NCBI RefSeq assembly: GCF_002087085.1
Contig: NZ_MWQY01000015.1
Coordinates: forward strand, 1 to 64,000
DNA length: 64,000 bases
Reading direction: 5' to 3'
Under the pieces are notes generated by a model that was given only the letters and a program-made list of their open reading frames with translations, did no database searches and was not told the DNA's origin. A program made the translations under genes and the position numbers. Positions 1 to 64,000 of the stretch are shown here, in pieces. Every line of letters starts with the position of its first letter. The stretch's first letter is position 1.

Positions 1-23
1 TAACCTATAGCACATGTAAATTT

Positions 24-60
24 AAAAAGGGACTGCCTACTTAATAGACAGCCCCTTTTA
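24..60. terminator. Hairpin flanked by A- and T-runs, probable intrinsic terminator
   Basis: aaaagggactgccta-N5-tagacagcccctttt. The two + strand mismatches become G-U pairs on the - strand. Confidence 0.55.
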
Positions 61-69
61 CTATATAGA

Positions 70-203
70 GAAGGGAATCGAAACAAGTGAGCGCGGGCCG
101 CACAGGCCCGGAAGCGCGGCACGATGCCGCGCGCCAGCGAACGCGGCGGCTCGAAGGGAGTCGTCACGATGACGACGACCGGAGAGGATTCCCTTCGCTC
201 GCT
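70..203. repeat. tRNA-linked palindromic element ending in a tRNA(Gly)-like 3' fragment
   Basis: 10-bp terminal inverted repeat gaagggaatc (70-79) / gattcccttc (187-196). Internal hairpins at 94-110, 114-132 and 160-176. 187-203 (gattcccttcgctcgct) reads as tRNA positions ~57-73 with a U discriminator. Confidence 0.55.
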
Positions 204-207
204 GACT

Positions 208-235
208 TAAAAGCCTCCCGTCAGGGAGGCTTTTA
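208..235. terminator. Bidirectional intrinsic terminator
   Basis: Perfect taaaagcctccc-gtca-gggaggctttta, 4 nt past the stop of the minus-strand gene ending at 240. Confidence 0.85.
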
Positions 236-239
236 TTGT

Positions 240-1382
240 CTACATTCCCTTCGGCCGGTACTTCTCGAAAATTTCCTCGTTGATCCGCATTCCCAGGCCG
301 GGCTCATCAGGCACGGGCACATATCCATCCCTGGCTATACAGCAATCGCCGTAGAGTTCCCGCCGCAGCTTGTAGGAACCGCCGGAAGTAATGTACTCCG
401 CCGCCAGGGTATTTTCACAGGAGGCCAGCAGGTGGATGCTCGCAGGAACCCCCACTGTGGCATGGATATGGGGAGCCAGGGGAATGTTTGCCGCACTGGC
501 CATGGAAGCGATCTTCTTTGTTTCGGTTATGCCGCCTGCGTGGATGATGTCGGGCTGGATGATGTTGACCGCACGCTTTGAGAAGATTTCCCTGAACTCG
601 TAGCGGGTATAGTAGTTTTCTCCAGCCGCGATGGGGGTCGCCACGTTCTGTACCAGCGCTGCCATACCGTCAAGATCGTTTATGGGGAGGGGCTCCTCAA
701 GAAAGGTCAGATCAAAGGCCGCAAGTTCGCCGGCGATCTTGAGAACGTCGTGGTATGAGTAGCTCTGGTTGGCATCCACCATGATTCCCGGCTCGGGGCC
801 CAAGGCTTTTCTGACCGCCTCAAGGTTCTTCAGGTCTTCACTCCTGCCGAAGCCGACCTTCATTTTTACCCCCTTGAAGCCCTGGTCGGCGTAACTCTTA
901 GCCTCATCTGCACATTCCTGTGGTGTCAGAGGCCGCCCTTCCTTGCCGAAGAATCCCGAGGCGTAGGCTGGAATCTTATCGACCGCTTTACCCCCCAGGA
1001 GGTTCCAGACCGAGGTCTTGAGGATCTTCCCTGTCAGGTCCCAGAGGGCAATATCGATTCCCGCGACCGCAGTAACAACGGCGCCTTTCTGGCCCAGGGC
1101 GTAGGAGCCTGTGCCGCGGCCCAGCATCTTTTCATAAAGACCTTCCCGGTTGAAGGGATCTTCTCCCATTATGATGTGCTTGAGCTTGTGATCCACCATG
1201 GCTGTGAAGATGGGGATGCCTCCACCGTGGATGGGACCGATTTCTCCGTAACCTGAAGTCCCGTCGGATGCTGTTATTTTTACGATGACTGTATTCCAGC
1301 TGTCCCATACTCCGGTGGCGTCCCTTGCGGGAACATCCAGAGGAAAGGCAACCGGGAAAGCTTCTACCTTGGTAATGTGCAT
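240..1382 (-). CDS. Mandelate racemase/muconate lactonizing enzyme family (enolase superfamily) dehydratase or cycloisomerase
   Basis: GIDIALWDL, KMK motif, metal ligands in VDAN / EEP / GEN, and APH. Start moved to ATG 1382 (MHITKVEA), which follows a GGAG SD. Confidence 0.9.
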   Translation of the reverse strand: MHITKVEAFPVAFPLDVPARDATGVWDSWNTVIVKITASDGTSGYGEIGPIHGGGIPIFTAMVDHKLKHIIMGEDPFNREGLYEKMLGRGTGSYALGQKGAVVTAVAGIDIALWDLTGKILKTSVWNLLGGKAVDKIPAYASGFFGKEGRPLTPQECADEAKSYADQGFKGVKMKVGFGRSEDLKNLEAVRKALGPEPGIMVDANQSYSYHDVLKIAGELAAFDLTFLEEPLPINDLDGMAALVQNVATPIAAGENYYTRYEFREIFSKRAVNIIQPDIIHAGGITETKKIASMASAANIPLAPHIHATVGVPASIHLLASCENTLAAEYITSGGSYKLRRELYGDCCIARDGYVPVPDEPGLGMRINEEIFEKYRPKGM

Positions 1383-1490
1383 GCTTCTCCGCCTTTGTCG
1401 CTTTATGCTTAACGGGGATGATATCATACAAAAATATAATCTGAATAGTAATAAAATCAGCTATTTGGAGATATTGAGTCCAATTCTGGT

Positions 1491-1519
1491 TTGACAGCTG
1501 AAGATTGCACCACTATTAT
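1491..1519 (+). promoter_or_regulatory. sigma70 promoter for the moeB-like/moaD-like pair
   Basis: TTGACA-17-TATTAT. Confidence 0.6.
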
Positions 1520-1539
1520 AAACGTAACGGATACATTTC

Positions 1540-2316
1540 ATGGGTGAACATTACTATCAGGGCAATATCTCGAAGGAACGGTATGACCGGCAGTTGAGTA
1601 TCCCCGGTTGGGGGTCCGAAGCTCAACGGAGGATTGCCGCCTCCCGGGTCGGAATCGCCGGAGCCGGAGGGCTCGGATCTCCCGCAGCCCTCTATCTGGC
1701 AGCCGCCGGAGTTGGAGCTCTGGTTATCTGCGATTCCCACACAGTGGATATCTCCAATCTTAACCGGCAGATTCTGTATAGCTCCGCCGATGTCGGAATG
1801 GAAAAAACCGGGCTTGCACAGGAGCGGCTCAGAGGCTTGAATCCCGAGGTAGAAGTGGAAAGATTCCAGGGACGGCTTAAGGACGAAAATATCGATGGAA
1901 TTTTTGCCGATTGTGATCTGATCCTTGACTGCCTGGACAACCTGGAATCCCGGCAGATGCTGAACCGCTACTGCTGGCGCACGGGAAAGCCACTGCTCCA
2001 TGCGGGAATCCGTGAATTTTACGGCGAACTGCTTCTGGTCGATCCCCCGGACACTCCCTGCCTTGCCTGTTTTCTTCCGGAAAGTGAAAAGAAAAAGGAG
2101 GGACCTCCCCCGGTAAGCGGTCCGGTGGCCGGGGTCCTTGGAAGCATGCAGGCCGTGGAGGCCCTCAAGTTTCTGGGGAAAATCGCTCCCACAGGCAGTA
2201 TGGGCAGGCTCCTGCTTGTAGATCTGGTCAGTATGAGTATGGACAGCGTTCCTATTTCCCGGCGCCACGGGTGTCCGGTGTGTTCCCCTGATTCTCATAT
2301 CAATACGGGAGACTGA
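1540..2316 (+). CDS. HesA/MoeB/ThiF family adenylyltransferase
   Basis: RYDRQ, GAGGLGS, SNLNRQ, DCLDN and two CxxC zinc motifs. Confidence 0.92.
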   Translation: MGEHYYQGNISKERYDRQLSIPGWGSEAQRRIAASRVGIAGAGGLGSPAALYLAAAGVGALVICDSHTVDISNLNRQILYSSADVGMEKTGLAQERLRGLNPEVEVERFQGRLKDENIDGIFADCDLILDCLDNLESRQMLNRYCWRTGKPLLHAGIREFYGELLLVDPPDTPCLACFLPESEKKKEGPPPVSGPVAGVLGSMQAVEALKFLGKIAPTGSMGRLLLVDLVSMSMDSVPISRRHGCPVCSPDSHINTGD

Positions 2317-2318
2317 CT

Positions 2319-2582
2319 GTGTTACAGACTGATTTTGAACTCAGCTTTGCCGGAGCTTTTCGAATGATAACTAAAAAGCGGAGTACCGCAGTGAGTATTC
2401 CCCTCTCCGGCGATGTGAGGGATTACGAGCGCATCTGCAACGTCGTGAGCGGATACGTTACAGACAGCATTCCCTACATTATCCTGCGGGACGGTCAGAA
2501 CCTTGAGGAGCTGATCAAGTCCGGCGAAAGAATCCGCAGCAACGATTCCCTCACTGTCGTTCCCCTGATTCTCGGGGGCTGA
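2319..2582 (+). CDS. MoaD/ThiS-like ubiquitin-fold sulfur carrier
   Basis: 87 aa ending VVPLILGG (C-terminal Gly-Gly), 2 nt after the MoeB-like gene. Confidence 0.75.
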   Translation: MLQTDFELSFAGAFRMITKKRSTAVSIPLSGDVRDYERICNVVSGYVTDSIPYIILRDGQNLEELIKSGERIRSNDSLTVVPLILGG

Positions 2583-2599
2583 CGACACAGATATTCTTC

Positions 2600-2657
2600 T
2601 TGACATCTCACTGGGATGCTGTACCATGGTTTATAATTGGTAAACCAATTACCAATT
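2600..2657 (+). promoter_or_regulatory. Promoter plus FadR/PdhR-type operator for the aor operon
   Basis: TTGACA (2600-2605)-16-TACCAT. Perfect palindrome TAATTGGT-aa-ACCAATTA (2634-2651) followed by an extra ACCAATT half-site. Confidence 0.75.
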
Positions 2658-2687
2658 TCTTGTGATAAAACAATTCGGAGTAGAGCC

Positions 2688-4409
2688 GTGGAACGAAGAA
2701 TCATCGAGATCGATCTGTCCGCAAAAACAGTCAAGGAATCACCTCTGCCGGAAAATTACCGGCATCTGGGAGGCCGGGGGCTTACCTCCAGTATCCTGTC
2801 GGAGGAACTCGATCCCCTCTCTCATCCCCTGAGCGCTGCGAATACCTTTGTAATCGCCCCGGGATTGCTGGCTGGCACCGCTCTGTCCAGCTGCAACCGG
2901 CTGTCCGTGGGGGCAAAGAGCCCGCTGACGGGAGGAATAAAGGAGAGCAACAGCGGCGGAGTTACCGGCTATCGGCTGGGAAAACTCGGTATCGGTGCTG
3001 TCAAACTGACCGGGGTTTATGAGGACGGTGATTGTTCCTGGGGAATCAAAATTTCCGCCGACGGGGTCTCTTTTGAGGATCTGCAGGAAATTTCCGGCAG
3101 GGGTACCTACGACAGCGCCGGGTATCTGCTTGAAAAGTACGGAAAAAACGCCGGCCTCATCATAACCGGCCCCGCCGGGGAGATGCGCCTCGCCTCCGCC
3201 TGTCTCAGTGTTAACGATATGGAGGGTGAGCCCTGCAGGAACCTGGGACGCGGCGGTATGGGTGCGGTTCTCGGAAGCAAGGGGATCAAGGCTATTATCG
3301 TGGACGACAGTGCAGCCTTGCCTCCTGATGCGACGGATCCTGAGGCTCTCAAGGAACTGATCAAGAAGTTCGCGTCCATGCTCAGGGAACATCCGGTTAC
3401 AGGAGGCAAGTTCGCAGAGTACGGAACGGTCATGAACATCGCCGCCCTGGACGCCCTGGGGGGACTTCCGACCCGTAACTTCAGCAAAGGGAGCTTTTCC
3501 GGGGCTCAATCCATCAATGCAGAAACCCTGCGGGATACGATACGGGAACGCGGAGGCCTGGGAGCTCATGCCTGCATGCCCGGCTGCGTAATCCGCTGTT
3601 CCAACAAGTATGTGGCAGCCGACGGAACTCCCCTTGTGGGATCGGTGGACTATGAAACCGTCTGCCTTCTGGGGTCCAATCTGGAGATAGCCAGTCTTGA
3701 CCAGGTGGCTGAATTGAACAGGCTCTGTAATGATATCGGCGTGGACACTATCGAGACGGGGGTCGCCATTGGAGTTCTGGCCGAGGCTGGACTTGTCTCC
3801 TTTGGGGATTTTGAAGCCATCCGGTCGCTTCTGGAAGAACTGAAACAGGGAACTCCCCTTGGGCGTCTGGTGGGTTCAGGCGCGGAAATCTGCGGCCGGG
3901 TCTACGGCGTACGCCGGGTCCCCACGGTGAAGGGACAGGGGATGGCCGCCTACGATCCACGGGTTATAAAGGGGATGGGCCTTACATACAGCAGGTCCGC
4001 CATGGGTGCGGACCATACCGCCGGCAATGCCATTACCCTGGGAATTGATCATTCCGATCCGGACGTACAGCTGGAGCCGGTCAGGGAACTCCATGTGCGT
4101 ACCATGGTGCTGGACATGCTTGGGGCATGCATCTTCACCGGTCGGGTTTCCCTGGACAAAACAGAAATCCTGGAAGAGATGGTCCGGGTTCTTCACGGCT
4201 GGAACGCGGATTTTGACGATCTGCGGGGGATTGCCAGGGAAATTCTCCTCAAAGAAGAGGACTTCAACCGCAGGGCGGGACTCTCAAAACCCCACGACAG
4301 GCTCCCGCGCTTCATGTACGAGGAGAAGCTCGAACCCACCGGTGAGGTCTACAATATACCCGATGAAACCACGGACCGGCTCTTCGATTTTTCCGGCAGC
4401 GGAGCCTGA
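2688..4409 (+). CDS. aor: Aldehyde:ferredoxin oxidoreductase family (W/Mo-pterin, 4Fe-4S)
   Basis: LGGRG, KSPLTGGIKESNSGG, GRGGMGAVLGSK, CxxxCxxxC, DYET, CNDIGVD, YDPR. Likely GTG start at 2688 after GGAG. Confidence 0.92.
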   Translation: MERRIIEIDLSAKTVKESPLPENYRHLGGRGLTSSILSEELDPLSHPLSAANTFVIAPGLLAGTALSSCNRLSVGAKSPLTGGIKESNSGGVTGYRLGKLGIGAVKLTGVYEDGDCSWGIKISADGVSFEDLQEISGRGTYDSAGYLLEKYGKNAGLIITGPAGEMRLASACLSVNDMEGEPCRNLGRGGMGAVLGSKGIKAIIVDDSAALPPDATDPEALKELIKKFASMLREHPVTGGKFAEYGTVMNIAALDALGGLPTRNFSKGSFSGAQSINAETLRDTIRERGGLGAHACMPGCVIRCSNKYVAADGTPLVGSVDYETVCLLGSNLEIASLDQVAELNRLCNDIGVDTIETGVAIGVLAEAGLVSFGDFEAIRSLLEELKQGTPLGRLVGSGAEICGRVYGVRRVPTVKGQGMAAYDPRVIKGMGLTYSRSAMGADHTAGNAITLGIDHSDPDVQLEPVRELHVRTMVLDMLGACIFTGRVSLDKTEILEEMVRVLHGWNADFDDLRGIAREILLKEEDFNRRAGLSKPHDRLPRFMYEEKLEPTGEVYNIPDETTDRLFDFSGSGA

Positions 4410-5129
4410 ATGGCAGACAGGCAGAAGATTGAACATTTCAAACGGATCAATGTGGAGAAACCGGCGGATATCATTATCCGCCAGATCCGGGAACTGATCC
4501 TTAACGGCGTCTACAAAGCGGAGGAACGATTGCCCTCTGAGCGGGAATTGGCGGAACGCTTCGGAGTGGGGCGGGGACATGTGAGGGAGGCAATCCGTCG
4601 TCTGGAATTCTATGGAGTTCTAAGGACCGGTCCCCAGAGCGGAAGTTATGTTACCTCCCTGGGCATCAGAGCGCTGGACGGTCTTTTTACCAACATACTG
4701 GATCTGGAAAAGGAAGATTTTGCTTCACTGCTCGATACCAGGGAAATCCTGGAGATTCATGCAGCGGGACTCGCTGCTGAACGGGCGACCGAAGAAGAGC
4801 GTGAGACTCTGTCCGTAACTCATCGGGACTTTGAAGAGCGGGTTCGAAGAGGAGATGACGGTCTCGATGAGGATCTGCTGTTTCACATACGCATTGCCGG
4901 CGGCAGTCACAGCCCTGTTCTGCGATCCCTGATCAGTATTATGACGCCGGAAATACTCTCCCTTACCAGGGGACTGGAGGTGGCAGGGGGGATACGGAGC
5001 CGGGAAGCCCTGAGAGAACATGCGGCCATTCTCGATGCGATCATCTCCCGTGATCCCCGGGCCGCAAAGAAAACAATGGAAAATCATATGAAAGGGTCCC
5101 GGGTACGGGGCAATATACAGGAGAGATAG
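4410..5129 (+). CDS. GntR/FadR family transcriptional regulator
   Basis: LPSERELAERFGVGRGHVREA HTH plus an FCD-like C-terminus (FH..IA, EH..I..AI). Confidence 0.92.
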   Translation: MADRQKIEHFKRINVEKPADIIIRQIRELILNGVYKAEERLPSERELAERFGVGRGHVREAIRRLEFYGVLRTGPQSGSYVTSLGIRALDGLFTNILDLEKEDFASLLDTREILEIHAAGLAAERATEEERETLSVTHRDFEERVRRGDDGLDEDLLFHIRIAGGSHSPVLRSLISIMTPEILSLTRGLEVAGGIRSREALREHAAILDAIISRDPRAAKKTMENHMKGSRVRGNIQER

Positions 5130-5130
5130 C

Positions 5131-6300
5131 ATGGCAGTAACGATAATCAACATGCCGACCCGGATCTACAACGGAACAGGCGCCCTTGAAGTACTGGCGG
5201 AGGAGGGACGAAGGCTGGGAAAAAAAGCCCTGATCGTCACCACCGGAAAGGATATGGAGAATTTCGGGTTGCTTCGGAAGGTCACAAACCGGCTTGAAGG
5301 GACCGGGGTCTCCGCCTCGGTCTTCAGTGCCGTTACCCCAAATCCGAAGACCTCGGAAATAGAGGCGGGGGTCAGGGCTTTTCTGGATGAAAAATGCGAT
5401 TTTCTTGTTTCCCTGGGTGGGGGTAGTTCCATTGACGCGGCCAAGAACATCTCCATGTGCGCAGCCAACGGGGCCTCGATTCACGACTTTCTGCCCCAGG
5501 GAGACAAGGTAGGTCTTGAAAAGCGGCGTGCGGTTCCCCACATCGCCATTCCCACAACAGCCGGTACCGGTTCCGAGGCAACAAAGACTGCCGTGGTCAG
5601 CAACGAGCGGAACCGCCAGAAGTACGGGGTCCGGCATGACTGTATCTACCCGATGGTCTCCATTGTTGACCCGGAGCTCATGCTGACGGTGCCGAAAAGC
5701 GTTACCGTCGACACCGGTATCGATGTCTTCTTCCACGCCATGGAGGGATACCTTTCAAACAAGGCGACCCGCTTCTCGGATATGGTCGCCCTTGAGTCCA
5801 TGAGGCTGGTGCGGGAGCATCTCCCCCGGGTCTATGAGGACGGCTCGGACCTTGATTCCCGCGCAACCATGGCCTGGGCCAGTACCCTGGGAGGAATCGC
5901 CCTGGACAATGCTATCTGTGTGGGGATTCACGGCCTGGGGCAGCCGGCGGGAGGATACGTCGATGCGGTACATGGAAAAAGTCTCTGTGCCGTCTATTAT
6001 TCCTATATGAAGTACACCTGGCAGTCGGACATCCCCCGCTATGCCGAGGTTGCGAGGATCCTTGGCGGAAACGACGGCGCAGAACGTGAAGCTGAACTTG
6101 CAGCAGCCTCCGCGGACCGTCTGCGGGCCTTTATTCGGCCCCTGGGTCTGGAGATCCGGCTTCGGGACCTGGGGATCGAAGAGTCGATGATTCCCGCCAT
6201 TGCCGAATCGGTCCTCAATACTACCCGCAGGACCCTGGAATGCTGCAAGATGGAGATCGGTTACGACGATATAGTTGCCATCTACAAGGAAGCCCTCTGA
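5131..6300 (+). CDS. Iron-containing alcohol dehydrogenase
   Basis: GGGSSIDAAK, PTTAGTGSE, and D/H/H/H iron ligands (DVFFHAME, IHGL, VHG). Confidence 0.92.
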   Translation: MAVTIINMPTRIYNGTGALEVLAEEGRRLGKKALIVTTGKDMENFGLLRKVTNRLEGTGVSASVFSAVTPNPKTSEIEAGVRAFLDEKCDFLVSLGGGSSIDAAKNISMCAANGASIHDFLPQGDKVGLEKRRAVPHIAIPTTAGTGSEATKTAVVSNERNRQKYGVRHDCIYPMVSIVDPELMLTVPKSVTVDTGIDVFFHAMEGYLSNKATRFSDMVALESMRLVREHLPRVYEDGSDLDSRATMAWASTLGGIALDNAICVGIHGLGQPAGGYVDAVHGKSLCAVYYSYMKYTWQSDIPRYAEVARILGGNDGAEREAELAAASADRLRAFIRPLGLEIRLRDLGIEESMIPAIAESVLNTTRRTLECCKMEIGYDDIVAIYKEAL

Positions 6301-7280
6301 ACAAGATGGACCCGTAAGATGCCGGAAGAGATCAGCTGAATATGGTAGTAGAAGATCAGCGGCAGAATGACAAAGGCGTAATGTTCCGGATCACCACCGA
6401 ATACCGCGGCAGTCAGGGGCAGACCGAGGGCCAAGGTCTTATGGGAACCCACAAAGAGGGCGGTAATCCTGTTCCGACGGTCAAGGCCTGTTGTCCGTCC
6501 AAAACTGTGAATCATCACCAGGACCAGGGCGTTCAGAACAGAGAGAAATACCAGGGGGCCGGCGAAGAGCTGGAGGCTGGCGGACTCCAGTATTGCCTTT
6601 GAGGAACGGGCTACCGCGAAGTAAACCAGCAGAAATATGATCAGGTTGCTCAGGTTACCGATAAGCCCCTTGAAGCGGTCCATGTTTTTCCGCAGGGGAT
6701 ACCTGGCGCCCTGTCCGACAAGGATGGGGAGGATAATTGTTTTAACCAGGGATGCGTAAACCTCCGTCGGGGAGACCGCGGCGGAGGCTGTTTCTCCTGC
6801 GGGAATAAGAAGGGCAAAAAGCAGGGGAGTAAGCAGCACTGCGGCAATATTCGATACCGCTGCATTAAATACGGCAGCGGTTGTGTTTCCTCCCGAGACC
6901 TGGGAAAAAAAGATGCAGCTCGAGATAGTCGATGGCAGACAGGAGAGGGCAAGTATCCCGATTTGAATTGACGGATCAATAAACGTCCCCAGGGGAAGCA
7001 GCAGCAGCCAGGTCAGAAGGGGATAGACAAGGAAAATGAAGCCCTGAATAAAAAGGTGAAGCCGGAAATCCCTGAGATCCCGGATAATACGCTCGGTGGG
7101 AATTGAAATCCCCGAGAGAAAAAGCAGGATAAAGATCAGGAGCGGTTTGGCGGTTCCCCGGGGATTCAGTAATCCTTCTCCCCGGGGAAGGTACAGTCCA
7201 AAGGCAAAGCTTGCCAGGATGGCGGCGATAAACCAGTTTTTACGCATTACGTGTAGTGTTTTTGCTATGGCTCCGGTCAT
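6282..7280 (-). CDS. Bile acid:sodium symporter (SBF-like) family transporter
   Basis: Highly hydrophobic; LPSTISS...GGN...A.FNA and GSHKTLALGLP motifs. Confidence 0.85.
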   Translation of the reverse strand: MTGAIAKTLHVMRKNWFIAAILASFAFGLYLPRGEGLLNPRGTAKPLLIFILLFLSGISIPTERIIRDLRDFRLHLFIQGFIFLVYPLLTWLLLLPLGTFIDPSIQIGILALSCLPSTISSCIFFSQVSGGNTTAAVFNAAVSNIAAVLLTPLLFALLIPAGETASAAVSPTEVYASLVKTIILPILVGQGARYPLRKNMDRFKGLIGNLSNLIIFLLVYFAVARSSKAILESASLQLFAGPLVFLSVLNALVLVMIHSFGRTTGLDRRNRITALFVGSHKTLALGLPLTAAVFGGDPEHYAFVILPLIFYYHIQLISSGILRVHLVQRASL

Positions 7281-7303
7281 GGCCCACCTTTGTAGCCCTT
7301 CAT

Positions 7304-8080
7304 TCAGAGCTCTGTCAATGCCGTGCCTGTTCCTCCGATCAGCAGCAGACGGACCTCCTCGGTTTCGGTGCTCAGGGATATTTCTTCGCCGCGGCTGTAA
7401 CGGATAAGCTCTGAACTCCGAATTATGGAACCCGAGGAGAAGTCCCGCAGTCCGCTGCCTTCCAGACAGTAGAGGAGAACCAGGAATTTCTCGGGAATCG
7501 AGATGTTCAGCGGTGTCAGCGGCGGTATGCTCACATCAAGGAACAATACAGTACCGGATTTGGCATAGAGGGGACCCCGCAGTCCTTCATATTCTCCGGC
7601 TATTACCCGGACGATGATACCATCTTCGCCCCGGTGCATGGGTATGGTTGCGTCGCGAATCTGGCAGCTTAAAGGCGGGACCCTTTCGAGTCCGGGAGAG
7701 CCGCTTGCGCGGACATGTACGGACCAGAACTCCTGGGATGGAGGAGTGGTAGATTCAAATTCCACATCCTTTTCTCCGGCGCTGCTTATCCAGAGGCAGC
7801 TCCCCGGGGACATTGATTCCTGAATGCCGCCGCTGGTTGTAAACTTTAGAGAGCCGCACAACAGGTAGGTAACTGTTGTCTCTCCGGGCCGACGGGTAAA
7901 GGGAAGCCTTTCTCCGGGGTCTTTGAAGGGGATTCTGTAATGGTGGCACTCTTCAAGGTGAAACAGCAGTGGAGTGTTGCCGACTCCGGAGAAAAACCGG
8001 CTGTTAAATCCTGTGCCGGTCTCCTCCTTAGTCGCCGCCTGATGAGAGATTTTCCGTATTCTGCGCAGTCCGCTGATCAT
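7304..8080 (-). CDS. Pirin-like bicupin protein with degenerate metal site
   Basis: G.TTVTYLL.G, VRVIAGEY.G..GP and LLLIGG pirin signatures. HPH and HxE ligands are not present. Confidence 0.75.
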   Translation of the reverse strand: MISGLRRIRKISHQAATKEETGTGFNSRFFSGVGNTPLLFHLEECHHYRIPFKDPGERLPFTRRPGETTVTYLLCGSLKFTTSGGIQESMSPGSCLWISSAGEKDVEFESTTPPSQEFWSVHVRASGSPGLERVPPLSCQIRDATIPMHRGEDGIIVRVIAGEYEGLRGPLYAKSGTVLFLDVSIPPLTPLNISIPEKFLVLLYCLEGSGLRDFSSGSIIRSSELIRYSRGEEISLSTETEEVRLLLIGGTGTALTEL

Positions 8081-8143
8081 GATTTAAAGTGTAGCTGATC
8101 GGAGCGGGGAGTGCAAAAAAAAGAGGGACAGTATCTGTGTGTT

Positions 8144-9532
8144 TCAGGCAAAAAACTCCCGGTCCTGTTCTTCCCTCAGTTTCCACAATATCGCGGAATC
8201 CGGTATTTCCAGCATATCCATGGTCAGCAGTGTTCCCGGTTCAAGGTCTCTTTTAAGGGTCGTTCCATGGGCAAGGTAATAGGGGAGCTGGGTGTTCTCG
8301 CTGATGCTCTTTGCCGGAAGCAGCAGTCCTTCAAAGCCGTCTATAACGTGATGATGTCCCCGGGCTTCCAGAAATGTCCCCGCCTTAAGCGGTTTTACTG
8401 CCCGGGCTGCCAGATCGTAGCGGGGCCGGGGGCTCCTGGAACTTGTCGGCATCCCGAGAAGTCCCACGGAAAGAACGCTGAAAAGAGATTCGAACCCGAG
8501 ATAGTGGGCGGGATAGTAGATCAGGGCGGACTTTCCACTTCTGCTTACGGGCACTCCCTTTTCGCGCAGGATATCCCAGGTCTCCCTGTCGTCGCATTCC
8601 ACCACCACGTATACTCCGCCCTCCATGCTCTGTTCGTCGGATCGACGCAGGCAGTTGACGACATCGATGCGCATTCCTCCGGAAAGAATACCTCCCATCT
8701 CGGAAGGAGACATGATCTCGGGGATCTCCAGGGTCCTGGCAATGGGAAAATGAAACTCAGGAATATCGGGGTCAAAGTCAGGAAGATGGTTGCAGACTAT
8801 TCCCATTTCCGACAGGTCCGGAAGGGCCCGCTGGCCGAAAAGGGAGAGCGCCTCGCTCCGTTTTTTCAGTGTATCCGCCGCGTTATTCTCAAGGTCCCAG
8901 AGAGAAGCAAAGTCCGGAACCGACATAGTGGTATCCAGCACTTTGACAGTTGAATCCCCGGGATTATAGATAAAGTCATACTCGCTGGATTTGCCGATGC
9001 TCAGAATCCGCAGCCCTGCGGCACGTGCCCAGGAAACAAGTCCTATGAGCAGGGCCGGCTGGTCGCCCTCGGCAAGAGAGTAGATAACACCCTGCTGCCG
9101 CGCCTTGAGGGCCAGAAGCGGGCCGGCGACGGAGTCGGATTCCTTGGTTACCATGATCACATGCCTGCGATTTTCAATGGCGGCGAGAACATGCACCGCC
9201 GAGGCTTCCGGGTTGCCCGTACCTTCGATTACGATATCGAAGGGCATGGACATGGCAAGGGGAACGTCATTGAAGATCAGGTATTTGCCTTCCCGGAAGG
9301 CCTCCAGGCCTTCTTCGGCGGAACTGCAGTGTACAATCTCAGACTCACTTACGCCGATTGACCTGTAGGCGGCCACGCATTTCTGAACCTTCCTGCCGCA
9401 GAGTATCCGGATCGATATATTCTCGTTCCTTGATCCATACAGAAAGAGGGAGTGATTAAAACCCTGAACGCCGATAACGGCAAGCTCCAGTTTCTTTTTC
9501 CTGTCCGTTGCAAACAGCAGATCATAGTTCAT
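8144..9532 (-). CDS. Homoserine-dehydrogenase-like NAD(P)-binding protein with C-terminal SAF domain (COG4091-like)
   Basis: EGTGNPE, MVTKE.DS..GP.L, GDQP, GKSSEYD, YxPxHxLG, and a SAF tail (LKRDLEPGTLLT). Confidence 0.8.
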   Translation of the reverse strand: MNYDLLFATDRKKKLELAVIGVQGFNHSLFLYGSRNENISIRILCGRKVQKCVAAYRSIGVSESEIVHCSSAEEGLEAFREGKYLIFNDVPLAMSMPFDIVIEGTGNPEASAVHVLAAIENRRHVIMVTKESDSVAGPLLALKARQQGVIYSLAEGDQPALLIGLVSWARAAGLRILSIGKSSEYDFIYNPGDSTVKVLDTTMSVPDFASLWDLENNAADTLKKRSEALSLFGQRALPDLSEMGIVCNHLPDFDPDIPEFHFPIARTLEIPEIMSPSEMGGILSGGMRIDVVNCLRRSDEQSMEGGVYVVVECDDRETWDILREKGVPVSRSGKSALIYYPAHYLGFESLFSVLSVGLLGMPTSSRSPRPRYDLAARAVKPLKAGTFLEARGHHHVIDGFEGLLLPAKSISENTQLPYYLAHGTTLKRDLEPGTLLTMDMLEIPDSAILWKLREEQDREFFA

Positions 9533-9854
9533 AAGCGAGTCTCCGGTTTAAATAAGCTACTCTGGTATTTGCAAGTATGGTGCCAAGAGCGGTTTTGGAG
9601 CCGCGAATCTCACGATTGAAATACGAGACAATTAATTTCTTGTATAACAAGGAATAGCGAGAAGATCGACAAATAACCGGAATCAACGAATATCATGGCA
9701 AGGATTACCGTTTTCATCTGAAATTGCAGGGTTGCAAAGAAACAGTTATCCGGTGCAAAGAAAAGACAGAGAGATGGGATTGCTGTTATGATAGGTGGCA
9801 TGGCCAGGATATCAATAAACAGTTAATTATTGATATGTATTAGACAAACTGATC

Positions 9855-9883
9855 TTGACAGATGCATAAACCGGGTTTATCCT
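9855..9883 (+). promoter_or_regulatory. sigma70 promoter of the arabino-oligosaccharide uptake operon
   Basis: TTGACA-17-TATCCT, flanked by repeated ATCAATA/TATTGAT motifs. Confidence 0.65.
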
Positions 9884-9980
9884 TTTTTTGTATTGATTTT
9901 GTGTATCTATCAGTGTCTTTTCTGCTATCAATACCAAAAAGAATCACGGAATATGATTCTTAACATTTAGGAGGTTTTTT

Positions 9981-11288
9981 ATGTATCGTACCGTTGTAAA
10001 ACGTATGATGGTCGTGATGGTGGTCGTATTCTTGATGATCACTCCCCTGCTTGCAGGCGGCCAGGGAGACAAGGCCGAGGGAGGGCCAACTAAACTGACA
10101 CTCTGGACATCGAATGCTATCCATGGGGAGTTCTACATGGATGCGGCGAATCGATGGAATTCTGAATATCCAGATCAGCAGATCGAGCTTGAAGTAGTCA
10201 CGACCCCGAATGTTGAAATGCATAATCAGTTGACATTGGCATTTCAGGCCGGGGTCGGTGCACCGGACATTGTTGATATCAATATCAACTTCTTTTCCAA
10301 CTTCCTGAAAGGGGATATCCAGCTGGTTCCATTGAACGATGTGGTTGATCCTGTTCGCGATTCCTTCGTTGAGTCCCGATTTGATATTTACTCCAAAGAT
10401 GGAAAAGTTTATGGACTGCCTCTGCACGTAGGCGCTACGGTCGTCTATTACAACATGGAGATGATGGACAAGGCAGGTGTTGATGTTGAAGCAATCAAAA
10501 CCTGGGACGATTTTGAAGCAGCAGGACGGAAGGTGAGAGACACCCTCGGGATTCCCATGACGATCATCGAAACTGCTGATCAGCGGCCTTTCTGGCCCAT
10601 GATTGTTCAGCGGGGAGGAGATTATCTTGGACCCGATGGAAGCGTGACGCTGGACAGCAAAATTAACATTGAGGTTCTTGAGCGCCTGCACAGTTGGATG
10701 TTCGAGCAGAAAATTGCAGTTGGAGCTCCCGGCGGGAAAACCTGGGCTGAAGAATTCTTTCCCTTCATGAACAACGGCGGATTTGCAGCACTTATCATGC
10801 CTACCTGGTATATGAGCCGATTTCTGGAATTTATGCCGGATATCGCCGGTAAGATTGCTGTGAGACCTATGCCTGTGTGGGAAGAAGGGGATGCGCGTTC
10901 CTGTGGTATCGGTGGTACCGGATCTTCTGTAACAACTCAGTCTAAGCACATTGAGCTGGCTAAAAAATTCAATGCCTATGCAAAACTTACTGTTGAGTCG
11001 AATAAAAAGCTGTGGGAAATCATGCGTTTTGATCCGCCCAGATGGGATGGCGTATGGGACAGTCCTGAGCTCCTTAAGCCGGACCCCTATTTCTATAATG
11101 AACCAATATTTGAAATGCTGATTGAACTTGCCGAAGCGGATCAGATTCCTTCACCGAATTCCGGGGAGCTGTTAGCTGATGCCCAGACAGTTGTACGTAA
11201 CTCAGTCAGTTATTGGGTATTCGAAGATCAGAGCCGGACTCCGGAAGAGGCGCTTCGAGAAGCCGCTGCTGAATTAAGAAGAAAATAA
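9981..11288 (+). CDS. Sugar ABC transporter substrate-binding protein (AraN-like, arabino-oligosaccharide)
   Basis: Signal peptide, GAPDIVDI, GLPLHVGATV.YYN, GIGGTG. Upstream of two permeases and a GH51 gene. Confidence 0.88.
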   Translation: MYRTVVKRMMVVMVVVFLMITPLLAGGQGDKAEGGPTKLTLWTSNAIHGEFYMDAANRWNSEYPDQQIELEVVTTPNVEMHNQLTLAFQAGVGAPDIVDININFFSNFLKGDIQLVPLNDVVDPVRDSFVESRFDIYSKDGKVYGLPLHVGATVVYYNMEMMDKAGVDVEAIKTWDDFEAAGRKVRDTLGIPMTIIETADQRPFWPMIVQRGGDYLGPDGSVTLDSKINIEVLERLHSWMFEQKIAVGAPGGKTWAEEFFPFMNNGGFAALIMPTWYMSRFLEFMPDIAGKIAVRPMPVWEEGDARSCGIGGTGSSVTTQSKHIELAKKFNAYAKLTVESNKKLWEIMRFDPPRWDGVWDSPELLKPDPYFYNEPIFEMLIELAEADQIPSPNSGELLADAQTVVRNSVSYWVFEDQSRTPEEALREAAAELRRK

Positions 11289-11314
11289 ATAAAGTCTCTT
11301 GATATTGGTATAAT

Positions 11315-11350
11315 ATATCCGCTGGTTACCTCAGGGTTTCCAGCGGATAT
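11315..11350 (+). other. Intercistronic stem-loop after the binding-protein gene (probable mRNA stabiliser)
   Basis: atatccgctgg (11315-11325) / ccagcggatat (11340-11350), with no U-tract. Confidence 0.6.
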
Positions 11351-11451
11351 TATCAGAGGGGTGTGCTCTGTTCTGTTTTGTAAAACCATTAATAATGGTG
11401 TTATTTAACAAGCAGGGTAACTAGTCGACTTCAGGCGACTGAGAGGTTTCA

Positions 11452-12357
11452 ATGAAATCGCGTTCAGTGTCCAAGCTTACCGGTATTTTTTATTCTGCCC
11501 GGCTTGCACCGTATGTTTTTGTTCTTCCTTTTTTACTTGTGTTTTTTGTATTTTTTCTTTACCCGACTATTTCCAGTATTATCATGAGCCTTCATGATGT
11601 TAAAGGTTTTGGAAACTGGGAATTTATTGGACTGAAAAACTATGAAAGATTAAATAATATTCATTTTTTTAATGCTCTTCGTACAAGTTCTCTTTATACA
11701 TTTTTGACAATTGTGATTCTGATTCCAGTCCCGATGATAATTGCGATATTCCTCAACTCAAAGCTTATGCTGGCCAGGAACTTCTTTCGCTCCGTTGTTT
11801 TTATGCCTGCACTCATTTCAGTTGTCGTAGCGGGAATAGCGTTCCGTCTTTTATTCGGCAATACGGAAGTTGCTCTTATCAACAGTATTCTGGCCCGCTT
11901 CGGAATTGAACCCGTGCGGTGGATGCTGAATAAATCAACAGGCATGTTCCTGATGGTAGTACTGGGAACATGGCGTTATGCTGGAGTTAACATGATTTAC
12001 TTTATGTCTGGATTACAGGCAATTCCAGTCGAATTATATGAGTCCGCAAGTATTGATGGAGCAGGGGTATTCAGAAAATTTTTCGGCATAACATTACCTT
12101 TACTGAAACCTATAGCTATATATGTTCTAACCATAAGTATCTACGGTGGATACGCTATGTTTACCGAGAGTTATGTTTTCTGGAATCAATCCATGCCCGG
12201 AGATATCGGCATGACGATTGTACGATACATGTATCAGGAAGGATTACTCCAGAACAGACTTGGTGTTGGTTCGGCAGTCGGGGTTACCCTTCTGGCTATT
12301 GTATTTGTGATAAATATAATCCAGCTGCGTTTATTCGGCATGTTCCGCAAGGAGTAG
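11452..12357 (+). CDS. Sugar ABC transporter permease (AraP-like)
   Basis: EAA loop ELYESASIDGA...FFGITLPLLKP and multiple TM segments. Confidence 0.93.
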   Translation: MKSRSVSKLTGIFYSARLAPYVFVLPFLLVFFVFFLYPTISSIIMSLHDVKGFGNWEFIGLKNYERLNNIHFFNALRTSSLYTFLTIVILIPVPMIIAIFLNSKLMLARNFFRSVVFMPALISVVVAGIAFRLLFGNTEVALINSILARFGIEPVRWMLNKSTGMFLMVVLGTWRYAGVNMIYFMSGLQAIPVELYESASIDGAGVFRKFFGITLPLLKPIAIYVLTISIYGGYAMFTESYVFWNQSMPGDIGMTIVRYMYQEGLLQNRLGVGSAVGVTLLAIVFVINIIQLRLFGMFRKE

Positions 12358-12361
12358 GATA

Positions 12362-13222
12362 ATGAAAACAGCTTACGTCTTGAAAAAAAAGAAACGTGTA
12401 TCCCCGGGACAAATTATCGCCTTGGCTGGATTCGTTATTCTTGGTTTTATTTTAGTCTTTCCATTGTATTACCTGGTGCTTGCATCATTTCGTCAAACTC
12501 AGCTTCTGTTTCGCGAGGGTATGGCTCTGGGGATAAATCTCGAACAAATGACCCTGGAAAATTATGCATATATTTTCAGTGGTGCTTCAAAATACGCTTA
12601 CTGGTATTTTAACAGTATAGCAATAACCTCGCTCTATGCATTATCCGCGTTGATAGTGTGTTCCGTGGTTGGGTACGGACTCGCGGTTTATGATTTCAAG
12701 GGAAGAAACCTTATTTTTGGACTGGTTCTGTTTGTAATGATGATACCCCTCGAGATTCTGATGCTTCCATTGTATCAAATAATTATCAAACTTAAGATGG
12801 TCAATACGTATACTGGTGTAATCCTGCCGTATGTAGCTTTTCCTCTGGGAATATTCTTTTTTCGCCAATATGCAATAAGTCTTCCTCGGGACTATCTGGA
12901 TGCCGGAAGAATAGACGGCTGTACGGAATATGGCCTTTTCTTTCGTATCATGGCACCCCTCATGCTCCCTGCGTATGGAGCTATGGCGATTCTTTTAGCC
13001 AGGAAAGAGTGGAATAATTTTGTGTGGCCCCTGGTTGTATTGAGAACAAGTGACAAGTATACCCTTCCCATAGGTCTTGCAAGCCAGATAGACCCATACG
13101 GTACGGGATTTCAGGTCCTTCTTCCCGGCGCCGTCCTTGCGATATTGCCGCCTGTACTCGTATTTATTTTTGGGCAGAAATACTTCATATCAGGATTGAC
13201 TGTCGGAGGTATAAAAGGCTGA
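12362..13222 (+). CDS. Sugar ABC transporter permease (AraQ-like)
   Basis: LDAGRIDGC, WNNFVWP, TLPIGL. Confidence 0.93.
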   Translation: MKTAYVLKKKKRVSPGQIIALAGFVILGFILVFPLYYLVLASFRQTQLLFREGMALGINLEQMTLENYAYIFSGASKYAYWYFNSIAITSLYALSALIVCSVVGYGLAVYDFKGRNLIFGLVLFVMMIPLEILMLPLYQIIIKLKMVNTYTGVILPYVAFPLGIFFFRQYAISLPRDYLDAGRIDGCTEYGLFFRIMAPLMLPAYGAMAILLARKEWNNFVWPLVVLRTSDKYTLPIGLASQIDPYGTGFQVLLPGAVLAILPPVLVFIFGQKYFISGLTVGGIKG

Positions 13223-13319
13223 GGTTCATCACATTAACAATCTGAGAATTCATTCTATACGGTTAAATCATGCTTTTAAAACCTGATACTAAATGATCTT
13301 GAATCAAGGAGACAATTTC

Positions 13320-14816
13320 ATGCTAAACAAAATTATTGTTCAGACAGAGAGTGGAGACCACAAAATTGATAAGAATATCTATGGACATTTCGCTGAGCAT
13401 CTTGGCCGGTGTATCTACGATGGTATCTGGGTGGGAGAAAAGAGCAGTATCCCCAATATACGCGGAATGAGAAAGGATGTCGTCGAGGCATTGAAGGGCA
13501 TAAAAGCTCCGGTCCTGCGCTGGCCCGGCGGGTGCTTCGCAGATGAGTATCACTGGAAGGACGGTGTGGGCAGCAGGGAAGAGCGCCGTCCCATGGTAAA
13601 CAGCAACTGGGGCGGAGTGGTAGAAGACAACCAGTTCGGTACCCACGAATTCTTTGATCTGTGTGAACAGATCGGGGCGGAGCCCTATATCTGCGGTAAC
13701 GTAGGCAGTGGAACTATCCATGAAATGCAGGAGTGGATCGAGTATATGAACTGGCCCGATTCCACTCCCATGTCGGAAATGAGAATCAGGAATGGAAGAA
13801 AAGAACCATTTAATATCAAGTATTTCGGAATCGGGAATGAAAACTGGGGCTGCGGTGGAAAGATGACTCCGGAGTACTATGCGTCAGTCTATAAAAGATA
13901 TAATACCTTTGTCCGTGACTATAACGGACAAAAAATCTTCAGAATTGCCTGTGGTCCGCGAAACGATGATTATCACTGGACCGATGTCATGATGCGGGAC
14001 GCCCGGTGCTGCATGGATGGGCTTGCTCTCCATTATTATTCCAGAATGTTTTCCAGTGGAGAAAGTACCACTGAAGAAAGGGGCTCGGCAACCGATTTCC
14101 CGGAAGATGAATGGGCTCTCATTCTGAGAAAAGCCCATAATACCGAGGAGCTGGTCCATAGGCATTCGGCCATTATGGATCGCTATGATCCGGAGAAGAG
14201 GGTAGCACTGATCGTTGATGAGTGGGGTACGTGGTTCGAAGTAGAACCCGGAACACATCCCCGTTTTCTGTATCAGCAGAATACAATGAGAGATGCTCTC
14301 GTTGCTTCAATAAGCCTGAATATTTTCAATGAATACAGTGACCGGGTCAGAATGGCCAATATAGCGCAGACGGTCAATGTGCTGCAGGCCATGGTTCTCA
14401 CGGACGGTCCAAGAATGCTTCTCACCCCGACCTATCACGTTTTCGATATGTACAAGGGGCACCAGGATGCGACTTCTTTACCTGTTTATACTGAATCGGA
14501 ACAATACAGCTACGGTGAATACAGTATGGATAAAGTAAGCGCTTCTGCTTCGAGGGCCGATGACGGCAGCATCCTTGTAACCATGAACAACCTTGACACG
14601 AAAAAGCCGGCGGAAATAAGGACTGTACTCAGAGGTACCCGGATTAAAAATGTGAGCGGGCGGATCTTGTCCAGCTCATCGATGCATCTGCACAATACCT
14701 TTGATGAGCCGGACAGACTCAGCCCCCAAAACTTCGCTGAATTTAAAGCTGAATCTGATGAACTCAAGCTGACGGTTCCGCCGATGTCTGTTGTCGCACT
14801 TCGAATAGAATCCTAG
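13320..14816 (+). CDS. abfA: Alpha-L-arabinofuranosidase, GH51
   Basis: [25 protein letters not shown] (acid/base), DEWG (nucleophile), [16 protein letters not shown] 13320 follows an AGGAG SD. Confidence 0.93.
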
Positions 14817-14833
14817 TCGGTATGTATATGCCG

Positions 14834-14888
14834 CCGTGTCCGCACCAGTGACGGGGTAGCCCGGAGCTGGTGCGGCACGGTTTTTTTT
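14834..14888 (+). terminator. Intrinsic terminator after abfA
   Basis: ccgtg.ccgcaccag ... ctggtgcggcacgg followed by T8. Confidence 0.8.
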
Positions 14889-15006
14889 ATAACTGTGCTT
14901 TGAGAGCAGGAATTTGAAAGATTTTGTGTGCTTTACATTTTATAGCTCTGAGTATCATGGAAATTGATTTAAATTACTGATATAATCTGTGCTGAGACGT
15001 GAAGAG

Positions 15007-15942
15007 ATGAATAACCGAGAAAATAGAGCCATTATAATAGATCCCAGCGAAGATTTTGATAAAATCAAGGGGCTTGCCTCGAAGATACGCCTGAAGATAC
15101 TCGAGATCATTGACCAGGGCGCCAAAAACATCAATGAGCTATCCGCTGCTCTGGAGATGCCTCAGTCAACAATCGCGACAAACGTGATGATTCTTGAGGA
15201 GGCTGGACTGATTAAAACAGAGCAGATTAAGGGGAAGAAAGGGACACAAAAGATTTGTCACCCGATTTACTCCGAGATAGTGATTGAGTTCGCAAACCTG
15301 AAAAGAGAAGTGGAACAGGATAATGTCATTGAAGTTGAAATGCCAATCGGTTTGTATAACCGGTATGAGGTTTCCGCCCCCTGTGGACTTTGCTCGACGG
15401 AGAGTATAATCGGTTATCTCGATGTCCCTAACCATTTTCTCAATCCCGAGAGGGTAAAAGCCGGACTGATCTGGTTCGAAAAAGGTTACGTTGAGTACAA
15501 GTTTCCCAACAACAGCCTCTACAAGGATACCTCACTCAAGACTCTGGAACTGGTAACAGAACTTTCTTCAGAGGTTCCCGGCACCAACAAGGAATGGCTG
15601 TCGGATATCTCCCTGTGGTTGAACGACGTAAAAGTCGGTACCTGGACGTCCCCCGGGGACTATGGTGATAAAAGAGGAAAGCTGACTCCTTCCTGGTGGA
15701 AGCTCGAAGGATCACAATATGGTCTGCTCAAAAGCTGGAGGGTTACAAACAACGGTTCTTTTGTTGACGGCTTAAAAATATCTGATGTTAAGATTGCGGA
15801 TCTTGATCTTTCCGCCCACCACTCCATTACCGTCAAAATCGGTGTCGAAGATGACGCAAAACATGTGGGCGGAATAAATATCTTTGGACGTGGATTCGGC
15901 AACTACAATCAGGATATAGTCTTACGTCTCTACTTCTCCTAG
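15007..15942 (+). CDS. ArsR-like HTH transcriptional regulator with C-terminal sensor domain (COG4189-like)
   Basis: N-terminal LAS..RL.IL...NINELS..LE.AGLI HTH, G.QKIC, PCGL, W...G.VEY, WTSPGD.GD.RG.LTP.WW. An extended -10 (TGaTATAAT, 14978-14986) argues for ATG 15007 over GTG 14989. Confidence 0.85.
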
Positions 15943-17541
15943 TGCCTTGACCGCCTCCCGCTCAATGGACAGACCATTATGATAGCGCCTGAAGAATTCG
16001 TTGAATCCCTTTACATCTTCAGGATCCGGTTTGACCGCCTGCCCCAGGCTGTCGGCTATCAGGGAATCGAGAAAATCCGGCAGGCTCGAGGTCTCCCTGC
16101 CTTTCAGCATATAGGCCGCAAGCAGAGCCATTCCCCAGGCTCCTCCCTCTCCGGCGGTTTCCGGGAGGCTTACCGGGGTCCCGGTGGCGGCTGCCATGAT
16201 GCGCTGCCCAACCTCCGGTGTCCTGAAAATCCCTCCGTGGCCGCGAATCTCGTCAACAGCGACCCCCTCTTTTTCGGTAAGAATATTCAGTCCCGTACGC
16301 AGGGCGCAGAAGGCGGTAAAAAGCAGGGCGCGCAGCAGGTTCGGCAGGGTAAAACTGCTTTCCGGTCTGCGGACTACAAGGGGACGGCCTTCACTGAACC
16401 CGGTTATATGTTCTCCGGAGACATAGCTTATGGCCAGGAGTCCCCCTGCATCGGGGTCTCCCTGCAGCGCCAGGGGCATCAGTTTCCCATAGAGGCTGTC
16501 CGCCGATGCATCCATACCCATGACCGAGGCAGCCTGGCCGAGGATTCCCATCCAGGCGTCAAAGTCGCTGGAGCAGTTGTTGGAGTGGGCCATGGCAACG
16601 GGTTTTCCGTCGGGAGTCGTCACGATGTCGATCTCCGGATGAACCTCTCTGAGGGGTTTTTCAAGTACGATCATGGCGAATACCGAGGTTCCCGCTGAGA
16701 CGTTTCCGGTCCTGGGACGTACACTGTTGGTGGCCACCATGCCTGTACCGGCGTCTCCCTCCGGGGGGCAGACGGGTATGCCCGCCTTCAGCCTGCCCGA
16801 GGGATCCAGGAGCTCAGCCCCCGACCGGGACAGAGTGCCGGCCTTTTCCCCGGCCATCAGAACTTTCGGCAGAATGTCTCTGAGCTTCCACGGATAGTTT
16901 TTTTCAGCCACCAGGCGATCGAATTTCTCTATCCTGGCCTTGTCATAGTCCAGGGTTTCGGGGTCGATGGGAAACATCCCTGAGCCTTCGCCGATGCCCG
17001 TGACCCGTTCTCCCGTCAGCTTCCAGTGGACGTAGCCCGCCAGGGTGGTGAGGTAGTCGATCTCTTTAACGTGTTCTTCCTTGTTCAGGATCGCCTGGTA
17101 CAGATGGGCGATGCTCCACCGCTGGGGAATGGCGAAACCGAAGAGCTTCGTGAGCTCTTGAGCAGCTTTTCCGGTTATGTTGTTGCGCCAGGTACGAAAG
17201 GGAGTAAGAAGTTCACCGTTTTTATCCAGGGCTACATATCCGTGCATCATGCCGCTGAAACCTCCGGCGCTGAAGGTTTCCAGTTCCAGGGCATAGCGTT
17301 TTTTGACATCCTCCGTCAGATCGGCATAGCAGCCGGCGATTCCCCGCCAGACCTCGTCCATGTCGTAGGTCCAGACACCCTTCTCAAACCTGTTCTCCCA
17401 GCCGTAGGAGCCGCCGGCAAGGGGAGATCCCTCCGGACTTATAAGACTGGCCTTGATTCGGGTGGAACCGAGTTCCATTCCCAGTATTGCTTTTCCGCTC
17501 CTGATTATCTGTGCCATGTTCTGCATGGATTCAGTGTTCAT
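15922..17541 (-). CDS. araB: FGGY-family pentulose kinase, probable L-ribulokinase
   Basis: [44 protein letters not shown]. Lies in an operon with araA/araD. Start moved to ATG 17541. Confidence 0.85.
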
Positions 17542-17572
17542 TTCTTCCCCCTTCCTTCTGTGGGACCTCTGC

Positions 17573-19072
17573 TTACAGACCTTTGAGCCCGTAATAGGCT
17601 TCGTTCCAGCGGAGTTCCTGTCGAAAACTGCGCAGATCAGTGTTTTCGTCGATAAGTACCATCTCGATCCCGGCCATGGCAGCGAAATCCTCCAGGTGCT
17701 CCACACTGACTGCGGGACTGTAGGCGGTGTGATGGGCCCCTCCGGCGTGTATCCAGGCGGCAGCCGCGGTTTTAAGGTCCGGCAGGGGTTTCCACAGGAC
17801 CCGGGCTACCGGCAGCCGGGGCAGATCATCATCAGCGGTGACTGTTTCAACAGGATTGACCAGGAGGCGGAAGCGGTTCCCCATATCTATGATACTGGCG
17901 TTCACCGCCGGTCCGGGGTTTGTGTTGAACACCAGCCGGGCGGGGTCGTCTTTGCCGCCGATTCCCAGGGGGTGGACCTCCAGGGATGGCTTGTCCGCAG
18001 CGATGGATGAGCAGACCTCAAGCATATGGGCGCCCAGGACCCGTTCCTTGCCGGGTTCCAGGTGATAGGTGTAATCCTCCATAAAGCTGACTCCCCCGGG
18101 GCTTCCGAGGGCCATAACCTTCAGGCTGCGGACCAGGGCGGAGGTTTTCCAGTCCCCCTCCGCGCCGAAACCGTAACCCGATTCCATCAGTCGCTGTACA
18201 GCCAGGCCCGGCAGCTGTTTCATGCCGTAGAGATCCTCGAAGGTCGTGGTAAAGGCGGAGAATCCTCCTTCCTCCAGAAAGGCCCGCATCCCCAGTTCGA
18301 TCCGGGCTGATTCCCGTACCTTGTCGGATTTTTCGGCTCCGGGACCCATTCTGTAGCTGTTTGCATATTCGTCAACCAGAGAGGCGATTTCTCCGTCCCC
18401 CACGGCCTGTATATGCTCTACCAGTTCTCCAACCCCGTATCCGTTGACGGAATAACCGAAGCGGATCTGGGCTTCAACCTTGTCACCTTCGGTTACCGCG
18501 ACCTCCCGCATGTTATCGCCGAAACGGGCTATCTTCATGTGCCTGGAGTCGTACCAGGCGAGGGCAGCTCCCAGCCAGATGTCGAGTTTTTTCATGACCT
18601 CGGGGTCCTGCCAGTGTCCGACGATTACCTTGCGCTCGATACGCAGGCGGCTTCCGATGAAACCGAACTCCCTGCCGCCGTGGGCGGACTGATGCAGGTT
18701 CATGAAGTCCATATCGATCTGTGCCCAGGGGATGTCCCGGCCGAACTGGGTATGGAGATGCACAAAGGGTTTTTTGAGTCCCGAAAGACCGGCAATCCAC
18801 ATCTTTGCCGGCGAGAAGGTGTGCATCCAGGTAATGAGACCCACGCATTTTTCGCTTGCATCGGCCTCAATACATACCTTTGCCACCTCCTCCGCGGTTG
18901 TGGCCAGCGTTTTATATACAATCTTCAGGGGAAGTTTTGTGGCTTCCGCAAGTCCCGCGGCAATCTTCCTCGAATCCGATGCCACCTGCTTCAGGGTCTC
19001 TTCTCCGTACAGGTGCTGGCTTCCGGTGACAAACCATACTTCCAGCTGTTTAAAATCGTCTTTCTTCAGCAT
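17573..19072 (-). CDS. araA: L-arabinose isomerase
   Basis: [54 protein letters not shown]. Start at ATG 19072. Confidence 0.97.
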
Positions 19073-19097
19073 TTTAAGTTCCTCTCTTTGTTTTATG

Positions 19098-19790
19098 TCA
19101 TGCCTGCCCATAGTAGGCGTCTTTACCGTGCTTGCGGTCATAGTGCTTTCGTTTCAGGGATTCCTTCAGCCTGGGAGTGCCCGGGCGCAGTATCCGTGTC
19201 AGCCAGGCCATTTTGGCGATCTCTTCCAGCACCGCCGCGTTATACACGCTTTTCCAGGCACTCTTTCCCCAGGCAAAGGGCCCGTGGCAGGCCACGAGTA
19301 CCATCTCGATCTCCAGGGGATTCAACCCCCTGAAGGCCTGGACTATCTGATTTCCCGTTTCGATTTCGTAGTTGTTCCTGATGGCCTCGTCCCGCATAAC
19401 CTCCGTGCAGGGAATGTCCTCCGTCAGGTGGTCCGCATGGGTGGTGCCGTAAATCGGAACTGCTTCGCAGGCCTGGGCCCATGCGACCCCGTAGGGACTG
19501 TGGGTGTGGGTAATACCCAGGACTCCGGAAAACTCACGGTAGAGGACTGCGTGGGTCGGGGTATCCGAGGAGGGGCGGAGGTCTCCTTCAACCACCTTAC
19601 CGTCAAGGTCAACCAGAACCATGGCCTGTGGGCTCAGTTCCGCATAGGGAACTCCCGAGGGCTTTATGGCGAATACGCCGGCTTCAGGATCAAAGGCGCT
19701 GGCGTTTCCGAAGGTATAGATGGCAAGCTTCTGCTTCTCGATCTCCATGTTGGCCTCGTAGGCCTCACGTCTCAGTTCTGTAAATTTCAT
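19098..19790 (-). CDS. araD: L-ribulose-5-phosphate 4-epimerase
   Basis: [47 protein letters not shown]. Confidence 0.97.
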
Positions 19791-19792
19791 GA

Positions 19793-20860
19793 TTAAACAA
19801 TCTCCCTGATGTCGTTAAAGGGTTCAAAGGTTGTGTAGTAATGGATATTCTCAGCGGTCAGTATGTCTATGGGCATGACCACGTGATGCTCCGCAACGGG
19901 TTGCCGGTTCAAGGCGCGGAAGAGGGTCTGGATTCCAAGGTAGCCCTGGGTCTCCGGTCTCTGGCTTATCAGAAAATCTATTATCCCCCGTTCCAGATAC
20001 TCCCGGTTCCTGGGAATCAGGTCGTAGCCAATGAGGGCAATATCGGTTCTGCCGTGTTGCGAAAGGTATTCAGCGACCCGGTGAACAGATGCGTTGGCCA
20101 CGAAAAAACCGCCTATTGCGGGATTCCGTGAAAAAAGGGAGTCCAGAAAGGCAAAACAGGTATCTTTCGAGTCCAGGTGGACCTCCTCCAGGACCGGCGG
20201 CTTTTTGTCCTTCGGATAGTAGGAGCGGAAGCCTTCTTCCCGGCCTCGGATATGGTCGTCCAGGTTGACGGCCTGAATTATAACCGTCTCCATTTCCGGC
20301 GGAACAAGCATGCGCATCAGTTTTGCCGCCAGGCGGCCGCTCATGCGGGGATCCTGTCCTATGTAAGTGAGCTTGTGCATTTCCGGCAGGTCAGAATCGA
20401 AGCAGCAGAGGGGAAGATCCTCGGGCAGTTTTCGGACGAACTCTTCGGCAGGCTCCGGAAGGATAGGAGCAAGCAGGATGCCGTCGGGTGTGTCCGTCAG
20501 CAGTTCCTCAGCGGCTGTGCGGAATGAATCCGGGCTGAAGCGGTCGAAGCAGTGGAACAGCAGCTCCAGGGAGAAGGCGGAGAGCTCTTCAGCCGCGGTC
20601 TGCATGCCCCGGTGGGGAAGCTGCCAGAAGCCGGAGTCCTGGTCCGGTCCGGGGGTAAGTACGCCGATACGATAATTCCGTGACTGGGCCAGGTTACTGG
20701 CAAAGAGGTTCGGTTTAAAGCCCGTATCCCTGATTATTCCCAGTATCCTGCTTTTTGTGGCCTCCGCTACCCGCCCGCGATTGTGGAGTACCCGGTCCAC
20801 CGTTCCGATGGAAACCCCGGCGAGTCGTGCTATATCCTTGATGGTTACAGTATCGGCCAC
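19793..20860 (-). CDS. LacI family transcriptional regulator (probable arabinose repressor)
   Basis: TIKDIARLAGVSIGTVDRVLHNRG HTH plus a periplasmic-binding-protein-like domain. The promoter position supports GTG 20860. Confidence 0.92.
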   Translation of the reverse strand: MADTVTIKDIARLAGVSIGTVDRVLHNRGRVAEATKSRILGIIRDTGFKPNLFASNLAQSRNYRIGVLTPGPDQDSGFWQLPHRGMQTAAEELSAFSLELLFHCFDRFSPDSFRTAAEELLTDTPDGILLAPILPEPAEEFVRKLPEDLPLCCFDSDLPEMHKLTYIGQDPRMSGRLAAKLMRMLVPPEMETVIIQAVNLDDHIRGREEGFRSYYPKDKKPPVLEEVHLDSKDTCFAFLDSLFSRNPAIGGFFVANASVHRVAEYLSQHGRTDIALIGYDLIPRNREYLERGIIDFLISQRPETQGYLGIQTLFRALNRQPVAEHHVVMPIDILTAENIHYYTTFEPFNDIREIV

Positions 20861-20886
20861 CGGGAAATACCTGTCACTTTCGCCTG

Positions 20887-20937
20887 CGTTAACGTACACA
20901 TGATTTGTATCATAGCAGTAAGCAGGGGTGAAGTCAA
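20887..20937 (-). promoter_or_regulatory. Promoter and LacI-type operator of lacI-araDAB
   Basis: TTGACT-17-TATGAT with extended TGn (20909-20937). Imperfect CG-centred palindrome TGTGTAC|GTTAACG (20887-20900) just past the predicted start site. Confidence 0.7.
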
Positions 20938-21006
20938 TAAAAAAGGCGAGACCTGTACGGCCTCGCCTGAGTGCTGTTTCCTGTTGCTGATACAGCCTTT
21001 GAGTTT

Positions 21007-21498
21007 CTACCACCTGCTGCGGGGAGCGCGGGGATCACTGTACCCGTAACCGGGACCTCCCATCATGCCGCCTCTCCCGCCTCTGCCGCCGCGGGGGCCC
21101 CAGGCGCGGTCATCCCAGCAGGGACCGTAGGCATAGCGGCCTCCGGGACCGGGGCGGTCGATTTCGTACTCATTCCCGTCGATGACTGCCCTGGTAACGG
21201 CAATAACGGAACTGCCGGGTGCGGCAAAGCGTCCGTACCCCTGGTGTATGTATCCCTCCAGGGTGATTTCCTGACCATCGGTGATTTCGATATCATCCGC
21301 CGCCCAGGGTGGGACCATGACATAATATTCTTTGCCATCGGCTGTCAGCACCGGCGGAAAGGATGTGATTGAGATCGTCCCGGTAAGGGTCGCGGTTTCC
21401 GCGGGCTCAAAGCGGCCGGGGGCTTCCTGGGTGCCCTCGGCGATGACGGCAGCGCTCAAGGCTGCGGCAATAAAAAGAACAAGACCAATGCGTTTCAT
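21007..21498 (-). CDS. Secreted hypothetical protein with a small beta domain and Gly/Arg/Met-rich tail
   Basis: MKRIGLVLFIAAALSAAVIA signal peptide, AGGAGG SD, tail GPRGGRGGRGGMMGGPGYGY. Confidence 0.75.
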   Translation of the reverse strand: MKRIGLVLFIAAALSAAVIAEGTQEAPGRFEPAETATLTGTISITSFPPVLTADGKEYYVMVPPWAADDIEITDGQEITLEGYIHQGYGRFAAPGSSVIAVTRAVIDGNEYEIDRPGPGGRYAYGPCWDDRAWGPRGGRGGRGGMMGGPGYGYSDPRAPRSRW

Positions 21499-21720
21499 AT
21501 ATCCTCCTGATATCGGCTGCCTGGTGCAGCCCTTTTGTTTACATGCCTATAGTAGAGGCAAATTATGAAGGAGTTATGAAGCAATTCCGTTTATTTTATG
21601 ATTCCGCCATTTTACCCCGAGGTGCTGTCTGCACCGCTGCAAATTTGCTACACTCAGTTCAATCGGTGCAGGGGTCATCAGCTGATCCGTGAAAACGATA
21701 AACGAAAGGAGCTGTGCGGA

Positions 21721-23100
21721 ATGGCGTATCGAGTCGAACACGATTCCATGGGAGATATTCAGGTAGAGGATTCCCGTTACTGGGGATCTCAGACCCAGCG
21801 TTCCCTGGAGAACTTCCCTATCGGAGGAGAGAGGTTTTCTGACGATTTTATCCGGGCCTATGGATGTCTCAAAAAAGCCTGTGTACTGGCGAACGCCCCC
21901 TCGGCAGTCTGGAAAAAGGAGAAGCTTGAGGCTCTTCTTGCCGCCTGTGACGAGGTTATCGCAGGGAAACTGAAGGAGCATTTTCCCCTGGTGGTCTGGC
22001 AGACAGGCAGCGGTACCCAGACCAATATGAACCTGAACGAGGTTATCGCAAACCGGGCAGCGGAACTGCTTGGAGGCAAAAAAGGACAGAAGGAACTGGT
22101 GCATCCCAACGACGATGTAAACCGTTCCCAGTCCTCCAACGATACCTTTCCGGCGGCCATGCATATTGCCGCGGTCTCCATGGTCAGAGACCGTCTGCTC
22201 CCCGCCGTCGAGCTTCTCGCTTCGGAGCTGGAGGCAAAAGCCCGGATCTGGGCCCGGCTGATCAAGGTCGGCAGGACCCATCTGCAGGATGCCGTTCCCC
22301 TGAGCCTGGGGCAGGAGTTCTCCGCTTACGTGGCGCAGCTCCGTCAGGCGGCACGCCGCATCGACCTGGCTGCCGAGGAGCTGCTGGAACTCCCCATCGG
22401 CGGGACCGCCGTGGGGACCGGACTGAATGCTCCTGCCGGTTTTGACGATGCAGTCTGCGGGGAACTCGAGAAAATCACCGGAGAAAGATATACCAGTGCG
22501 CCCAACAAGTTCGCCCTCCTCGCGGCACATGACGGCATGGCGGGACTCTCCGGAGCCCTTTCCACGCTGGCCGCAGCACTCATGAAGATTGCCAACGATA
22601 TCCGCTGGCTCGGCTCGGGGCCCCGCTGCGGTATCGGAGAGCTGATCCTTCCGGAAAACGAGCCGGGGAGTTCCATAATGCCGGGCAAGGTGAATCCCAC
22701 CCAGAACGAGGCCCTTACCATGGTATGCGCCCAGGTAATGGGAAACCACAGTACCGTCGCCTTCGCCTGTTCCCAGGGTAATTTTGAACTGAACGTGTTC
22801 AAGCCGGTTATTATACACAACCTGCTTCAGTCGATCCGGCTGCTTTCCGACGGCATGGAGAGTTTCCGGCTGCGCTGTGTGGCAGGAATCGATGTAAACA
22901 GGGAAAAGCTGGCTGAGTACCTTGAGCGTACCCTCATGGTAGTTACGGCTCTGAATCCCCATATCGGCTATGACAAGTCCGCGGCAATAGCCAAGAAAGC
23001 CTACACCGAGAACATCACCCTCAAGGAGGCCGGAATCAGCCTGGGCTTTCTCTCCTCCGAAGAATACGACCGCTGGGTTGTCCCAGAACGGATGGTGTAA
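21721..23100 (+). CDS. fumC: Class II fumarate hydratase
   Basis: [44 protein letters not shown] 21721 follows an AAGGAG SD. Confidence 0.97.
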
Positions 23101-23109
23101 ACAACAGCC

Positions 23110-24018
23110 ATGCACATAATGCTCGGGCAGATCTTCGCTCTGCTGACCGCGGCCTGCTGGGCCCACAACTCCATTGTCTATTCCGAAGCCGGAAAAAGGG
23201 TCGGCTCCAGAGCGGTGACCCATGTCAGGCTCTGGATAGCCCTGCCGGCAATGCTGGCGGTCCATTTTATTGTTCTCGGCAGATTCTTTCCCGCGGGATT
23301 CCAGTTCTCCGTCTACCTCTATCTGCTCCTGTCAGGATTTTTCGGTTTCTTTATCGCGGACCTGCTGATTTTCAAGGCCTTTGTGGATGCAGGGCCCCGG
23401 GAAACCCTGGTAATAATGACCCTGTCCCCGATTTTTGCAGCCCTCTTTTCGTGGGTGGTACTGGGGGAGGTTCTCAGCCCTTTACAGATCCTGGGAATAC
23501 TGGCTACCGTCGGCGGGGTCATCTGGGTCATTCTGGAAGAAGGGGCCCGGGGCAGGGGGGTTAAAAGCCCGGAGGCCTCCAGAAAACGGGTGGGCGCCCT
23601 CTTCGCCCTGGGAGGAGCTTTTACCCAGGCATTGGGGATGATGCTGGCCAAGGCGGGGCTGGTCTCGGGACTGCACCCGGTAAGCGCTAATCTTCTGCGT
23701 CTGGCGGCGGGCCTGGCGGGACTTATACTGTATGCCCTGATCAGGGGCTCCTTTGTGCGGGATTTTGCCGCCATGAAGGACCGTACGGCCCTGGGACTGA
23801 CTGCAAGCGGGGCTCTGATAGGTCCGGTTCTCGGGATTGTGCTCTCCCTTTATGCCCTCTCGTGGGCACCGGTGGGAATTGTCACAGCCCTCATGCAGAC
23901 CTCCCCCATACTGCTGCTCCCCCTGGACCATTATGTGTTTAAAAAGCGGGTCACCCCCGGGGCTCTTGCGGGTACCCTGGTTGCCGTAGGGGGGACGATC
24001 CTGCTTTTCAGTCTGTGA
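23110..24018 (+). CDS. DMT/EamA family transporter
   Basis: Two-repeat, ~10-TM pattern with LSPIFA..S...LGE. Confidence 0.88.
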   Translation: MHIMLGQIFALLTAACWAHNSIVYSEAGKRVGSRAVTHVRLWIALPAMLAVHFIVLGRFFPAGFQFSVYLYLLLSGFFGFFIADLLIFKAFVDAGPRETLVIMTLSPIFAALFSWVVLGEVLSPLQILGILATVGGVIWVILEEGARGRGVKSPEASRKRVGALFALGGAFTQALGMMLAKAGLVSGLHPVSANLLRLAAGLAGLILYALIRGSFVRDFAAMKDRTALGLTASGALIGPVLGIVLSLYALSWAPVGIVTALMQTSPILLLPLDHYVFKKRVTPGALAGTLVAVGGTILLFSL

Positions 24019-24027
24019 GTGCTCCGT

Positions 24028-24435
24028 CTAGAGAATCTGGTTGAATTCCACCCTCTCATTGTCCGGACCGAGAATCATGAAGTAGCGTATGCCCTTTGCA
24101 TGAAGGGGGAGTTCGTTGATGCCCTCCACAATTTTAAAGCCGGCTTCCTGAACCGCCTTATGGGCGGTATCGATGTCCTGTACGTCCAGGGCGATGTGAT
24201 CGATGGTTCCGGTAGAACGGTCGTTTGCGACACCGGCAGCGGGTTGATAGAGTTCGAGGCGGAAAGCCTTCATATCAAGAAAAGCTACCTGTGTGGTTGC
24301 GCCATTTTCATCAAATTCATGCCTGCGGAATACGGAAAATCCCAATCTTCGATAGAAAGCGATGGATGCTTCGATGTCCCTTACAGGAAGTCCCAGATGC
24401 TGAAATCCGCTTATGGTGTCGCTGAGCGTACTCAT
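24028..24435 (-). CDS. VOC/glyoxalase family protein
   Basis: QHLGLPVRDIE.S..FY..LGF, LELY, DHIALDV, GPDNERVEF. Confidence 0.9.
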   Translation of the reverse strand: MSTLSDTISGFQHLGLPVRDIEASIAFYRRLGFSVFRRHEFDENGATTQVAFLDMKAFRLELYQPAAGVANDRSTGTIDHIALDVQDIDTAHKAVQEAGFKIVEGINELPLHAKGIRYFMILGPDNERVEFNQIL

Positions 24436-24457
24436 TAACAAGCTCCTCTCGGTATTT

Positions 24458-27094
24458 CTACTTTAATTCCTCCAGCACATGGAGCAGTACCCCGCCGCTT
24501 CGGATAAAATCGGCTTCCACGGAGGAGTAGATCTGCAGTGCCGCCTTGAATCGGGTGGTTTTCCCTTCCGGGCTCACGGCGGTTACCTCCGCAACAGTCC
24601 CCGGTGCAAAATCCCCCAGATCTCTTATGGCGCAGGTCTCAAAACCCGTAAGTCCCAGAGAGGCTATGGTATCTCCGCCAGTAAAGGTAAGGGGAAGAAC
24701 CCCCATCCCCACAAGATTGCTGCGGTGAATGCGTTCAAAGCTCTCTGCGATTACTGCCCGTACCCCCTGGAGTCGCGGCCCCTTGGCGGCCCAGTCCCTG
24801 GAAGACCCCGTGCCGTACTCCTTACCGGCGAGGATAATCAGAGGCGTTCCCGCCGCGGCATACTCCATTGCGGCGTCGTAGATAAACTCGATTTCCCCCT
24901 TGGGGGATCGGCGGGTGTATCCGCCGGTTTTCTCCGGTACAAGCTGGTTTTTTATGCGGATGTTGCCGAAGGTCCCACGCATCATGACCTCGTGGTTTCC
25001 CCGGCGGGAGCCGTAAGAGTTAAAGTCCTTCCGGGGTATTCCCTTCTCCTGGAGATAGCGTCCCGCGGGATAGTCCGCGGCAATGGTTCCTGCCGGAGAG
25101 ATGTGGTCGGTGGTTATGGAATCGCCGAAGACCCCCAGCGCCCGGGCGTTTTCCAGTATTCCGGGATCCCCTTCGGGGCTGTCGAAAAAGAGGTCCGGCT
25201 CCCGGATGTAGGTTGATTCCGGATCCCAGGGAAAGAGTTCGCTGCTGGTGACCTTCAGGGAGCGCCACGTATCATCCCCTTTGAAGACCTCAGTGTAGCG
25301 TTTAACGTAATCTTCCCCCTTAAGGGCTGAACTGAGTACCGATTCAATCTCCCCGGAGGAGGGCCAGATCTCTTTCAGAAAAACCTCGTTACCTTCCGCA
25401 TCTTTTCCGATGGGCTCATTCATTATGTCGACGTCTACCCGCCCCGCCAGGGCATAGGCTACAACATAGAGGGGAGAACCGAGAAAGTTGAACCGGACCT
25501 TCTGATGGATCCGGGCTTCAAAATTCCGGTTTCCCGAGCTGACCGAAGCGGTCAAAAGGCCATCGTTGTCCACGGCCTCCGTAATGTAGTCGGGAAGGGG
25601 TCCTGAATTTCCAATACAGGTTGCACAGCCGAAGGCGCTCAGGGTAAATCCGATGCCCTCCAGTTCTTCAACGAGATTGGCCCTTTCAAGATAGTCGAGA
25701 ACGACCTGGGACCCGGGAGCGAGGGAGGTCTTTACCCAGGCCGGGGGCTTGAGTCCCCGGGCCCGGGCTTTTTTCGCCAGAAGTCCTGCACCCACCATTA
25801 CAAAGGGGTTCGAGGTATTGGTGCAGGAGGTAATCGAGGCGATTGCCACCGCTCCCTGGGGAATCTGTACTTCGCTTCCGTTTACCCGTACCGAAACGGC
25901 CTTTCCCGCGGAGCCCGGCGCGTTTTTTTCAAGCTCGGCGCCGAATACTTTGGGCAGATCCGAGACATCTATGCGGTCCTGGGGGCGATAGGGCCCTGCA
26001 AGGGAGGGGCGTACGCTGCCGAGGTCGAGGTGAAGAACCTTGTTGTAGAGGGGTTCAGAATCAGGAGAGAAGAACATACCCGTCTCTTTGAGGTAGGCCT
26101 CGCTTAAAACAGCCGCCTCTTCTCTGCCGGTTTCTTTGAGATAACGGATTGTTTTCTCATCCACCGGGAAAAATCCCATGGTGGCGCCGTACTCGGGGCT
26201 CATGTTTGCCACCGTAGCCCGGTCGGGCAGAGGCAGGGCGCTCATTCCGGGACCGAAGTATTCAACGAATTTACCGACAACTCCCTCTTTCCGCAGCATC
26301 TCCGTAAGGGTCAGGACCAGGTCGGAGGCGCTTACTCCCGCGGGCAGCTTGCCGGTGAGTTTTACACCGATAACCTCGGGGACCGGCATTACGTAGGCCT
26401 GTCCCAAAAGAACGGCCTCCGCTTCGATGCCCCCTACGCCCCAGCCCATGATTCCGAGACCGTCAATCATGGTGGTGTGGGAGTCCGTACCGATAACGGT
26501 ATCAGGAATCAGCGTCGGTGTACCGCCTTCGTCGTTTTCCCGGACAATCCTGCCCAGGTTCTCGAAATTGATCTGGTGGCATATGCCGGAGTTGGGAGGA
26601 ACAACCCGGAAGTTGTCCATGCTCTCCGCGGCCCATTTTAACAGGCGATAGCGTTCGCTGTTGCGGGTGTATTCCATTTCCACATTCTTCTGCAGGGCGT
26701 TTTTTCCCTGCCAGAAGTCGATCTGCACCGAGTGGTCGATAACCAGATCAACCGGAATAAGAGGGTTTATTTTCCTGGGGTCTCCGCCCCGGGCGACCAT
26801 GGCATTCCGCATGGCGGCAAGGTCGACAACCGCAGGCACGCCGGTAAAGTCCTGCATCAGGACCCTGGCGGGATAATAGGGAATATCCTGTCCCGGTTTG
26901 CTCCGGTAGGCCAGCACCTTCTGTATGTCTCCGGCGGAAGCCTTTCCCAGCTTCTCTTTCCGCAGAACGTTCTCCAGAAGTATGCGGATGGAGTAGGGGA
27001 GGGACTCGTGTCCCTCCGTAATATCAGCCCTGGATACATCAAAAATTCGATATGTTTTTCCGTCTACTGTAAGGTTTCGTTCAGTCATTGCCAT
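24458..27094 (-). CDS. acnA: Aconitate hydratase A
   Basis: QDFTGVP, DHSVQ, GTDSHT, ITSCTNTSNP, GCATCIGNSG, TTDHISPAG, GSSRDWAAKG. Start at ATG 27094 (or 27088). Confidence 0.97.
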   Translation of the reverse strand: MAMTERNLTVDGKTYRIFDVSRADITEGHESLPYSIRILLENVLRKEKLGKASAGDIQKVLAYRSKPGQDIPYYPARVLMQDFTGVPAVVDLAAMRNAMVARGGDPRKINPLIPVDLVIDHSVQIDFWQGKNALQKNVEMEYTRNSERYRLLKWAAESMDNFRVVPPNSGICHQINFENLGRIVRENDEGGTPTLIPDTVIGTDSHTTMIDGLGIMGWGVGGIEAEAVLLGQAYVMPVPEVIGVKLTGKLPAGVSASDLVLTLTEMLRKEGVVGKFVEYFGPGMSALPLPDRATVANMSPEYGATMGFFPVDEKTIRYLKETGREEAAVLSEAYLKETGMFFSPDSEPLYNKVLHLDLGSVRPSLAGPYRPQDRIDVSDLPKVFGAELEKNAPGSAGKAVSVRVNGSEVQIPQGAVAIASITSCTNTSNPFVMVGAGLLAKKARARGLKPPAWVKTSLAPGSQVVLDYLERANLVEELEGIGFTLSAFGCATCIGNSGPLPDYITEAVDNDGLLTASVSSGNRNFEARIHQKVRFNFLGSPLYVVAYALAGRVDVDIMNEPIGKDAEGNEVFLKEIWPSSGEIESVLSSALKGEDYVKRYTEVFKGDDTWRSLKVTSSELFPWDPESTYIREPDLFFDSPEGDPGILENARALGVFGDSITTDHISPAGTIAADYPAGRYLQEKGIPRKDFNSYGSRRGNHEVMMRGTFGNIRIKNQLVPEKTGGYTRRSPKGEIEFIYDAAMEYAAAGTPLIILAGKEYGTGSSRDWAAKGPRLQGVRAVIAESFERIHRSNLVGMGVLPLTFTGGDTIASLGLTGFETCAIRDLGDFAPGTVAEVTAVSPEGKTTRFKAALQIYSSVEADFIRSGGVLLHVLEELK

Positions 27095-27177
27095 TAGCCT
27101 TCCCTTATCTGGTTGTAGCGGTAAAAGTATAAAGGAAGAAGCTGAAAATAAACAGGGGGAAGGCTTTGGCTTTGCTG

Positions 27178-28506
27178 TCAAGTCCGGAGAAGGTCCCTGA
27201 TATGTACCGGTTTTCCCGTGGCAAAGGACCTGTTGGCCGCAATCCCCACCATTATGGAATTGACTCCGTCCTCCAGTCCGGCGGCTGTTTTTAAGGGGTC
27301 CTCCCTGCCTGGTTTAAACACGTCCTCCAGCAGAAGACCGTCACCGCCGCCGTGCCCCCCCTTGCCTTCGGTCCAGGTAATGGCTTCCCGTTCGCCCCAG
27401 ATCTGCTGCAGGCTTATGGATGCCTCGCTCTCGCCGCTTCTGCCGGTTACCGCCCCGTCTTCCCTCATGTTGTAGTCCGGATCGTTCTGGTCAATGGTGG
27501 AGCCCGATACGTAGGGCCGCTCGACAATCCGTACCTCGATGCGTCCCTTTGTTCCGTTGAAGCTGACATTGTAGCCTTCCATGGGACAGAAGGCGTTCAG
27601 GGAGTAGGTCATAACCGCCTTGTTCCGGTATTTGACCATGACGCTCATGCTGTCCTCGATGGAGATATTGTGACCGAAAACCGACTGGTCCCGTATGTAA
27701 CCGTCCTCGTGTTCCGCCTCCAGATAGAGGCCCTTCATCAGCTCATTTCCCGACATGTCCAGGGCAAAGGGATCCACGGCAGCTACCGGATTCTCCCTGC
27801 ATCGTTCATAGAACTCCGTTACCCCCCGCTGTTCGGCGTTTTCTCGTCCATAAAAGGCCAGGCGGCCCATGGCGAAAACGCTTTCCGCCTCGCTGTCCAG
27901 CCACCAGTTGACCAGGTCGAAGTGGTGAGTGGATTTGTGGACCATGAGGCCGCCGGAGTTGTTCTTGTCCCGATGCCAGCGCCGGAAGTAGTCGGCGCCG
28001 TGCCGGGTATCCAGCATCCACTCGAAGTGGACGGAAACCACATCGCCGATGGCACCGGAGTTGATCAGCTCCTTGATGCGGGTATTCCGGGGACTGTATC
28101 GGTAATTGAAGGTAACGCTTATCTTTTTGCTGTATTTTTCCCTGGCATCAAGGATGGCCCGGCATTTTTCGTCGTCCGTTGTGAGGGGTTTCTCGGTAAC
28201 CACGTCGCAGCCCAGCTCCATGGCGGCGATTATGTAGCGGTGATGGGTCCGGTCCCAGGTGAGGACAATCACCGTATCGGGTTTTTCCTCCTGTACCATC
28301 CGACGGAACTCCTCCGCCCTGTAGGTGGGGACCGGCGCATGCCTGAACTTTTCGCGGAGCCTCCGGTTCATAAAATCCATGCGGGTCTGATTGATGTCGC
28401 AAAAAGCGACCAGTTCGGCGGTATCGCTGAAATTCCCGGCAATGGCGTCTATGTACATCCGGCTGCGGCTTCCGGTGCCCACAAGGGCGTATCGTTTTCT
28501 GTTCAT
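27178..28506 (-). CDS. Gfo/Idh/MocA family oxidoreductase (YteT-like)
   Basis: VGTGSR, TEKP, FNYRYSP, HGADYFRRWH, HKSTHHFD, GHGGGD. Confidence 0.9.
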   Translation of the reverse strand: MNRKRYALVGTGSRSRMYIDAIAGNFSDTAELVAFCDINQTRMDFMNRRLREKFRHAPVPTYRAEEFRRMVQEEKPDTVIVLTWDRTHHRYIIAAMELGCDVVTEKPLTTDDEKCRAILDAREKYSKKISVTFNYRYSPRNTRIKELINSGAIGDVVSVHFEWMLDTRHGADYFRRWHRDKNNSGGLMVHKSTHHFDLVNWWLDSEAESVFAMGRLAFYGRENAEQRGVTEFYERCRENPVAAVDPFALDMSGNELMKGLYLEAEHEDGYIRDQSVFGHNISIEDSMSVMVKYRNKAVMTYSLNAFCPMEGYNVSFNGTKGRIEVRIVERPYVSGSTIDQNDPDYNMREDGAVTGRSGESEASISLQQIWGEREAITWTEGKGGHGGGDGLLLEDVFKPGREDPLKTAAGLEDGVNSIMVGIAANRSFATGKPVHIRDLLRT

Positions 28507-28558
28507 ACTGTCTCCTTTACTATTCCCGCGTTATTGTAGAGGAGCTGTCCTTTGACCG

Positions 28559-28591
28559 CTGTGCCCGATCAATGATAAACTGTGCAGAATC
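28559..28591. promoter_or_regulatory. Tandem AraC-type binding sites between the oxidoreductase and its divergent regulator
   Basis: CTGTGCnnnATC at 28559 and 28580 (21-bp period). The first copy overlaps the poor -35 of a TACAAT promoter on the - strand. Confidence 0.5.
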
Positions 28592-28595
28592 GCTC

Positions 28596-29408
28596 ATGAT
28601 TGTTTATTGCAACAAAGGATTGAGACAGTACGATTCCTATCCGGAACGGGTCCGAAGGCGGAGGGTCTGGGAGTTCCAGGCGGTGCTGAGGGGTAAAATC
28701 CGTCCCCTGTTTGCCTCGGGAGCGGAAGAAGCCTCCTCGGATACCCTCTGGGTATTCGGGCCGGATAATCTCCACGGCTGGAGGGGCAGCGGCAGGAACG
28801 ATGAGGCGGAGATTGCCGTCTTTCACTACGATATCGTTCCCAGGGAGCTGGAGCAGTACTGCCGCAGGGACGGCTGGATTTCAGTCCCCCTGGAAAATGA
28901 CGAGCCGTCATGGCTCCGGGAGAACGTCAGTCAGGCCTGGGAGCACTTTTTTAATCCCCTCAAAATAACACCGGTCTATTTCCAGCATCTGCTTCTGGAG
29001 CTGAGCCTCTTTGTTCTGGGTAAAGCTGAGGATTTCCTGCTCCCCGATGAACGGCCTCAAGCTGCGAGAATTGTCGCCAGGGCCAGGAGCATCTATGATT
29101 CCCGGATGGAGTACGGCATCGGTACGGAACAGGTCGCCCGGGAGAGCGGTGTAAGCGTCAGTCACCTGCGGCGTCTGTTTCAGCAGCAGGAAGGAAAAAG
29201 TCCCGCTGCGGTTTTCACGGAGATGAGGGTACAACGGGCCCTGGAACTCCTGGTCCGGACCAATATACCCGTAACCGAAATAGCCCTGACCTGCGGGTTT
29301 TCTTCCCATAGCGCCTTCAGCCGTACCTTTCACCGGCAGACCGGCTTGAGCCCCCGGCAGGCCCGGAAGGAGGGCGCCAAAAAAACCCTCAAGGGCGAAG
29401 TAAACTAA
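28596..29408 (+). CDS. AraC family transcriptional regulator
   Basis: Cupin-like N-terminus (WEFQAV, HGW) and C-terminal VS.SHLRRLF...EIA..CGFSS.S.FSR.F. Start is 28596 or 28572. Confidence 0.9.
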   Translation: MIVYCNKGLRQYDSYPERVRRRRVWEFQAVLRGKIRPLFASGAEEASSDTLWVFGPDNLHGWRGSGRNDEAEIAVFHYDIVPRELEQYCRRDGWISVPLENDEPSWLRENVSQAWEHFFNPLKITPVYFQHLLLELSLFVLGKAEDFLLPDERPQAARIVARARSIYDSRMEYGIGTEQVARESGVSVSHLRRLFQQQEGKSPAAVFTEMRVQRALELLVRTNIPVTEIALTCGFSSHSAFSRTFHRQTGLSPRQARKEGAKKTLKGEVN

Positions 29409-30739
29409 TCCAGCCTGCAGGTGGACCCGTACTTGTCAAAATCAATCCAGTCGATGCCCAGGGGTGAGGGAGGAAGCGCTCCCCGTTTATACATCCCCGG
29501 AGTCTCCTGCTGCAGGGTGGGGGTAAATTTTTCCCAGGAGAGTTCCGTTTCTTCCGCACTGACAAAAAGCGTCCGGTCACCCCGGATGGCATCGAGCAGG
29601 AGCCTCTGGTAGGCTTCGGGGATCTCGGCATCCAGAAAACTCGAGGAATAACAGAAGGTCATGTTGGTTGAGCTGATCCTTCCGCTGCCTCCGGGTTCCC
29701 TGGCGATAAAATCCATTACAATCCCGGCATCGGGCTGAATATTGAAGATAATCTGGTTGGGCGGAATCTGCCCCTCGGTGTTATAGAGCAGATGGGGACC
29801 CGGCTTGAAGCGGATCCCTATTTCCGTACCCTTTCGATGGACCGCTTTACCGGTCCGGACGTAAATGGGAATTCCGGTCCACCGATAGTTGTTTATCGTC
29901 ATCTCAAGCTCGGCATAGGTTTCGGTTTTTGAATCCTCCGGAACACCCTTCTCGTCATGGTATCCCCGGTACTGCATCTTGGCCCAGCGTTTGACCTCCA
30001 GGGCTTTGAGAATCTGCATCTTCTGTATCCGGATCTCCTCCGCTTCGAGGTTTATGGGGGCTTCCATGGTCAGGAGGGACAGAAGCTGCATCAGGTGGTT
30101 CTGTACCATGTCGCGAATAATACCGGCTCCGTCAAAGTAGGCACCCCGGTCTTCCACGCCGATATCCTCCAGGGCGTTGATCTGGATCGATTCTATATAC
30201 CGGGAGTTCCATATGGGATAAAAAACAGCGTTGGCAAAGCGGAATACCAGAATATTCTGGACCGCCTCCTTGGCAAGGTAATGGTCGATCCGGAAGATCT
30301 GGAGTTCGTGGAAGTAGCGCTGAAGATCGGCGTTGAGCTTCCGGGCACTCTCCAGGTCGTAGCCGAAGGGTTTTTCTATGATCAGGGTCGTCTCGTCCCT
30401 GAATCCCTCGCGGTGGAGCTCCGCTGCTGTATGAGCGTACACCCTTGGGGGAAGGGAGAAGAAAATAATAACCCGCCTGAATTCCCGGAGGGAAAAGATA
30501 AAGTCCCGTATGCCCTCGGTGCCCTGGTGGTAGTAAAGGAGCTTGCTGAACTCTTTATCCCGGTTGAAATGAGCGCGGAACTCCTCGTGGCTGAAGGGGG
30601 TCCGCCCAGAGCCAATTACCCGGCAGGTGTCATCGATCTCCTTCTTCTGAAAAAGACGCTCTAATGCAGGAATGAGCTTGCGCTTTGCAAGGTCTCCAGA
30701 GGCTCCCAGTATGATTATGGCTGAATCTGAAACGGGCAT
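29405..30739 (-). CDS. zwf: Glucose-6-phosphate 1-dehydrogenase
   Basis: GASGDLAKRKL.PAL, EKPFG, RIDHYLAKE, RDMVQNHLMQ, RTGK. Confidence 0.96.
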   Translation of the reverse strand: MPVSDSAIIILGASGDLAKRKLIPALERLFQKKEIDDTCRVIGSGRTPFSHEEFRAHFNRDKEFSKLLYYHQGTEGIRDFIFSLREFRRVIIFFSLPPRVYAHTAAELHREGFRDETTLIIEKPFGYDLESARKLNADLQRYFHELQIFRIDHYLAKEAVQNILVFRFANAVFYPIWNSRYIESIQINALEDIGVEDRGAYFDGAGIIRDMVQNHLMQLLSLLTMEAPINLEAEEIRIQKMQILKALEVKRWAKMQYRGYHDEKGVPEDSKTETYAELEMTINNYRWTGIPIYVRTGKAVHRKGTEIGIRFKPGPHLLYNTEGQIPPNQIIFNIQPDAGIVMDFIAREPGGSGRISSTNMTFCYSSSFLDAEIPEAYQRLLLDAIRGDRTLFVSAEETELSWEKFTPTLQQETPGMYKRGALPPSPLGIDWIDFDKYGSTCRLD

Positions 30740-30769
30740 AGGTAATCACTCTCCTGTAGAGATGTCTAT

Positions 30770-30798
30770 AAGATAGAAAGAAGAGGCAATACTGGCAA
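30770..30798 (-). promoter_or_regulatory. sigma70 promoter of zwf
   Basis: TTGCCA-17-TATCTT upstream of an AGGAG SD. Confidence 0.6.
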
Positions 30799-30822
30799 GG
30801 GGTGGATAAGGTATAAAGGGGA

Positions 30823-30933
30823 AAGGTCATAGAGCCCGCCGGAACGAGGTACGTTGATTCAGATTGAAGTGCAGCATGTACCCCGGAAGAGGAGCTGAAG
30901 GTGCGCAAGCTGCTCCGGCAAGCTCCCTGACTT
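30823..30933 (-). ncRNA. Candidate ~110-nt structured small RNA of unknown family
   Basis: 5' and 3' ends form a 20-bp stem (19 pairs, 4 G-U) enclosing two hairpins. Its own TTGATG-17-TATACT promoter ends 5-6 nt before the stem. Confidence 0.6.
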
Positions 30934-30938
30934 CCGGC

Positions 30939-30967
30939 AGTATAGGTGAATTGTAAAAAAACATCAA
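30939..30967 (-). promoter_or_regulatory. sigma70 promoter of the candidate sRNA
   Basis: TTGATG (30967-30962)-17-TATACT (30944-30939). Confidence 0.6.
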
Positions 30968-31008
30968 GAGTAAATAGAGAAAATTTATAAATCGCTTAAA
31001 ACCCCTGT

Positions 31009-31698
31009 TCAGGCAAGGATGTGATAATAGATCCCCAGGTAAAAGAAAATCGAACCGGCCAGAACAAAGAGGTGCCATATTCCATGATGATAGGGAAGCC
31101 GCTTCTGGGCATAGAACGCGACGCCTATCGTGTAACTCAAGCCCCCGGCCAGGGCCCAGAAAAGGAATTCCCGGGGAATTCGCGTCACCACCGGCTGCCA
31201 GAAGAAGACGATAAGCCAGCCCATGGCCAGGTAGACCGCTACATGGAAGATTTTGAATCGGTTCCAGAAGAGCAGCTTTATTACAAAACCGACAGCTACT
31301 ATTGCCCAGAGAATGGTTAAAATGACGGGGCCTTCGGGCTCCCAGATCCGAAAAGCAACCGGGGTATAGGTACCGGCTATAAGGAGGTAGATGGCCAGGT
31401 GATCAAAGATGCGTCCAATGCGCTTTGCTGTGTCCTGTTTTACCCAGTGATACACGGCGGAGGAACCGTAGAGGACCAGCATGGAGAGGGAGTAGGCCGA
31501 AGCGCTGAAGATCATCCAGGGGCGACCCCCCTCAATGGCCCGCATAACGAGGGGTACTGTACCGATAAAGGCAAGAATGAAACCTGCAAGATGGGTAAGG
31601 GCGTTAATTTTTTCGTCCCGGGGGGACTGGTCTGATTTCAAGGGAATTCTGCTTGTAAGCCAGCGATGAAATCTGCCGGCATCTTCGTGATTATTCAT
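31009..31698 (-). CDS. Hemolysin III / PAQR family membrane protein
   Basis: E..NALTH, SSAVYH, FDHLAIYLLIAGTYTP, HGIWHLFVLAG. ATG 31698. Confidence 0.93.
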   Translation of the reverse strand: MNNHEDAGRFHRWLTSRIPLKSDQSPRDEKINALTHLAGFILAFIGTVPLVMRAIEGGRPWMIFSASAYSLSMLVLYGSSAVYHWVKQDTAKRIGRIFDHLAIYLLIAGTYTPVAFRIWEPEGPVILTILWAIVAVGFVIKLLFWNRFKIFHVAVYLAMGWLIVFFWQPVVTRIPREFLFWALAGGLSYTIGVAFYAQKRLPYHHGIWHLFVLAGSIFFYLGIYYHILA

Positions 31699-31808
31699 TG
31701 TCTCTATGCTACACGGATACGGCAATCAGTACAATTGCCTGTGTTAAATGATGCTCCCGTCGTCCAATTCTGTTGCAATTCCGGGCCTTCCGGATATACC
31801 CTTAAGGT

Positions 31809-33236
31809 ATGAAACAGTCTGTAAACCTGACAAAAACAAAGATTATCGGGACCATCGGACCTGCGTCCAACAGTGTTCCGGTGCTGGAAAAAATGATTGA
31901 AGCGGGACTCGATATCGTGAGACTGAATTTCTCCCATGGCGATCATGAGTTTCACGCCCAGGCTGTGGAGAACGTGCAGGCCGCGGTCGCCTCTACCGGA
32001 CGTCCCGTGGCGATCCTTGCCGATCTCTGCGGTCCGAAGATCAGGCTGGGGGACCTGGAAGCGGATATCCCGGTCACTGCCGGAGATGATCTTGTTATTA
32101 CAACCGAAAAATTCGTCGGTGTTCCCGGCAGGGTCCCCACCGCCTATAAAAGACTGGCGGAGGATGTAAACCCCGGAGATACTATTCTGATTGACGACGG
32201 GCTCATCCGGCTGGAGGTCCGCTCAACCTCGGGGAGCGACGTCCACTGCAAGGTGAAGAACTCCGGGGTTCTGAAGTCACGCAAGGGCATCAATCTTCCG
32301 GGCGTAAAGGTAAGCGCCTCCTCGATTTCTGAAAAGGACAAGAACGACCTGGAGTTTATAATCAGCCAGCCCATAGACTTTGTGGCCCTCTCTTTTGTCC
32401 GCAGCCGGGACGATATAAAGGAGCTCCGCTGGCTGCTGAAAGACCGGGGAAAACTGCTACCCATAATTGCCAAGATCGAAAAACCGGAAGCCGTGGCGGA
32501 TATTGACGGTATCGTCGCTGAAGCCGACGTGATCATGGTTGCCCGGGGCGACCTGGGGGTGGAGATGCCCACCCAGGACGTACCCCTTCTGCAGAAGATG
32601 ATTATCGAAAAGTGCAACATGCACAACACTCCGGTCATAACCGCGACCCAGATGCTGGAATCGATGATAACGAATCCCAGGCCGACCAGGGCTGAGGCCA
32701 GTGATGTTGCCAACGCTGTATTTGACGGTACCGATGCGGTCATGCTCTCCGCGGAGACCTCCGTGGGAATCAGCCCTGTGGATTCGGTGGGAATAATGGA
32801 CCAGATAGTCTCCGCCGCTGAAAGCAGGCCGGAGCTTCTTAAAAAGTCGTCTTTCCTGAAAAAGGACCATGTTCTCAGCGATGCGGAGAACATCTGCCGG
32901 GCGGCCTGTATCATGGCGGAAGAAGCCCATGCTTCGGCGATTATCGCCATTACCAAGAGAGGGAGAACCGCCCGGATGCTCTCCAAGTACAGGATCTCCC
33001 TGCCCATCATTGCCTTCACGGAAACAGAGGAGACCCTGCGCTACATGAAAATACTCTGGGGCGTACAGGGCGAAATCATGGACAATGTGGGTGAGACCGA
33101 TGCCACCCTCCAGAAGGCGCGAAAACTGGCCCTCGATCTGGGACATGTAAAGCGGGGTGACAAGGTTGTCTATGTAGCGGGGATACCCCTCATCGAGAGT
33201 CCCAGCGCCAACATGCTGAAAACCGAAACGGTATAA
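31809..33236 (+). CDS. pyk: Pyruvate kinase
   Basis: TKIIGTIGPAS, RLNFSHG, IAKIEK, MVARGDLGVE, ATQMLESM, PTRAE.SDVANA. Confidence 0.97.
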   Translation: MKQSVNLTKTKIIGTIGPASNSVPVLEKMIEAGLDIVRLNFSHGDHEFHAQAVENVQAAVASTGRPVAILADLCGPKIRLGDLEADIPVTAGDDLVITTEKFVGVPGRVPTAYKRLAEDVNPGDTILIDDGLIRLEVRSTSGSDVHCKVKNSGVLKSRKGINLPGVKVSASSISEKDKNDLEFIISQPIDFVALSFVRSRDDIKELRWLLKDRGKLLPIIAKIEKPEAVADIDGIVAEADVIMVARGDLGVEMPTQDVPLLQKMIIEKCNMHNTPVITATQMLESMITNPRPTRAEASDVANAVFDGTDAVMLSAETSVGISPVDSVGIMDQIVSAAESRPELLKKSSFLKKDHVLSDAENICRAACIMAEEAHASAIIAITKRGRTARMLSKYRISLPIIAFTETEETLRYMKILWGVQGEIMDNVGETDATLQKARKLALDLGHVKRGDKVVYVAGIPLIESPSANMLKTETV

Positions 33237-33238
33237 GC

Positions 33239-34186
33239 GTGTCGCCCAGGCTGACGATCATCGCCCCCCACGAGGAGGGGGGCACCCTGATCAGCTGGCT
33301 TTCAGGACGTTTCACCTACCGTGATCCTTCCGGATGGGAGACGGAGATACGGGACCGTCGGATACTGGTCGACGGAATGCCCGCCGAGGGTTCACTGGAG
33401 TTGCGCCGCGGCATGATCGTCAGCTACGAACCCCCGGCAATTCCGGAACCGGAAGTAAACAGGGCGTATCGGATTCTACTGGAGGACCCTGATTTTCTGG
33501 TGGTCAACAAACCCCCGGACCTGCCGGTCCATCCCGGGGGGATCTATCTGAATAATACCCTGCAGAGCATGCTGGCGGCGGAATACGGCCAGGTCTATCT
33601 GATAAGCCGCCTCGATCGGGAGACCTCCGGTCTTATGCTGGTCGCCTTGAACCCGGAAAGTGCCGATTACCTCTATCGCCGGCAGCGGGAGCGCCGGATT
33701 TACAAGGAGTACCTTTGTCTTGTACACGGGAGTTTTCCGGACTACCTGGATGCCACAGGCTGGCTGGTGAAATCCGGCACGAGCGCTGTGAGGAAAAAAC
33801 GAACCTTTCTCCCGGATTCCGCAGCGGAAGATCCCGGTGATGCCGGAAGCCCCGGAAGAAGCTACTGCCGTACCGAGTTCTTCTGCGAAGCCGTAAAAGA
33901 TGGATTCTCCCTGCTGCGCTGCAGGCTCCATACCGGCAAGACTCACCAGATCCGGGCAAGTCTCTGTTCCCTTGGATTCCCTGTGGCGGGGGATAAAATC
34001 TATGGCCTCGATGAGACGATGTTTCTTCGCTTTATCAAGGGCGTGCTGGATGACAGGGACCGGCGCCGCCTGATTCTGCCGCATCAGGCGCTTTTCAGCC
34101 GGCGACTTGTTTTTACTCCCCGGTCATCAGCGGAGACTGTGGATATATGCGCGGAAATCCCGTCCTGGGCTCAGGGACTCTCCTGA
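33239..34186 (+). CDS. RluA family RNA pseudouridine synthase
   Basis: VVNKP..LPVHP, RLDRETSG, TGKTHQIR, GDKIYG. Confidence 0.93.
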   Translation: MSPRLTIIAPHEEGGTLISWLSGRFTYRDPSGWETEIRDRRILVDGMPAEGSLELRRGMIVSYEPPAIPEPEVNRAYRILLEDPDFLVVNKPPDLPVHPGGIYLNNTLQSMLAAEYGQVYLISRLDRETSGLMLVALNPESADYLYRRQRERRIYKEYLCLVHGSFPDYLDATGWLVKSGTSAVRKKRTFLPDSAAEDPGDAGSPGRSYCRTEFFCEAVKDGFSLLRCRLHTGKTHQIRASLCSLGFPVAGDKIYGLDETMFLRFIKGVLDDRDRRRLILPHQALFSRRLVFTPRSSAETVDICAEIPSWAQGLS

Positions 34187-36435
34187 AAATCACCTTTTTT
34201 GCGAATTTCAGATTCCGCTTCCGCCGGATCCTCTCCTTTTAACTTGAAGATCCCCATATTCTCATTGATCCGGGCAATACTCATTGCTGTATGCTCCGCC
34301 GATTCAACCGCCTTGTCCACGGTATGCCTGATTGCTTCGTTGTTGTTAAGGACATTTCCGATACTCTGCTGAATCTCTTCACTGTTTTTACTGAGAACCT
34401 CAACTTCTGTCGCAATCTTTCTGGCCAGCACGGAAACGCTCTCCGCTTCCCGGTCTATCTCGAGGGAGGCGGTTTCCATCTCTCCAAGGGAGGCAAGAAT
34501 CTGATTGCTCCCGGCCCCCTGCTCTTCCAGGGAGAGTTTAACCTCCTCCTCGATCCGGGTTATGGTTCCGATAAGCCCCTGGATTTCGCCGAAGTTCTTT
34601 CCCGCTTCCTGGGAAGATCTCGCGATGGCGCTTATGATGTCGACGATTTCCTTGAGGATCTTCTCGACTCCCCGGGACTGATCTGCGGTGTTTTCGGAGA
34701 GTTTTCGTATCTCGTCCGCTACTACCGCGAATCCCTTGCCGGCTTCCCCTGCATGGGCTGCTTCGATGGCGGCATTCATGGCGAGCATGTTTGTCTGGGT
34801 CGCAATGTTGGAGATAACCATGTTGGTTTCCAGGAGGGATTCGGACTGACTGTGTATCTCCTGGATACGGCGGATTACGGTAGTAAGGAGGTCTTCCCCC
34901 AGGGCGGATGATCTGTTCAGCTGACGGTAATATTCGCTGGATCGAACGACATTCTCCGTTACCGAGTGCAGTCCCGCCAGGGTCTCTTCTATGGCTGCCA
35001 CGGACTGGGAAATAAGCTGTGATTCGTTTCCTGACCGCTGTTCCAGGCTGGTAATATTTTCCAGGATCTTATCCAGAGACCGGGAGGTTTCCCCGAGTCC
35101 CCGGGTAATATCCGAGGCCTTCATCAGGACGCTGTTGATGGCCCGGGAATTATCCGCAAAGGCGCTGTCGGTATTCTCCGTTTCCCTGGCAAGTTCATCC
35201 GCCTCGTTCCGGAGTTCCGCCATCGCGCTTTTGATCTCCCGCAGGGTACTGCTGAGGGAGGCGGTAAAGCGGTTGAACCCCTGGGCGAGTCTTCCGGTTT
35301 CGTCCCGGGCGGTGATATGTACCTCCCGCCGCAGATCCCCGCCGGAAATGGTTTCGAACGCCCCAGTGAGGATTCCCAGGGGGCGGCTGACGCGGCTGGC
35401 AATGAGTATGATGATGAGGGTGAGTACCACAAGAATTACGGCGCTGGTTATCATGAGGCTGATATAAATCTGTCGTGGTACGGCGTATATATGCTCCCGG
35501 GGGATGGATACGATGTATATCCACGGTTCAATACCCTCCCCGATGTTTATGGGCTCGATCATCTGCAGGAACTCCTGATCCCCGATCTGTACCATTATCC
35601 GGGAATTTTCCGAACTGCTCTCCTTTTCACCGCCGGTGGCTTCAGAGGCTGCGCTTACGGTGTCCGTGGAGTGGGACTCCGACAGGTAGGTTCCTTCCTT
35701 CCCGGAAAGGCTGTCCGCCAGAAGCAGCCCCGTCTCCGTGGCTATGGTGGATTTACCCCGACTTTTACTGTCTATAGTGCTGAGGATCCGGTTAAAGAAA
35801 TCGATGGAAAAGTCCGCCCCCACCACGCCTATTACCTCCCCTTCGGGATTATGGACCGCCCGGGAGGCGGAGATCATCTGTACGGAATAACCCTCCCGTA
35901 TCTCTTCTTCGTAGGGATCGCTTATGCGGATTCCAGGGCTGTTCCGGGGAAGCGCATAGTAATCATCCTGATAGGACTCCGCTCCCCAGGCCTCGAGATT
36001 AAGCTCCACGCGGTTCGACGCGTTTCGATAAGCCCATACAGCGTAATTACCCAGCTCGTCATATTCTCCGGTGTTGGCGAACCGGGCGTCCCGTCCGTCC
36101 CAGGCATCGGGTTCGAAAAGGACCCACAGCGAGAAAATCGAGTCGTAGTCTTCCAGAATTCGTGCAAACAGAGGCGGAAGGATCTCCCGGTCCGTACGGT
36201 TTTCGCTTTTGAAAACCTCTATCAGGTCCCTGGAGCTGTTTAAGAGTCCCAGGGCCTTGTTCAGTTCCCCTTCGACGGCCGCGGCTCCTTCCCGGGAATA
36301 CTGAAAGGCACTCATGTAGGCGTACTCGTTCAGCACATTAACAATACGACTGCTGATCAGTCCGAAGAAGACGATTAACAGGGCGAGGGTACTCCCCAGA
36401 AGGAGTATAAGCATTTTGTTTCTCAATGTTTTCAT
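34171..36435 (-). CDS. Methyl-accepting chemotaxis protein with dCache sensor and HAMP
   Basis: Two TM segments, Cache motif (DYY..P...ISDPY), HAMP (GDL...RDETG.LA..FN), [36 protein letters not shown]. Confidence 0.96.
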
Positions 36436-36591
36436 AGAAGTTGATATATATAGTAATGATCTGTCTGTGTCGGTGCAAGAGATCTATCGCAGGGAGGATT
36501 TTTTGTCAGGAATCAGACCAATCCTCTCGAATAATAATTCGGATCATGATATAATAAGCGGTACTTAATCATTATCCGGGAAAGAATTGCC

Positions 36592-38343
36592 ATGTCAAAT
36601 GCACGCATCCCTGTAAGCCTTTCGGAGGAAAACTATCATTTAAACAAGACAATCTACGTAAGTCTTTTATCGGTTCTTGTCGGAATCGTCGCCGGTTTCG
36701 GCGCCATCGGTTTCCGGTACCTGATTGGATTTTTCCACAATCTCTTTTTTCACGGTACCCTTTCATTTATCTATGATTCGGAGGTCCCCTTCGTCAGCCG
36801 CTGGGGCTTCCTTGTAGTCCTCGTTCCCGCGGCGGGGATTGCCCTGGCCAACTGGATCACCGAAAAGTGGGCACCCGAGGCAAAGGGACACGGGGTTCCG
36901 GAGGTTATGGTGGCCGTCATGGAGCATCGCGGTGTAATCAGACCTGTCGTCGCGCTGATAAAGTCCCTTGCCTCGGCGATCAGCATCGGTGCAGGAGGCT
37001 CCGTGGGCCGGGAAGGGCCCATTGTGCAGATCGGCGCCAGCTTTGGATCCACCCTGGGGCAGGTGCTGAAACTCTCTCCCCGGGAGGTAATCATTCTCGT
37101 GGGTGCCGGTGTCGCCGGCAGCATCGGGGCCACCTTTAACGCCCCCATCGGCGGCATCATCTTTGCCATTGAGCTGATACTTCCGGAATACAGCATTATG
37201 ACTATAATGCCCCTGGTTATCTCTTCAACCATAGCTACCCATATCTCTCTGCTGATCCTTGGAAACAGCCCTGCATTCACCCTGCCCATGTATCAGTTTG
37301 TCTCATCCTATGAGCTCTCCTTCTACCTTGTACTGGGTATTCTGGCAGGTTTTGTCTCCATAGGATTTATCGCGGTTCTGTACAGAACCGAGGACTTTTT
37401 CGATGAATTACCCCTCAACTCCACAGTCAAGGCCCTTGCGGGCGGATTCCTTGTCGGCCTGATCGGGTATGTCCTTTTTCTCCTCTTCGGGGAGTACTAT
37501 GTATTTGGTGTCGGCTACGCCTTTCTTACGGAGGTTCTTGCCAACAGTGTCCCCGTTGTACTCCTTCTCGCTGCGCTGCTGGTGGCAAAGATCGCGGCAA
37601 ATGCCCTTACCCTGGCTGCCGGTGGATCCGGGGGTATCTTTGCTCCCTCCCTTTTTCTGGGGGCTGCAGTGGGGGGAGCTGTCGGTCTGACGGTCAACTC
37701 CCTGTTTCCCGAACTGACGGCCAGCCCGTCGGCCTATGCGATAGTCGGCATGGCTGCGGTTGTAGCGGGAACCACGGGGGCGAGTCTTACTGCGGTTATC
37801 ATGATTTTTGAGATGACACGAAACTACGAAATCATGCTGCCCCTGATGCTGAGCGTGGTGGTCGCCCATTTTATAACCGCAAAATTCTACCGTGAAACCA
37901 TCTATACCAAGAAGCTAACCCGGAGGGGGATAAAGATACAGCTGGATAAGCGCATACCGATTTTCCGGACAGTTCGGCTGGGGGACATCATGAAGACCAG
38001 CTTTGTTTCCTGTTCGCCCCTCTCCCGGGTCGGGGAAGTATCAAGGATGATGCATGAGAAGGCCATCGGACTGCTTCCGGTGCTCGATGGACAGAATGTT
38101 GTGGGTACCGTGAGCTATGAAGAACTTTTTCGCTCGGGCTGCCGGAAAGAGGAGACTATCGAAAAGCTATTTACCCCGAAGGACATTACAGTCGATCGAA
38201 ACAGCGACCTTTATGATGCCCTGAACAGAATGAAGAAGGAACGTACGAACCTGCTGGTCGTGACGGATTCTTCCGGAGCAGCTGGATTTGTGACCCGCAA
38301 CATGATTATTTCATCCTACCTGGCAAAACGGGAAGCCCTGTGA
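36592..38343 (+). CDS. ClC-family chloride channel/antiporter with CBS pair
   Basis: GHGVPE, GREGP, FNAP.GG..F..E, GGIFAP, IYT, and C-terminal CBS domains. Confidence 0.93.
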   Translation: MSNARIPVSLSEENYHLNKTIYVSLLSVLVGIVAGFGAIGFRYLIGFFHNLFFHGTLSFIYDSEVPFVSRWGFLVVLVPAAGIALANWITEKWAPEAKGHGVPEVMVAVMEHRGVIRPVVALIKSLASAISIGAGGSVGREGPIVQIGASFGSTLGQVLKLSPREVIILVGAGVAGSIGATFNAPIGGIIFAIELILPEYSIMTIMPLVISSTIATHISLLILGNSPAFTLPMYQFVSSYELSFYLVLGILAGFVSIGFIAVLYRTEDFFDELPLNSTVKALAGGFLVGLIGYVLFLLFGEYYVFGVGYAFLTEVLANSVPVVLLLAALLVAKIAANALTLAAGGSGGIFAPSLFLGAAVGGAVGLTVNSLFPELTASPSAYAIVGMAAVVAGTTGASLTAVIMIFEMTRNYEIMLPLMLSVVVAHFITAKFYRETIYTKKLTRRGIKIQLDKRIPIFRTVRLGDIMKTSFVSCSPLSRVGEVSRMMHEKAIGLLPVLDGQNVVGTVSYEELFRSGCRKEETIEKLFTPKDITVDRNSDLYDALNRMKKERTNLLVVTDSSGAAGFVTRNMIISSYLAKREAL

Positions 38344-38364
38344 GGGGAGAAAGGAACCGGATTC

Positions 38365-38392
38365 AAAAAAAGGGGCCTTGAGAAAGGCCCCT
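38365..38392 (-). terminator. Intrinsic terminator of the amino-acid ABC operon
   Basis: aggggcctt-gaga-aaggcccct with an A-run on the left, which is a U-tract on the - strand. Confidence 0.8.
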
Positions 38393-38402
38393 GACGCTCG
38401 TC

Positions 38403-39134
38403 TTAAAAGTTCATAACCTGCTGAAGGAACTGCCTGGTCCGTTCCTCTTTGGGGTCCGAGAAGATGACTTCCGGCGGCCCTTCCTCGATAATCTGACCTT
38501 CGTCCATGACGACAACCCGATGGGCCGCTTCCTTGGCGAACCAGATTTCATGGGTAACTACGGCCATGGTCATTCCGTCTTTGGCAAGGTCCGCCATGAC
38601 ATTTATTACCTCCCCCACGAGTTCGGGGTCCAGTGCGGAGGTGGGTTCATCGAAGAGCATAACCCCCGGGTTCATTGAGAGGGCCCTGGCGATTGCAACC
38701 CGCTGTTTCTGCCCCCCCGAGAGCATGGAGGGGTAGGCCTCCGCCTTGTCGGAAAGTCCGACCTTCTCAAGCAGTTCAAGTCCTTCTTTTTCGGCTTTGG
38801 CTTTGGGTATACCCTTTACCTGGGTGGGCCCTTCGATAACGTTGCCCAGAACCGTCTTGTGGGGAAAAAGGTGAAAGTGCTGAAACACCATACCCACGTC
38901 CCGGCGGACTGCATTAATATCGTGTTTTTTTGCGTGGATAACCCGGCCGTTCATGCTGATGCTTCCTTTCTGGGGAATTTCCAGAAAATTGATGCATCGC
39001 AGCAGGGTGCTTTTTCCGGAACCACTGGGGCCGATGATTACCACCACCTCGTTTTCCCTGATGGTAAGATCTATCCCCTTGAGGACGTGCAGGTCGCCGA
39101 ACCATTTATGTATGTTCTTCAATTCCACTACCAT
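38403..39134 (-). CDS. Polar amino acid ABC transporter ATP-binding protein
   Basis: [35 protein letters not shown]. Confidence 0.96.
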
Positions 39135-39835
39135 ATTTTCCCCTGCTCCCTGCTTCCCAGAGCGAAGCGTTTTTCCGTTTTGCTGACAATGACATAGAAA
39201 ATGGTGGTCAGAATAAGATAGTAGATTGCCACGATTACCAGCATCTCCATGTATTTGAAGGACGACGAACCCAGCTGACGTCCTTTGAGGAGCAGTTCGG
39301 GAACCGTTACCGTACTGGCCAGGGATGAGTCCTTCAATGCTATGATGAACTGATTTCCCAAAGGCGGAATGGCCCGTTTGAAGGCCTGGGGCATGATAAT
39401 CCTGCTCATTGCCTTGGAGTGGGTCATCCCGATTGAACGGGCGGCTTCCATCTGGCCGCGATCAATTGACTGAATGGATCCGCGGAAAATCTCGGCTATG
39501 TACGCCCCGTTGTGGACCGCCAGGGCAATTACCGCCGAGGGGAAAGGAGGAATCGTTACCAGGGCTGTCAGTCCGTAGTAGATAATAAAGAGCTGCAGCA
39601 AAAGGGGAGTTCCACGGATTACGAATATGTATATTTGGGCGGTATACTGGAAAAAACGATTGTGGGATATCCGAAAAAGGGCCATTACAAGGCCGATTAT
39701 CATACCGACGATGATCCCCATGGCGGTGATCGTCAGGGTTACCGCAGCGGCCTCCCAGAAGAAGGGAAACCGCTTGACGATAATTGACAGATCCCAGGGA
39801 AACTTCGAAATCAGCGTGTCCAACAGATCAGTCAA
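39128..39835 (-). CDS. Polar amino acid ABC transporter permease
   Basis: [31 protein letters not shown]. Confidence 0.95.
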
Positions 39836-39847
39836 TGGCGTATCCTC

Positions 39848-40615
39848 TTAAGGGTTGGTGATATTCTCGCCGTTAAACCAGCTTTCGCTTATTCCGGCCA
39901 GTGTTCCGTCCGCCCTCATTTCTTTCAGGATTCCATTGACCGTATCCCGGAGGGGGTCATCCTTTTGAAAGGCTATGGCGCATTCTTCCTTCCGCAGGAG
40001 CTCTCCCGCCAGGGTGAGGCTGTCCCCGCCCTGTATCTTGCTCATGGCATTCAGACCGACCACCCTGTCGGTAATTACCGCATCGAGGCGTCCGTTTATC
40101 AGCTCCATGAGGGTCTGGTTGTCATCCTCGTAGTATTTTATGCTTACACCGAGTTTTTCCGCATCCTGGGCGAAGGTGGTTCCGGTTACAAGACCTACGT
40201 TATGACTTTTTGTCAGATCCGCCGGGGAGCTTATCCCGGAGTCTTTACTTACGATCAGCTGGGCCCCGGAGTAGTAGTAGGGTTCAGAAAAGTCCACCAC
40301 CTGCTGTCGTTCCGGGGTAATGGCCATACTGCCGAGGATTCCGTTGTAGCGTCCGGCCCTCAGTCCCTCGATTATGCCGTCCCAGGCGGTGGTTACATAA
40401 TCGAGTTCGTATCCGAGACGCTCGGCAATCTCTCTGGCTACATCAACATCAAAACCGATGACTTCGTTATTCTCATTAATAAAGTTGAAGGGCGGATAGC
40501 CTCCTGATCCTGCAAACTGAATGACAGTCTCCTCGTCCTGGCTTCCACCGGAAAAAACAGGCATGGCAAGAACCAGCATCAGCAGAATCAGGATTCCGTA
40601 CACAGATCTTTTCAT
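39848..40615 (-). CDS. Polar amino acid ABC transporter substrate-binding protein
   Basis: Signal peptide, YPPFNF, GFDVD, MAITPER, FSEPYY.SG. Confidence 0.94.
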   Translation of the reverse strand: MKRSVYGILILLMLVLAMPVFSGGSQDEETVIQFAGSGGYPPFNFINENNEVIGFDVDVAREIAERLGYELDYVTTAWDGIIEGLRAGRYNGILGSMAITPERQQVVDFSEPYYYSGAQLIVSKDSGISSPADLTKSHNVGLVTGTTFAQDAEKLGVSIKYYEDDNQTLMELINGRLDAVITDRVVGLNAMSKIQGGDSLTLAGELLRKEECAIAFQKDDPLRDTVNGILKEMRADGTLAGISESWFNGENITNP

Positions 40616-40662
40616 GAATTTATCTCCTTTGCTTACCCCTGGGCAAGCTAAATATTTAGTAT

Positions 40663-40691
40663 ACGATATAATTTCTGAGTTGTATAGTCAA
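40663..40691 (-). promoter_or_regulatory. sigma70 promoter of the amino-acid ABC operon
   Basis: TTGACT-17-TATCGT. Confidence 0.55.
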
Positions 40692-40891
40692 GGGTTGAGG
40701 TATTCCCTGAAAACAGACCCGGCAGGACGATGCCAATTCCTCTATTAGCTCTTCTTTATCTACTTGCTGTTAGAGGAATTATTTCTTTACTATTTTATTA
40801 ATCTCAAATACATGTCTTTTCGATTCTTATCCGGGGAGTATAAGAAAAGTATTGTGCAGACAGATGGTTAGTGTTCTAATATACGCGGGGT

Positions 40892-40919
40892 AAAAAAGTC
40901 CGCCCAACGAGGGGCGGAC
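40892..40919 (-). terminator. Intrinsic terminator after putP
   Basis: gtccgccc-N6-gggcggac with A6 on the left. Confidence 0.75.
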
Positions 40920-40948
40920 CGACAGAAGGAAAAGAAAGAAGACCTCTT

Positions 40949-42412
40949 TTAAACTCTGACCTCGTCGCGGAAGGCGTCAAAAAGATCGGAAAAATCCTTC
41001 TCGTCAACTTTTACAAAATGGTTGACAATGAGGATTGCGGCAAAGTTGGCGATAAATCCCGGTACGATTTCGTACATTACCGCCCCGAGCCCCAGGCGCT
41101 CCCACACTACCAGTACCAGGGTTCCGGTGATCATTCCGGAAAGAGCCGCCTGCCACCCGGTTCGCCGGGAAAACAGGGCCATCAGGATGACGGGTCCGAA
41201 GGCGGCACCGAATCCGCCCCATGCGTAGGAGACCAGACCCAGGATCGAGTTATTGGGATTCAGGGCCAGCAGCATGGCCACAATGGAAATGAGAATGACG
41301 CTGATCCGGCCGATCGCAATCAGTTCGGTCTCCGTGGCCTCCTTGCGGATGATCTTCTGATAAAAATCTTCGGTAAGCGCGGAGGATGAAACCAGCAGCT
41401 GGGAGTCGATTGTAGACATTATGGCGGAAAGAATTGCCGCCATCAGGATCCCTCCCAGCCAGGGGGTAAAAAGCTCACGGATCATCAGGATAAAGACCTT
41501 TTCATGGTCCCCTCCGGCCAGTTCCCCGAACATGGGAATACCGACAATACCCACCAGAACCGCAAAAAAGAGTGAGAAGGCCACCCATACAACGGCAATC
41601 ACCGTGGACGCCGGGAGTTCCCTGATGGATCGGATACTCATAAAGCGGGCCAGAATGTGGGGCTGCCCGAAATAGCCCAGACCCCAGGCCATGGTGGAGA
41701 TAATTGCCACCAGCGGAAGCGCCGTATCCGGAATCAGGCTCCCCGAGATCCCCTTGAGGGACATTGCTTCCAATATGGGAGTACTTCCCCCGACGGAAAA
41801 GAAGGCTATCAGGGGAACAATTATAACCGCGACAAACATCAGGGAGCCCTGAAAAAGATCGGTCCAGCAGACGGCGAGAAAGCCTCCCAGGAAGGTGTAG
41901 AGTACGATAACCGCACCGCCGATAAGGACGGCCACCCGGTAATCGATACTGAACATGGATTCAAAGAGTTTTCCCGCACCTACCAGTCCGGAACTGGCGT
42001 AGATGGTAAAGAAAATAAGAGTGATAATTGCGGATATGATTCTTAAGAGCCCTGTGGGGTCCTTGAACCTTTCTTCCAGAAAAGAAGATATGGTCAGGGC
42101 ATTGGTTTTCTCGGTGAAAACCCGCAGTCTGGGAGCTACAAGGATCCAGTTGACGACGGTTCCTATAAAAAGACCGATGGCGATCCAGCTCTGGTTGATA
42201 CCGTAAAGATATACCGCTCCGGGCAGACCCATCAGGAGCCATCCGGACATATCGCTGGCCTGGGCTGAGAGCGCTGTGACCCAGCGGCCCATTTTTCTGC
42301 CTCCCAGCAGGTAGTCTTCGATGTTGGATGTTTTTTTATAAAAGTAGTATCCAACCATCAGCAGAAGGACAAAATAGACGAGAAACGTGGTAAGTTCTGC
42401 AACATTGATCAT
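40949..42412 (-). CDS. putP: Sodium/proline symporter
   Basis: ALSAQASDMSGWLLMGLPG, GGFLAV.WTD, WGLGYFGQPHILARFM, YAWGGFGAAFGP. Start at ATG 42412. Confidence 0.95.
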   Translation of the reverse strand: MINVAELTTFLVYFVLLLMVGYYFYKKTSNIEDYLLGGRKMGRWVTALSAQASDMSGWLLMGLPGAVYLYGINQSWIAIGLFIGTVVNWILVAPRLRVFTEKTNALTISSFLEERFKDPTGLLRIISAIITLIFFTIYASSGLVGAGKLFESMFSIDYRVAVLIGGAVIVLYTFLGGFLAVCWTDLFQGSLMFVAVIIVPLIAFFSVGGSTPILEAMSLKGISGSLIPDTALPLVAIISTMAWGLGYFGQPHILARFMSIRSIRELPASTVIAVVWVAFSLFFAVLVGIVGIPMFGELAGGDHEKVFILMIRELFTPWLGGILMAAILSAIMSTIDSQLLVSSSALTEDFYQKIIRKEATETELIAIGRISVILISIVAMLLALNPNNSILGLVSYAWGGFGAAFGPVILMALFSRRTGWQAALSGMITGTLVLVVWERLGLGAVMYEIVPGFIANFAAILIVNHFVKVDEKDFSDLFDAFRDEVRV

Positions 42413-42574
42413 CAGTATTCCTTGTTTTTTGGAGTGCTCTATGCTACCTATTTTTTTTCGATATTGCAGCTGTGTCAATTACTTTTTCCCTATTGATCAG
42501 GCTTTTACAATATGAGATTATGCGCCAATACGCGTGGCGTAGGAATAATTTGCAAAAACTTTCAGGAACATGCC

Positions 42575-45500
42575 ATGGCCAGTCTTGGAATTAATATAGG
42601 CTCCACCAGTGTAAAGGCAACGATGCTGGAGGAGGGCCGGATTCTCTGGAGTGCGGTGGAACCCCACGAAGGGAATTTTATTGATACTCTTAAAAATATT
42701 CTGTCTACCCGGGGTGTGGAGGCAGGTACTCGAACCATCGCTACCGGGACCGAAGGCCGACATCTGGTAAATGTAAATTCGGTTATAGAACCTCTCTGTA
42801 TCGAGGCTGCCCTGGAGAGCCTCGCCCTGGAGGATCTGCGGGCTGTGGTTACCATGGGTGGTGAAAACCTGGTTGTCTATACCGTCGGGAATGACAACAG
42901 GATTATAACCAGCTTTACCGGTAATAAATGCTTCAGCGGTACCGGTGAATTCTTCCGGCAGCAGCTGGGCCGCATGAATATGCATATTGAAGACATCAAC
43001 ACCATTCCCCAGGAGAGCAGGGTGTGCAAGCTCTCCAGCAGGTGCTCGGTTTTTATGAAATCCGACTGTACCCACCGCCTGAACAAAGGAGAAGCCTCCA
43101 AAGGGGATATCGTACTTTCCCTCTCTGATGTCATGGCCGGCAAGGTAATGGATTTTCTGAAACGGGCGCGGGTCAACTCCGGCAAGGTGCTTTTAACCGG
43201 CGGGATAACCCTCAACCGCCATATAGTGGCTTTCATTCGGGAAAAGCTGCCCCAGGTCGAGTTTATTGTACCCGCGGAAGCCGGGTACTTCGAGGCCTAT
43301 GGTGCAGCCCTCGTTGCGCGGACCTCGGGATCCATGCTGCCGGAGGCCGCCAACCTTGTCAAGGAAGCCCGCGTGGCTTTCCGGAGATTTAAAAGTCTCA
43401 AACAGGCGGAGGAAAAGGTCACATTTATTCCCAGTAAGAAAGGTACAGTGCGGCCCGGCAGGGAGTACATTCTCGGTGTCGACGGGGGGTCCACCACCAC
43501 CAAAGCCTGCCTCATAGATGCGGAGACCTACGAGATCGCCGCCAGTTATTACGGACGTACCCATGGGGACCCGGTCAAGGCCCTGAAGAACTGCATCGTT
43601 GAACTGAAAAAGCAGATCCATGGGGCCCTGGGGGATGAAAAGCTGAATATAAGCCTTGCCGCCGCCACCGGCTCGTCCAGGGAGATTCTGGGGGTATTCC
43701 TGGAGACCCCGGGGGTGTATAACGAGATTATCGCCCATGCCGTGGGTACCACCTATTACGACGAAGATATCGACACGATTTTTGAAATCGGCGGACAGGA
43801 TGCCAAATATGTGTACCTGCAGAACAAGGTGCCCATCGATTACGCCATGAACGAGGCCTGTTCCGCCGGTACAGGGAGCTTTCTGGAGGAATCCGCCGCG
43901 GGGGACCTGAATATCAAGCGGGTGGAGGATATCGCAGAAATCGCTGTATCCGCCGGTCAGCCCCTGAAGTTCGGGGAACATTGTTCAGCCTTCATCAACT
44001 CGGATATCCGTAACGCCATCCAGCAGGGCGCTTCCCGGGAAGACATTACCGCCGGACTGATTACCTCCATCGTCTCAAACTACCTGAACAGGGTGGTTGG
44101 AAACCGCAGCATCGGAAAAAGGATCGTACTGCAGGGCGGGGTAGCCAAAAACCGGGCAGTGCCAATGGCCTTCGCAATGCTCCTGAACAAGGAGATCCTT
44201 GTGCCGCCGGACCCGGAACTCATGGGCTGTTTCGGTGTCGCCCTTCTGGCCCGGCAGAAGTACAGGGACGGACTCCTGGAGAAGGGTTCCTTTGATCTGG
44301 ATACAGTTTTGAACACCGACATCGTCTACGAACGGGAGTTCAAGTGCAAAGCCTGCGACAATTACTGTCCCATCAAGGTCCTCTCCGTAAACGGACACAA
44401 GTACATGTTCGGCGGCCGCTGCAACATGTACGCCAATATGCGGAAAAAGAAGCAGGTCGATGAAGAGCAGGTGCGGGACTGGGTGGAGGAGCGGAACAAG
44501 CTCCTCTTTGAAACCTGCGTTCCCGATCCGGAAAGCCTGGAAAAACGCCGGGATTATGTCGTGGGAATTCCCAAAGCCTTCTCGGTGTACAGTCTTAATC
44601 CTCTCTACCGCTGGTTCTTTCATGAACTGGGAATCGAGACCCTACTCAGCGAGGATGTCTCCGCTGAAGGAGCTGCCCGGGTGGAGAGCGCCTACTGCTT
44701 TCCTGCGGAGATTGCCCACGGTGCGGTCCAGGATATGTTGAATAAGGGGGCGGATTATATATTCCTTCCCCATTTCCGGGACCTGGAGAGTCAGGAAGAG
44801 GACATGCCCGGAAACTTCTGCCCCATAACCCAGGCGCTTCCTTATTATATTCAGAAGGCCTTCCCGGAGATTTCGGAGGATCGTATCCTGCGGCCGGTGG
44901 TCAGCCTGATGTACGGCCTGAAAAAAGCCGCTGATTTCTTTGTTCAGCTTGCGGTGGATCTCGGTTTTACCCCCGCAGAGGGGCAGGCTGCCTTTGACAC
45001 AGCCCTGGAGCATCAGAACGAATACTTCGCCCGCACCGAAGCCCTGGGCGCCGAGGCTCTTGAATGGGCCCGGGGTCGAAAAGAGCCGGTAATAGCCATC
45101 CTGGGCCGGCCCTACAACGCCTTTACCCAGGACGCCAATATGGGTATCCCCCGGAAGTTCACCTCCCGGGGCTATACGGTCATACCCTTCGATATTCTGG
45201 CGGCGAAAGACCGGGAGATTTTTCCCAACATGTACTGGTACTACGGCCAGCTGGACATGAAGGCTGCGGAGCTCCTGAAGGATGAACCGAATATCTATGT
45301 TACATGGATAAGCAACTTCAGCTGCGCTCCGGACAGTTTCATGCTCCACTACCTGAAGTGGATCATGGGAATAAAGCCCTTCCTCATCCTTGAACTGGAC
45401 AGCCATTCCGCCGATGCCGGGGTAGACACCAGAGTGGAGGCTTTTCTCGATATAATCGAGGGCTATCGCTCCAAGATAAAGGACATCCGGGAACAGCGTT

Positions 45501-46945
45501 ACGATAACGGTCTGCGCTTCATCAATGAAGCGGGCAGGAAGATCCATGTCCTTAACCGGGAAAGCGGAGAGCGCATACCCATCCAGGGCAACCCACGGGT
45601 CAAGGTGCTCCTTTCCAACATGGGTCGTATCGGTACCGAGCTCACCGCTGCAGCCATGCGGGGGGCGGGATGGTCAGCGGAAGCCCTGCCTGTGGCAGAC
45701 CAGCTGACCCTGCAGATGGCCCGAAACTACGCCTCCGGCAAGGAGTGCGTGCCCAGCCATCTGGTTCTGGGGAGCGCGCTTAAGTTCTTTGCCTCGGAAA
45801 ACTATCGCAAGGACGAAATCTACCTCCTGTTTGTTCCCACAACGAAGGGGCCCTGTCGTACCGGTCAGTATTTCGTGTTTTTTCAGAACCTTTTCCGGGA
45901 CCTGAGACTGGAGAATGTCCTCGTGTTTACCCTGGACGCGGATAACTCCTACAATGAGCTGGGACCGGGCATGACCAAACAGATCTGGTGGGCCTTCGTC
46001 GCTTCTGATTACATGAAGGACGTGGAGACGGCCCTGCGAACCTGCGCGGAAAACCCCAGGGAGGCCCTGGAAACCTTCGATACCATCTGGACCCGGCTCA
46101 TCGAGGTAACTGAACAGGAAGGGGCGAATAAAATCATCCCCACCCTGGAGGGTATCGCCGCTGAGATATCCGCTATCCCGCTGAAAAGAGACCTTAAAGA
46201 GCTTCCCAAGGTGCTGGTAGTCGGGGAAATCTACGTTCGACGGGACGACTTCGCCGTTGACGAACTGGTGGGGGACTTCGCCCGTCATGGAATCATGGCA
46301 AAGGTGGCCGGCATAACCGAATGGATCTGGTACCTGGACTTTGTAAAGGAGTATGACCTCAAAAAACGGCTGAAGCTGCTCTCCTGGTACAGGCGCCCCT
46401 TCAGCAGGGTCCTTCGGCAGTTCATCATGTTTCACCTGGAGCGCCGGTATAAACTGTGGGTGGAGGGCCGTATCCTGAAAACCCTGAACAAAACCGGCCT
46501 GGTCCCCCATACCCCCCACGATATGTATGCGATAATGAAGAACGCGTCGAAACATTTTGTGAACCATGAGCTCAAATCGGAGATTACTATCTCCACCGCC
46601 GCGGCTGCCACCGCCATGGAGGACGATTACTCGGGTATTGTGAACATATCTCCCTTCGCCTGCCTCATCGGCCGGGTCATCGAAGGCCTCTATACCCCAT
46701 GGGCCAGGGAGAGGAACTACCCCGTCATGTCCGTGGAGATCGACGGCAATCTGCTGCCCCCCTCTACCCTGAGCAAACTGGAGATCTTCATGCTCAACGT
46801 GCTGCGCTTTCGCAACCGGGAGGCCGGGGAATCGATGATCGAGCATGAAGGCGTGGAAGAACTGAAGCTCTCCCGGATTATCGTCAAAGACCTGAAGCCC
46901 GCGGGCGAGAGGGAAGCGGAACTTATTCAGAGTAATCGAGGGTGA
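42575..46945 (+). CDS. Fused CoA-substrate-specific enzyme activase (two BadF/BadG/BcrA/BcrD ASKHA domains plus 2-hydroxyacyl-CoA dehydratase-like domains)
   Basis: GxxxGST twice, C..GTG.F twice, CKAC.N.C, CFP.EIAHG, GRPYN, FSC.PDS, GKEC.P, GPCR.GQY, VGEIY, PF.C. ATG 42575. Confidence 0.9.
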   Translation: MASLGINIGSTSVKATMLEEGRILWSAVEPHEGNFIDTLKNILSTRGVEAGTRTIATGTEGRHLVNVNSVIEPLCIEAALESLALEDLRAVVTMGGENLVVYTVGNDNRIITSFTGNKCFSGTGEFFRQQLGRMNMHIEDINTIPQESRVCKLSSRCSVFMKSDCTHRLNKGEASKGDIVLSLSDVMAGKVMDFLKRARVNSGKVLLTGGITLNRHIVAFIREKLPQVEFIVPAEAGYFEAYGAALVARTSGSMLPEAANLVKEARVAFRRFKSLKQAEEKVTFIPSKKGTVRPGREYILGVDGGSTTTKACLIDAETYEIAASYYGRTHGDPVKALKNCIVELKKQIHGALGDEKLNISLAAATGSSREILGVFLETPGVYNEIIAHAVGTTYYDEDIDTIFEIGGQDAKYVYLQNKVPIDYAMNEACSAGTGSFLEESAAGDLNIKRVEDIAEIAVSAGQPLKFGEHCSAFINSDIRNAIQQGASREDITAGLITSIVSNYLNRVVGNRSIGKRIVLQGGVAKNRAVPMAFAMLLNKEILVPPDPELMGCFGVALLARQKYRDGLLEKGSFDLDTVLNTDIVYEREFKCKACDNYCPIKVLSVNGHKYMFGGRCNMYANMRKKKQVDEEQVRDWVEERNKLLFETCVPDPESLEKRRDYVVGIPKAFSVYSLNPLYRWFFHELGIETLLSEDVSAEGAARVESAYCFPAEIAHGAVQDMLNKGADYIFLPHFRDLESQEEDMPGNFCPITQALPYYIQKAFPEISEDRILRPVVSLMYGLKKAADFFVQLAVDLGFTPAEGQAAFDTALEHQNEYFARTEALGAEALEWARGRKEPVIAILGRPYNAFTQDANMGIPRKFTSRGYTVIPFDILAAKDREIFPNMYWYYGQLDMKAAELLKDEPNIYVTWISNFSCAPDSFMLHYLKWIMGIKPFLILELDSHSADAGVDTRVEAFLDIIEGYRSKIKDIREQRYDNGLRFINEAGRKIHVLNRESGERIPIQGNPRVKVLLSNMGRIGTELTAAAMRGAGWSAEALPVADQLTLQMARNYASGKECVPSHLVLGSALKFFASENYRKDEIYLLFVPTTKGPCRTGQYFVFFQNLFRDLRLENVLVFTLDADNSYNELGPGMTKQIWWAFVASDYMKDVETALRTCAENPREALETFDTIWTRLIEVTEQEGANKIIPTLEGIAAEISAIPLKRDLKELPKVLVVGEIYVRRDDFAVDELVGDFARHGIMAKVAGITEWIWYLDFVKEYDLKKRLKLLSWYRRPFSRVLRQFIMFHLERRYKLWVEGRILKTLNKTGLVPHTPHDMYAIMKNASKHFVNHELKSEITISTAAAATAMEDDYSGIVNISPFACLIGRVIEGLYTPWARERNYPVMSVEIDGNLLPPSTLSKLEIFMLNVLRFRNREAGESMIEHEGVEELKLSRIIVKDLKPAGEREAELIQSNRG

Positions 46946-47002
46946 TTTTTCCTTGTTTGAATATGTTTTTTTTCAGGGATTGTAACTACACTCTATAAGG
47001 GA

Positions 47003-48232
47003 ATGAATACACACGGAGCTTATATTTCAGAGGCAGAATCGCTGCGATTTGCAGACAAGGATGGGATTGAAAGTCTTATACAGCAGTGGTTCCGTTCTGA
47101 TTCTCTGGGGCTTACTTTTCCGGGAGTGCTGGAGGATCTGTTTGAAACGGATACCGGACGACGACGCGCGAATCGATTGTATTTGAGAGGAACCGCAGCG
47201 CTTCTCTTCTACCTGGTTTTTTTACTGGCCGATTACTATATGGTTCCGGATATTTTCCGGTCAGCCCTGGTTGTGCGTTTCGGAATCGTACTTCCCCTGT
47301 CCATTGTCGCGATTCTTTATCTGTCCCGTAATCCATCTCCCTTCAAAAGAGAAGTCGCCACGGTATTCATATTTTTAATTGCAGTATTGAGCTTGATTTA
47401 TCTGTTTTTTATAAGCAGACACCAGTATGCTTCTTCGTATCATCTGGGGCTGATTCTGATTCTGGTTTTCGCCAATCAGGTTACCCGATTGCGGTTTTAC
47501 TATGCCCTGGCTTTGTCCTTTCTCACTCTGGCGGCGTACTGTATTTTTTTACTCCTTCACCCGCTGATTCCCGGAGGCATCAAGATCCACAACACGCTGT
47601 TCCTGGGGGCGACGGCGGTAATGTCGCTGATCAGTAACTATTCTCTGGAAAAAGAAATTAGAATCAATTATCTTCTTGCACTGCAGGAAAAAATCAAGAT
47701 TCTGGATTTATCCGACCGAAACAAGCTGTTGCATGAGATATCGAGAATTGATCCGTTGACCGGAATCCCTAACCGGCGGCACCTTGAGATTTATCTGGAT
47801 ACTCTGCAACAGTCATCCAGTCTTAACAGACTGGCAATAATACTCATTGATCTGGACTTTTTTAAAAAGTATAACGATTATTACGGACATCAGCAGGGCG
47901 ACAACTGCCTGCAGAAAGTGGTGTCGGGAATTAAACAGGAGCTGCGTAATGGTGCTGATCTCTTTGCCCGATACGGCGGAGAAGAGTTCATCGTAGTGCT
48001 TCCGGACCTCGGGATTCATGAAGCCCGCAGTGTGGCTCTTCGTCTGTGTGAAAGAACGGAAAAACTTGCCATGCCCCATGAAGCAGCTCCTGCCCCCGGG
48101 TTGGTGACAATCAGCTGCGGAGTCGCTTCCGCTGAACGGCCGTTTTCCGCCGGGTTTAAGGATCTTGTTCGGCGTGCAGATCAGGCTATGTACCGGGCCA
48201 AGTCGGAAGGCCGGAACAGGGTCATGGAATAG
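47003..48232 (+). CDS. Membrane-bound diguanylate cyclase (GGDEF)
   Basis: About 6 TM segments, DPLTG..NRR, DLDFFK.YND.YGH..GD, RYGGEEF (no RxxD I-site), AD.AMY.AK..GRN. Confidence 0.94.
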   Translation: MNTHGAYISEAESLRFADKDGIESLIQQWFRSDSLGLTFPGVLEDLFETDTGRRRANRLYLRGTAALLFYLVFLLADYYMVPDIFRSALVVRFGIVLPLSIVAILYLSRNPSPFKREVATVFIFLIAVLSLIYLFFISRHQYASSYHLGLILILVFANQVTRLRFYYALALSFLTLAAYCIFLLLHPLIPGGIKIHNTLFLGATAVMSLISNYSLEKEIRINYLLALQEKIKILDLSDRNKLLHEISRIDPLTGIPNRRHLEIYLDTLQQSSSLNRLAIILIDLDFFKKYNDYYGHQQGDNCLQKVVSGIKQELRNGADLFARYGGEEFIVVLPDLGIHEARSVALRLCERTEKLAMPHEAAPAPGLVTISCGVASAERPFSAGFKDLVRRADQAMYRAKSEGRNRVME

Positions 48233-48289
48233 AACTGAAAATTCTGTTTGCTCTTGACTATCAATCAACGAGGGTCCAGAATTACTCCC

Positions 48290-49075
48290 ATGAACCATAA
48301 AGTTTTTTATTTTACCGGTACCGGAAACTCCCTCTGGGCAGCACGTCTGTTGAGTCGTGAACTCGGGAGCGCTGAGCCTGTTCCCATTATTTCCCCCGGG
48401 GCCTTTGATGGCATTAATGAGCTGGACAGTGTTGGTATTGTCTTCCCTGTCTATATGCACCGCATGCCCCATATCGTTGCAGAAACGCTGCGTCGTTTAC
48501 CAAAGGCCGGCTATCTCTACGCTGTTGCGGTAAATGGAGGAGATCCGGGCAAGGTCTTCCGCTTTTTTCGGAAACAGATCAGGCCGACAGGTAACATTCT
48601 GAACGCGGGCTTCAGCATTCTGACCCCAGGCAACTACCTCCCCATGGGAGAGGCGATTCAGGGTGAGGCCCTGGATGACCAGCTGCAGAGGGGAGCTGAA
48701 AAGGTGTCCCGTCTGGCCGGAATTGTAAAACGGGCGGAAGCGTATTTTGACGAAGAAGGCAGCTGGTTCAGACGCAACATATCTCCCGGACTCTTCTATT
48801 CCCTGGGATACAGATACATTGCAAAGCTCGACAGTTCCTTCAGTGTGGATGATTCCTGCACTTCCTGTGGAACCTGTCAGCAGGTATGTCCGGTGAATAA
48901 TGTGCGGCTGACGGATGGGAAACCCGTCTGGCACCAAAACTGCCAGTTGTGCATGGCCTGTCTTAACCTGTGTCCCGAGGGGGTTATACAGTTTGCAGAC
49001 AAGACCCGGGGGCTCAGGCGATACAGGAATCCTTTTGTTGTTGCAGCCGATATTGCCGCACAGAAAGGTGTATAA
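48290..49075 (+). CDS. EFR1-family flavodoxin-ferredoxin fusion
   Basis: YFTGTGNS N-terminus, FPVY, two CxxCxxCxxxCP motifs, RY.NP. ATG 48290. Confidence 0.9.
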   Translation: MNHKVFYFTGTGNSLWAARLLSRELGSAEPVPIISPGAFDGINELDSVGIVFPVYMHRMPHIVAETLRRLPKAGYLYAVAVNGGDPGKVFRFFRKQIRPTGNILNAGFSILTPGNYLPMGEAIQGEALDDQLQRGAEKVSRLAGIVKRAEAYFDEEGSWFRRNISPGLFYSLGYRYIAKLDSSFSVDDSCTSCGTCQQVCPVNNVRLTDGKPVWHQNCQLCMACLNLCPEGVIQFADKTRGLRRYRNPFVVAADIAAQKGV

Positions 49076-49080
49076 AAGAA

Positions 49081-49106
49081 CCGGGCAGATTGCTTGATCT
49101 GCCCGG
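49081..49106. terminator. Hairpin between convergent genes
   Basis: Perfect ccgggcagat-N6-atctgcccgg with weak U-tracts. Confidence 0.55.
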
Positions 49107-49125
49107 CTTGAAACGTGAGGTTTCT

Positions 49126-50313
49126 CTAATCGACCGGACCGAATTCCTTGATCTTCCTGACGAATTTGCGGATACGTGAAAAATCTGCATCCGGAGGAGC
49201 GGTATCGGCAATAGACACTATAAGATTTTTACCATCCCCCGCATCGATAAGAAAATCATCGAGGAATTTTTCAAATTCGTATTCGGAAACGGAACTCGGC
49301 AGGAAAATAATCGAAGGCACCCCGCCATAGATTGTTACCGTATCCTTAAATGTTTCACGGTATTCCTTAAAGGAAACACTTGTCATGGGTGCGGGACAGA
49401 TTGAATCGGCAATATCTATTCCACATTCCAAATAAAGGTCCAGGAGCCCGCTGTTTTCTCCATCCGTATGAGACAGCAGGTATTTCCCTTTTTCGTGGGC
49501 TTTGTCTGCGCAGGTCTTGAGGTCCGGAAGAATGTGCTCCCGGAAAAAAGGCGGGTTTTCTATGGTGGAGTCATAATTGGCTCCTACACGGAGTATTTCC
49601 GCCTCTGAGTTCAGGCCGAGATCCAGAGCATCGTAAAAAGATTTACTGATTTTGTCCGCCAGTTCCTGCATTTTTTCCGGATGGTCGAACATTTCGTAGC
49701 AGAACAGCTCAAAGGGCATGAGATATTTCGATAACAGATGGTAGGGAGATCCCTCGGAGCTTACCCAGAAAATCATGGGTCCCCGGTCTCCCGCCCGTTC
49801 CCTCCATGTTTCCCAGGCTTCCGGCCGGGGTTCAACTTTCATGTGTTCATAAATGTACCCCAGAGCCTCGTAGTCCTTCTCCGACTTGAATGCCTTTTCC
49901 TGTATATGGGTATTGGTTATCCCGGCCTTGCGCATTTCCATGGTATAGAGGGTTTGAGTCCTTATGGTTCCGTAAGGAGTAAAGTACTCGGAGATATACA
50001 GGTCTCCTTCCCTCCGGCACCTTTGGTCGCATTCAACGACTACCCGGTAGGGAATGTCGCTTGACTGATACCGGCCCAGAGCACGGTGAGCTTCGTCATC
50101 CTCGGAAGTCCGTTCAAGAAAGTTCGGGTTCGTGGTGTTGAATCCGACCTCCAGGTCTTCCATGATTTCCAGCAATGTTGCATTCCGGTATTCCCTTGGC
50201 AGAGTTCCCCGGTAATAGTTGGAGAGATACCAGAGGTCCATTCTCGGGGCGCAGGGCAGTTCGGGAGTCGGTTCTCCCTTGATTGCCGAAAGTATAATTT
50301 CACTGTAATTCAT
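49126..50313 (-). CDS. Uroporphyrinogen decarboxylase (UroD/MtaA-like) family protein
   Basis: TPYG..., MFDHPE, P.FFREHILP, SHTDG, IYGGVP, D.APPDA. Last gene of a TRAP operon. Confidence 0.78.
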   Translation of the reverse strand: MNYSEIILSAIKGEPTPELPCAPRMDLWYLSNYYRGTLPREYRNATLLEIMEDLEVGFNTTNPNFLERTSEDDEAHRALGRYQSSDIPYRVVVECDQRCRREGDLYISEYFTPYGTIRTQTLYTMEMRKAGITNTHIQEKAFKSEKDYEALGYIYEHMKVEPRPEAWETWRERAGDRGPMIFWVSSEGSPYHLLSKYLMPFELFCYEMFDHPEKMQELADKISKSFYDALDLGLNSEAEILRVGANYDSTIENPPFFREHILPDLKTCADKAHEKGKYLLSHTDGENSGLLDLYLECGIDIADSICPAPMTSVSFKEYRETFKDTVTIYGGVPSIIFLPSSVSEYEFEKFLDDFLIDAGDGKNLIVSIADTAPPDADFSRIRKFVRKIKEFGPVD

Positions 50314-50315
50314 AA

Positions 50316-51629
50316 CTAACCGCCAAACGCCTGGGCTACAACCCTGGGAAGAAACAGTACGAAGTCGGGAACGAATGTAATGATGAGGAGGGATATACCC
50401 AGGGGTACATAGAAATACCGCATTTCTTTAAGCAGGCTGCGAAAGGAAATTTTGGCAATATCCATCATTATAAAAAGAATTATACCGAAAGGCGGTGTAA
50501 TGGCACCGATAAGCAGGTTCAATACCAGTATAACCCCGAAATGCACCGGATCGACTCCAAGCATCTGAATCAGGGGAAGCAGCGCCGGCACGGAGATGAA
50601 AAGGATGGCATTTGTTTCCAGAAAGCAGCCGACGATTAAAAGCATTATGTTGATCAGAATAAGCACGACAAATTTGTTTGTTGAGATTGAAAGTATAAAG
50701 TTCGCTATATGCATGGGCAGGTTGTTTGCCGCGATTATCCAGCCAATCGGAAATGCGGCCGCCATAATGAAGATCAGGACGCCGAAGGTTACCAGACTGT
50801 CAAGGGATGCTTCCTTGATCTCCTTTAAACCCAGTCGTTTGTTTATTACACCCAGTACAACAGCGTAAAATACGGCGATCGCTCCCAGTTCCGTGGGCGT
50901 GGCAAAACCAAAAAGTATTCCGAATACCAGGATCATGGGAGCGAGAAGTGCCGGTAATGCCATGACAAAAGAAAGGAAAATCTCTTTCAATGTACTGGCA
51001 GGTTCTACCGGAGTGTCAGCCCTGTTTGTCAGAGACATCCAATAGACAAGAAGCATCAGCAAAACACCCATCAATATCCCCGGGAGGATACCCGCCAGGA
51101 ATAATTCCCCCAGGGAAACCTGGGCCAGAACGGCATACAGTACCATGATTACACTGGGGGGAATGATCGGACCTATTATGGATGAGGACGCTGTAACAGC
51201 CGCTGCAAAGGGAGCTTTGTATCCTTTTTTCATCATCTGTTCAATCTCAATGGTCCCAAGCCCTGCAGCATCAGCCTGGGCAACCCCGGACATCCCGGCG
51301 AATACTATACTTGCAGCGATATTCACGTGCGCCAGACCGCCTCTGATGTGCCCGAACAGGGAAGTCGCAAATTTGAAGATTGATTCGGCGATGCCGGAGC
51401 GGTTCATCAAATTTCCTGCAAGAATAAATAAGGGCATTGCGAGCAGGGGAAAACTGTCCAAACCGGGAGACATGCGGCGTGCGAGTATTGTCAAAGAGAC
51501 CGGAATACCCTGGCCGGTAAAGAAATCAACTGCCAGATATCCAATAGAAGCTCCCATTAACGAGAACGCCACCGGGAACTCAAAAATCAATAATATCGCT
51601 GCGGTAAGTAAGAGAACTATAAGACTCAT
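50316..51629 (-). CDS. dctM: TRAP transporter large permease
   Basis: SFPLLA.P.FILAG.LM, GGLAHVNI, GPIIPPS, TPTE, DPVHFG, ITPP.G. Confidence 0.95.
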   Translation of the reverse strand: MSLIVLLLTAAILLIFEFPVAFSLMGASIGYLAVDFFTGQGIPVSLTILARRMSPGLDSFPLLAMPLFILAGNLMNRSGIAESIFKFATSLFGHIRGGLAHVNIAASIVFAGMSGVAQADAAGLGTIEIEQMMKKGYKAPFAAAVTASSSIIGPIIPPSVIMVLYAVLAQVSLGELFLAGILPGILMGVLLMLLVYWMSLTNRADTPVEPASTLKEIFLSFVMALPALLAPMILVFGILFGFATPTELGAIAVFYAVVLGVINKRLGLKEIKEASLDSLVTFGVLIFIMAAAFPIGWIIAANNLPMHIANFILSISTNKFVVLILINIMLLIVGCFLETNAILFISVPALLPLIQMLGVDPVHFGVILVLNLLIGAITPPFGIILFIMMDIAKISFRSLLKEMRYFYVPLGISLLIITFVPDFVLFLPRVVAQAFGG

Positions 51630-52144
51630 TGTTTTCCGCCCTCCAGCTTATAGGCCATGTAGTCGTTGAGCATTAAATAGGGGATAGTTATTATCATGGA
51701 GAATAAAGAGACCAGGAGAGGCAAAGAGAATACATAAAATCGAGGAATGAAGGGTATGGCAATGATATTACTCCGGGTTTCTATTGCGTACAGTCCGGGA
51801 GCGTTTTTTACAATTAAAAAGAGTATGAGCAGCATAAGGGAGTAGGATATTTCCGCAATGATCAGCTGTTTTCTGTAATCCAGTCTGAATAAGAAAGTGG
51901 AAATCTTGATATGCCGCTGATGTTTCGTACCTATGGCGGCCCCCAGAAAGGCCGCCCAGATAAAACCGTAGGTACAGAGTTCTTCGACCCATATCTGGGA
52001 TTTGTTCCAGAACGCCCGGGTCATTACCTGAAAGCAAATACTCAGTACAATGAAGGCGAGCAGTGTCAATCCAAAAAATTTCTCAATGGCTTCGATTCTG
52101 CCCAGCATTCGGTTGTATTTGCTTAAAAATTTATCCAATGTCAC
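51626..52144 (-). CDS. dctQ: TRAP transporter small permease
   Basis: 4 TM, QV..R, W.EEL, W..FLGAA, HI.I. GTG start. Confidence 0.9.
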   Translation of the reverse strand: MTLDKFLSKYNRMLGRIEAIEKFFGLTLLAFIVLSICFQVMTRAFWNKSQIWVEELCTYGFIWAAFLGAAIGTKHQRHIKISTFLFRLDYRKQLIIAEISYSLMLLILFLIVKNAPGLYAIETRSNIIAIPFIPRFYVFSLPLLVSLFSMIITIPYLMLNDYMAYKLEGGKQ

Positions 52145-52184
52145 TGTCGCCTTCCTTTATGAAAAATAGTTTCCTGCCTGTCCT

Positions 52185-53204
52185 TTATTCAGCCAGGTCG
52201 CGGACTTCCTGCCAGAGGCCCTTTCGCCATTCCCCGTCGTTTTCCATGGTTTCAACAGCGGAGGTACTCTTCTTTACAAACTCCTCCCGAGCTGCGGGAC
52301 TCAGTTCAATCAGAGTTGCACCTTCATCTACCATTTTGTCGATGGTTTCAATGGTACCTTCCTCAGCGACCTTACGTGCAAGGTTGGCTGCTTCCTGTCC
52401 TGCTTCCAGAAGTATTTTCTGATACTCCGGAGACAGGCTCTCGAAAAGCTCGTTATTCATGGAAACCTGGTAGGTGGAAACAAGATGGTTGGTCAAGGTC
52501 ACGTTGGGGCCGCTTTCATGGAATTTCGCACCGTAGGCTGCACCGATTGGGCCTTCAGCCGCTTCGATAAGTCCCGTTTTCATGCCGAGATATACCTCTC
52601 CCCAGGCCACGCGGTTCGGATTTGTTTCGAAGGTTTGCCACAGGAGCATATATGTTCTTATGTCCGGTACTCGCATTTTGAGACCTTTCAGATCATTCAG
52701 TTTACGTACAGGTTTTCTGGAAAACAGGATTCTGGGCTGTGTAGGAGCTATACCCAGGATTTTTATTCCGGCGTTTTCAATCAGTTCATTGCTGAGGGCT
52801 TCAAATGAACTGCTGTCGAAGAAACGCTGTACATGGTCATTATCATCGAAGGTAAATCCCCAGTTGAGGATGGCGAGATCCTTTACCCAGTTTGCATACC
52901 AGCCCGCGACATCTCCGTAGAACTGGACCGAACCTTCCATCATCTGTTCTATTACCTGAATATCATTACCCAATGATTCACCGGCAATGTGGTTTACAGT
53001 GATCATTCCGTTGGTTCGTTCCGTTACAAGCTTGCAGAAAAGTGCATTTGCGAGGTTGATCGGCGTTCCCAGGGAATCTGCTTCGCCGAAGGTCATAACG
53101 ATTTTTTCTTCCCCGGCTGCTCCGCTTTCTTTGGAGCCTTCTGCAACAAGCGTTGTCGAGAAGCATAGAAATACAATTAGTACTGCGAGTAAACCCTTCT
53201 TCAT
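52185..53204 (-). CDS. dctP: TRAP transporter substrate-binding protein
   Basis: Signal peptide, DLKGLKMRVP with the carboxylate-binding Arg, WGEVY.G...G..EA.E, TNH. Confidence 0.93.
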   Translation of the reverse strand: MKKGLLAVLIVFLCFSTTLVAEGSKESGAAGEEKIVMTFGEADSLGTPINLANALFCKLVTERTNGMITVNHIAGESLGNDIQVIEQMMEGSVQFYGDVAGWYANWVKDLAILNWGFTFDDNDHVQRFFDSSSFEALSNELIENAGIKILGIAPTQPRILFSRKPVRKLNDLKGLKMRVPDIRTYMLLWQTFETNPNRVAWGEVYLGMKTGLIEAAEGPIGAAYGAKFHESGPNVTLTNHLVSTYQVSMNNELFESLSPEYQKILLEAGQEAANLARKVAEEGTIETIDKMVDEGATLIELSPAAREEFVKKSTSAVETMENDGEWRKGLWQEVRDLAE

Positions 53205-53355
53205 GAGTTCCTCCTTATTGGATTTACGATAATTGTAGATTGGTTTATGTGAGTCATCCTCCGCAGTGATGAGAAGAAATTACAAAATAGTAAGCTTTTT
53301 GGTCTTTTTTTAAAAAAAGTTTAAAATGTTTAATTATAACAATAATAGTCTGAAA

Positions 53356-54219
53356 TTACAGTCCAATCGGAAAATAATGATGAGGACGGTAATGAAGGGG
53401 CTTCTCTCCAACGATTCGTCTGAAGGCTGAATAGAAACTGCTCAAGGTGGAAAAGCCGCAATCGAAAGCAATGTCCGCCACTTTCCTGTTGGTATGCATA
53501 AGCATTTTCTGGGCCTCGGAGATTCTCAGGAACAGAATAAAATCATTCAATGACATTCCGTATTTTCGTTTAAATAAAGAGATAAGATACTTGGGATGGG
53601 TATTGATGGCATCAGCGATCTTTTCTGCATCGAGATCAAAATCTCTGAAATTGTCAATAATATATTCACAGGCACGTTTAAACAGTTTTGTGGACTTTAC
53701 AGTTCCTTTACCATAGACAAGGTCCTGTAAAGAAAAATTGTTCGTCACTGGTGTTTTCCCGATATCCTCCAGAGTGCAACGTATCTGAGCGCATATGGAA
53801 AGCTGGGCCGCTTCACGTATTCTCTGGGAGGTATCGTTCAACTCCGCACTCCACAGGTAAAAAAGCGAGCTGTAGGCATTTACATGACGGTATATATCGG
53901 TGAGAATTAATCCATTCGTGAAGATATGACGAAATACCTGCGGGTTATCCACCCACTGGATGAACGAGGAAACCGGGACGCACATCCAGTACTGGGTCTG
54001 GTCAGGTTCAAGACTTTCGATGTAGTGAGGCATACCGCCCCAGAAGATCAGGAGTTTCCCCGGTTTTACCTCTATTTTCTGCCCCTGAAGTTCCAGATTG
54101 AAGGATCCTTTATCGACGAAAGTAATCTCGACCTCATTGTGACGATGGTAGTCGCCCCATTTGATTATGGGGGTGATCCCGCAATTGAAACCAAAATTAT
54201 ACTCTCGAATTTGGTTCAT
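53356..54219 (-). CDS. AraC family regulator with cupin domain (MelR-like)
   Basis: YHRHNEVEI, FWGGMPH, HPKY...LFK, DIAFDCGF..LSSFY.AF. Confidence 0.92.
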   Translation of the reverse strand: MNQIREYNFGFNCGITPIIKWGDYHRHNEVEITFVDKGSFNLELQGQKIEVKPGKLLIFWGGMPHYIESLEPDQTQYWMCVPVSSFIQWVDNPQVFRHIFTNGLILTDIYRHVNAYSSLFYLWSAELNDTSQRIREAAQLSICAQIRCTLEDIGKTPVTNNFSLQDLVYGKGTVKSTKLFKRACEYIIDNFRDFDLDAEKIADAINTHPKYLISLFKRKYGMSLNDFILFLRISEAQKMLMHTNRKVADIAFDCGFSTLSSFYSAFRRIVGEKPLHYRPHHYFPIGL

Positions 54220-54425
54220 ATACTCCCAGTGGATCGACAGATCCTGACGTTTGTGCTTCAGCTTCCTGTTGTGGTGATTGACCTAAATCAGTACCGGAAG
54301 TTGTGTCCTGCTGATGCTGAGTTAAGGATACAATAGGACTACACTTAGGGTGCATTGTTCTGCCTTTAAACAAGATTAGGATACAAGAATGCTGCTGTCA
54401 AGAAAATTATTACGTCTGGATGTAA

Positions 54426-54454
54426 TTGCGACTTTGTTCATCCCATTTTATACT
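54426..54454 (+). promoter_or_regulatory. sigma70 promoter of the epimerase gene
   Basis: TTGCGA-17-TATACT. Confidence 0.6.
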
Positions 54455-54480
54455 GTAGTTATTAGAAGAGGAGTAACACC

Positions 54481-55299
54481 ATGCGAATAGGCTGCTGTAC
54501 AAACATGCTCGCCAGAGAGGGCGATTCCGTCGGACAATGGGCGATCGAAGATATCGCGGACTTCGGCTACGAGTACCTGGACCTGCCGGTTGCCCAGATG
54601 ATGGAGCTGGACGATGGGGAATTCGGGAAGCTCAAACAGCGGATACAGGCTTCCGGTCTTGAATGTGAGGCCTGCAATAACCTGTTTCCGGCCTCCATTA
54701 AGATAACCGGGCCGTCGGTCGATCTTTCTGCGGTTCGAAACTACCTGGATACGGCAATCCGGCGTGTCGAGGAGCTGGGAGCCAAGCTTATCTGCTTCGG
54801 AAGCTCCGGTGCAAGGAATATTCCCGCAGGCTTCCCGGTGTCTGCCGCCTGGGAACAGATGGTCTCGATCTGCCGAATCATCGATGAGTATGTTTCTCCC
54901 GGGAACATTACAATCGTTATAGAGCCGTTGAACCGGGGTGAGAGCAACATAGTGAACAGTGCAGCCGAGGGGTATGAACTCAGCCGGGCCGCGGACAGGA
55001 AGTCGATCCAGCTGCTGGTGGACTACTATCATCTGGCCCTGGAGAACGAGTCGGTGGATATCATCCTGAAGGCCGGTAAATCGGTCCGCCATTGTCACAT
55101 CTCAAATCCTGATGGAAGAAGCTTTCCTTCCGGGAAGGACGGTGCGGTTTACGATGATTTCCTTCGTGCCCTGGGGAAAATCGGCTATACCGGACGACTC
55201 AGCGCGGAAGCCTTTACAAGTGATTTTACCCGGGATGGAAGGGAAGCTCTCCGCTTTCTGAAGGAGCGGACATCCCTTATAGAGGCCGGTGGGGCCTGA
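54481..55299 (+). CDS. Sugar phosphate isomerase/epimerase (xylose-isomerase-like TIM barrel)
   Basis: FGSSGAR, EPLNRGE.N, DYYH, HCHI and SAE metal-site pattern. Confidence 0.88.
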   Translation: MRIGCCTNMLAREGDSVGQWAIEDIADFGYEYLDLPVAQMMELDDGEFGKLKQRIQASGLECEACNNLFPASIKITGPSVDLSAVRNYLDTAIRRVEELGAKLICFGSSGARNIPAGFPVSAAWEQMVSICRIIDEYVSPGNITIVIEPLNRGESNIVNSAAEGYELSRAADRKSIQLLVDYYHLALENESVDIILKAGKSVRHCHISNPDGRSFPSGKDGAVYDDFLRALGKIGYTGRLSAEAFTSDFTRDGREALRFLKERTSLIEAGGA

Positions 55300-55304
55300 C
55301 GCTG

Positions 55305-56048
55305 TTACTCCCTGCGTTCTGTCAGGGGAAATGTGCTTTCCACCAGAGGAAGATAACGCTTAAAACCTTCGGCGTACTCTATTTTGCGTTTGGCCCAGTT
55401 GGAAGCCTGGAAGCCCCGATGGGCTGCAAAGTGTCTGTAATAGAAGACCAGCTGGGGCTGACAGGCAAAACGTTTAATCGCTTCCGCCTTGGTTTCGTAG
55501 GTCTCATCTATGTCGATATAGGTATCGGGACTGAAGTTGTTGAACTCCGACATAGGGACCGTACTCTCGAAAAAATATAAATTCGGAAAGTAGTGGGCCG
55601 GAGTGTCGGGAAAAGAACCGATCTGCGCGGCATTTGTTGCGGCCCGCACTACCGCCCGGGATGTTACCTGATGGTCAACATTTGTAGGATCCTCAAGCCA
55701 GTGGGTAAGGACGATTTCCGGACGGATGTCGAGGATACGCCTGGTCAGCATCCTGGTACGCTCCTCGTCAAAAATCAGAGGATAATCCCTGTATCCCCAG
55801 AACTCTATTTCCGCTCCCAGGAAGTCCGCGGCCGCCTGGGACTCCCTGTGCCTGATTCCCTCGCACTCCTCCACGCTGCCGCCGGGGCTGTTGTTCCAGT
55901 AACCCCCGGATTCGCCCCTGGCCCCGTAAGTCAGGGCTATAATGTGAACATTCCAGCCCTCTTTTACGTATTTTGCGATTGTTCCGCCGGCCCGGGTGCA
56001 GTAGTCTGCGGCATGGGCACTTATTACCAGCATGTCCGTTTTTCCCAT
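55305..56048 (-). CDS. PIG-L family protein, GalB (4-oxalomesaconate hydratase)-like
   Basis: SAHAAD...RAGG.IA, G.RGES...W, DYP, DP.N.DH, AEGF. Confidence 0.8.
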   Translation of the reverse strand: MGKTDMLVISAHAADYCTRAGGTIAKYVKEGWNVHIIALTYGARGESGGYWNNSPGGSVEECEGIRHRESQAAADFLGAEIEFWGYRDYPLIFDEERTRMLTRRILDIRPEIVLTHWLEDPTNVDHQVTSRAVVRAATNAAQIGSFPDTPAHYFPNLYFFESTVPMSEFNNFSPDTYIDIDETYETKAEAIKRFACQPQLVFYYRHFAAHRGFQASNWAKRKIEYAEGFKRYLPLVESTFPLTERRE

Positions 56049-56078
56049 GGTCTGCCTCCTTTCTGGTGTTGCATGGGC

Positions 56079-56107
56079 ATTATACTGTATTCCCTTCCGT
56101 GACGCAA
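56079..56107 (-). promoter_or_regulatory. sigma70 promoter of the GalB-like gene
   Basis: TTGCGT-17-TATAAT upstream of an AGGAGG SD. Confidence 0.65.
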
Positions 56108-56176
56108 TGAAGAACCGGCCCGGCAGGAACGATCCTGATGATCGGTACGTGCCGGGCAGCCTTTATGGATTTCTTT

Positions 56177-57853
56177 TCAGCCGACCCTGTTTATCGCGCT
56201 CAGAATTGCCTTGTAGGAGGCAAAGGTTATATCCGTATCGATTCCGGCGCCGAATACCCTTCGGTTGTCCCCGGTAATGACGGAAATATATGCCACCGCC
56301 TGGGCGTCGGCCCCTTCCTTGATGGCATGTTCATCGAAGGACTCAAACTGAAAGTCAAAATCCACATACTGTTTGAGGCCGTGAACGAATGCATCGATGG
56401 GACCGTTTCCCCGGCCTTCGATATCCAGTGCCTTTCCGTTTTTCAGGATTTTCCCCGTCACATTCGCCATATGCTTCCCGGAGGCTTTGTCTGTTTCCAT
56501 CCGAACATTTACGTCTTCGAGAGCGAAGGGCACGGTTGTATTCAGGTAGTTTTCTTCGAAGACTGCCCAGATCTCTTCCGGAACCAGCTCTTCTTCCCGT
56601 TTATCCGTCTCCTTCTGAATTAACAGACCGAATTCGGGATGCATTGCCTTGGGCAGGCTGAAGCCGAACTCGGTATCCATGATGTAGGCGACACCGCCTT
56701 TTCCCGACTGGGAGTTTATACGGACGATGGATTTGTAGGAACGTCCGACATCCCGGGGATCGATGGGCAGATAGGGAACATCCCAGATTTGTGATTCACC
56801 ATCCGTGCGGGCATGCATGCCTTTATTGATGGCATCCTGATGTGAACCGGAAAAGGCAGTGTATACAAGCTCGCCCACATAGGGATGCCGCGGATGAACA
56901 TCCATTCCGGTGCAGTAACGATAGACATCCCGAACATAGTTGATGTCGGTAAAATCGAGTCCCGGGTCAATTCCCTGGGAGAACATGTTCAATGCGATGG
57001 TCACCAGGTCGGCATTCCCCGTCCTCTCGCCGTTGCCGAAGAGCGTCCCCTCGACACGGTCCGCTCCCGCCAGGAGTGCAAGCTCCGTTGCGGCGATGCC
57101 GGTACCCCGGTCGTTGTGAGTGTGGAGGCTTACCTGCACGCTGTCTCTTTTATCCAGATGCCGGCACATCCATTCTATCTGATCGGCGTGAATATTCGGC
57201 GTGTGGGCCTCCACCGTTGCAGGCAGGTTTATTACCATCTGATGGTCCGGGGTCGGCTGCAGGACATCTATTACGGCGTTGCAGATCTCAGCGGCAAAAT
57301 CCATCTCGGTTCCGGTAAAGCTCTCCGGACTGTACTCATAACGGATTCCGGGATTTTCTTCGGCGTCTCCCAGCTCCTTCACCAGTCGTGCTCCGCTTAC
57401 CGCGATATCGATGATCTCTTTCCGGCTTTTTTTGAAAACCAGACGCCGCTGAGAAGTGGAGGTGGAGTTGTAAATATGTACAACGGCGTTTTTAACCCCT
57501 TTAAGGGAATCAAAGGTACGTCTGATCAGATGTTCCCTGGCCTGGACAAGGACCTGTACGGTAACATCCTCGGGAATGAGCTTGTCCTCGATCAGCTTCC
57601 GCATGAAATTGTATTCGATTTCAGCCGACGAGGGAAAGCCTACTTCAATCTCCTTGAAACCGATATCCGTCAGAAGTTTGAACATCATCAGTTTCTTTTC
57701 CATGTTCATGGGTACACTCAGTGCCTGGTTCCCGTCCCGCAGGTCGACGCTGCACCAGATAGGAGCTTTTTCAATAATTCTGTCCGGCCATGTTCTGTCC
57801 GGCAGGGGGATAGGCTCGTAACGCCGGTACTTGGTGTAATTCATGGTTTTCAT
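56177..57853 (-). CDS. leuA: 2-isopropylmalate synthase (yeast/actinobacterial-like LeuA subtype)
   Basis: WCSVDLRDGNQAL, EYSPESF, NLPATVE, HTHNDRG, GNGERTGN, AFSGSHQDAI.KG, RINSQSGKGG, GNGPI regulatory domain. Confidence 0.97.
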   Translation of the reverse strand: MKTMNYTKYRRYEPIPLPDRTWPDRIIEKAPIWCSVDLRDGNQALSVPMNMEKKLMMFKLLTDIGFKEIEVGFPSSAEIEYNFMRKLIEDKLIPEDVTVQVLVQAREHLIRRTFDSLKGVKNAVVHIYNSTSTSQRRLVFKKSRKEIIDIAVSGARLVKELGDAEENPGIRYEYSPESFTGTEMDFAAEICNAVIDVLQPTPDHQMVINLPATVEAHTPNIHADQIEWMCRHLDKRDSVQVSLHTHNDRGTGIAATELALLAGADRVEGTLFGNGERTGNADLVTIALNMFSQGIDPGLDFTDINYVRDVYRYCTGMDVHPRHPYVGELVYTAFSGSHQDAINKGMHARTDGESQIWDVPYLPIDPRDVGRSYKSIVRINSQSGKGGVAYIMDTEFGFSLPKAMHPEFGLLIQKETDKREEELVPEEIWAVFEENYLNTTVPFALEDVNVRMETDKASGKHMANVTGKILKNGKALDIEGRGNGPIDAFVHGLKQYVDFDFQFESFDEHAIKEGADAQAVAYISVITGDNRRVFGAGIDTDITFASYKAILSAINRVG

Positions 57854-57864
57854 TCTCTACCTCC

Positions 57865-57903
57865 AAAAAAAAATGCCATGGACCGTTTTTCGGCCCATGG
57901 CAT
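57865..57903 (-). terminator. Attenuator terminator upstream of leuA
   Basis: mRNA AUGCCAUGGGCCG-AAAAA-CGGUCCAUGGCAU with a 9-U run, immediately before the leuA SD (GGAGG). Confidence 0.9.
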
Positions 57904-57930
57904 GCAGGTTACCTCTTCAAGGTTCTGAAG

Positions 57931-58029
57931 CTAACTTCCACCTTGCAGGCTGCATGATCCGGGCCCTGTTCCCAGTAGGAGGAGAGCGAGTAGGGATAGC
58001 AGCAGGCTGCGCAGAAGGTTAATCTTCAT
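57931..58029 (-). CDS. leuL: leu operon leader peptide (32 aa, MKINLLRSLLLSLLALLLLGTGPGSCSLQGGS)
   Basis: 12 Leu codons, including 3 CTA, upstream of an antiterminator/terminator pair and leuA. Too short for the ORF track. Confidence 0.85.
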   Translation of the reverse strand: MKINLLRSLLLSLLALLLLGTGPGSCSLQGGS

Positions 58030-58039
58030 AGTAAAAACC

Positions 58040-58068
58040 AAAGTAGTGCATAATGCACAGTTATTCAA
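58040..58068 (-). promoter_or_regulatory. Promoter of leuL-leuA
   Basis: TTGAAT-17-TACTTT, 10 nt before the leader ATG. The spacer contains the palindrome gtgcat-a-atgcac (58046-58058). Confidence 0.55.
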
Positions 58069-58224
58069 GTAGAAATACTGTAATTCGCGAAAAAAATGAA
58101 TAAACATTACTGATTATTTTGATCGCAAAGACGAAAAATCTGCAAAAAATACAAAAACTGCAGGCGATTGTAATATTGTGCAGAAACTTCGTAATTCTCT
58201 ACAGCCGCCTCCCCTGGTTTTTGT

Positions 58225-58254
58225 TTGACAGCTCAGAATGGCCGACCCTATGAT
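58225..58254 (+). promoter_or_regulatory. sigma70 promoter of the second TRAP operon
   Basis: TTGACA-18-TATGAT. Confidence 0.6.
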
Positions 58255-58289
58255 TTTTTCAAGCGTTTAACTTTAATAAGGAGAGAAAA

Positions 58290-59297
58290 ATGAAACGTGT
58301 CCAGTTATTTCTTGTTCTTGTTGTTGCACTGATGCTTCTTCCCGCATCTGTCTTTGCAGGCGGGCAGGATGAAGCCGCTTCCTCAGGGAAGATCACTGTG
58401 ACCTTTGCCGGGACCGAGGCAGCCACCACAACCCAGAGTAAGATGATGCAGGCTGTGGCTGATGTTCTTAATGCCGATGGGCGCTTCGATGCTGAGGTCC
58501 TCGTTGCCGGCGCATTGTCCGGAGATACGGATGCTCTGGTAACCCAGGCTAAACTCGGGGTACCCCTTGTCGTTCCCTCGGATCCCGGTCGTCTTGCAAG
58601 CCAGTTCAATATCCCCGATATGAACATCCTTATGGCTCCCTACATTCTTACCGATCCGGCGGTTCTTGAAAAGCTGCCTGATACCGAGCTGTTCAAAACC
58701 TGGTCGTCTCAGCTCGAGAAGCAGGGCATTGTACTTATCGCCGACATGTACAACGGGTTTCGTAACTTCTATACCGTAGAGAAAGTAGAACATGTGGAAG
58801 ATCTTTCCGGAATGCGGATTCGAGGATTCGGTAATGATATCGGAAACGCCCTGGCAAAACACTTTGGCTTTGCGAATATCGCCATTCCCTTCGGAGAGGT
58901 TTTCCCCGCCATTCAGCAGGGCGCTCTTGACGGGACGGAAGTACAGGTATCAGCCGCGGCCGGAAATGCCTTCTGGGATGTTACACCGTATATTGCCATT
59001 ACAAAGCACTATATGCTTCAGACCGCCTTTGTCTGTTCCACCAGACTGCTTAATGGTATGCCCGATGATGCCAGGGAATTTTTCCTGAAAACCATCCGCG
59101 AAAAGGCCCTGGAATACGGAAAAACCGGCGAGGAAGCGGAAGACGGGCTGTACCAGAAGATGGCAGATAACGGTGTTACCATCACAGAAGTTGATCTAAA
59201 GGAGTTTCAGGACGCTATTGCTCCCCTCTATAAAAACAACGACCTGAAATTCTCTCCGGGTCTGAAGGAAAAACTCTTCGACCAGCTTGGTATGTAA
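58290..59297 (+). CDS. dctP: TRAP transporter substrate-binding protein
   Basis: Signal peptide ..FAGGQDE, NGFRNF, DLSGMRIR, FGEVF.AIQQGALDG.E, TKH. Confidence 0.93.
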   Translation: MKRVQLFLVLVVALMLLPASVFAGGQDEAASSGKITVTFAGTEAATTTQSKMMQAVADVLNADGRFDAEVLVAGALSGDTDALVTQAKLGVPLVVPSDPGRLASQFNIPDMNILMAPYILTDPAVLEKLPDTELFKTWSSQLEKQGIVLIADMYNGFRNFYTVEKVEHVEDLSGMRIRGFGNDIGNALAKHFGFANIAIPFGEVFPAIQQGALDGTEVQVSAAAGNAFWDVTPYIAITKHYMLQTAFVCSTRLLNGMPDDAREFFLKTIREKALEYGKTGEEAEDGLYQKMADNGVTITEVDLKEFQDAIAPLYKNNDLKFSPGLKEKLFDQLGM

Positions 59298-59314
59298 ATC
59301 ACAGGAGATTTCTC

Positions 59315-59346
59315 AGGGGGAGGATCCCGTGACCCTCCCCCTTTTT
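59315..59346 (+). terminator. Terminator-like hairpin between dctP and dctQ
   Basis: agggggagg-N10-cctccccct followed by T4. Confidence 0.6.
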
Positions 59347-59382
59347 GTAATACTTCCTTGCGCATCTTAATCGGGAGAATCT

Positions 59383-59883
59383 ATGAATAAACTATTTAGC
59401 TGGCTCGATAAGGCTGAGAAAGTGGTCTGTGGAACCGGATTCGTATTCCTCATTGCCTTCGTATTCCTGTCCGCCTTCCTCAGGTTTTTCAGGGTCTCGA
59501 TGTCCTGGAATATCGATCTGGCAATGCTTCTGCTGGCCTGGACCGCTTTTCTCGGGGCTGATGTTGCCTGGAGAAGCGGTCAGATTATCGGTGTGGACAT
59601 TCTTACCCGGACTTTTCCGGAAAAACTGCAGCGGCTTATTGAACTTGTCGTTTATCTTATTATTCTGACAGCCCTTGGATTCATGTTTGTATACAGCCTC
59701 AGACTAGCCTGGACGGAACGTATCGCCAGGTATCAGTCCATGCCGATTCCCTATTCCCTGGTAATACTCAGTCTGGCGGTGGCCTCCCTGTCCATGATCT
59801 TTTCTACACTGCAGAAAATACGGAGGGTCTCTCTTCAGCTGTTCGGAAAAGATTCTTCTCCGGACCGGAGGAGTCCCGAATGA
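59383..59883 (+). CDS. dctQ: TRAP transporter small permease
   Basis: 4 TM, W..DLA.LL.AW..FLGA, IGVD. Confidence 0.9.
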   Translation: MNKLFSWLDKAEKVVCGTGFVFLIAFVFLSAFLRFFRVSMSWNIDLAMLLLAWTAFLGADVAWRSGQIIGVDILTRTFPEKLQRLIELVVYLIILTALGFMFVYSLRLAWTERIARYQSMPIPYSLVILSLAVASLSMIFSTLQKIRRVSLQLFGKDSSPDRRSPE

Positions 59884-61166
59884 ACCTGGTGTTAATCTGC
59901 TTCGTTATTTTTCTTCTCATGGGGATGCCCATTGCCTTTGTGATCGGTATCGCGGCGTTTACCTTTTTTATTACCCGGCCGATGCTGCCCTTCGAGGGTG
60001 CGGTCCAGATGGTTATTCTGCAGAGTCAGTCCTTCGCGTTTCTGGCGGTTCCTTTTTTCATTTTCGCTGGCAACCTGATGAATGTTTCCGGAATCACCAG
60101 CCGCTTGCTCGGACTGGCGCGCCTTTTGACCCGTCGCATGTACGGAGGTACCGCCCAGATCAGTGTTGTTATGAGTACCCTTATGGGAGGAGTCTCCGGT
60201 TCCGCTACTGCAGATGCCGCAATGGAAACCCGGATACTCGGTCCCGAAATGATGCGGATCGGCTATAAGAAAGGCTACATCTGTTCCGTGAACTGTGTTT
60301 CCGCCCTTATAACAGCGACGATTCCTCCAAGTCTGGGTCTGATCATTTTCGGGTTTGTGGGTGAAGTCTCCATCGGACGTCTTTTTGCAGGGGGGATCAT
60401 TCCCGGTTTTCTGATGATGTTGTTTCTTATGATAACCACCTCCCTGACCAGCCGGTTCAAAAAGTATGATCCGCCCCAGGCTGATGCACCCCGGCTGACC
60501 TTCCGGGAGATAGGAGAAAACCTGAAGGAGTCTGTCTGGGCCCTCATGTTCCCGGTAATCCTTATAGTGGGAATACGCTTCGGTCTGTTCACCCCCTCGG
60601 AATCCGGTGCCTTTGCTGTTGTATATGCGGTCATTATCGGAAAATTCGTCTACAGGGAGCTGACCTGGGAGAATTTCAAGGACGCCCTGGTGACCAGCTT
60701 CAAGGATAACGGCGCCATCATGCTGATCATCGCAATGTCGGGACCCTTCAGTTATGCCATTACATGGGTGAAGCTTCCGGTAATCCTGAGCAACTTCATC
60801 TTCGGTATCAGCAGCAATCCCCAGGTACTCGTTCTGATAATGCTGGGCTTTCTCTTCGTTACCGGTATGATTGTGGACAGCAATGTCAACTTCATACTGC
60901 TTACCCCGATTTTTCTGCCCATGGTGCAGAGCCTCGGTTTTGATCCCATTCATTTTGGTGTATTGATGGCCACCGTGGTGACCCTGGGCGTAATGACACC
61001 GCCGATAGGGGCAGCCCTGTACACGGTCTGCGGCATCATTGACTGCCCGCCCGAAGAGTATACCAGGGAATCCATTCCCTTCATGGCGGCTGTTCTGCTT
61101 GAGCTGGCGGTGCTGGTGTTTATCCCGGAAGCCGTTACCTTTATTCCAAATCTGATTTTCGGATAG
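59880..61166 (+). CDS. dctM: TRAP transporter large permease
   Basis: SFAFLAVPFFIFAGNLMN, GVSGSA.ADA, IPPS, FTPSE, DPIHFG, TPPIG. Confidence 0.95.
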   Translation: MNLVLICFVIFLLMGMPIAFVIGIAAFTFFITRPMLPFEGAVQMVILQSQSFAFLAVPFFIFAGNLMNVSGITSRLLGLARLLTRRMYGGTAQISVVMSTLMGGVSGSATADAAMETRILGPEMMRIGYKKGYICSVNCVSALITATIPPSLGLIIFGFVGEVSIGRLFAGGIIPGFLMMLFLMITTSLTSRFKKYDPPQADAPRLTFREIGENLKESVWALMFPVILIVGIRFGLFTPSESGAFAVVYAVIIGKFVYRELTWENFKDALVTSFKDNGAIMLIIAMSGPFSYAITWVKLPVILSNFIFGISSNPQVLVLIMLGFLFVTGMIVDSNVNFILLTPIFLPMVQSLGFDPIHFGVLMATVVTLGVMTPPIGAALYTVCGIIDCPPEEYTRESIPFMAAVLLELAVLVFIPEAVTFIPNLIFG

Positions 61167-61175
61167 TCCGCACTT

Positions 61176-61204
61176 CGTCAGTCACGGGTTTCCCGTGGCT
61201 GACG
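61176..61204. terminator. Hairpin between convergent dctM and the regulator
   Basis: cgtcagtcacggg-ttt-cccgtggctgacg (13 bp, one U-G pair). Confidence 0.65.
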
Positions 61205-61205
61205 G

Positions 61206-63134
61206 CTATTCTGTTCTCGCCAGGGGGTGGTCGGATCGTACCCTGTAATCCCTGGCCCGTATCCCTACGATTCTTTTGAAGAGTCTGCTGAAATAATTGG
61301 AATTGTTAAAACCCGTTTTATCCGCTATCTGGGTGATTGTCATATCCGTGGTCAGCAGCATCTCCTTTGCCCGCTCTATTCTCAGCATGGTCAGGTAGTC
61401 GACAAAGGTGTACCCTGTCTCCTGTTTGAAGAGGGAGAGAAAATACGAGGGGCTGATGAACACCTCATTGGCGACATCCTTGTAGCTGAGCTGGGAGTGA
61501 TAGTTTTCTTCCATACAGCGGATTGCCTTTTTTATAAGGGTTTTGGAGCGGCTTTCATATACCTTGGCAACCGTATCAGCTATTTCCACTACTACGCTGG
61601 ACATCCACTTTTCAACGGTTTCCATGTCTGTGATATGGTTGATGTCACTGAAAAACTCTTCCATTCGTTCATTCAGTCTCCTTTCGTCTCCTCCTCCGAG
61701 TATGGCGGAATCGATAATGGAACCTATGAACTCATACAGGCGCACCTTCAGGGCCTCAGGCTTTTCGGCGATGAAGGCTTTGAATTTCTCGATAAAAGCA
61801 GAAAAGGCCTTCCTGCTGTTATTCGTATCCCCCACTTTTATCAGGGACAGAAGTTTTTCCTTCTCCTTTACCGGGTAGGTGTTGGTGTGGTGGTCCAGCT
61901 CATTTATATTGTCCACATGTATAATATTTGAGTTTTCCAGATGCTCGGCGTATTCCTGGGCATTCAGGGCCTCGTGATAGGAAATCCGCAGGTCCTCGAT
62001 GTTTTCATAGGTTCTGCCGATGCCAACGGCAAGGCTGCACCTCTGGGTGCTGCAGATCTCGCTTTGAATTCCCTCCAGTATTTCCATGAAGGAGATACGG
62101 TTTTCCGAACCGGTATCACTATTCAGCTTGAGGGCTATTCCAATCCGGTAGTTGGAAAGGGGGAGAAGTATATAGCACTCTTCCTCATAATAACTCTGAA
62201 GAATTTGATCTGTGGTATGCAGGACCTCATCTATCATTTTCAAATCATGGAGGACTTTCGATTTCCCGTCCTTTATTTTTACAACCACAAAGGTATTCAG
62301 GTCGCTGTTTTTTCCCAGGCAGTCGAGCATCTCTGTCAGCTTGGTTTTTGAGAAGCCGCTGAAGGCAACATTATGGATGATATCCTCCTTGATAAAAGGA
62401 ATCAGTTTTTCATAGTAGTGGTATACCTCCTTGACATCTATCAATACGCTTACACCAAAAAGCAGGGCGCTGATTATGGATACCACGTAGTAGATTCCCC
62501 ACTGTTTGGCCAGGGAACCAATGATGAAGGAGAGGGCAAAGATAAAAACCCCGCTGTTAAAGAGAAATATCTTGTTCGTCAGAAGCTCATTCAGGGATGT
62601 ATCGAGCTTGAGTTTGATGAGTTTGATTAAAGAAAACAGCGCAAGCAGCAGTCCGGTCACAACCTGAACGACGATAGTTACCTCCCTTCCGTAAAAGGGG
62701 GCCTGCATGTTGGGGGTAAGGTTGTCCTGGGCGATGATTCCGGCAAACTGAAAAAGAACGCGGCTTTCCCGGGTACCCAGGGTATTGAAAACGACGTAAA
62801 CAAGACCCAGAAGGGCACAGAAGCTGATAATTACTGCCTGAAACCTCTTTCTTCTTTTTCTGTTGAAAAGATCGGAGGCCAGTATTATCACGGGGGAAAT
62901 AACACCGCAGAGAATTATCATACGGATGTTCACGATTATAAGGGGTATGGGATGCGGGCCAAGAATCAGTTGCAGGGGGCGCCCCAGGGCGAAAAGACTG
63001 ATTCCGATGAGAAAAATTACAAAGTATTTATAGGATGTCGCTTTTGAAGGATTGGCGATGCTGAAATAGATAAAGTACAGGAGAAAAAAGAGCCCTGCTA
63101 TTAACGGAGCGATGATATTGGAGAACAAAGACAT
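61206..63134 (-). CDS. Membrane-anchored AraC family regulator (about 7 TM, degenerate GGDEF-like linker, AraC HTH)
   Basis: Hydrophobic N-terminal ~230 aa, VGIGR...DL..SY.EA..A, ISPSYFLSLFKQETG.TF..YL...RI..AK.ML, GF.N.NYFSRLFK. Confidence 0.88.
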   Translation of the reverse strand: MSLFSNIIAPLIAGLFFLLYFIYFSIANPSKATSYKYFVIFLIGISLFALGRPLQLILGPHPIPLIIVNIRMIILCGVISPVIILASDLFNRKRRKRFQAVIISFCALLGLVYVVFNTLGTRESRVLFQFAGIIAQDNLTPNMQAPFYGREVTIVVQVVTGLLLALFSLIKLIKLKLDTSLNELLTNKIFLFNSGVFIFALSFIIGSLAKQWGIYYVVSIISALLFGVSVLIDVKEVYHYYEKLIPFIKEDIIHNVAFSGFSKTKLTEMLDCLGKNSDLNTFVVVKIKDGKSKVLHDLKMIDEVLHTTDQILQSYYEEECYILLPLSNYRIGIALKLNSDTGSENRISFMEILEGIQSEICSTQRCSLAVGIGRTYENIEDLRISYHEALNAQEYAEHLENSNIIHVDNINELDHHTNTYPVKEKEKLLSLIKVGDTNNSRKAFSAFIEKFKAFIAEKPEALKVRLYEFIGSIIDSAILGGGDERRLNERMEEFFSDINHITDMETVEKWMSSVVVEIADTVAKVYESRSKTLIKKAIRCMEENYHSQLSYKDVANEVFISPSYFLSLFKQETGYTFVDYLTMLRIERAKEMLLTTDMTITQIADKTGFNNSNYFSRLFKRIVGIRARDYRVRSDHPLARTE

Positions 63135-63238
63135 GTCTGTTGCCCTTCTCGATTCGGATAAGGGTACCTCTGTTTTCTGGGGTGCCCATAAGCAGATAAA
63201 TGGTAGGAGATAAAGTTTGAGACGTCAAGAATAAAAAA

Positions 63239-64000
63239 TCATCCCGAACCTGACCGCCTGACCAGGCCCTTGACCCCGAAGGGCAGCCACATGGTCAGAA
63301 ACAGCGCCAGTCCAAGAATTTCAAGCCCCAGGGCGTACCAGGGAGCAGGGCCGAAGATTCCGGCAAGGATATCTACAATGGAGCCTGTGGGCGGCGGAAA
63401 ACCGATCACAAAGTAGTTTCCCCGTTGAAAAGGGGGAATATGCTCCAGGGCAAGGTTAATCCACCAGGCAAAGAACACGACAATATTACTGATCAGGATT
63501 ACACGGAAAACCGACATCAGCGTCGGTCTGAACCCCCTCCCCGCCACAAGGTACAATCCGCAGGCAATTATGAGCCCATGGGAGATAAAGAATGAGAAGT
63601 ACTTGTATTCCGGAAAACCCCGATACCCGATATCCGGGGCCAGAAGGGCCTGGAGGGCTCCGCCGATCCCCCAGAAGAAGATGAGCTCAAAGAGGACTTG
63701 CCGCAGTTTCCCGGCTGGCAGGGCAAAAACGAAGCAGAGAATCAGTATTGATAGACCACACATCTGTACCATCAGGGCCCAGGCGGCGTGCCACCCGCCG
63801 GTAAAATACCAGTAGAACTGATAGATTATCTCGTTCAGCCAGAGACTCGCCACAAGAAGAAATTCGATTATATGTCGTTTCTCTTCGGTACTCCTGCGGG
63901 CGGCGGTGACCACCAGTATCCATAAAAGTACCAGTCCCGCCAGCCCGGCGTAATGCTGGGCGGAAAAGTGACGGAATTCACCGCTCAGGCGGCCGGTCCC
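63239..64000 (-). CDS. YwaF/TIGR02206-like integral membrane protein, 5' end beyond the window
   Basis: Frame is open to base 64000 (..EFRHFSAQH..). FFWGI.GALQALL.PD, FF.SH, NYF...PP..S..D...GP.PWY. Confidence 0.82.
   Translation of the reverse strand, partial: GTGRLSGEFRHFSAQHYAGLAGLVLLWILVVTAARRSTEEKRHIIEFLLVASLWLNEIIYQFYWYFTGGWHAAWALMVQMCGLSILILCFVFALPAGKLRQVLFELIFFWGIGGALQALLAPDIGYRGFPEYKYFSFFISHGLIIACGLYLVAGRGFRPTLMSVFRVILISNIVVFFAWWINLALEHIPPFQRGNYFVIGFPPPTGSIVDILAGIFGPAPWYALGLEILGLALFLTMWLPFGVKGLVRRSGSG

Follow-up and report, generated by a model that had tools for sequence, protein, structure and literature searches.

Some bacterial mRNAs carry stabilizing or regulatory stem-loops at their 5′ ends, among them the hairpin of the ompA 5′ UTR and the RNase E-bound hairpin of the rne leader. 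Lineage-specific trans-acting sRNAs for central metabolism, such as RoxS/RsaE, SgrS, and Spot 42, contain single-stranded seeds (C-rich loops in the case of RsaE) and end in intrinsic terminators. In 6S RNA (~180 nt), a central bubble separates the closing stem from the terminal stem. Correia, RUP, and ERIC are miniature inverted-repeat elements of ~100–150 bp. Here we compare with these systems a locus upstream of zwf, the gene for glucose-6-phosphate dehydrogenase, in Marispirochaeta, a genus of marine spirochaetes according to the named records. Judged from sequence comparison, the locus holds a new, unannotated, and lineage-specific RNA-like element that is conserved, is tied to zwf, and matches no described RNA family. 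Within a limited search of the literature, no paper concerned an RNA upstream of zwf in spirochaetes.

The element lies on the minus strand of the window, meaning the whole 64-kb stretch of DNA that was analyzed. Reading along this strand, the end of a Haemolysin-III-family (HlyIII) gene is followed by a conserved 13-mer (box 1), a distal promoter, the element itself, a pyrimidine-rich tract that includes a proximal promoter, and zwf (Table 1). The element is 106 nt long in the source genome and 105–107 nt across six genomes of the genus. It is predicted to fold as a rod, with a 17-pair closing helix (P1), a variable side region of 26–28 nt, a second helix of 8 pairs (P3), and a loop of ~26 nt.

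Table 1 Positions of the features at the zwf locus, numbered from the first letter of the window
Feature	Position	Strand	Details
Haemolysin-III-family (HlyIII) gene	31009–31725	-	end lies upstream of the element
Box 1, conserved A/T-rich 13-mer, AATTTTCTCTATT	30973–30985	-	identical in 6/6 genomes; just upstream of the -35
Distal sigma-70-like promoter, TTGATG-17-TATACT	30939–30967	-	-35 at 30967–30962; -10 at 30944–30939
Structured element	30826–30931	-	fold, alignment, covariance model
P1 5′ arm, GUCAGGGAGCUUGCCGGA	30914–30931	-	16/18 positions invariant in six genomes; partner 30826–30843
Variable side region (P2/linker), 26–28 nt	30886–30913	-	sequence clade-specific, length conserved
P3 5′ strand, CGGGGUAC	30878–30885	-	compensatory changes in 2/8 pairs
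P3 3′ strand, GUACCUCG	30845–30852	-	partner of the P3 5′ strand
P1 3′ arm, UCCGGCGGGCUCUAUGAC	30826–30843	-	17/18 positions invariant in six genomes
Pyrimidine-rich, G-poor tract after P1	30756–30825	-	C 36%, G 6%, T 41%; contains the proximal promoter
Proximal zwf promoter, TTGCCA-17-TATCTT	30770–30798	-	conserved position
zwf, glucose-6-phosphate dehydrogenase, 444 aa	29405–30739	-	Pfam G6PD_N 5.3e-41, G6PD_C 3.1e-87

The original prediction described a stem in which 30931–30912 pairs with 30845–30826 at 19 of 20 positions, with four G·U pairs favoring the minus strand, and this description is correct. Pairing the source sequence by hand gives the same 19/20, including four G·U or U·G pairs and one G·A mismatch, and P1 appears in both the MFE and the centroid fold of the element. 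On the minus strand, a 126-nt stretch folds with -46.5 kcal/mol (z -2.60; 1 of 200 shuffles folds as well), compared with -43.2 kcal/mol (z -1.05; 27 of 200) for the plus strand of the same stretch.

Alignment of the six genomes separates a constant frame from variable filling. Only two helices are common to all six, namely the 17 pairs of P1 (nt 1–4 and 6–18 with nt 89–101 and 103–106) and the GGGGUAC/GUACCUC helix, P3. Sixteen of the 17 P1 pairs never vary and the remaining one alternates between G·U and A-U. P1 also has a tandem U·G at columns 11/97 and 12/96 in 6/6 genomes, as well as a non-pair at column 5/103 that all six keep as a non-pair (G·A in five, A·C in G003). In P3, four of the eight pairs are invariant, one has a one-sided change, one includes a single unpaired cell, and two show compensatory changes, from A-U to G-C in three genomes and from C-G to U-A in one. 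The placement of P3 is asymmetric, 28 nt from the 5′ arm of P1 and 1 nt from the 3′ arm. Across three clades, the 26–28 nt that separate P3 from the P1 5′ arm differ in sequence and in their small hairpins, and the P3 loop of ~26 nt is just as variable.

These comparisons also bear on the interior architecture that had been read from the single sequence, a three-way junction with two hairpins, an anti-SD-like CU-rich linker, and a repeated GCAC(C)UUCA motif. Of the two hairpins, the one now called P3 is present in all six genomes, while the AGCU...AGCU hairpin is limited to the clade of G000 (the source genome), G004, and G002. The linker does lie at 30894–30885 and the GCAC(C)UUCA repeat does exist, but both are confined to that same clade rather than genus-wide. 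Thus, there is no conserved single-stranded seed for a base-pairing sRNA. A small peptide was considered as well and rejected: by eye, the source genome has a 16-codon frame from an AUG in the P3 loop to a UGA in the 3′ arm, which is lost in G004 through a 1-nt length change and lacks its AUG in G005.

All six orthologues fold with P1, at z scores of -3.08 to -5.36, and 0–1 of 200 shuffles fold as well. In the alignment, 99.3% of 150 cells are paired, compared with 33–44% when the partners are slid by 1–3 columns. Since 16 of its 17 pairs are invariant, P1 gives no covariation. The covariation score of the alignment is reached by 10 of 500 shuffles, and the number of pairs with compensatory changes (2 of 25) by 83 of 500, with six sequences from three clades. 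Covariation across the three clades is therefore suggestive of the proposed structure but not proof.

The arms of P1 are conserved well beyond the surrounding sequence. They are identical at 33–36 of 36 positions in all 15 genome pairs, while fourfold sites in zwf are 35–49% identical in 14 of the 15 pairs, which is near saturation. Conservation of the arms at such divergence indicates strong constraint at the level of their sequence. Unusually, the sequence of P1 is frozen on both strands of its 17 pairs at a divergence that saturates synonymous sites, which suggests sequence-specific recognition of the helix, not mere pairing. Outside P1 and P3, 17–23 of 52–54 interior positions are identical between clades. 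Within a clade, the interior of the source genome and that of G002 agree at 52 of 54 positions, although their zwf fourfold sites are 45% identical and their promoter spacers differ. On these figures, constraint on the interior is lineage-specific, and its length is maintained.

Strong conservation of two separated arms could also be explained at the level of DNA. The arms would then be two near-invariant, inverted 18-bp boxes, 87–89 bp apart centre to centre, that serve as operators of the tandem promoters, for example by looping, and the RNA fold would be incidental. Such operators would fit arms conserved far beyond what pairing needs and a length held at 105–107 nt while the interior drifts. 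Their placement is also suitable, as one box spans +1 to +18 of the distal promoter and the other lies ~45–65 bp upstream of the proximal -35. Yet the boxes make a poor DNA palindrome, with 0 inverted pairs found between 30600 and 31200 at a 7-base seed. The inverted repeat is weak as DNA because the arm pairing needs G·U. The asymmetries between arms are all G·U on the minus strand (columns 6/102, 11/97, 12/96, and 49/86), except for the conserved mismatch at column 5/103. The asymmetric position of P3 and its compensatory changes fit RNA folding and not paired operators. The adjacent AraC-family gene lies beyond zwf in only three of the six genomes. A search of the source genome with the arm consensus GAGCYYGCCGGA was uninformative, giving 235 hits at ≤1 mismatch compared with 71 for the control. 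Taken together, we consider the operator explanation unlikely.

A covariance model built from the six orthologues finds one copy in each of the 6/6 genus genomes, scoring 96–112 bits in the relatives, so that all five other sampled species of the genus carry the element. Among 151 genomes of the class, the model finds it in this genus only and not in the 145 others, of which one (81% complete) represents the sole other genus of the family and 144 the rest of the class. Two 22-bit hits outside the genus (G091 and G063) have mispaired helices. By blastn against 41 genomes, matches were restricted to the genus, apart from a 29-nt chance match in G034 (E 0.0075). A wider scan for the two-arm pattern used one genome per species for 185,579 species and returned 81 stretches, of which 80 loci were fetched and scored. 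Three of the 80 are real (at least 96 bits) and all belong to the same genus; the other 77 are chance matches in GC-rich genomes, with at most 23.5 bits. A metagenome scan gave a single locus, identical to that of G004, and there were 0 matches among viral contigs and none in a plasmid collection.

Within the genus, the link to zwf is strict. zwf lies downstream of the element in 6/6 genomes. On the upstream side, three genomes have HlyIII, two have a HAD-like gene (by eye), and the remaining one has an open frame of 477 codons. Because both outer neighbors change and zwf stays constant, the conserved unit consists of box 1, the distal promoter, the element, the proximal promoter, and zwf. The zwf upstream regions of the sister genus (G006) and of the more distant G023, G007, and G021 are without the element. 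In the sister genus, the spacer upstream of zwf is ~95 nt long and has a plain promoter. In G019, zwf sits at a contig end with its upstream DNA missing.

In some respects the element resembles Correia, RUP, and ERIC: it is similar in size, has terminal inverted repeats, sits in an intergenic site near promoters, and would form a long hairpin if transcribed. It could thus be the relic or domesticated copy of a miniature inverted-repeat transposable element (MITE) that the ancestor of the genus acquired upstream of zwf, which would account for ~106 bp with terminal inverted repeats of ~18–20 bp around a variable interior, as in Correia and RUP, and for the lack of the element in the sister genus and the three more distant genomes. 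The differences are substantial, however. Unlike those repeats, the element is single copy in every genome, holds an orthologous position, and has arms that are under strong purifying selection, long after any insertion. In the 4.2-Mb source genome, blastn finds only the element itself beyond 33 nt, and the element is not a dispersed repeat. A possible second copy on contig C2 is a 33-nt match of 85% identity inside a long uninterrupted stretch that reads as coding by eye, and was set aside as chance. No consistent target-site duplication was seen by eye, and neither the two-arm scan, with its three real loci all from one genus, nor the viral and plasmid collections point to a mobile family. 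We therefore regard an origin as a MITE as very unlikely to be the explanation.

Inverted repeats around a short segment next to promoters are likewise what an inverton, or invertible DNA switch, would present. Against this, all six genomes carry the interior in one and the same orientation. Forward alignments score at least 0 in 13 of 15 cases, and reverse-complement alignments (-9 to -16) do no better than shuffles (means -7 to -11). The arms differ at conserved positions, no recombinase family occurs among the seven neighboring proteins scanned, and the RNA-library contigs described below show no strand-changing joint. An inverton is hardly credible here.

We also compared the element with described RNA classes. 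The original prediction could not match the element by eye to common families, and scanning the 64-kb window with Rfam 15 (4227 models) gave 0 matches at the gathering threshold. At E ≤ 10, the region 30650–31100 has only two chance-level hits, both on the plus strand, to MIR854 (10.9 bits; threshold 50) and HOLDH (10.5 bits; threshold 319.4). ARAGORN found 0 tRNA or tmRNA genes in the window. The element does share with 6S, SRP (4.5S), and Y/YrlA RNAs the pairing of its 5′ and 3′ ends in a long helix, an internal asymmetric loop, and a helix sequence conserved as if recognized by protein. Nevertheless, each of these classes was rejected. The SRP RNA of the source genome (RF00169) is at C4:25718–25816 with 66.1 bits, and the element does not match that model. 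For 6S RNA, the RF00013 model finds nothing in the source genome, the element included, though its sensitivity is low (a hit in 5 of 14 control genomes); with 106 nt, the element falls short of the 187 model positions, and it has a one-sided loop of 26–28 nt in place of the central bubble. As for Y RNA or YrlA, the source genome (97% complete) has no TROVE domain (PF05731), and there is no Rfam match. A CsrA/RsmA sponge was rejected as well, as the GGA of the source sequence is inside P1 (CCGGAGC), no GGA is conserved in a loop (by eye), and no Rfam match to a CsrB/RsmY-type RNA was found.

A riboswitch or other ligand-sensing leader controlling zwf would suit the position before a metabolic gene and a fold of several helices with a long P1. 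An aptamer, though, shows the opposite pattern to that seen here, where the helices do not vary and the junction and loops lack conservation from clade to clade. There is no conserved terminator, anti-terminator, or SD-sequestering helix, a promoter stands between the element and the gene, and no Rfam riboswitch matches even at E ≤ 10. Ligand sensing of this kind is highly improbable.

Two promoters frame the element, and both had been proposed from the single sequence. The distal one, placed ahead of the stem, is present and its position is conserved. In the source genome, its -10 is followed by seven bases and then G30931, so that the predicted start is at G30931 or 1 nt before it. In four of the six genomes, the distal -10 ends 7 nt before P1 (at least 9/12 matches), despite differing spacers. 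In G005 and G001, a 24-nt insertion supplies a TAATAT that ends 9 nt before P1, giving by eye the promoter TTGTAA-17-TAATAT (8/12), with the old -10 region serving as TTGTAA. Box 1 sits 24 nt further from the element in these two genomes. It might function in the manner of an UP element or as the site of a regulator. A regulon motif was rejected, since the source genome has 17 matches at ≤1 mismatch compared with 10 for the reversed control, which is not an enrichment. The separate zwf promoter is also borne out. It lies 54–60 nt after the element in five of the six genomes (at least 9/12), and by eye G003 has TTGCCT-17-TATCTT (8/12). Promoter-like matches of 9/12 are common, with 20 in 20 kb compared with 11.7 ± 3.3 in shuffles, so the weight rests on the conserved position and not on the quality of the match. 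A 16-nt direct repeat (30794–30809 and 31012–31027, 75%) is not kept in G004 or G002 and was put down to chance.

The 3′ side of the element bears on whether it is a transcript of its own. No intrinsic terminator, meaning a stem with a U-tract, was found after P1 in the source genome or its relatives, where the tails are CUUUCCCC, GUUUUCC, AUUUUUA, AUACUUU, AUACUUC, and UCUAAUC. Elsewhere the same window does contain canonical ones: 20 kb of it has 35 terminator-like sites, for instance at 20968–20944 and 38392–38371, compared with 22.0 ± 5.3 in shuffles. The claim of a defined stand-alone species of ~110 nt is thus not upheld. Instead, P1 is followed in all six genomes by a stretch of 70 nt with 6–14% G and 26–36% C. 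A G content of at most 10% together with at least 75% pyrimidines occurs in one of 12786 70-nt windows of the 64-kb stretch, a count that carries no position, and the tract of the source genome (G 6%, C+T 77%) itself lies within both limits. A C-rich, G-poor composition is that of a Rho loading (rut) site. The tract after P1 appears rut-like by this measure, and the source genome encodes both Rho and RNase III.

One alternative is a stand-alone sRNA of ~110–180 nt, made from the distal promoter and terminated beyond P1 by Rho or through processing. Its likeliest role in trans would be that of a platform or sponge for a protein recognizing the invariant helix, with no base-pairing seed involved. 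The element is comparable to RoxS/RsaE, SgrS, and Spot 42 in being ~100 nt long, in having its own predicted promoter at a conserved position, in lying beside a carbon-metabolism gene, and in its narrow taxonomic range. The separate, conserved promoter of zwf downstream, a fold that is self-contained and has no conserved pairing to the zwf leader, the rut-like tract in 6/6 genomes with Rho present, and the strong conservation of the interior within a clade all agree with such an RNA. Unlike those sRNAs, however, the element is without a cross-clade seed or a terminator, although the genome does use intrinsic terminators, and it has no Rfam match to them. The strict linkage to zwf is not something that a trans-acting RNA requires, and RNA-library contigs, which are weak evidence, extend past the element almost to the start codon of zwf. 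A stand-alone sRNA is possible but on balance somewhat unlikely.

Those contigs come from four metatranscriptome runs, for which contigs only were used; they carry neither strand nor transcript ends, and DNA may be present in such libraries. The element is covered in two of the four runs, X1 and X2, both from one study. In X2, a 185-nt contig corresponds to 30743–30927, ending 4 nt from the start of P1 on one side and 4 nt before the zwf ATG on the other. In X1, a 527-nt contig from a relative matches 31050–30822 with one difference, has 82 replaced letters, and differs at 34 of 154 positions at the start of zwf; it reaches 31050, which is upstream of the predicted start. These contigs hint, weakly, at RNA that spans the element and extends in the direction of zwf. 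As a separate observation, the stretch 31101–31800, which holds the HlyIII gene, is uncovered in all four runs and parts of zwf are covered in all of them, although gaps between contigs prove nothing.

We further looked for pairing between the element and zwf. In RNAalifold predictions for five full leaders (G001 was left out for its insertion), the ribosome-binding region of zwf has no conserved partner in the element, and no pairing is conserved outside the element. The conserved strands also have no pairing site in the zwf mRNA that is conserved in the six genomes. Duplexes of these short strands with the zwf mRNA are at most 2.4 sd better than shuffles (2 of 12 are slightly worse), and the sites differ in all six genomes. 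By eye, the P2 loop matches zwf codons ~20–23 over 9 nt in the source genome and G002, though not in G004 and G005.

In the reading that we favor, at a probability of roughly 40%, the element is the 5′-terminal module of a distal-promoter transcript that runs toward zwf. The original prediction had named both a stand-alone sRNA or sponge and a long zwf leader for what has proved to be a real, conserved minus-strand element, and between these two we lean slightly to the leader as somewhat more likely. We do so because no terminator follows P1 while the window has textbook ones, because no single-stranded segment is conserved across the three clades, and, more weakly, because contigs bridge the element and the zwf 5′ UTR. 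The presence of genes for Rho and RNase III also fits a leader. Several points count against it. zwf has its own conserved promoter, so a leader is not needed for its expression, and the folding of the aligned leaders reveals no expression platform. The lack of a conserved pairing site in the zwf mRNA, the frequency of 9/12 promoter-like matches, the reach of the X1 contig beyond the predicted start, and the small sample of six genomes in three clades likewise weigh against this reading. The ompA and rne hairpins offer the nearest parallel. As in those mRNAs, the helix is at or next to the first (predicted) transcribed base of a long leader to a single gene, and it needs no downstream expression platform. 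Unlike them, the element is a 106-nt rod of two helices, the closing one near-invariant, with a second promoter before the gene.

For such a leader, the following mechanism can be proposed. The distal sigma-70-type promoter would start the transcript so that its first base opens P1, and P1 would stack on P3. The working part would be the near-invariant P1 with its tandem U·G and conserved mismatch, which may shield the 5′ end of the transcript and, through its sequence, be recognized by a protein or by RNase III. Rho could stop the transcript in the C-rich, G-poor tract behind P1, and the amount of distal transcription reaching zwf would thereby be set at or just after the helix. Basal expression of zwf would come from the proximal promoter. 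As a by-product, ~110 nt at the 5′ end may persist as a stable fragment. Transcription, read-through, the involvement of Rho or RNase III, and a protein partner are all steps that we infer here. A bolder and improbable extension is that the element is an RNA regulator dedicated to the entry step of the oxidative pentose-phosphate pathway, in which a protein or nuclease docks sequence-specifically on the invariant helix and gates distal transcription into zwf according to the redox or sugar-phosphate state. In that case, one genus would have given rise to a new control module of protein and RNA.

If it is transcribed, the element would represent a young RNA gene or leader, found in every sampled species of Marispirochaeta and missing upstream of zwf in the sister genus, and it could show how a new RNA element gets recruited to a gene of central metabolism. 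In other respects, it is one more lineage-specific candidate RNA, plausible and not surprising to a specialist.

Immediately 5' of the distal promoter of the structured element lies a 13-mer, AATTTTCTCTATT, which has no enrichment elsewhere in the window's own genome (G000) by a genome-wide motif count. In two of the five other genomes of the genus, G005 and G001, it is displaced 24 nt farther out. Both genomes carry a 24-nt insertion that separates the old -10 region from the element (at ~1470-1500 of loci L098 and L101, respectively). The inserted sequence supplies a new TAATAT at the customary spacing from the closing helix P1, and the old -10 region is then used as the -35. From this arrangement of sequence, the distal promoter of G005 and G001 seems to have been remade rather than lost.

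A short direct repeat also flanks the block of promoter and element. The copy at 31012-31027 falls at the end of the upstream Haemolysin-III-family gene, and that at 30794-30809 falls at the proximal -35 of zwf. Since it is absent as a conserved feature in both G004 and G002, the repeat is probably a product of chance.

Features around the element in the window
Feature	Coordinates	Strand	Description
Conserved 13-mer	30973-30985	-	Identical in 6/6 genomes, including loci L097-L102
16-nt direct repeat	30794-30809 and 31012-31027		Copies 75% identical; flanks the promoter-element block
G-poor pyrimidine tract	30756-30825	-	3' of the element; G 6%, pyrimidines 77%

The tract that follows the element is poor in G and rich in pyrimidines. 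When both strands of the 64 kb were scanned in 70-nt windows, only 1 of 12786 contained at most 10% G and at least 75% pyrimidines, the scan having returned the count of qualifying windows and not the location of the single one. Farther downstream, the distance from the element to the zwf start codon is 79-94 nt in every one of the six genomes except G001 (L101, 1606-1850), where it is 243 nt and ~150 nt of additional sequence lies between the proximal promoter and zwf. The zwf match of G007, which belongs to the same class, carries a single in-frame TAA (L115, contig C9, 90043-91356); the gene could be broken or in fact be two genes, or the stop codon could be a sequencing error.

The 6S RNA model RF00013 had no match in G000. 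Since G000 has a completeness of 97%, and since of 14 genomes used as controls only 5 gave a positive result with this model, a divergent 6S RNA may be present.

The element and zwf diverge discordantly. In the alignment of six orthologues (A1), the element interior, outside P1 and P3, is identical between G000 and G002 at 52 of 54 positions and their zwf fourfold sites are 45% identical; for G000 and G004, the corresponding values are 44 of 54 and 71%. Likewise, an RNA-library contig from a relative differs from the window at 1 position in 229 nt across the element and promoter (30822-31050), and at 34 in 154 nt across the zwf start (30588-30741). Such discordance could arise from recombination within the genus or from uneven constraint.
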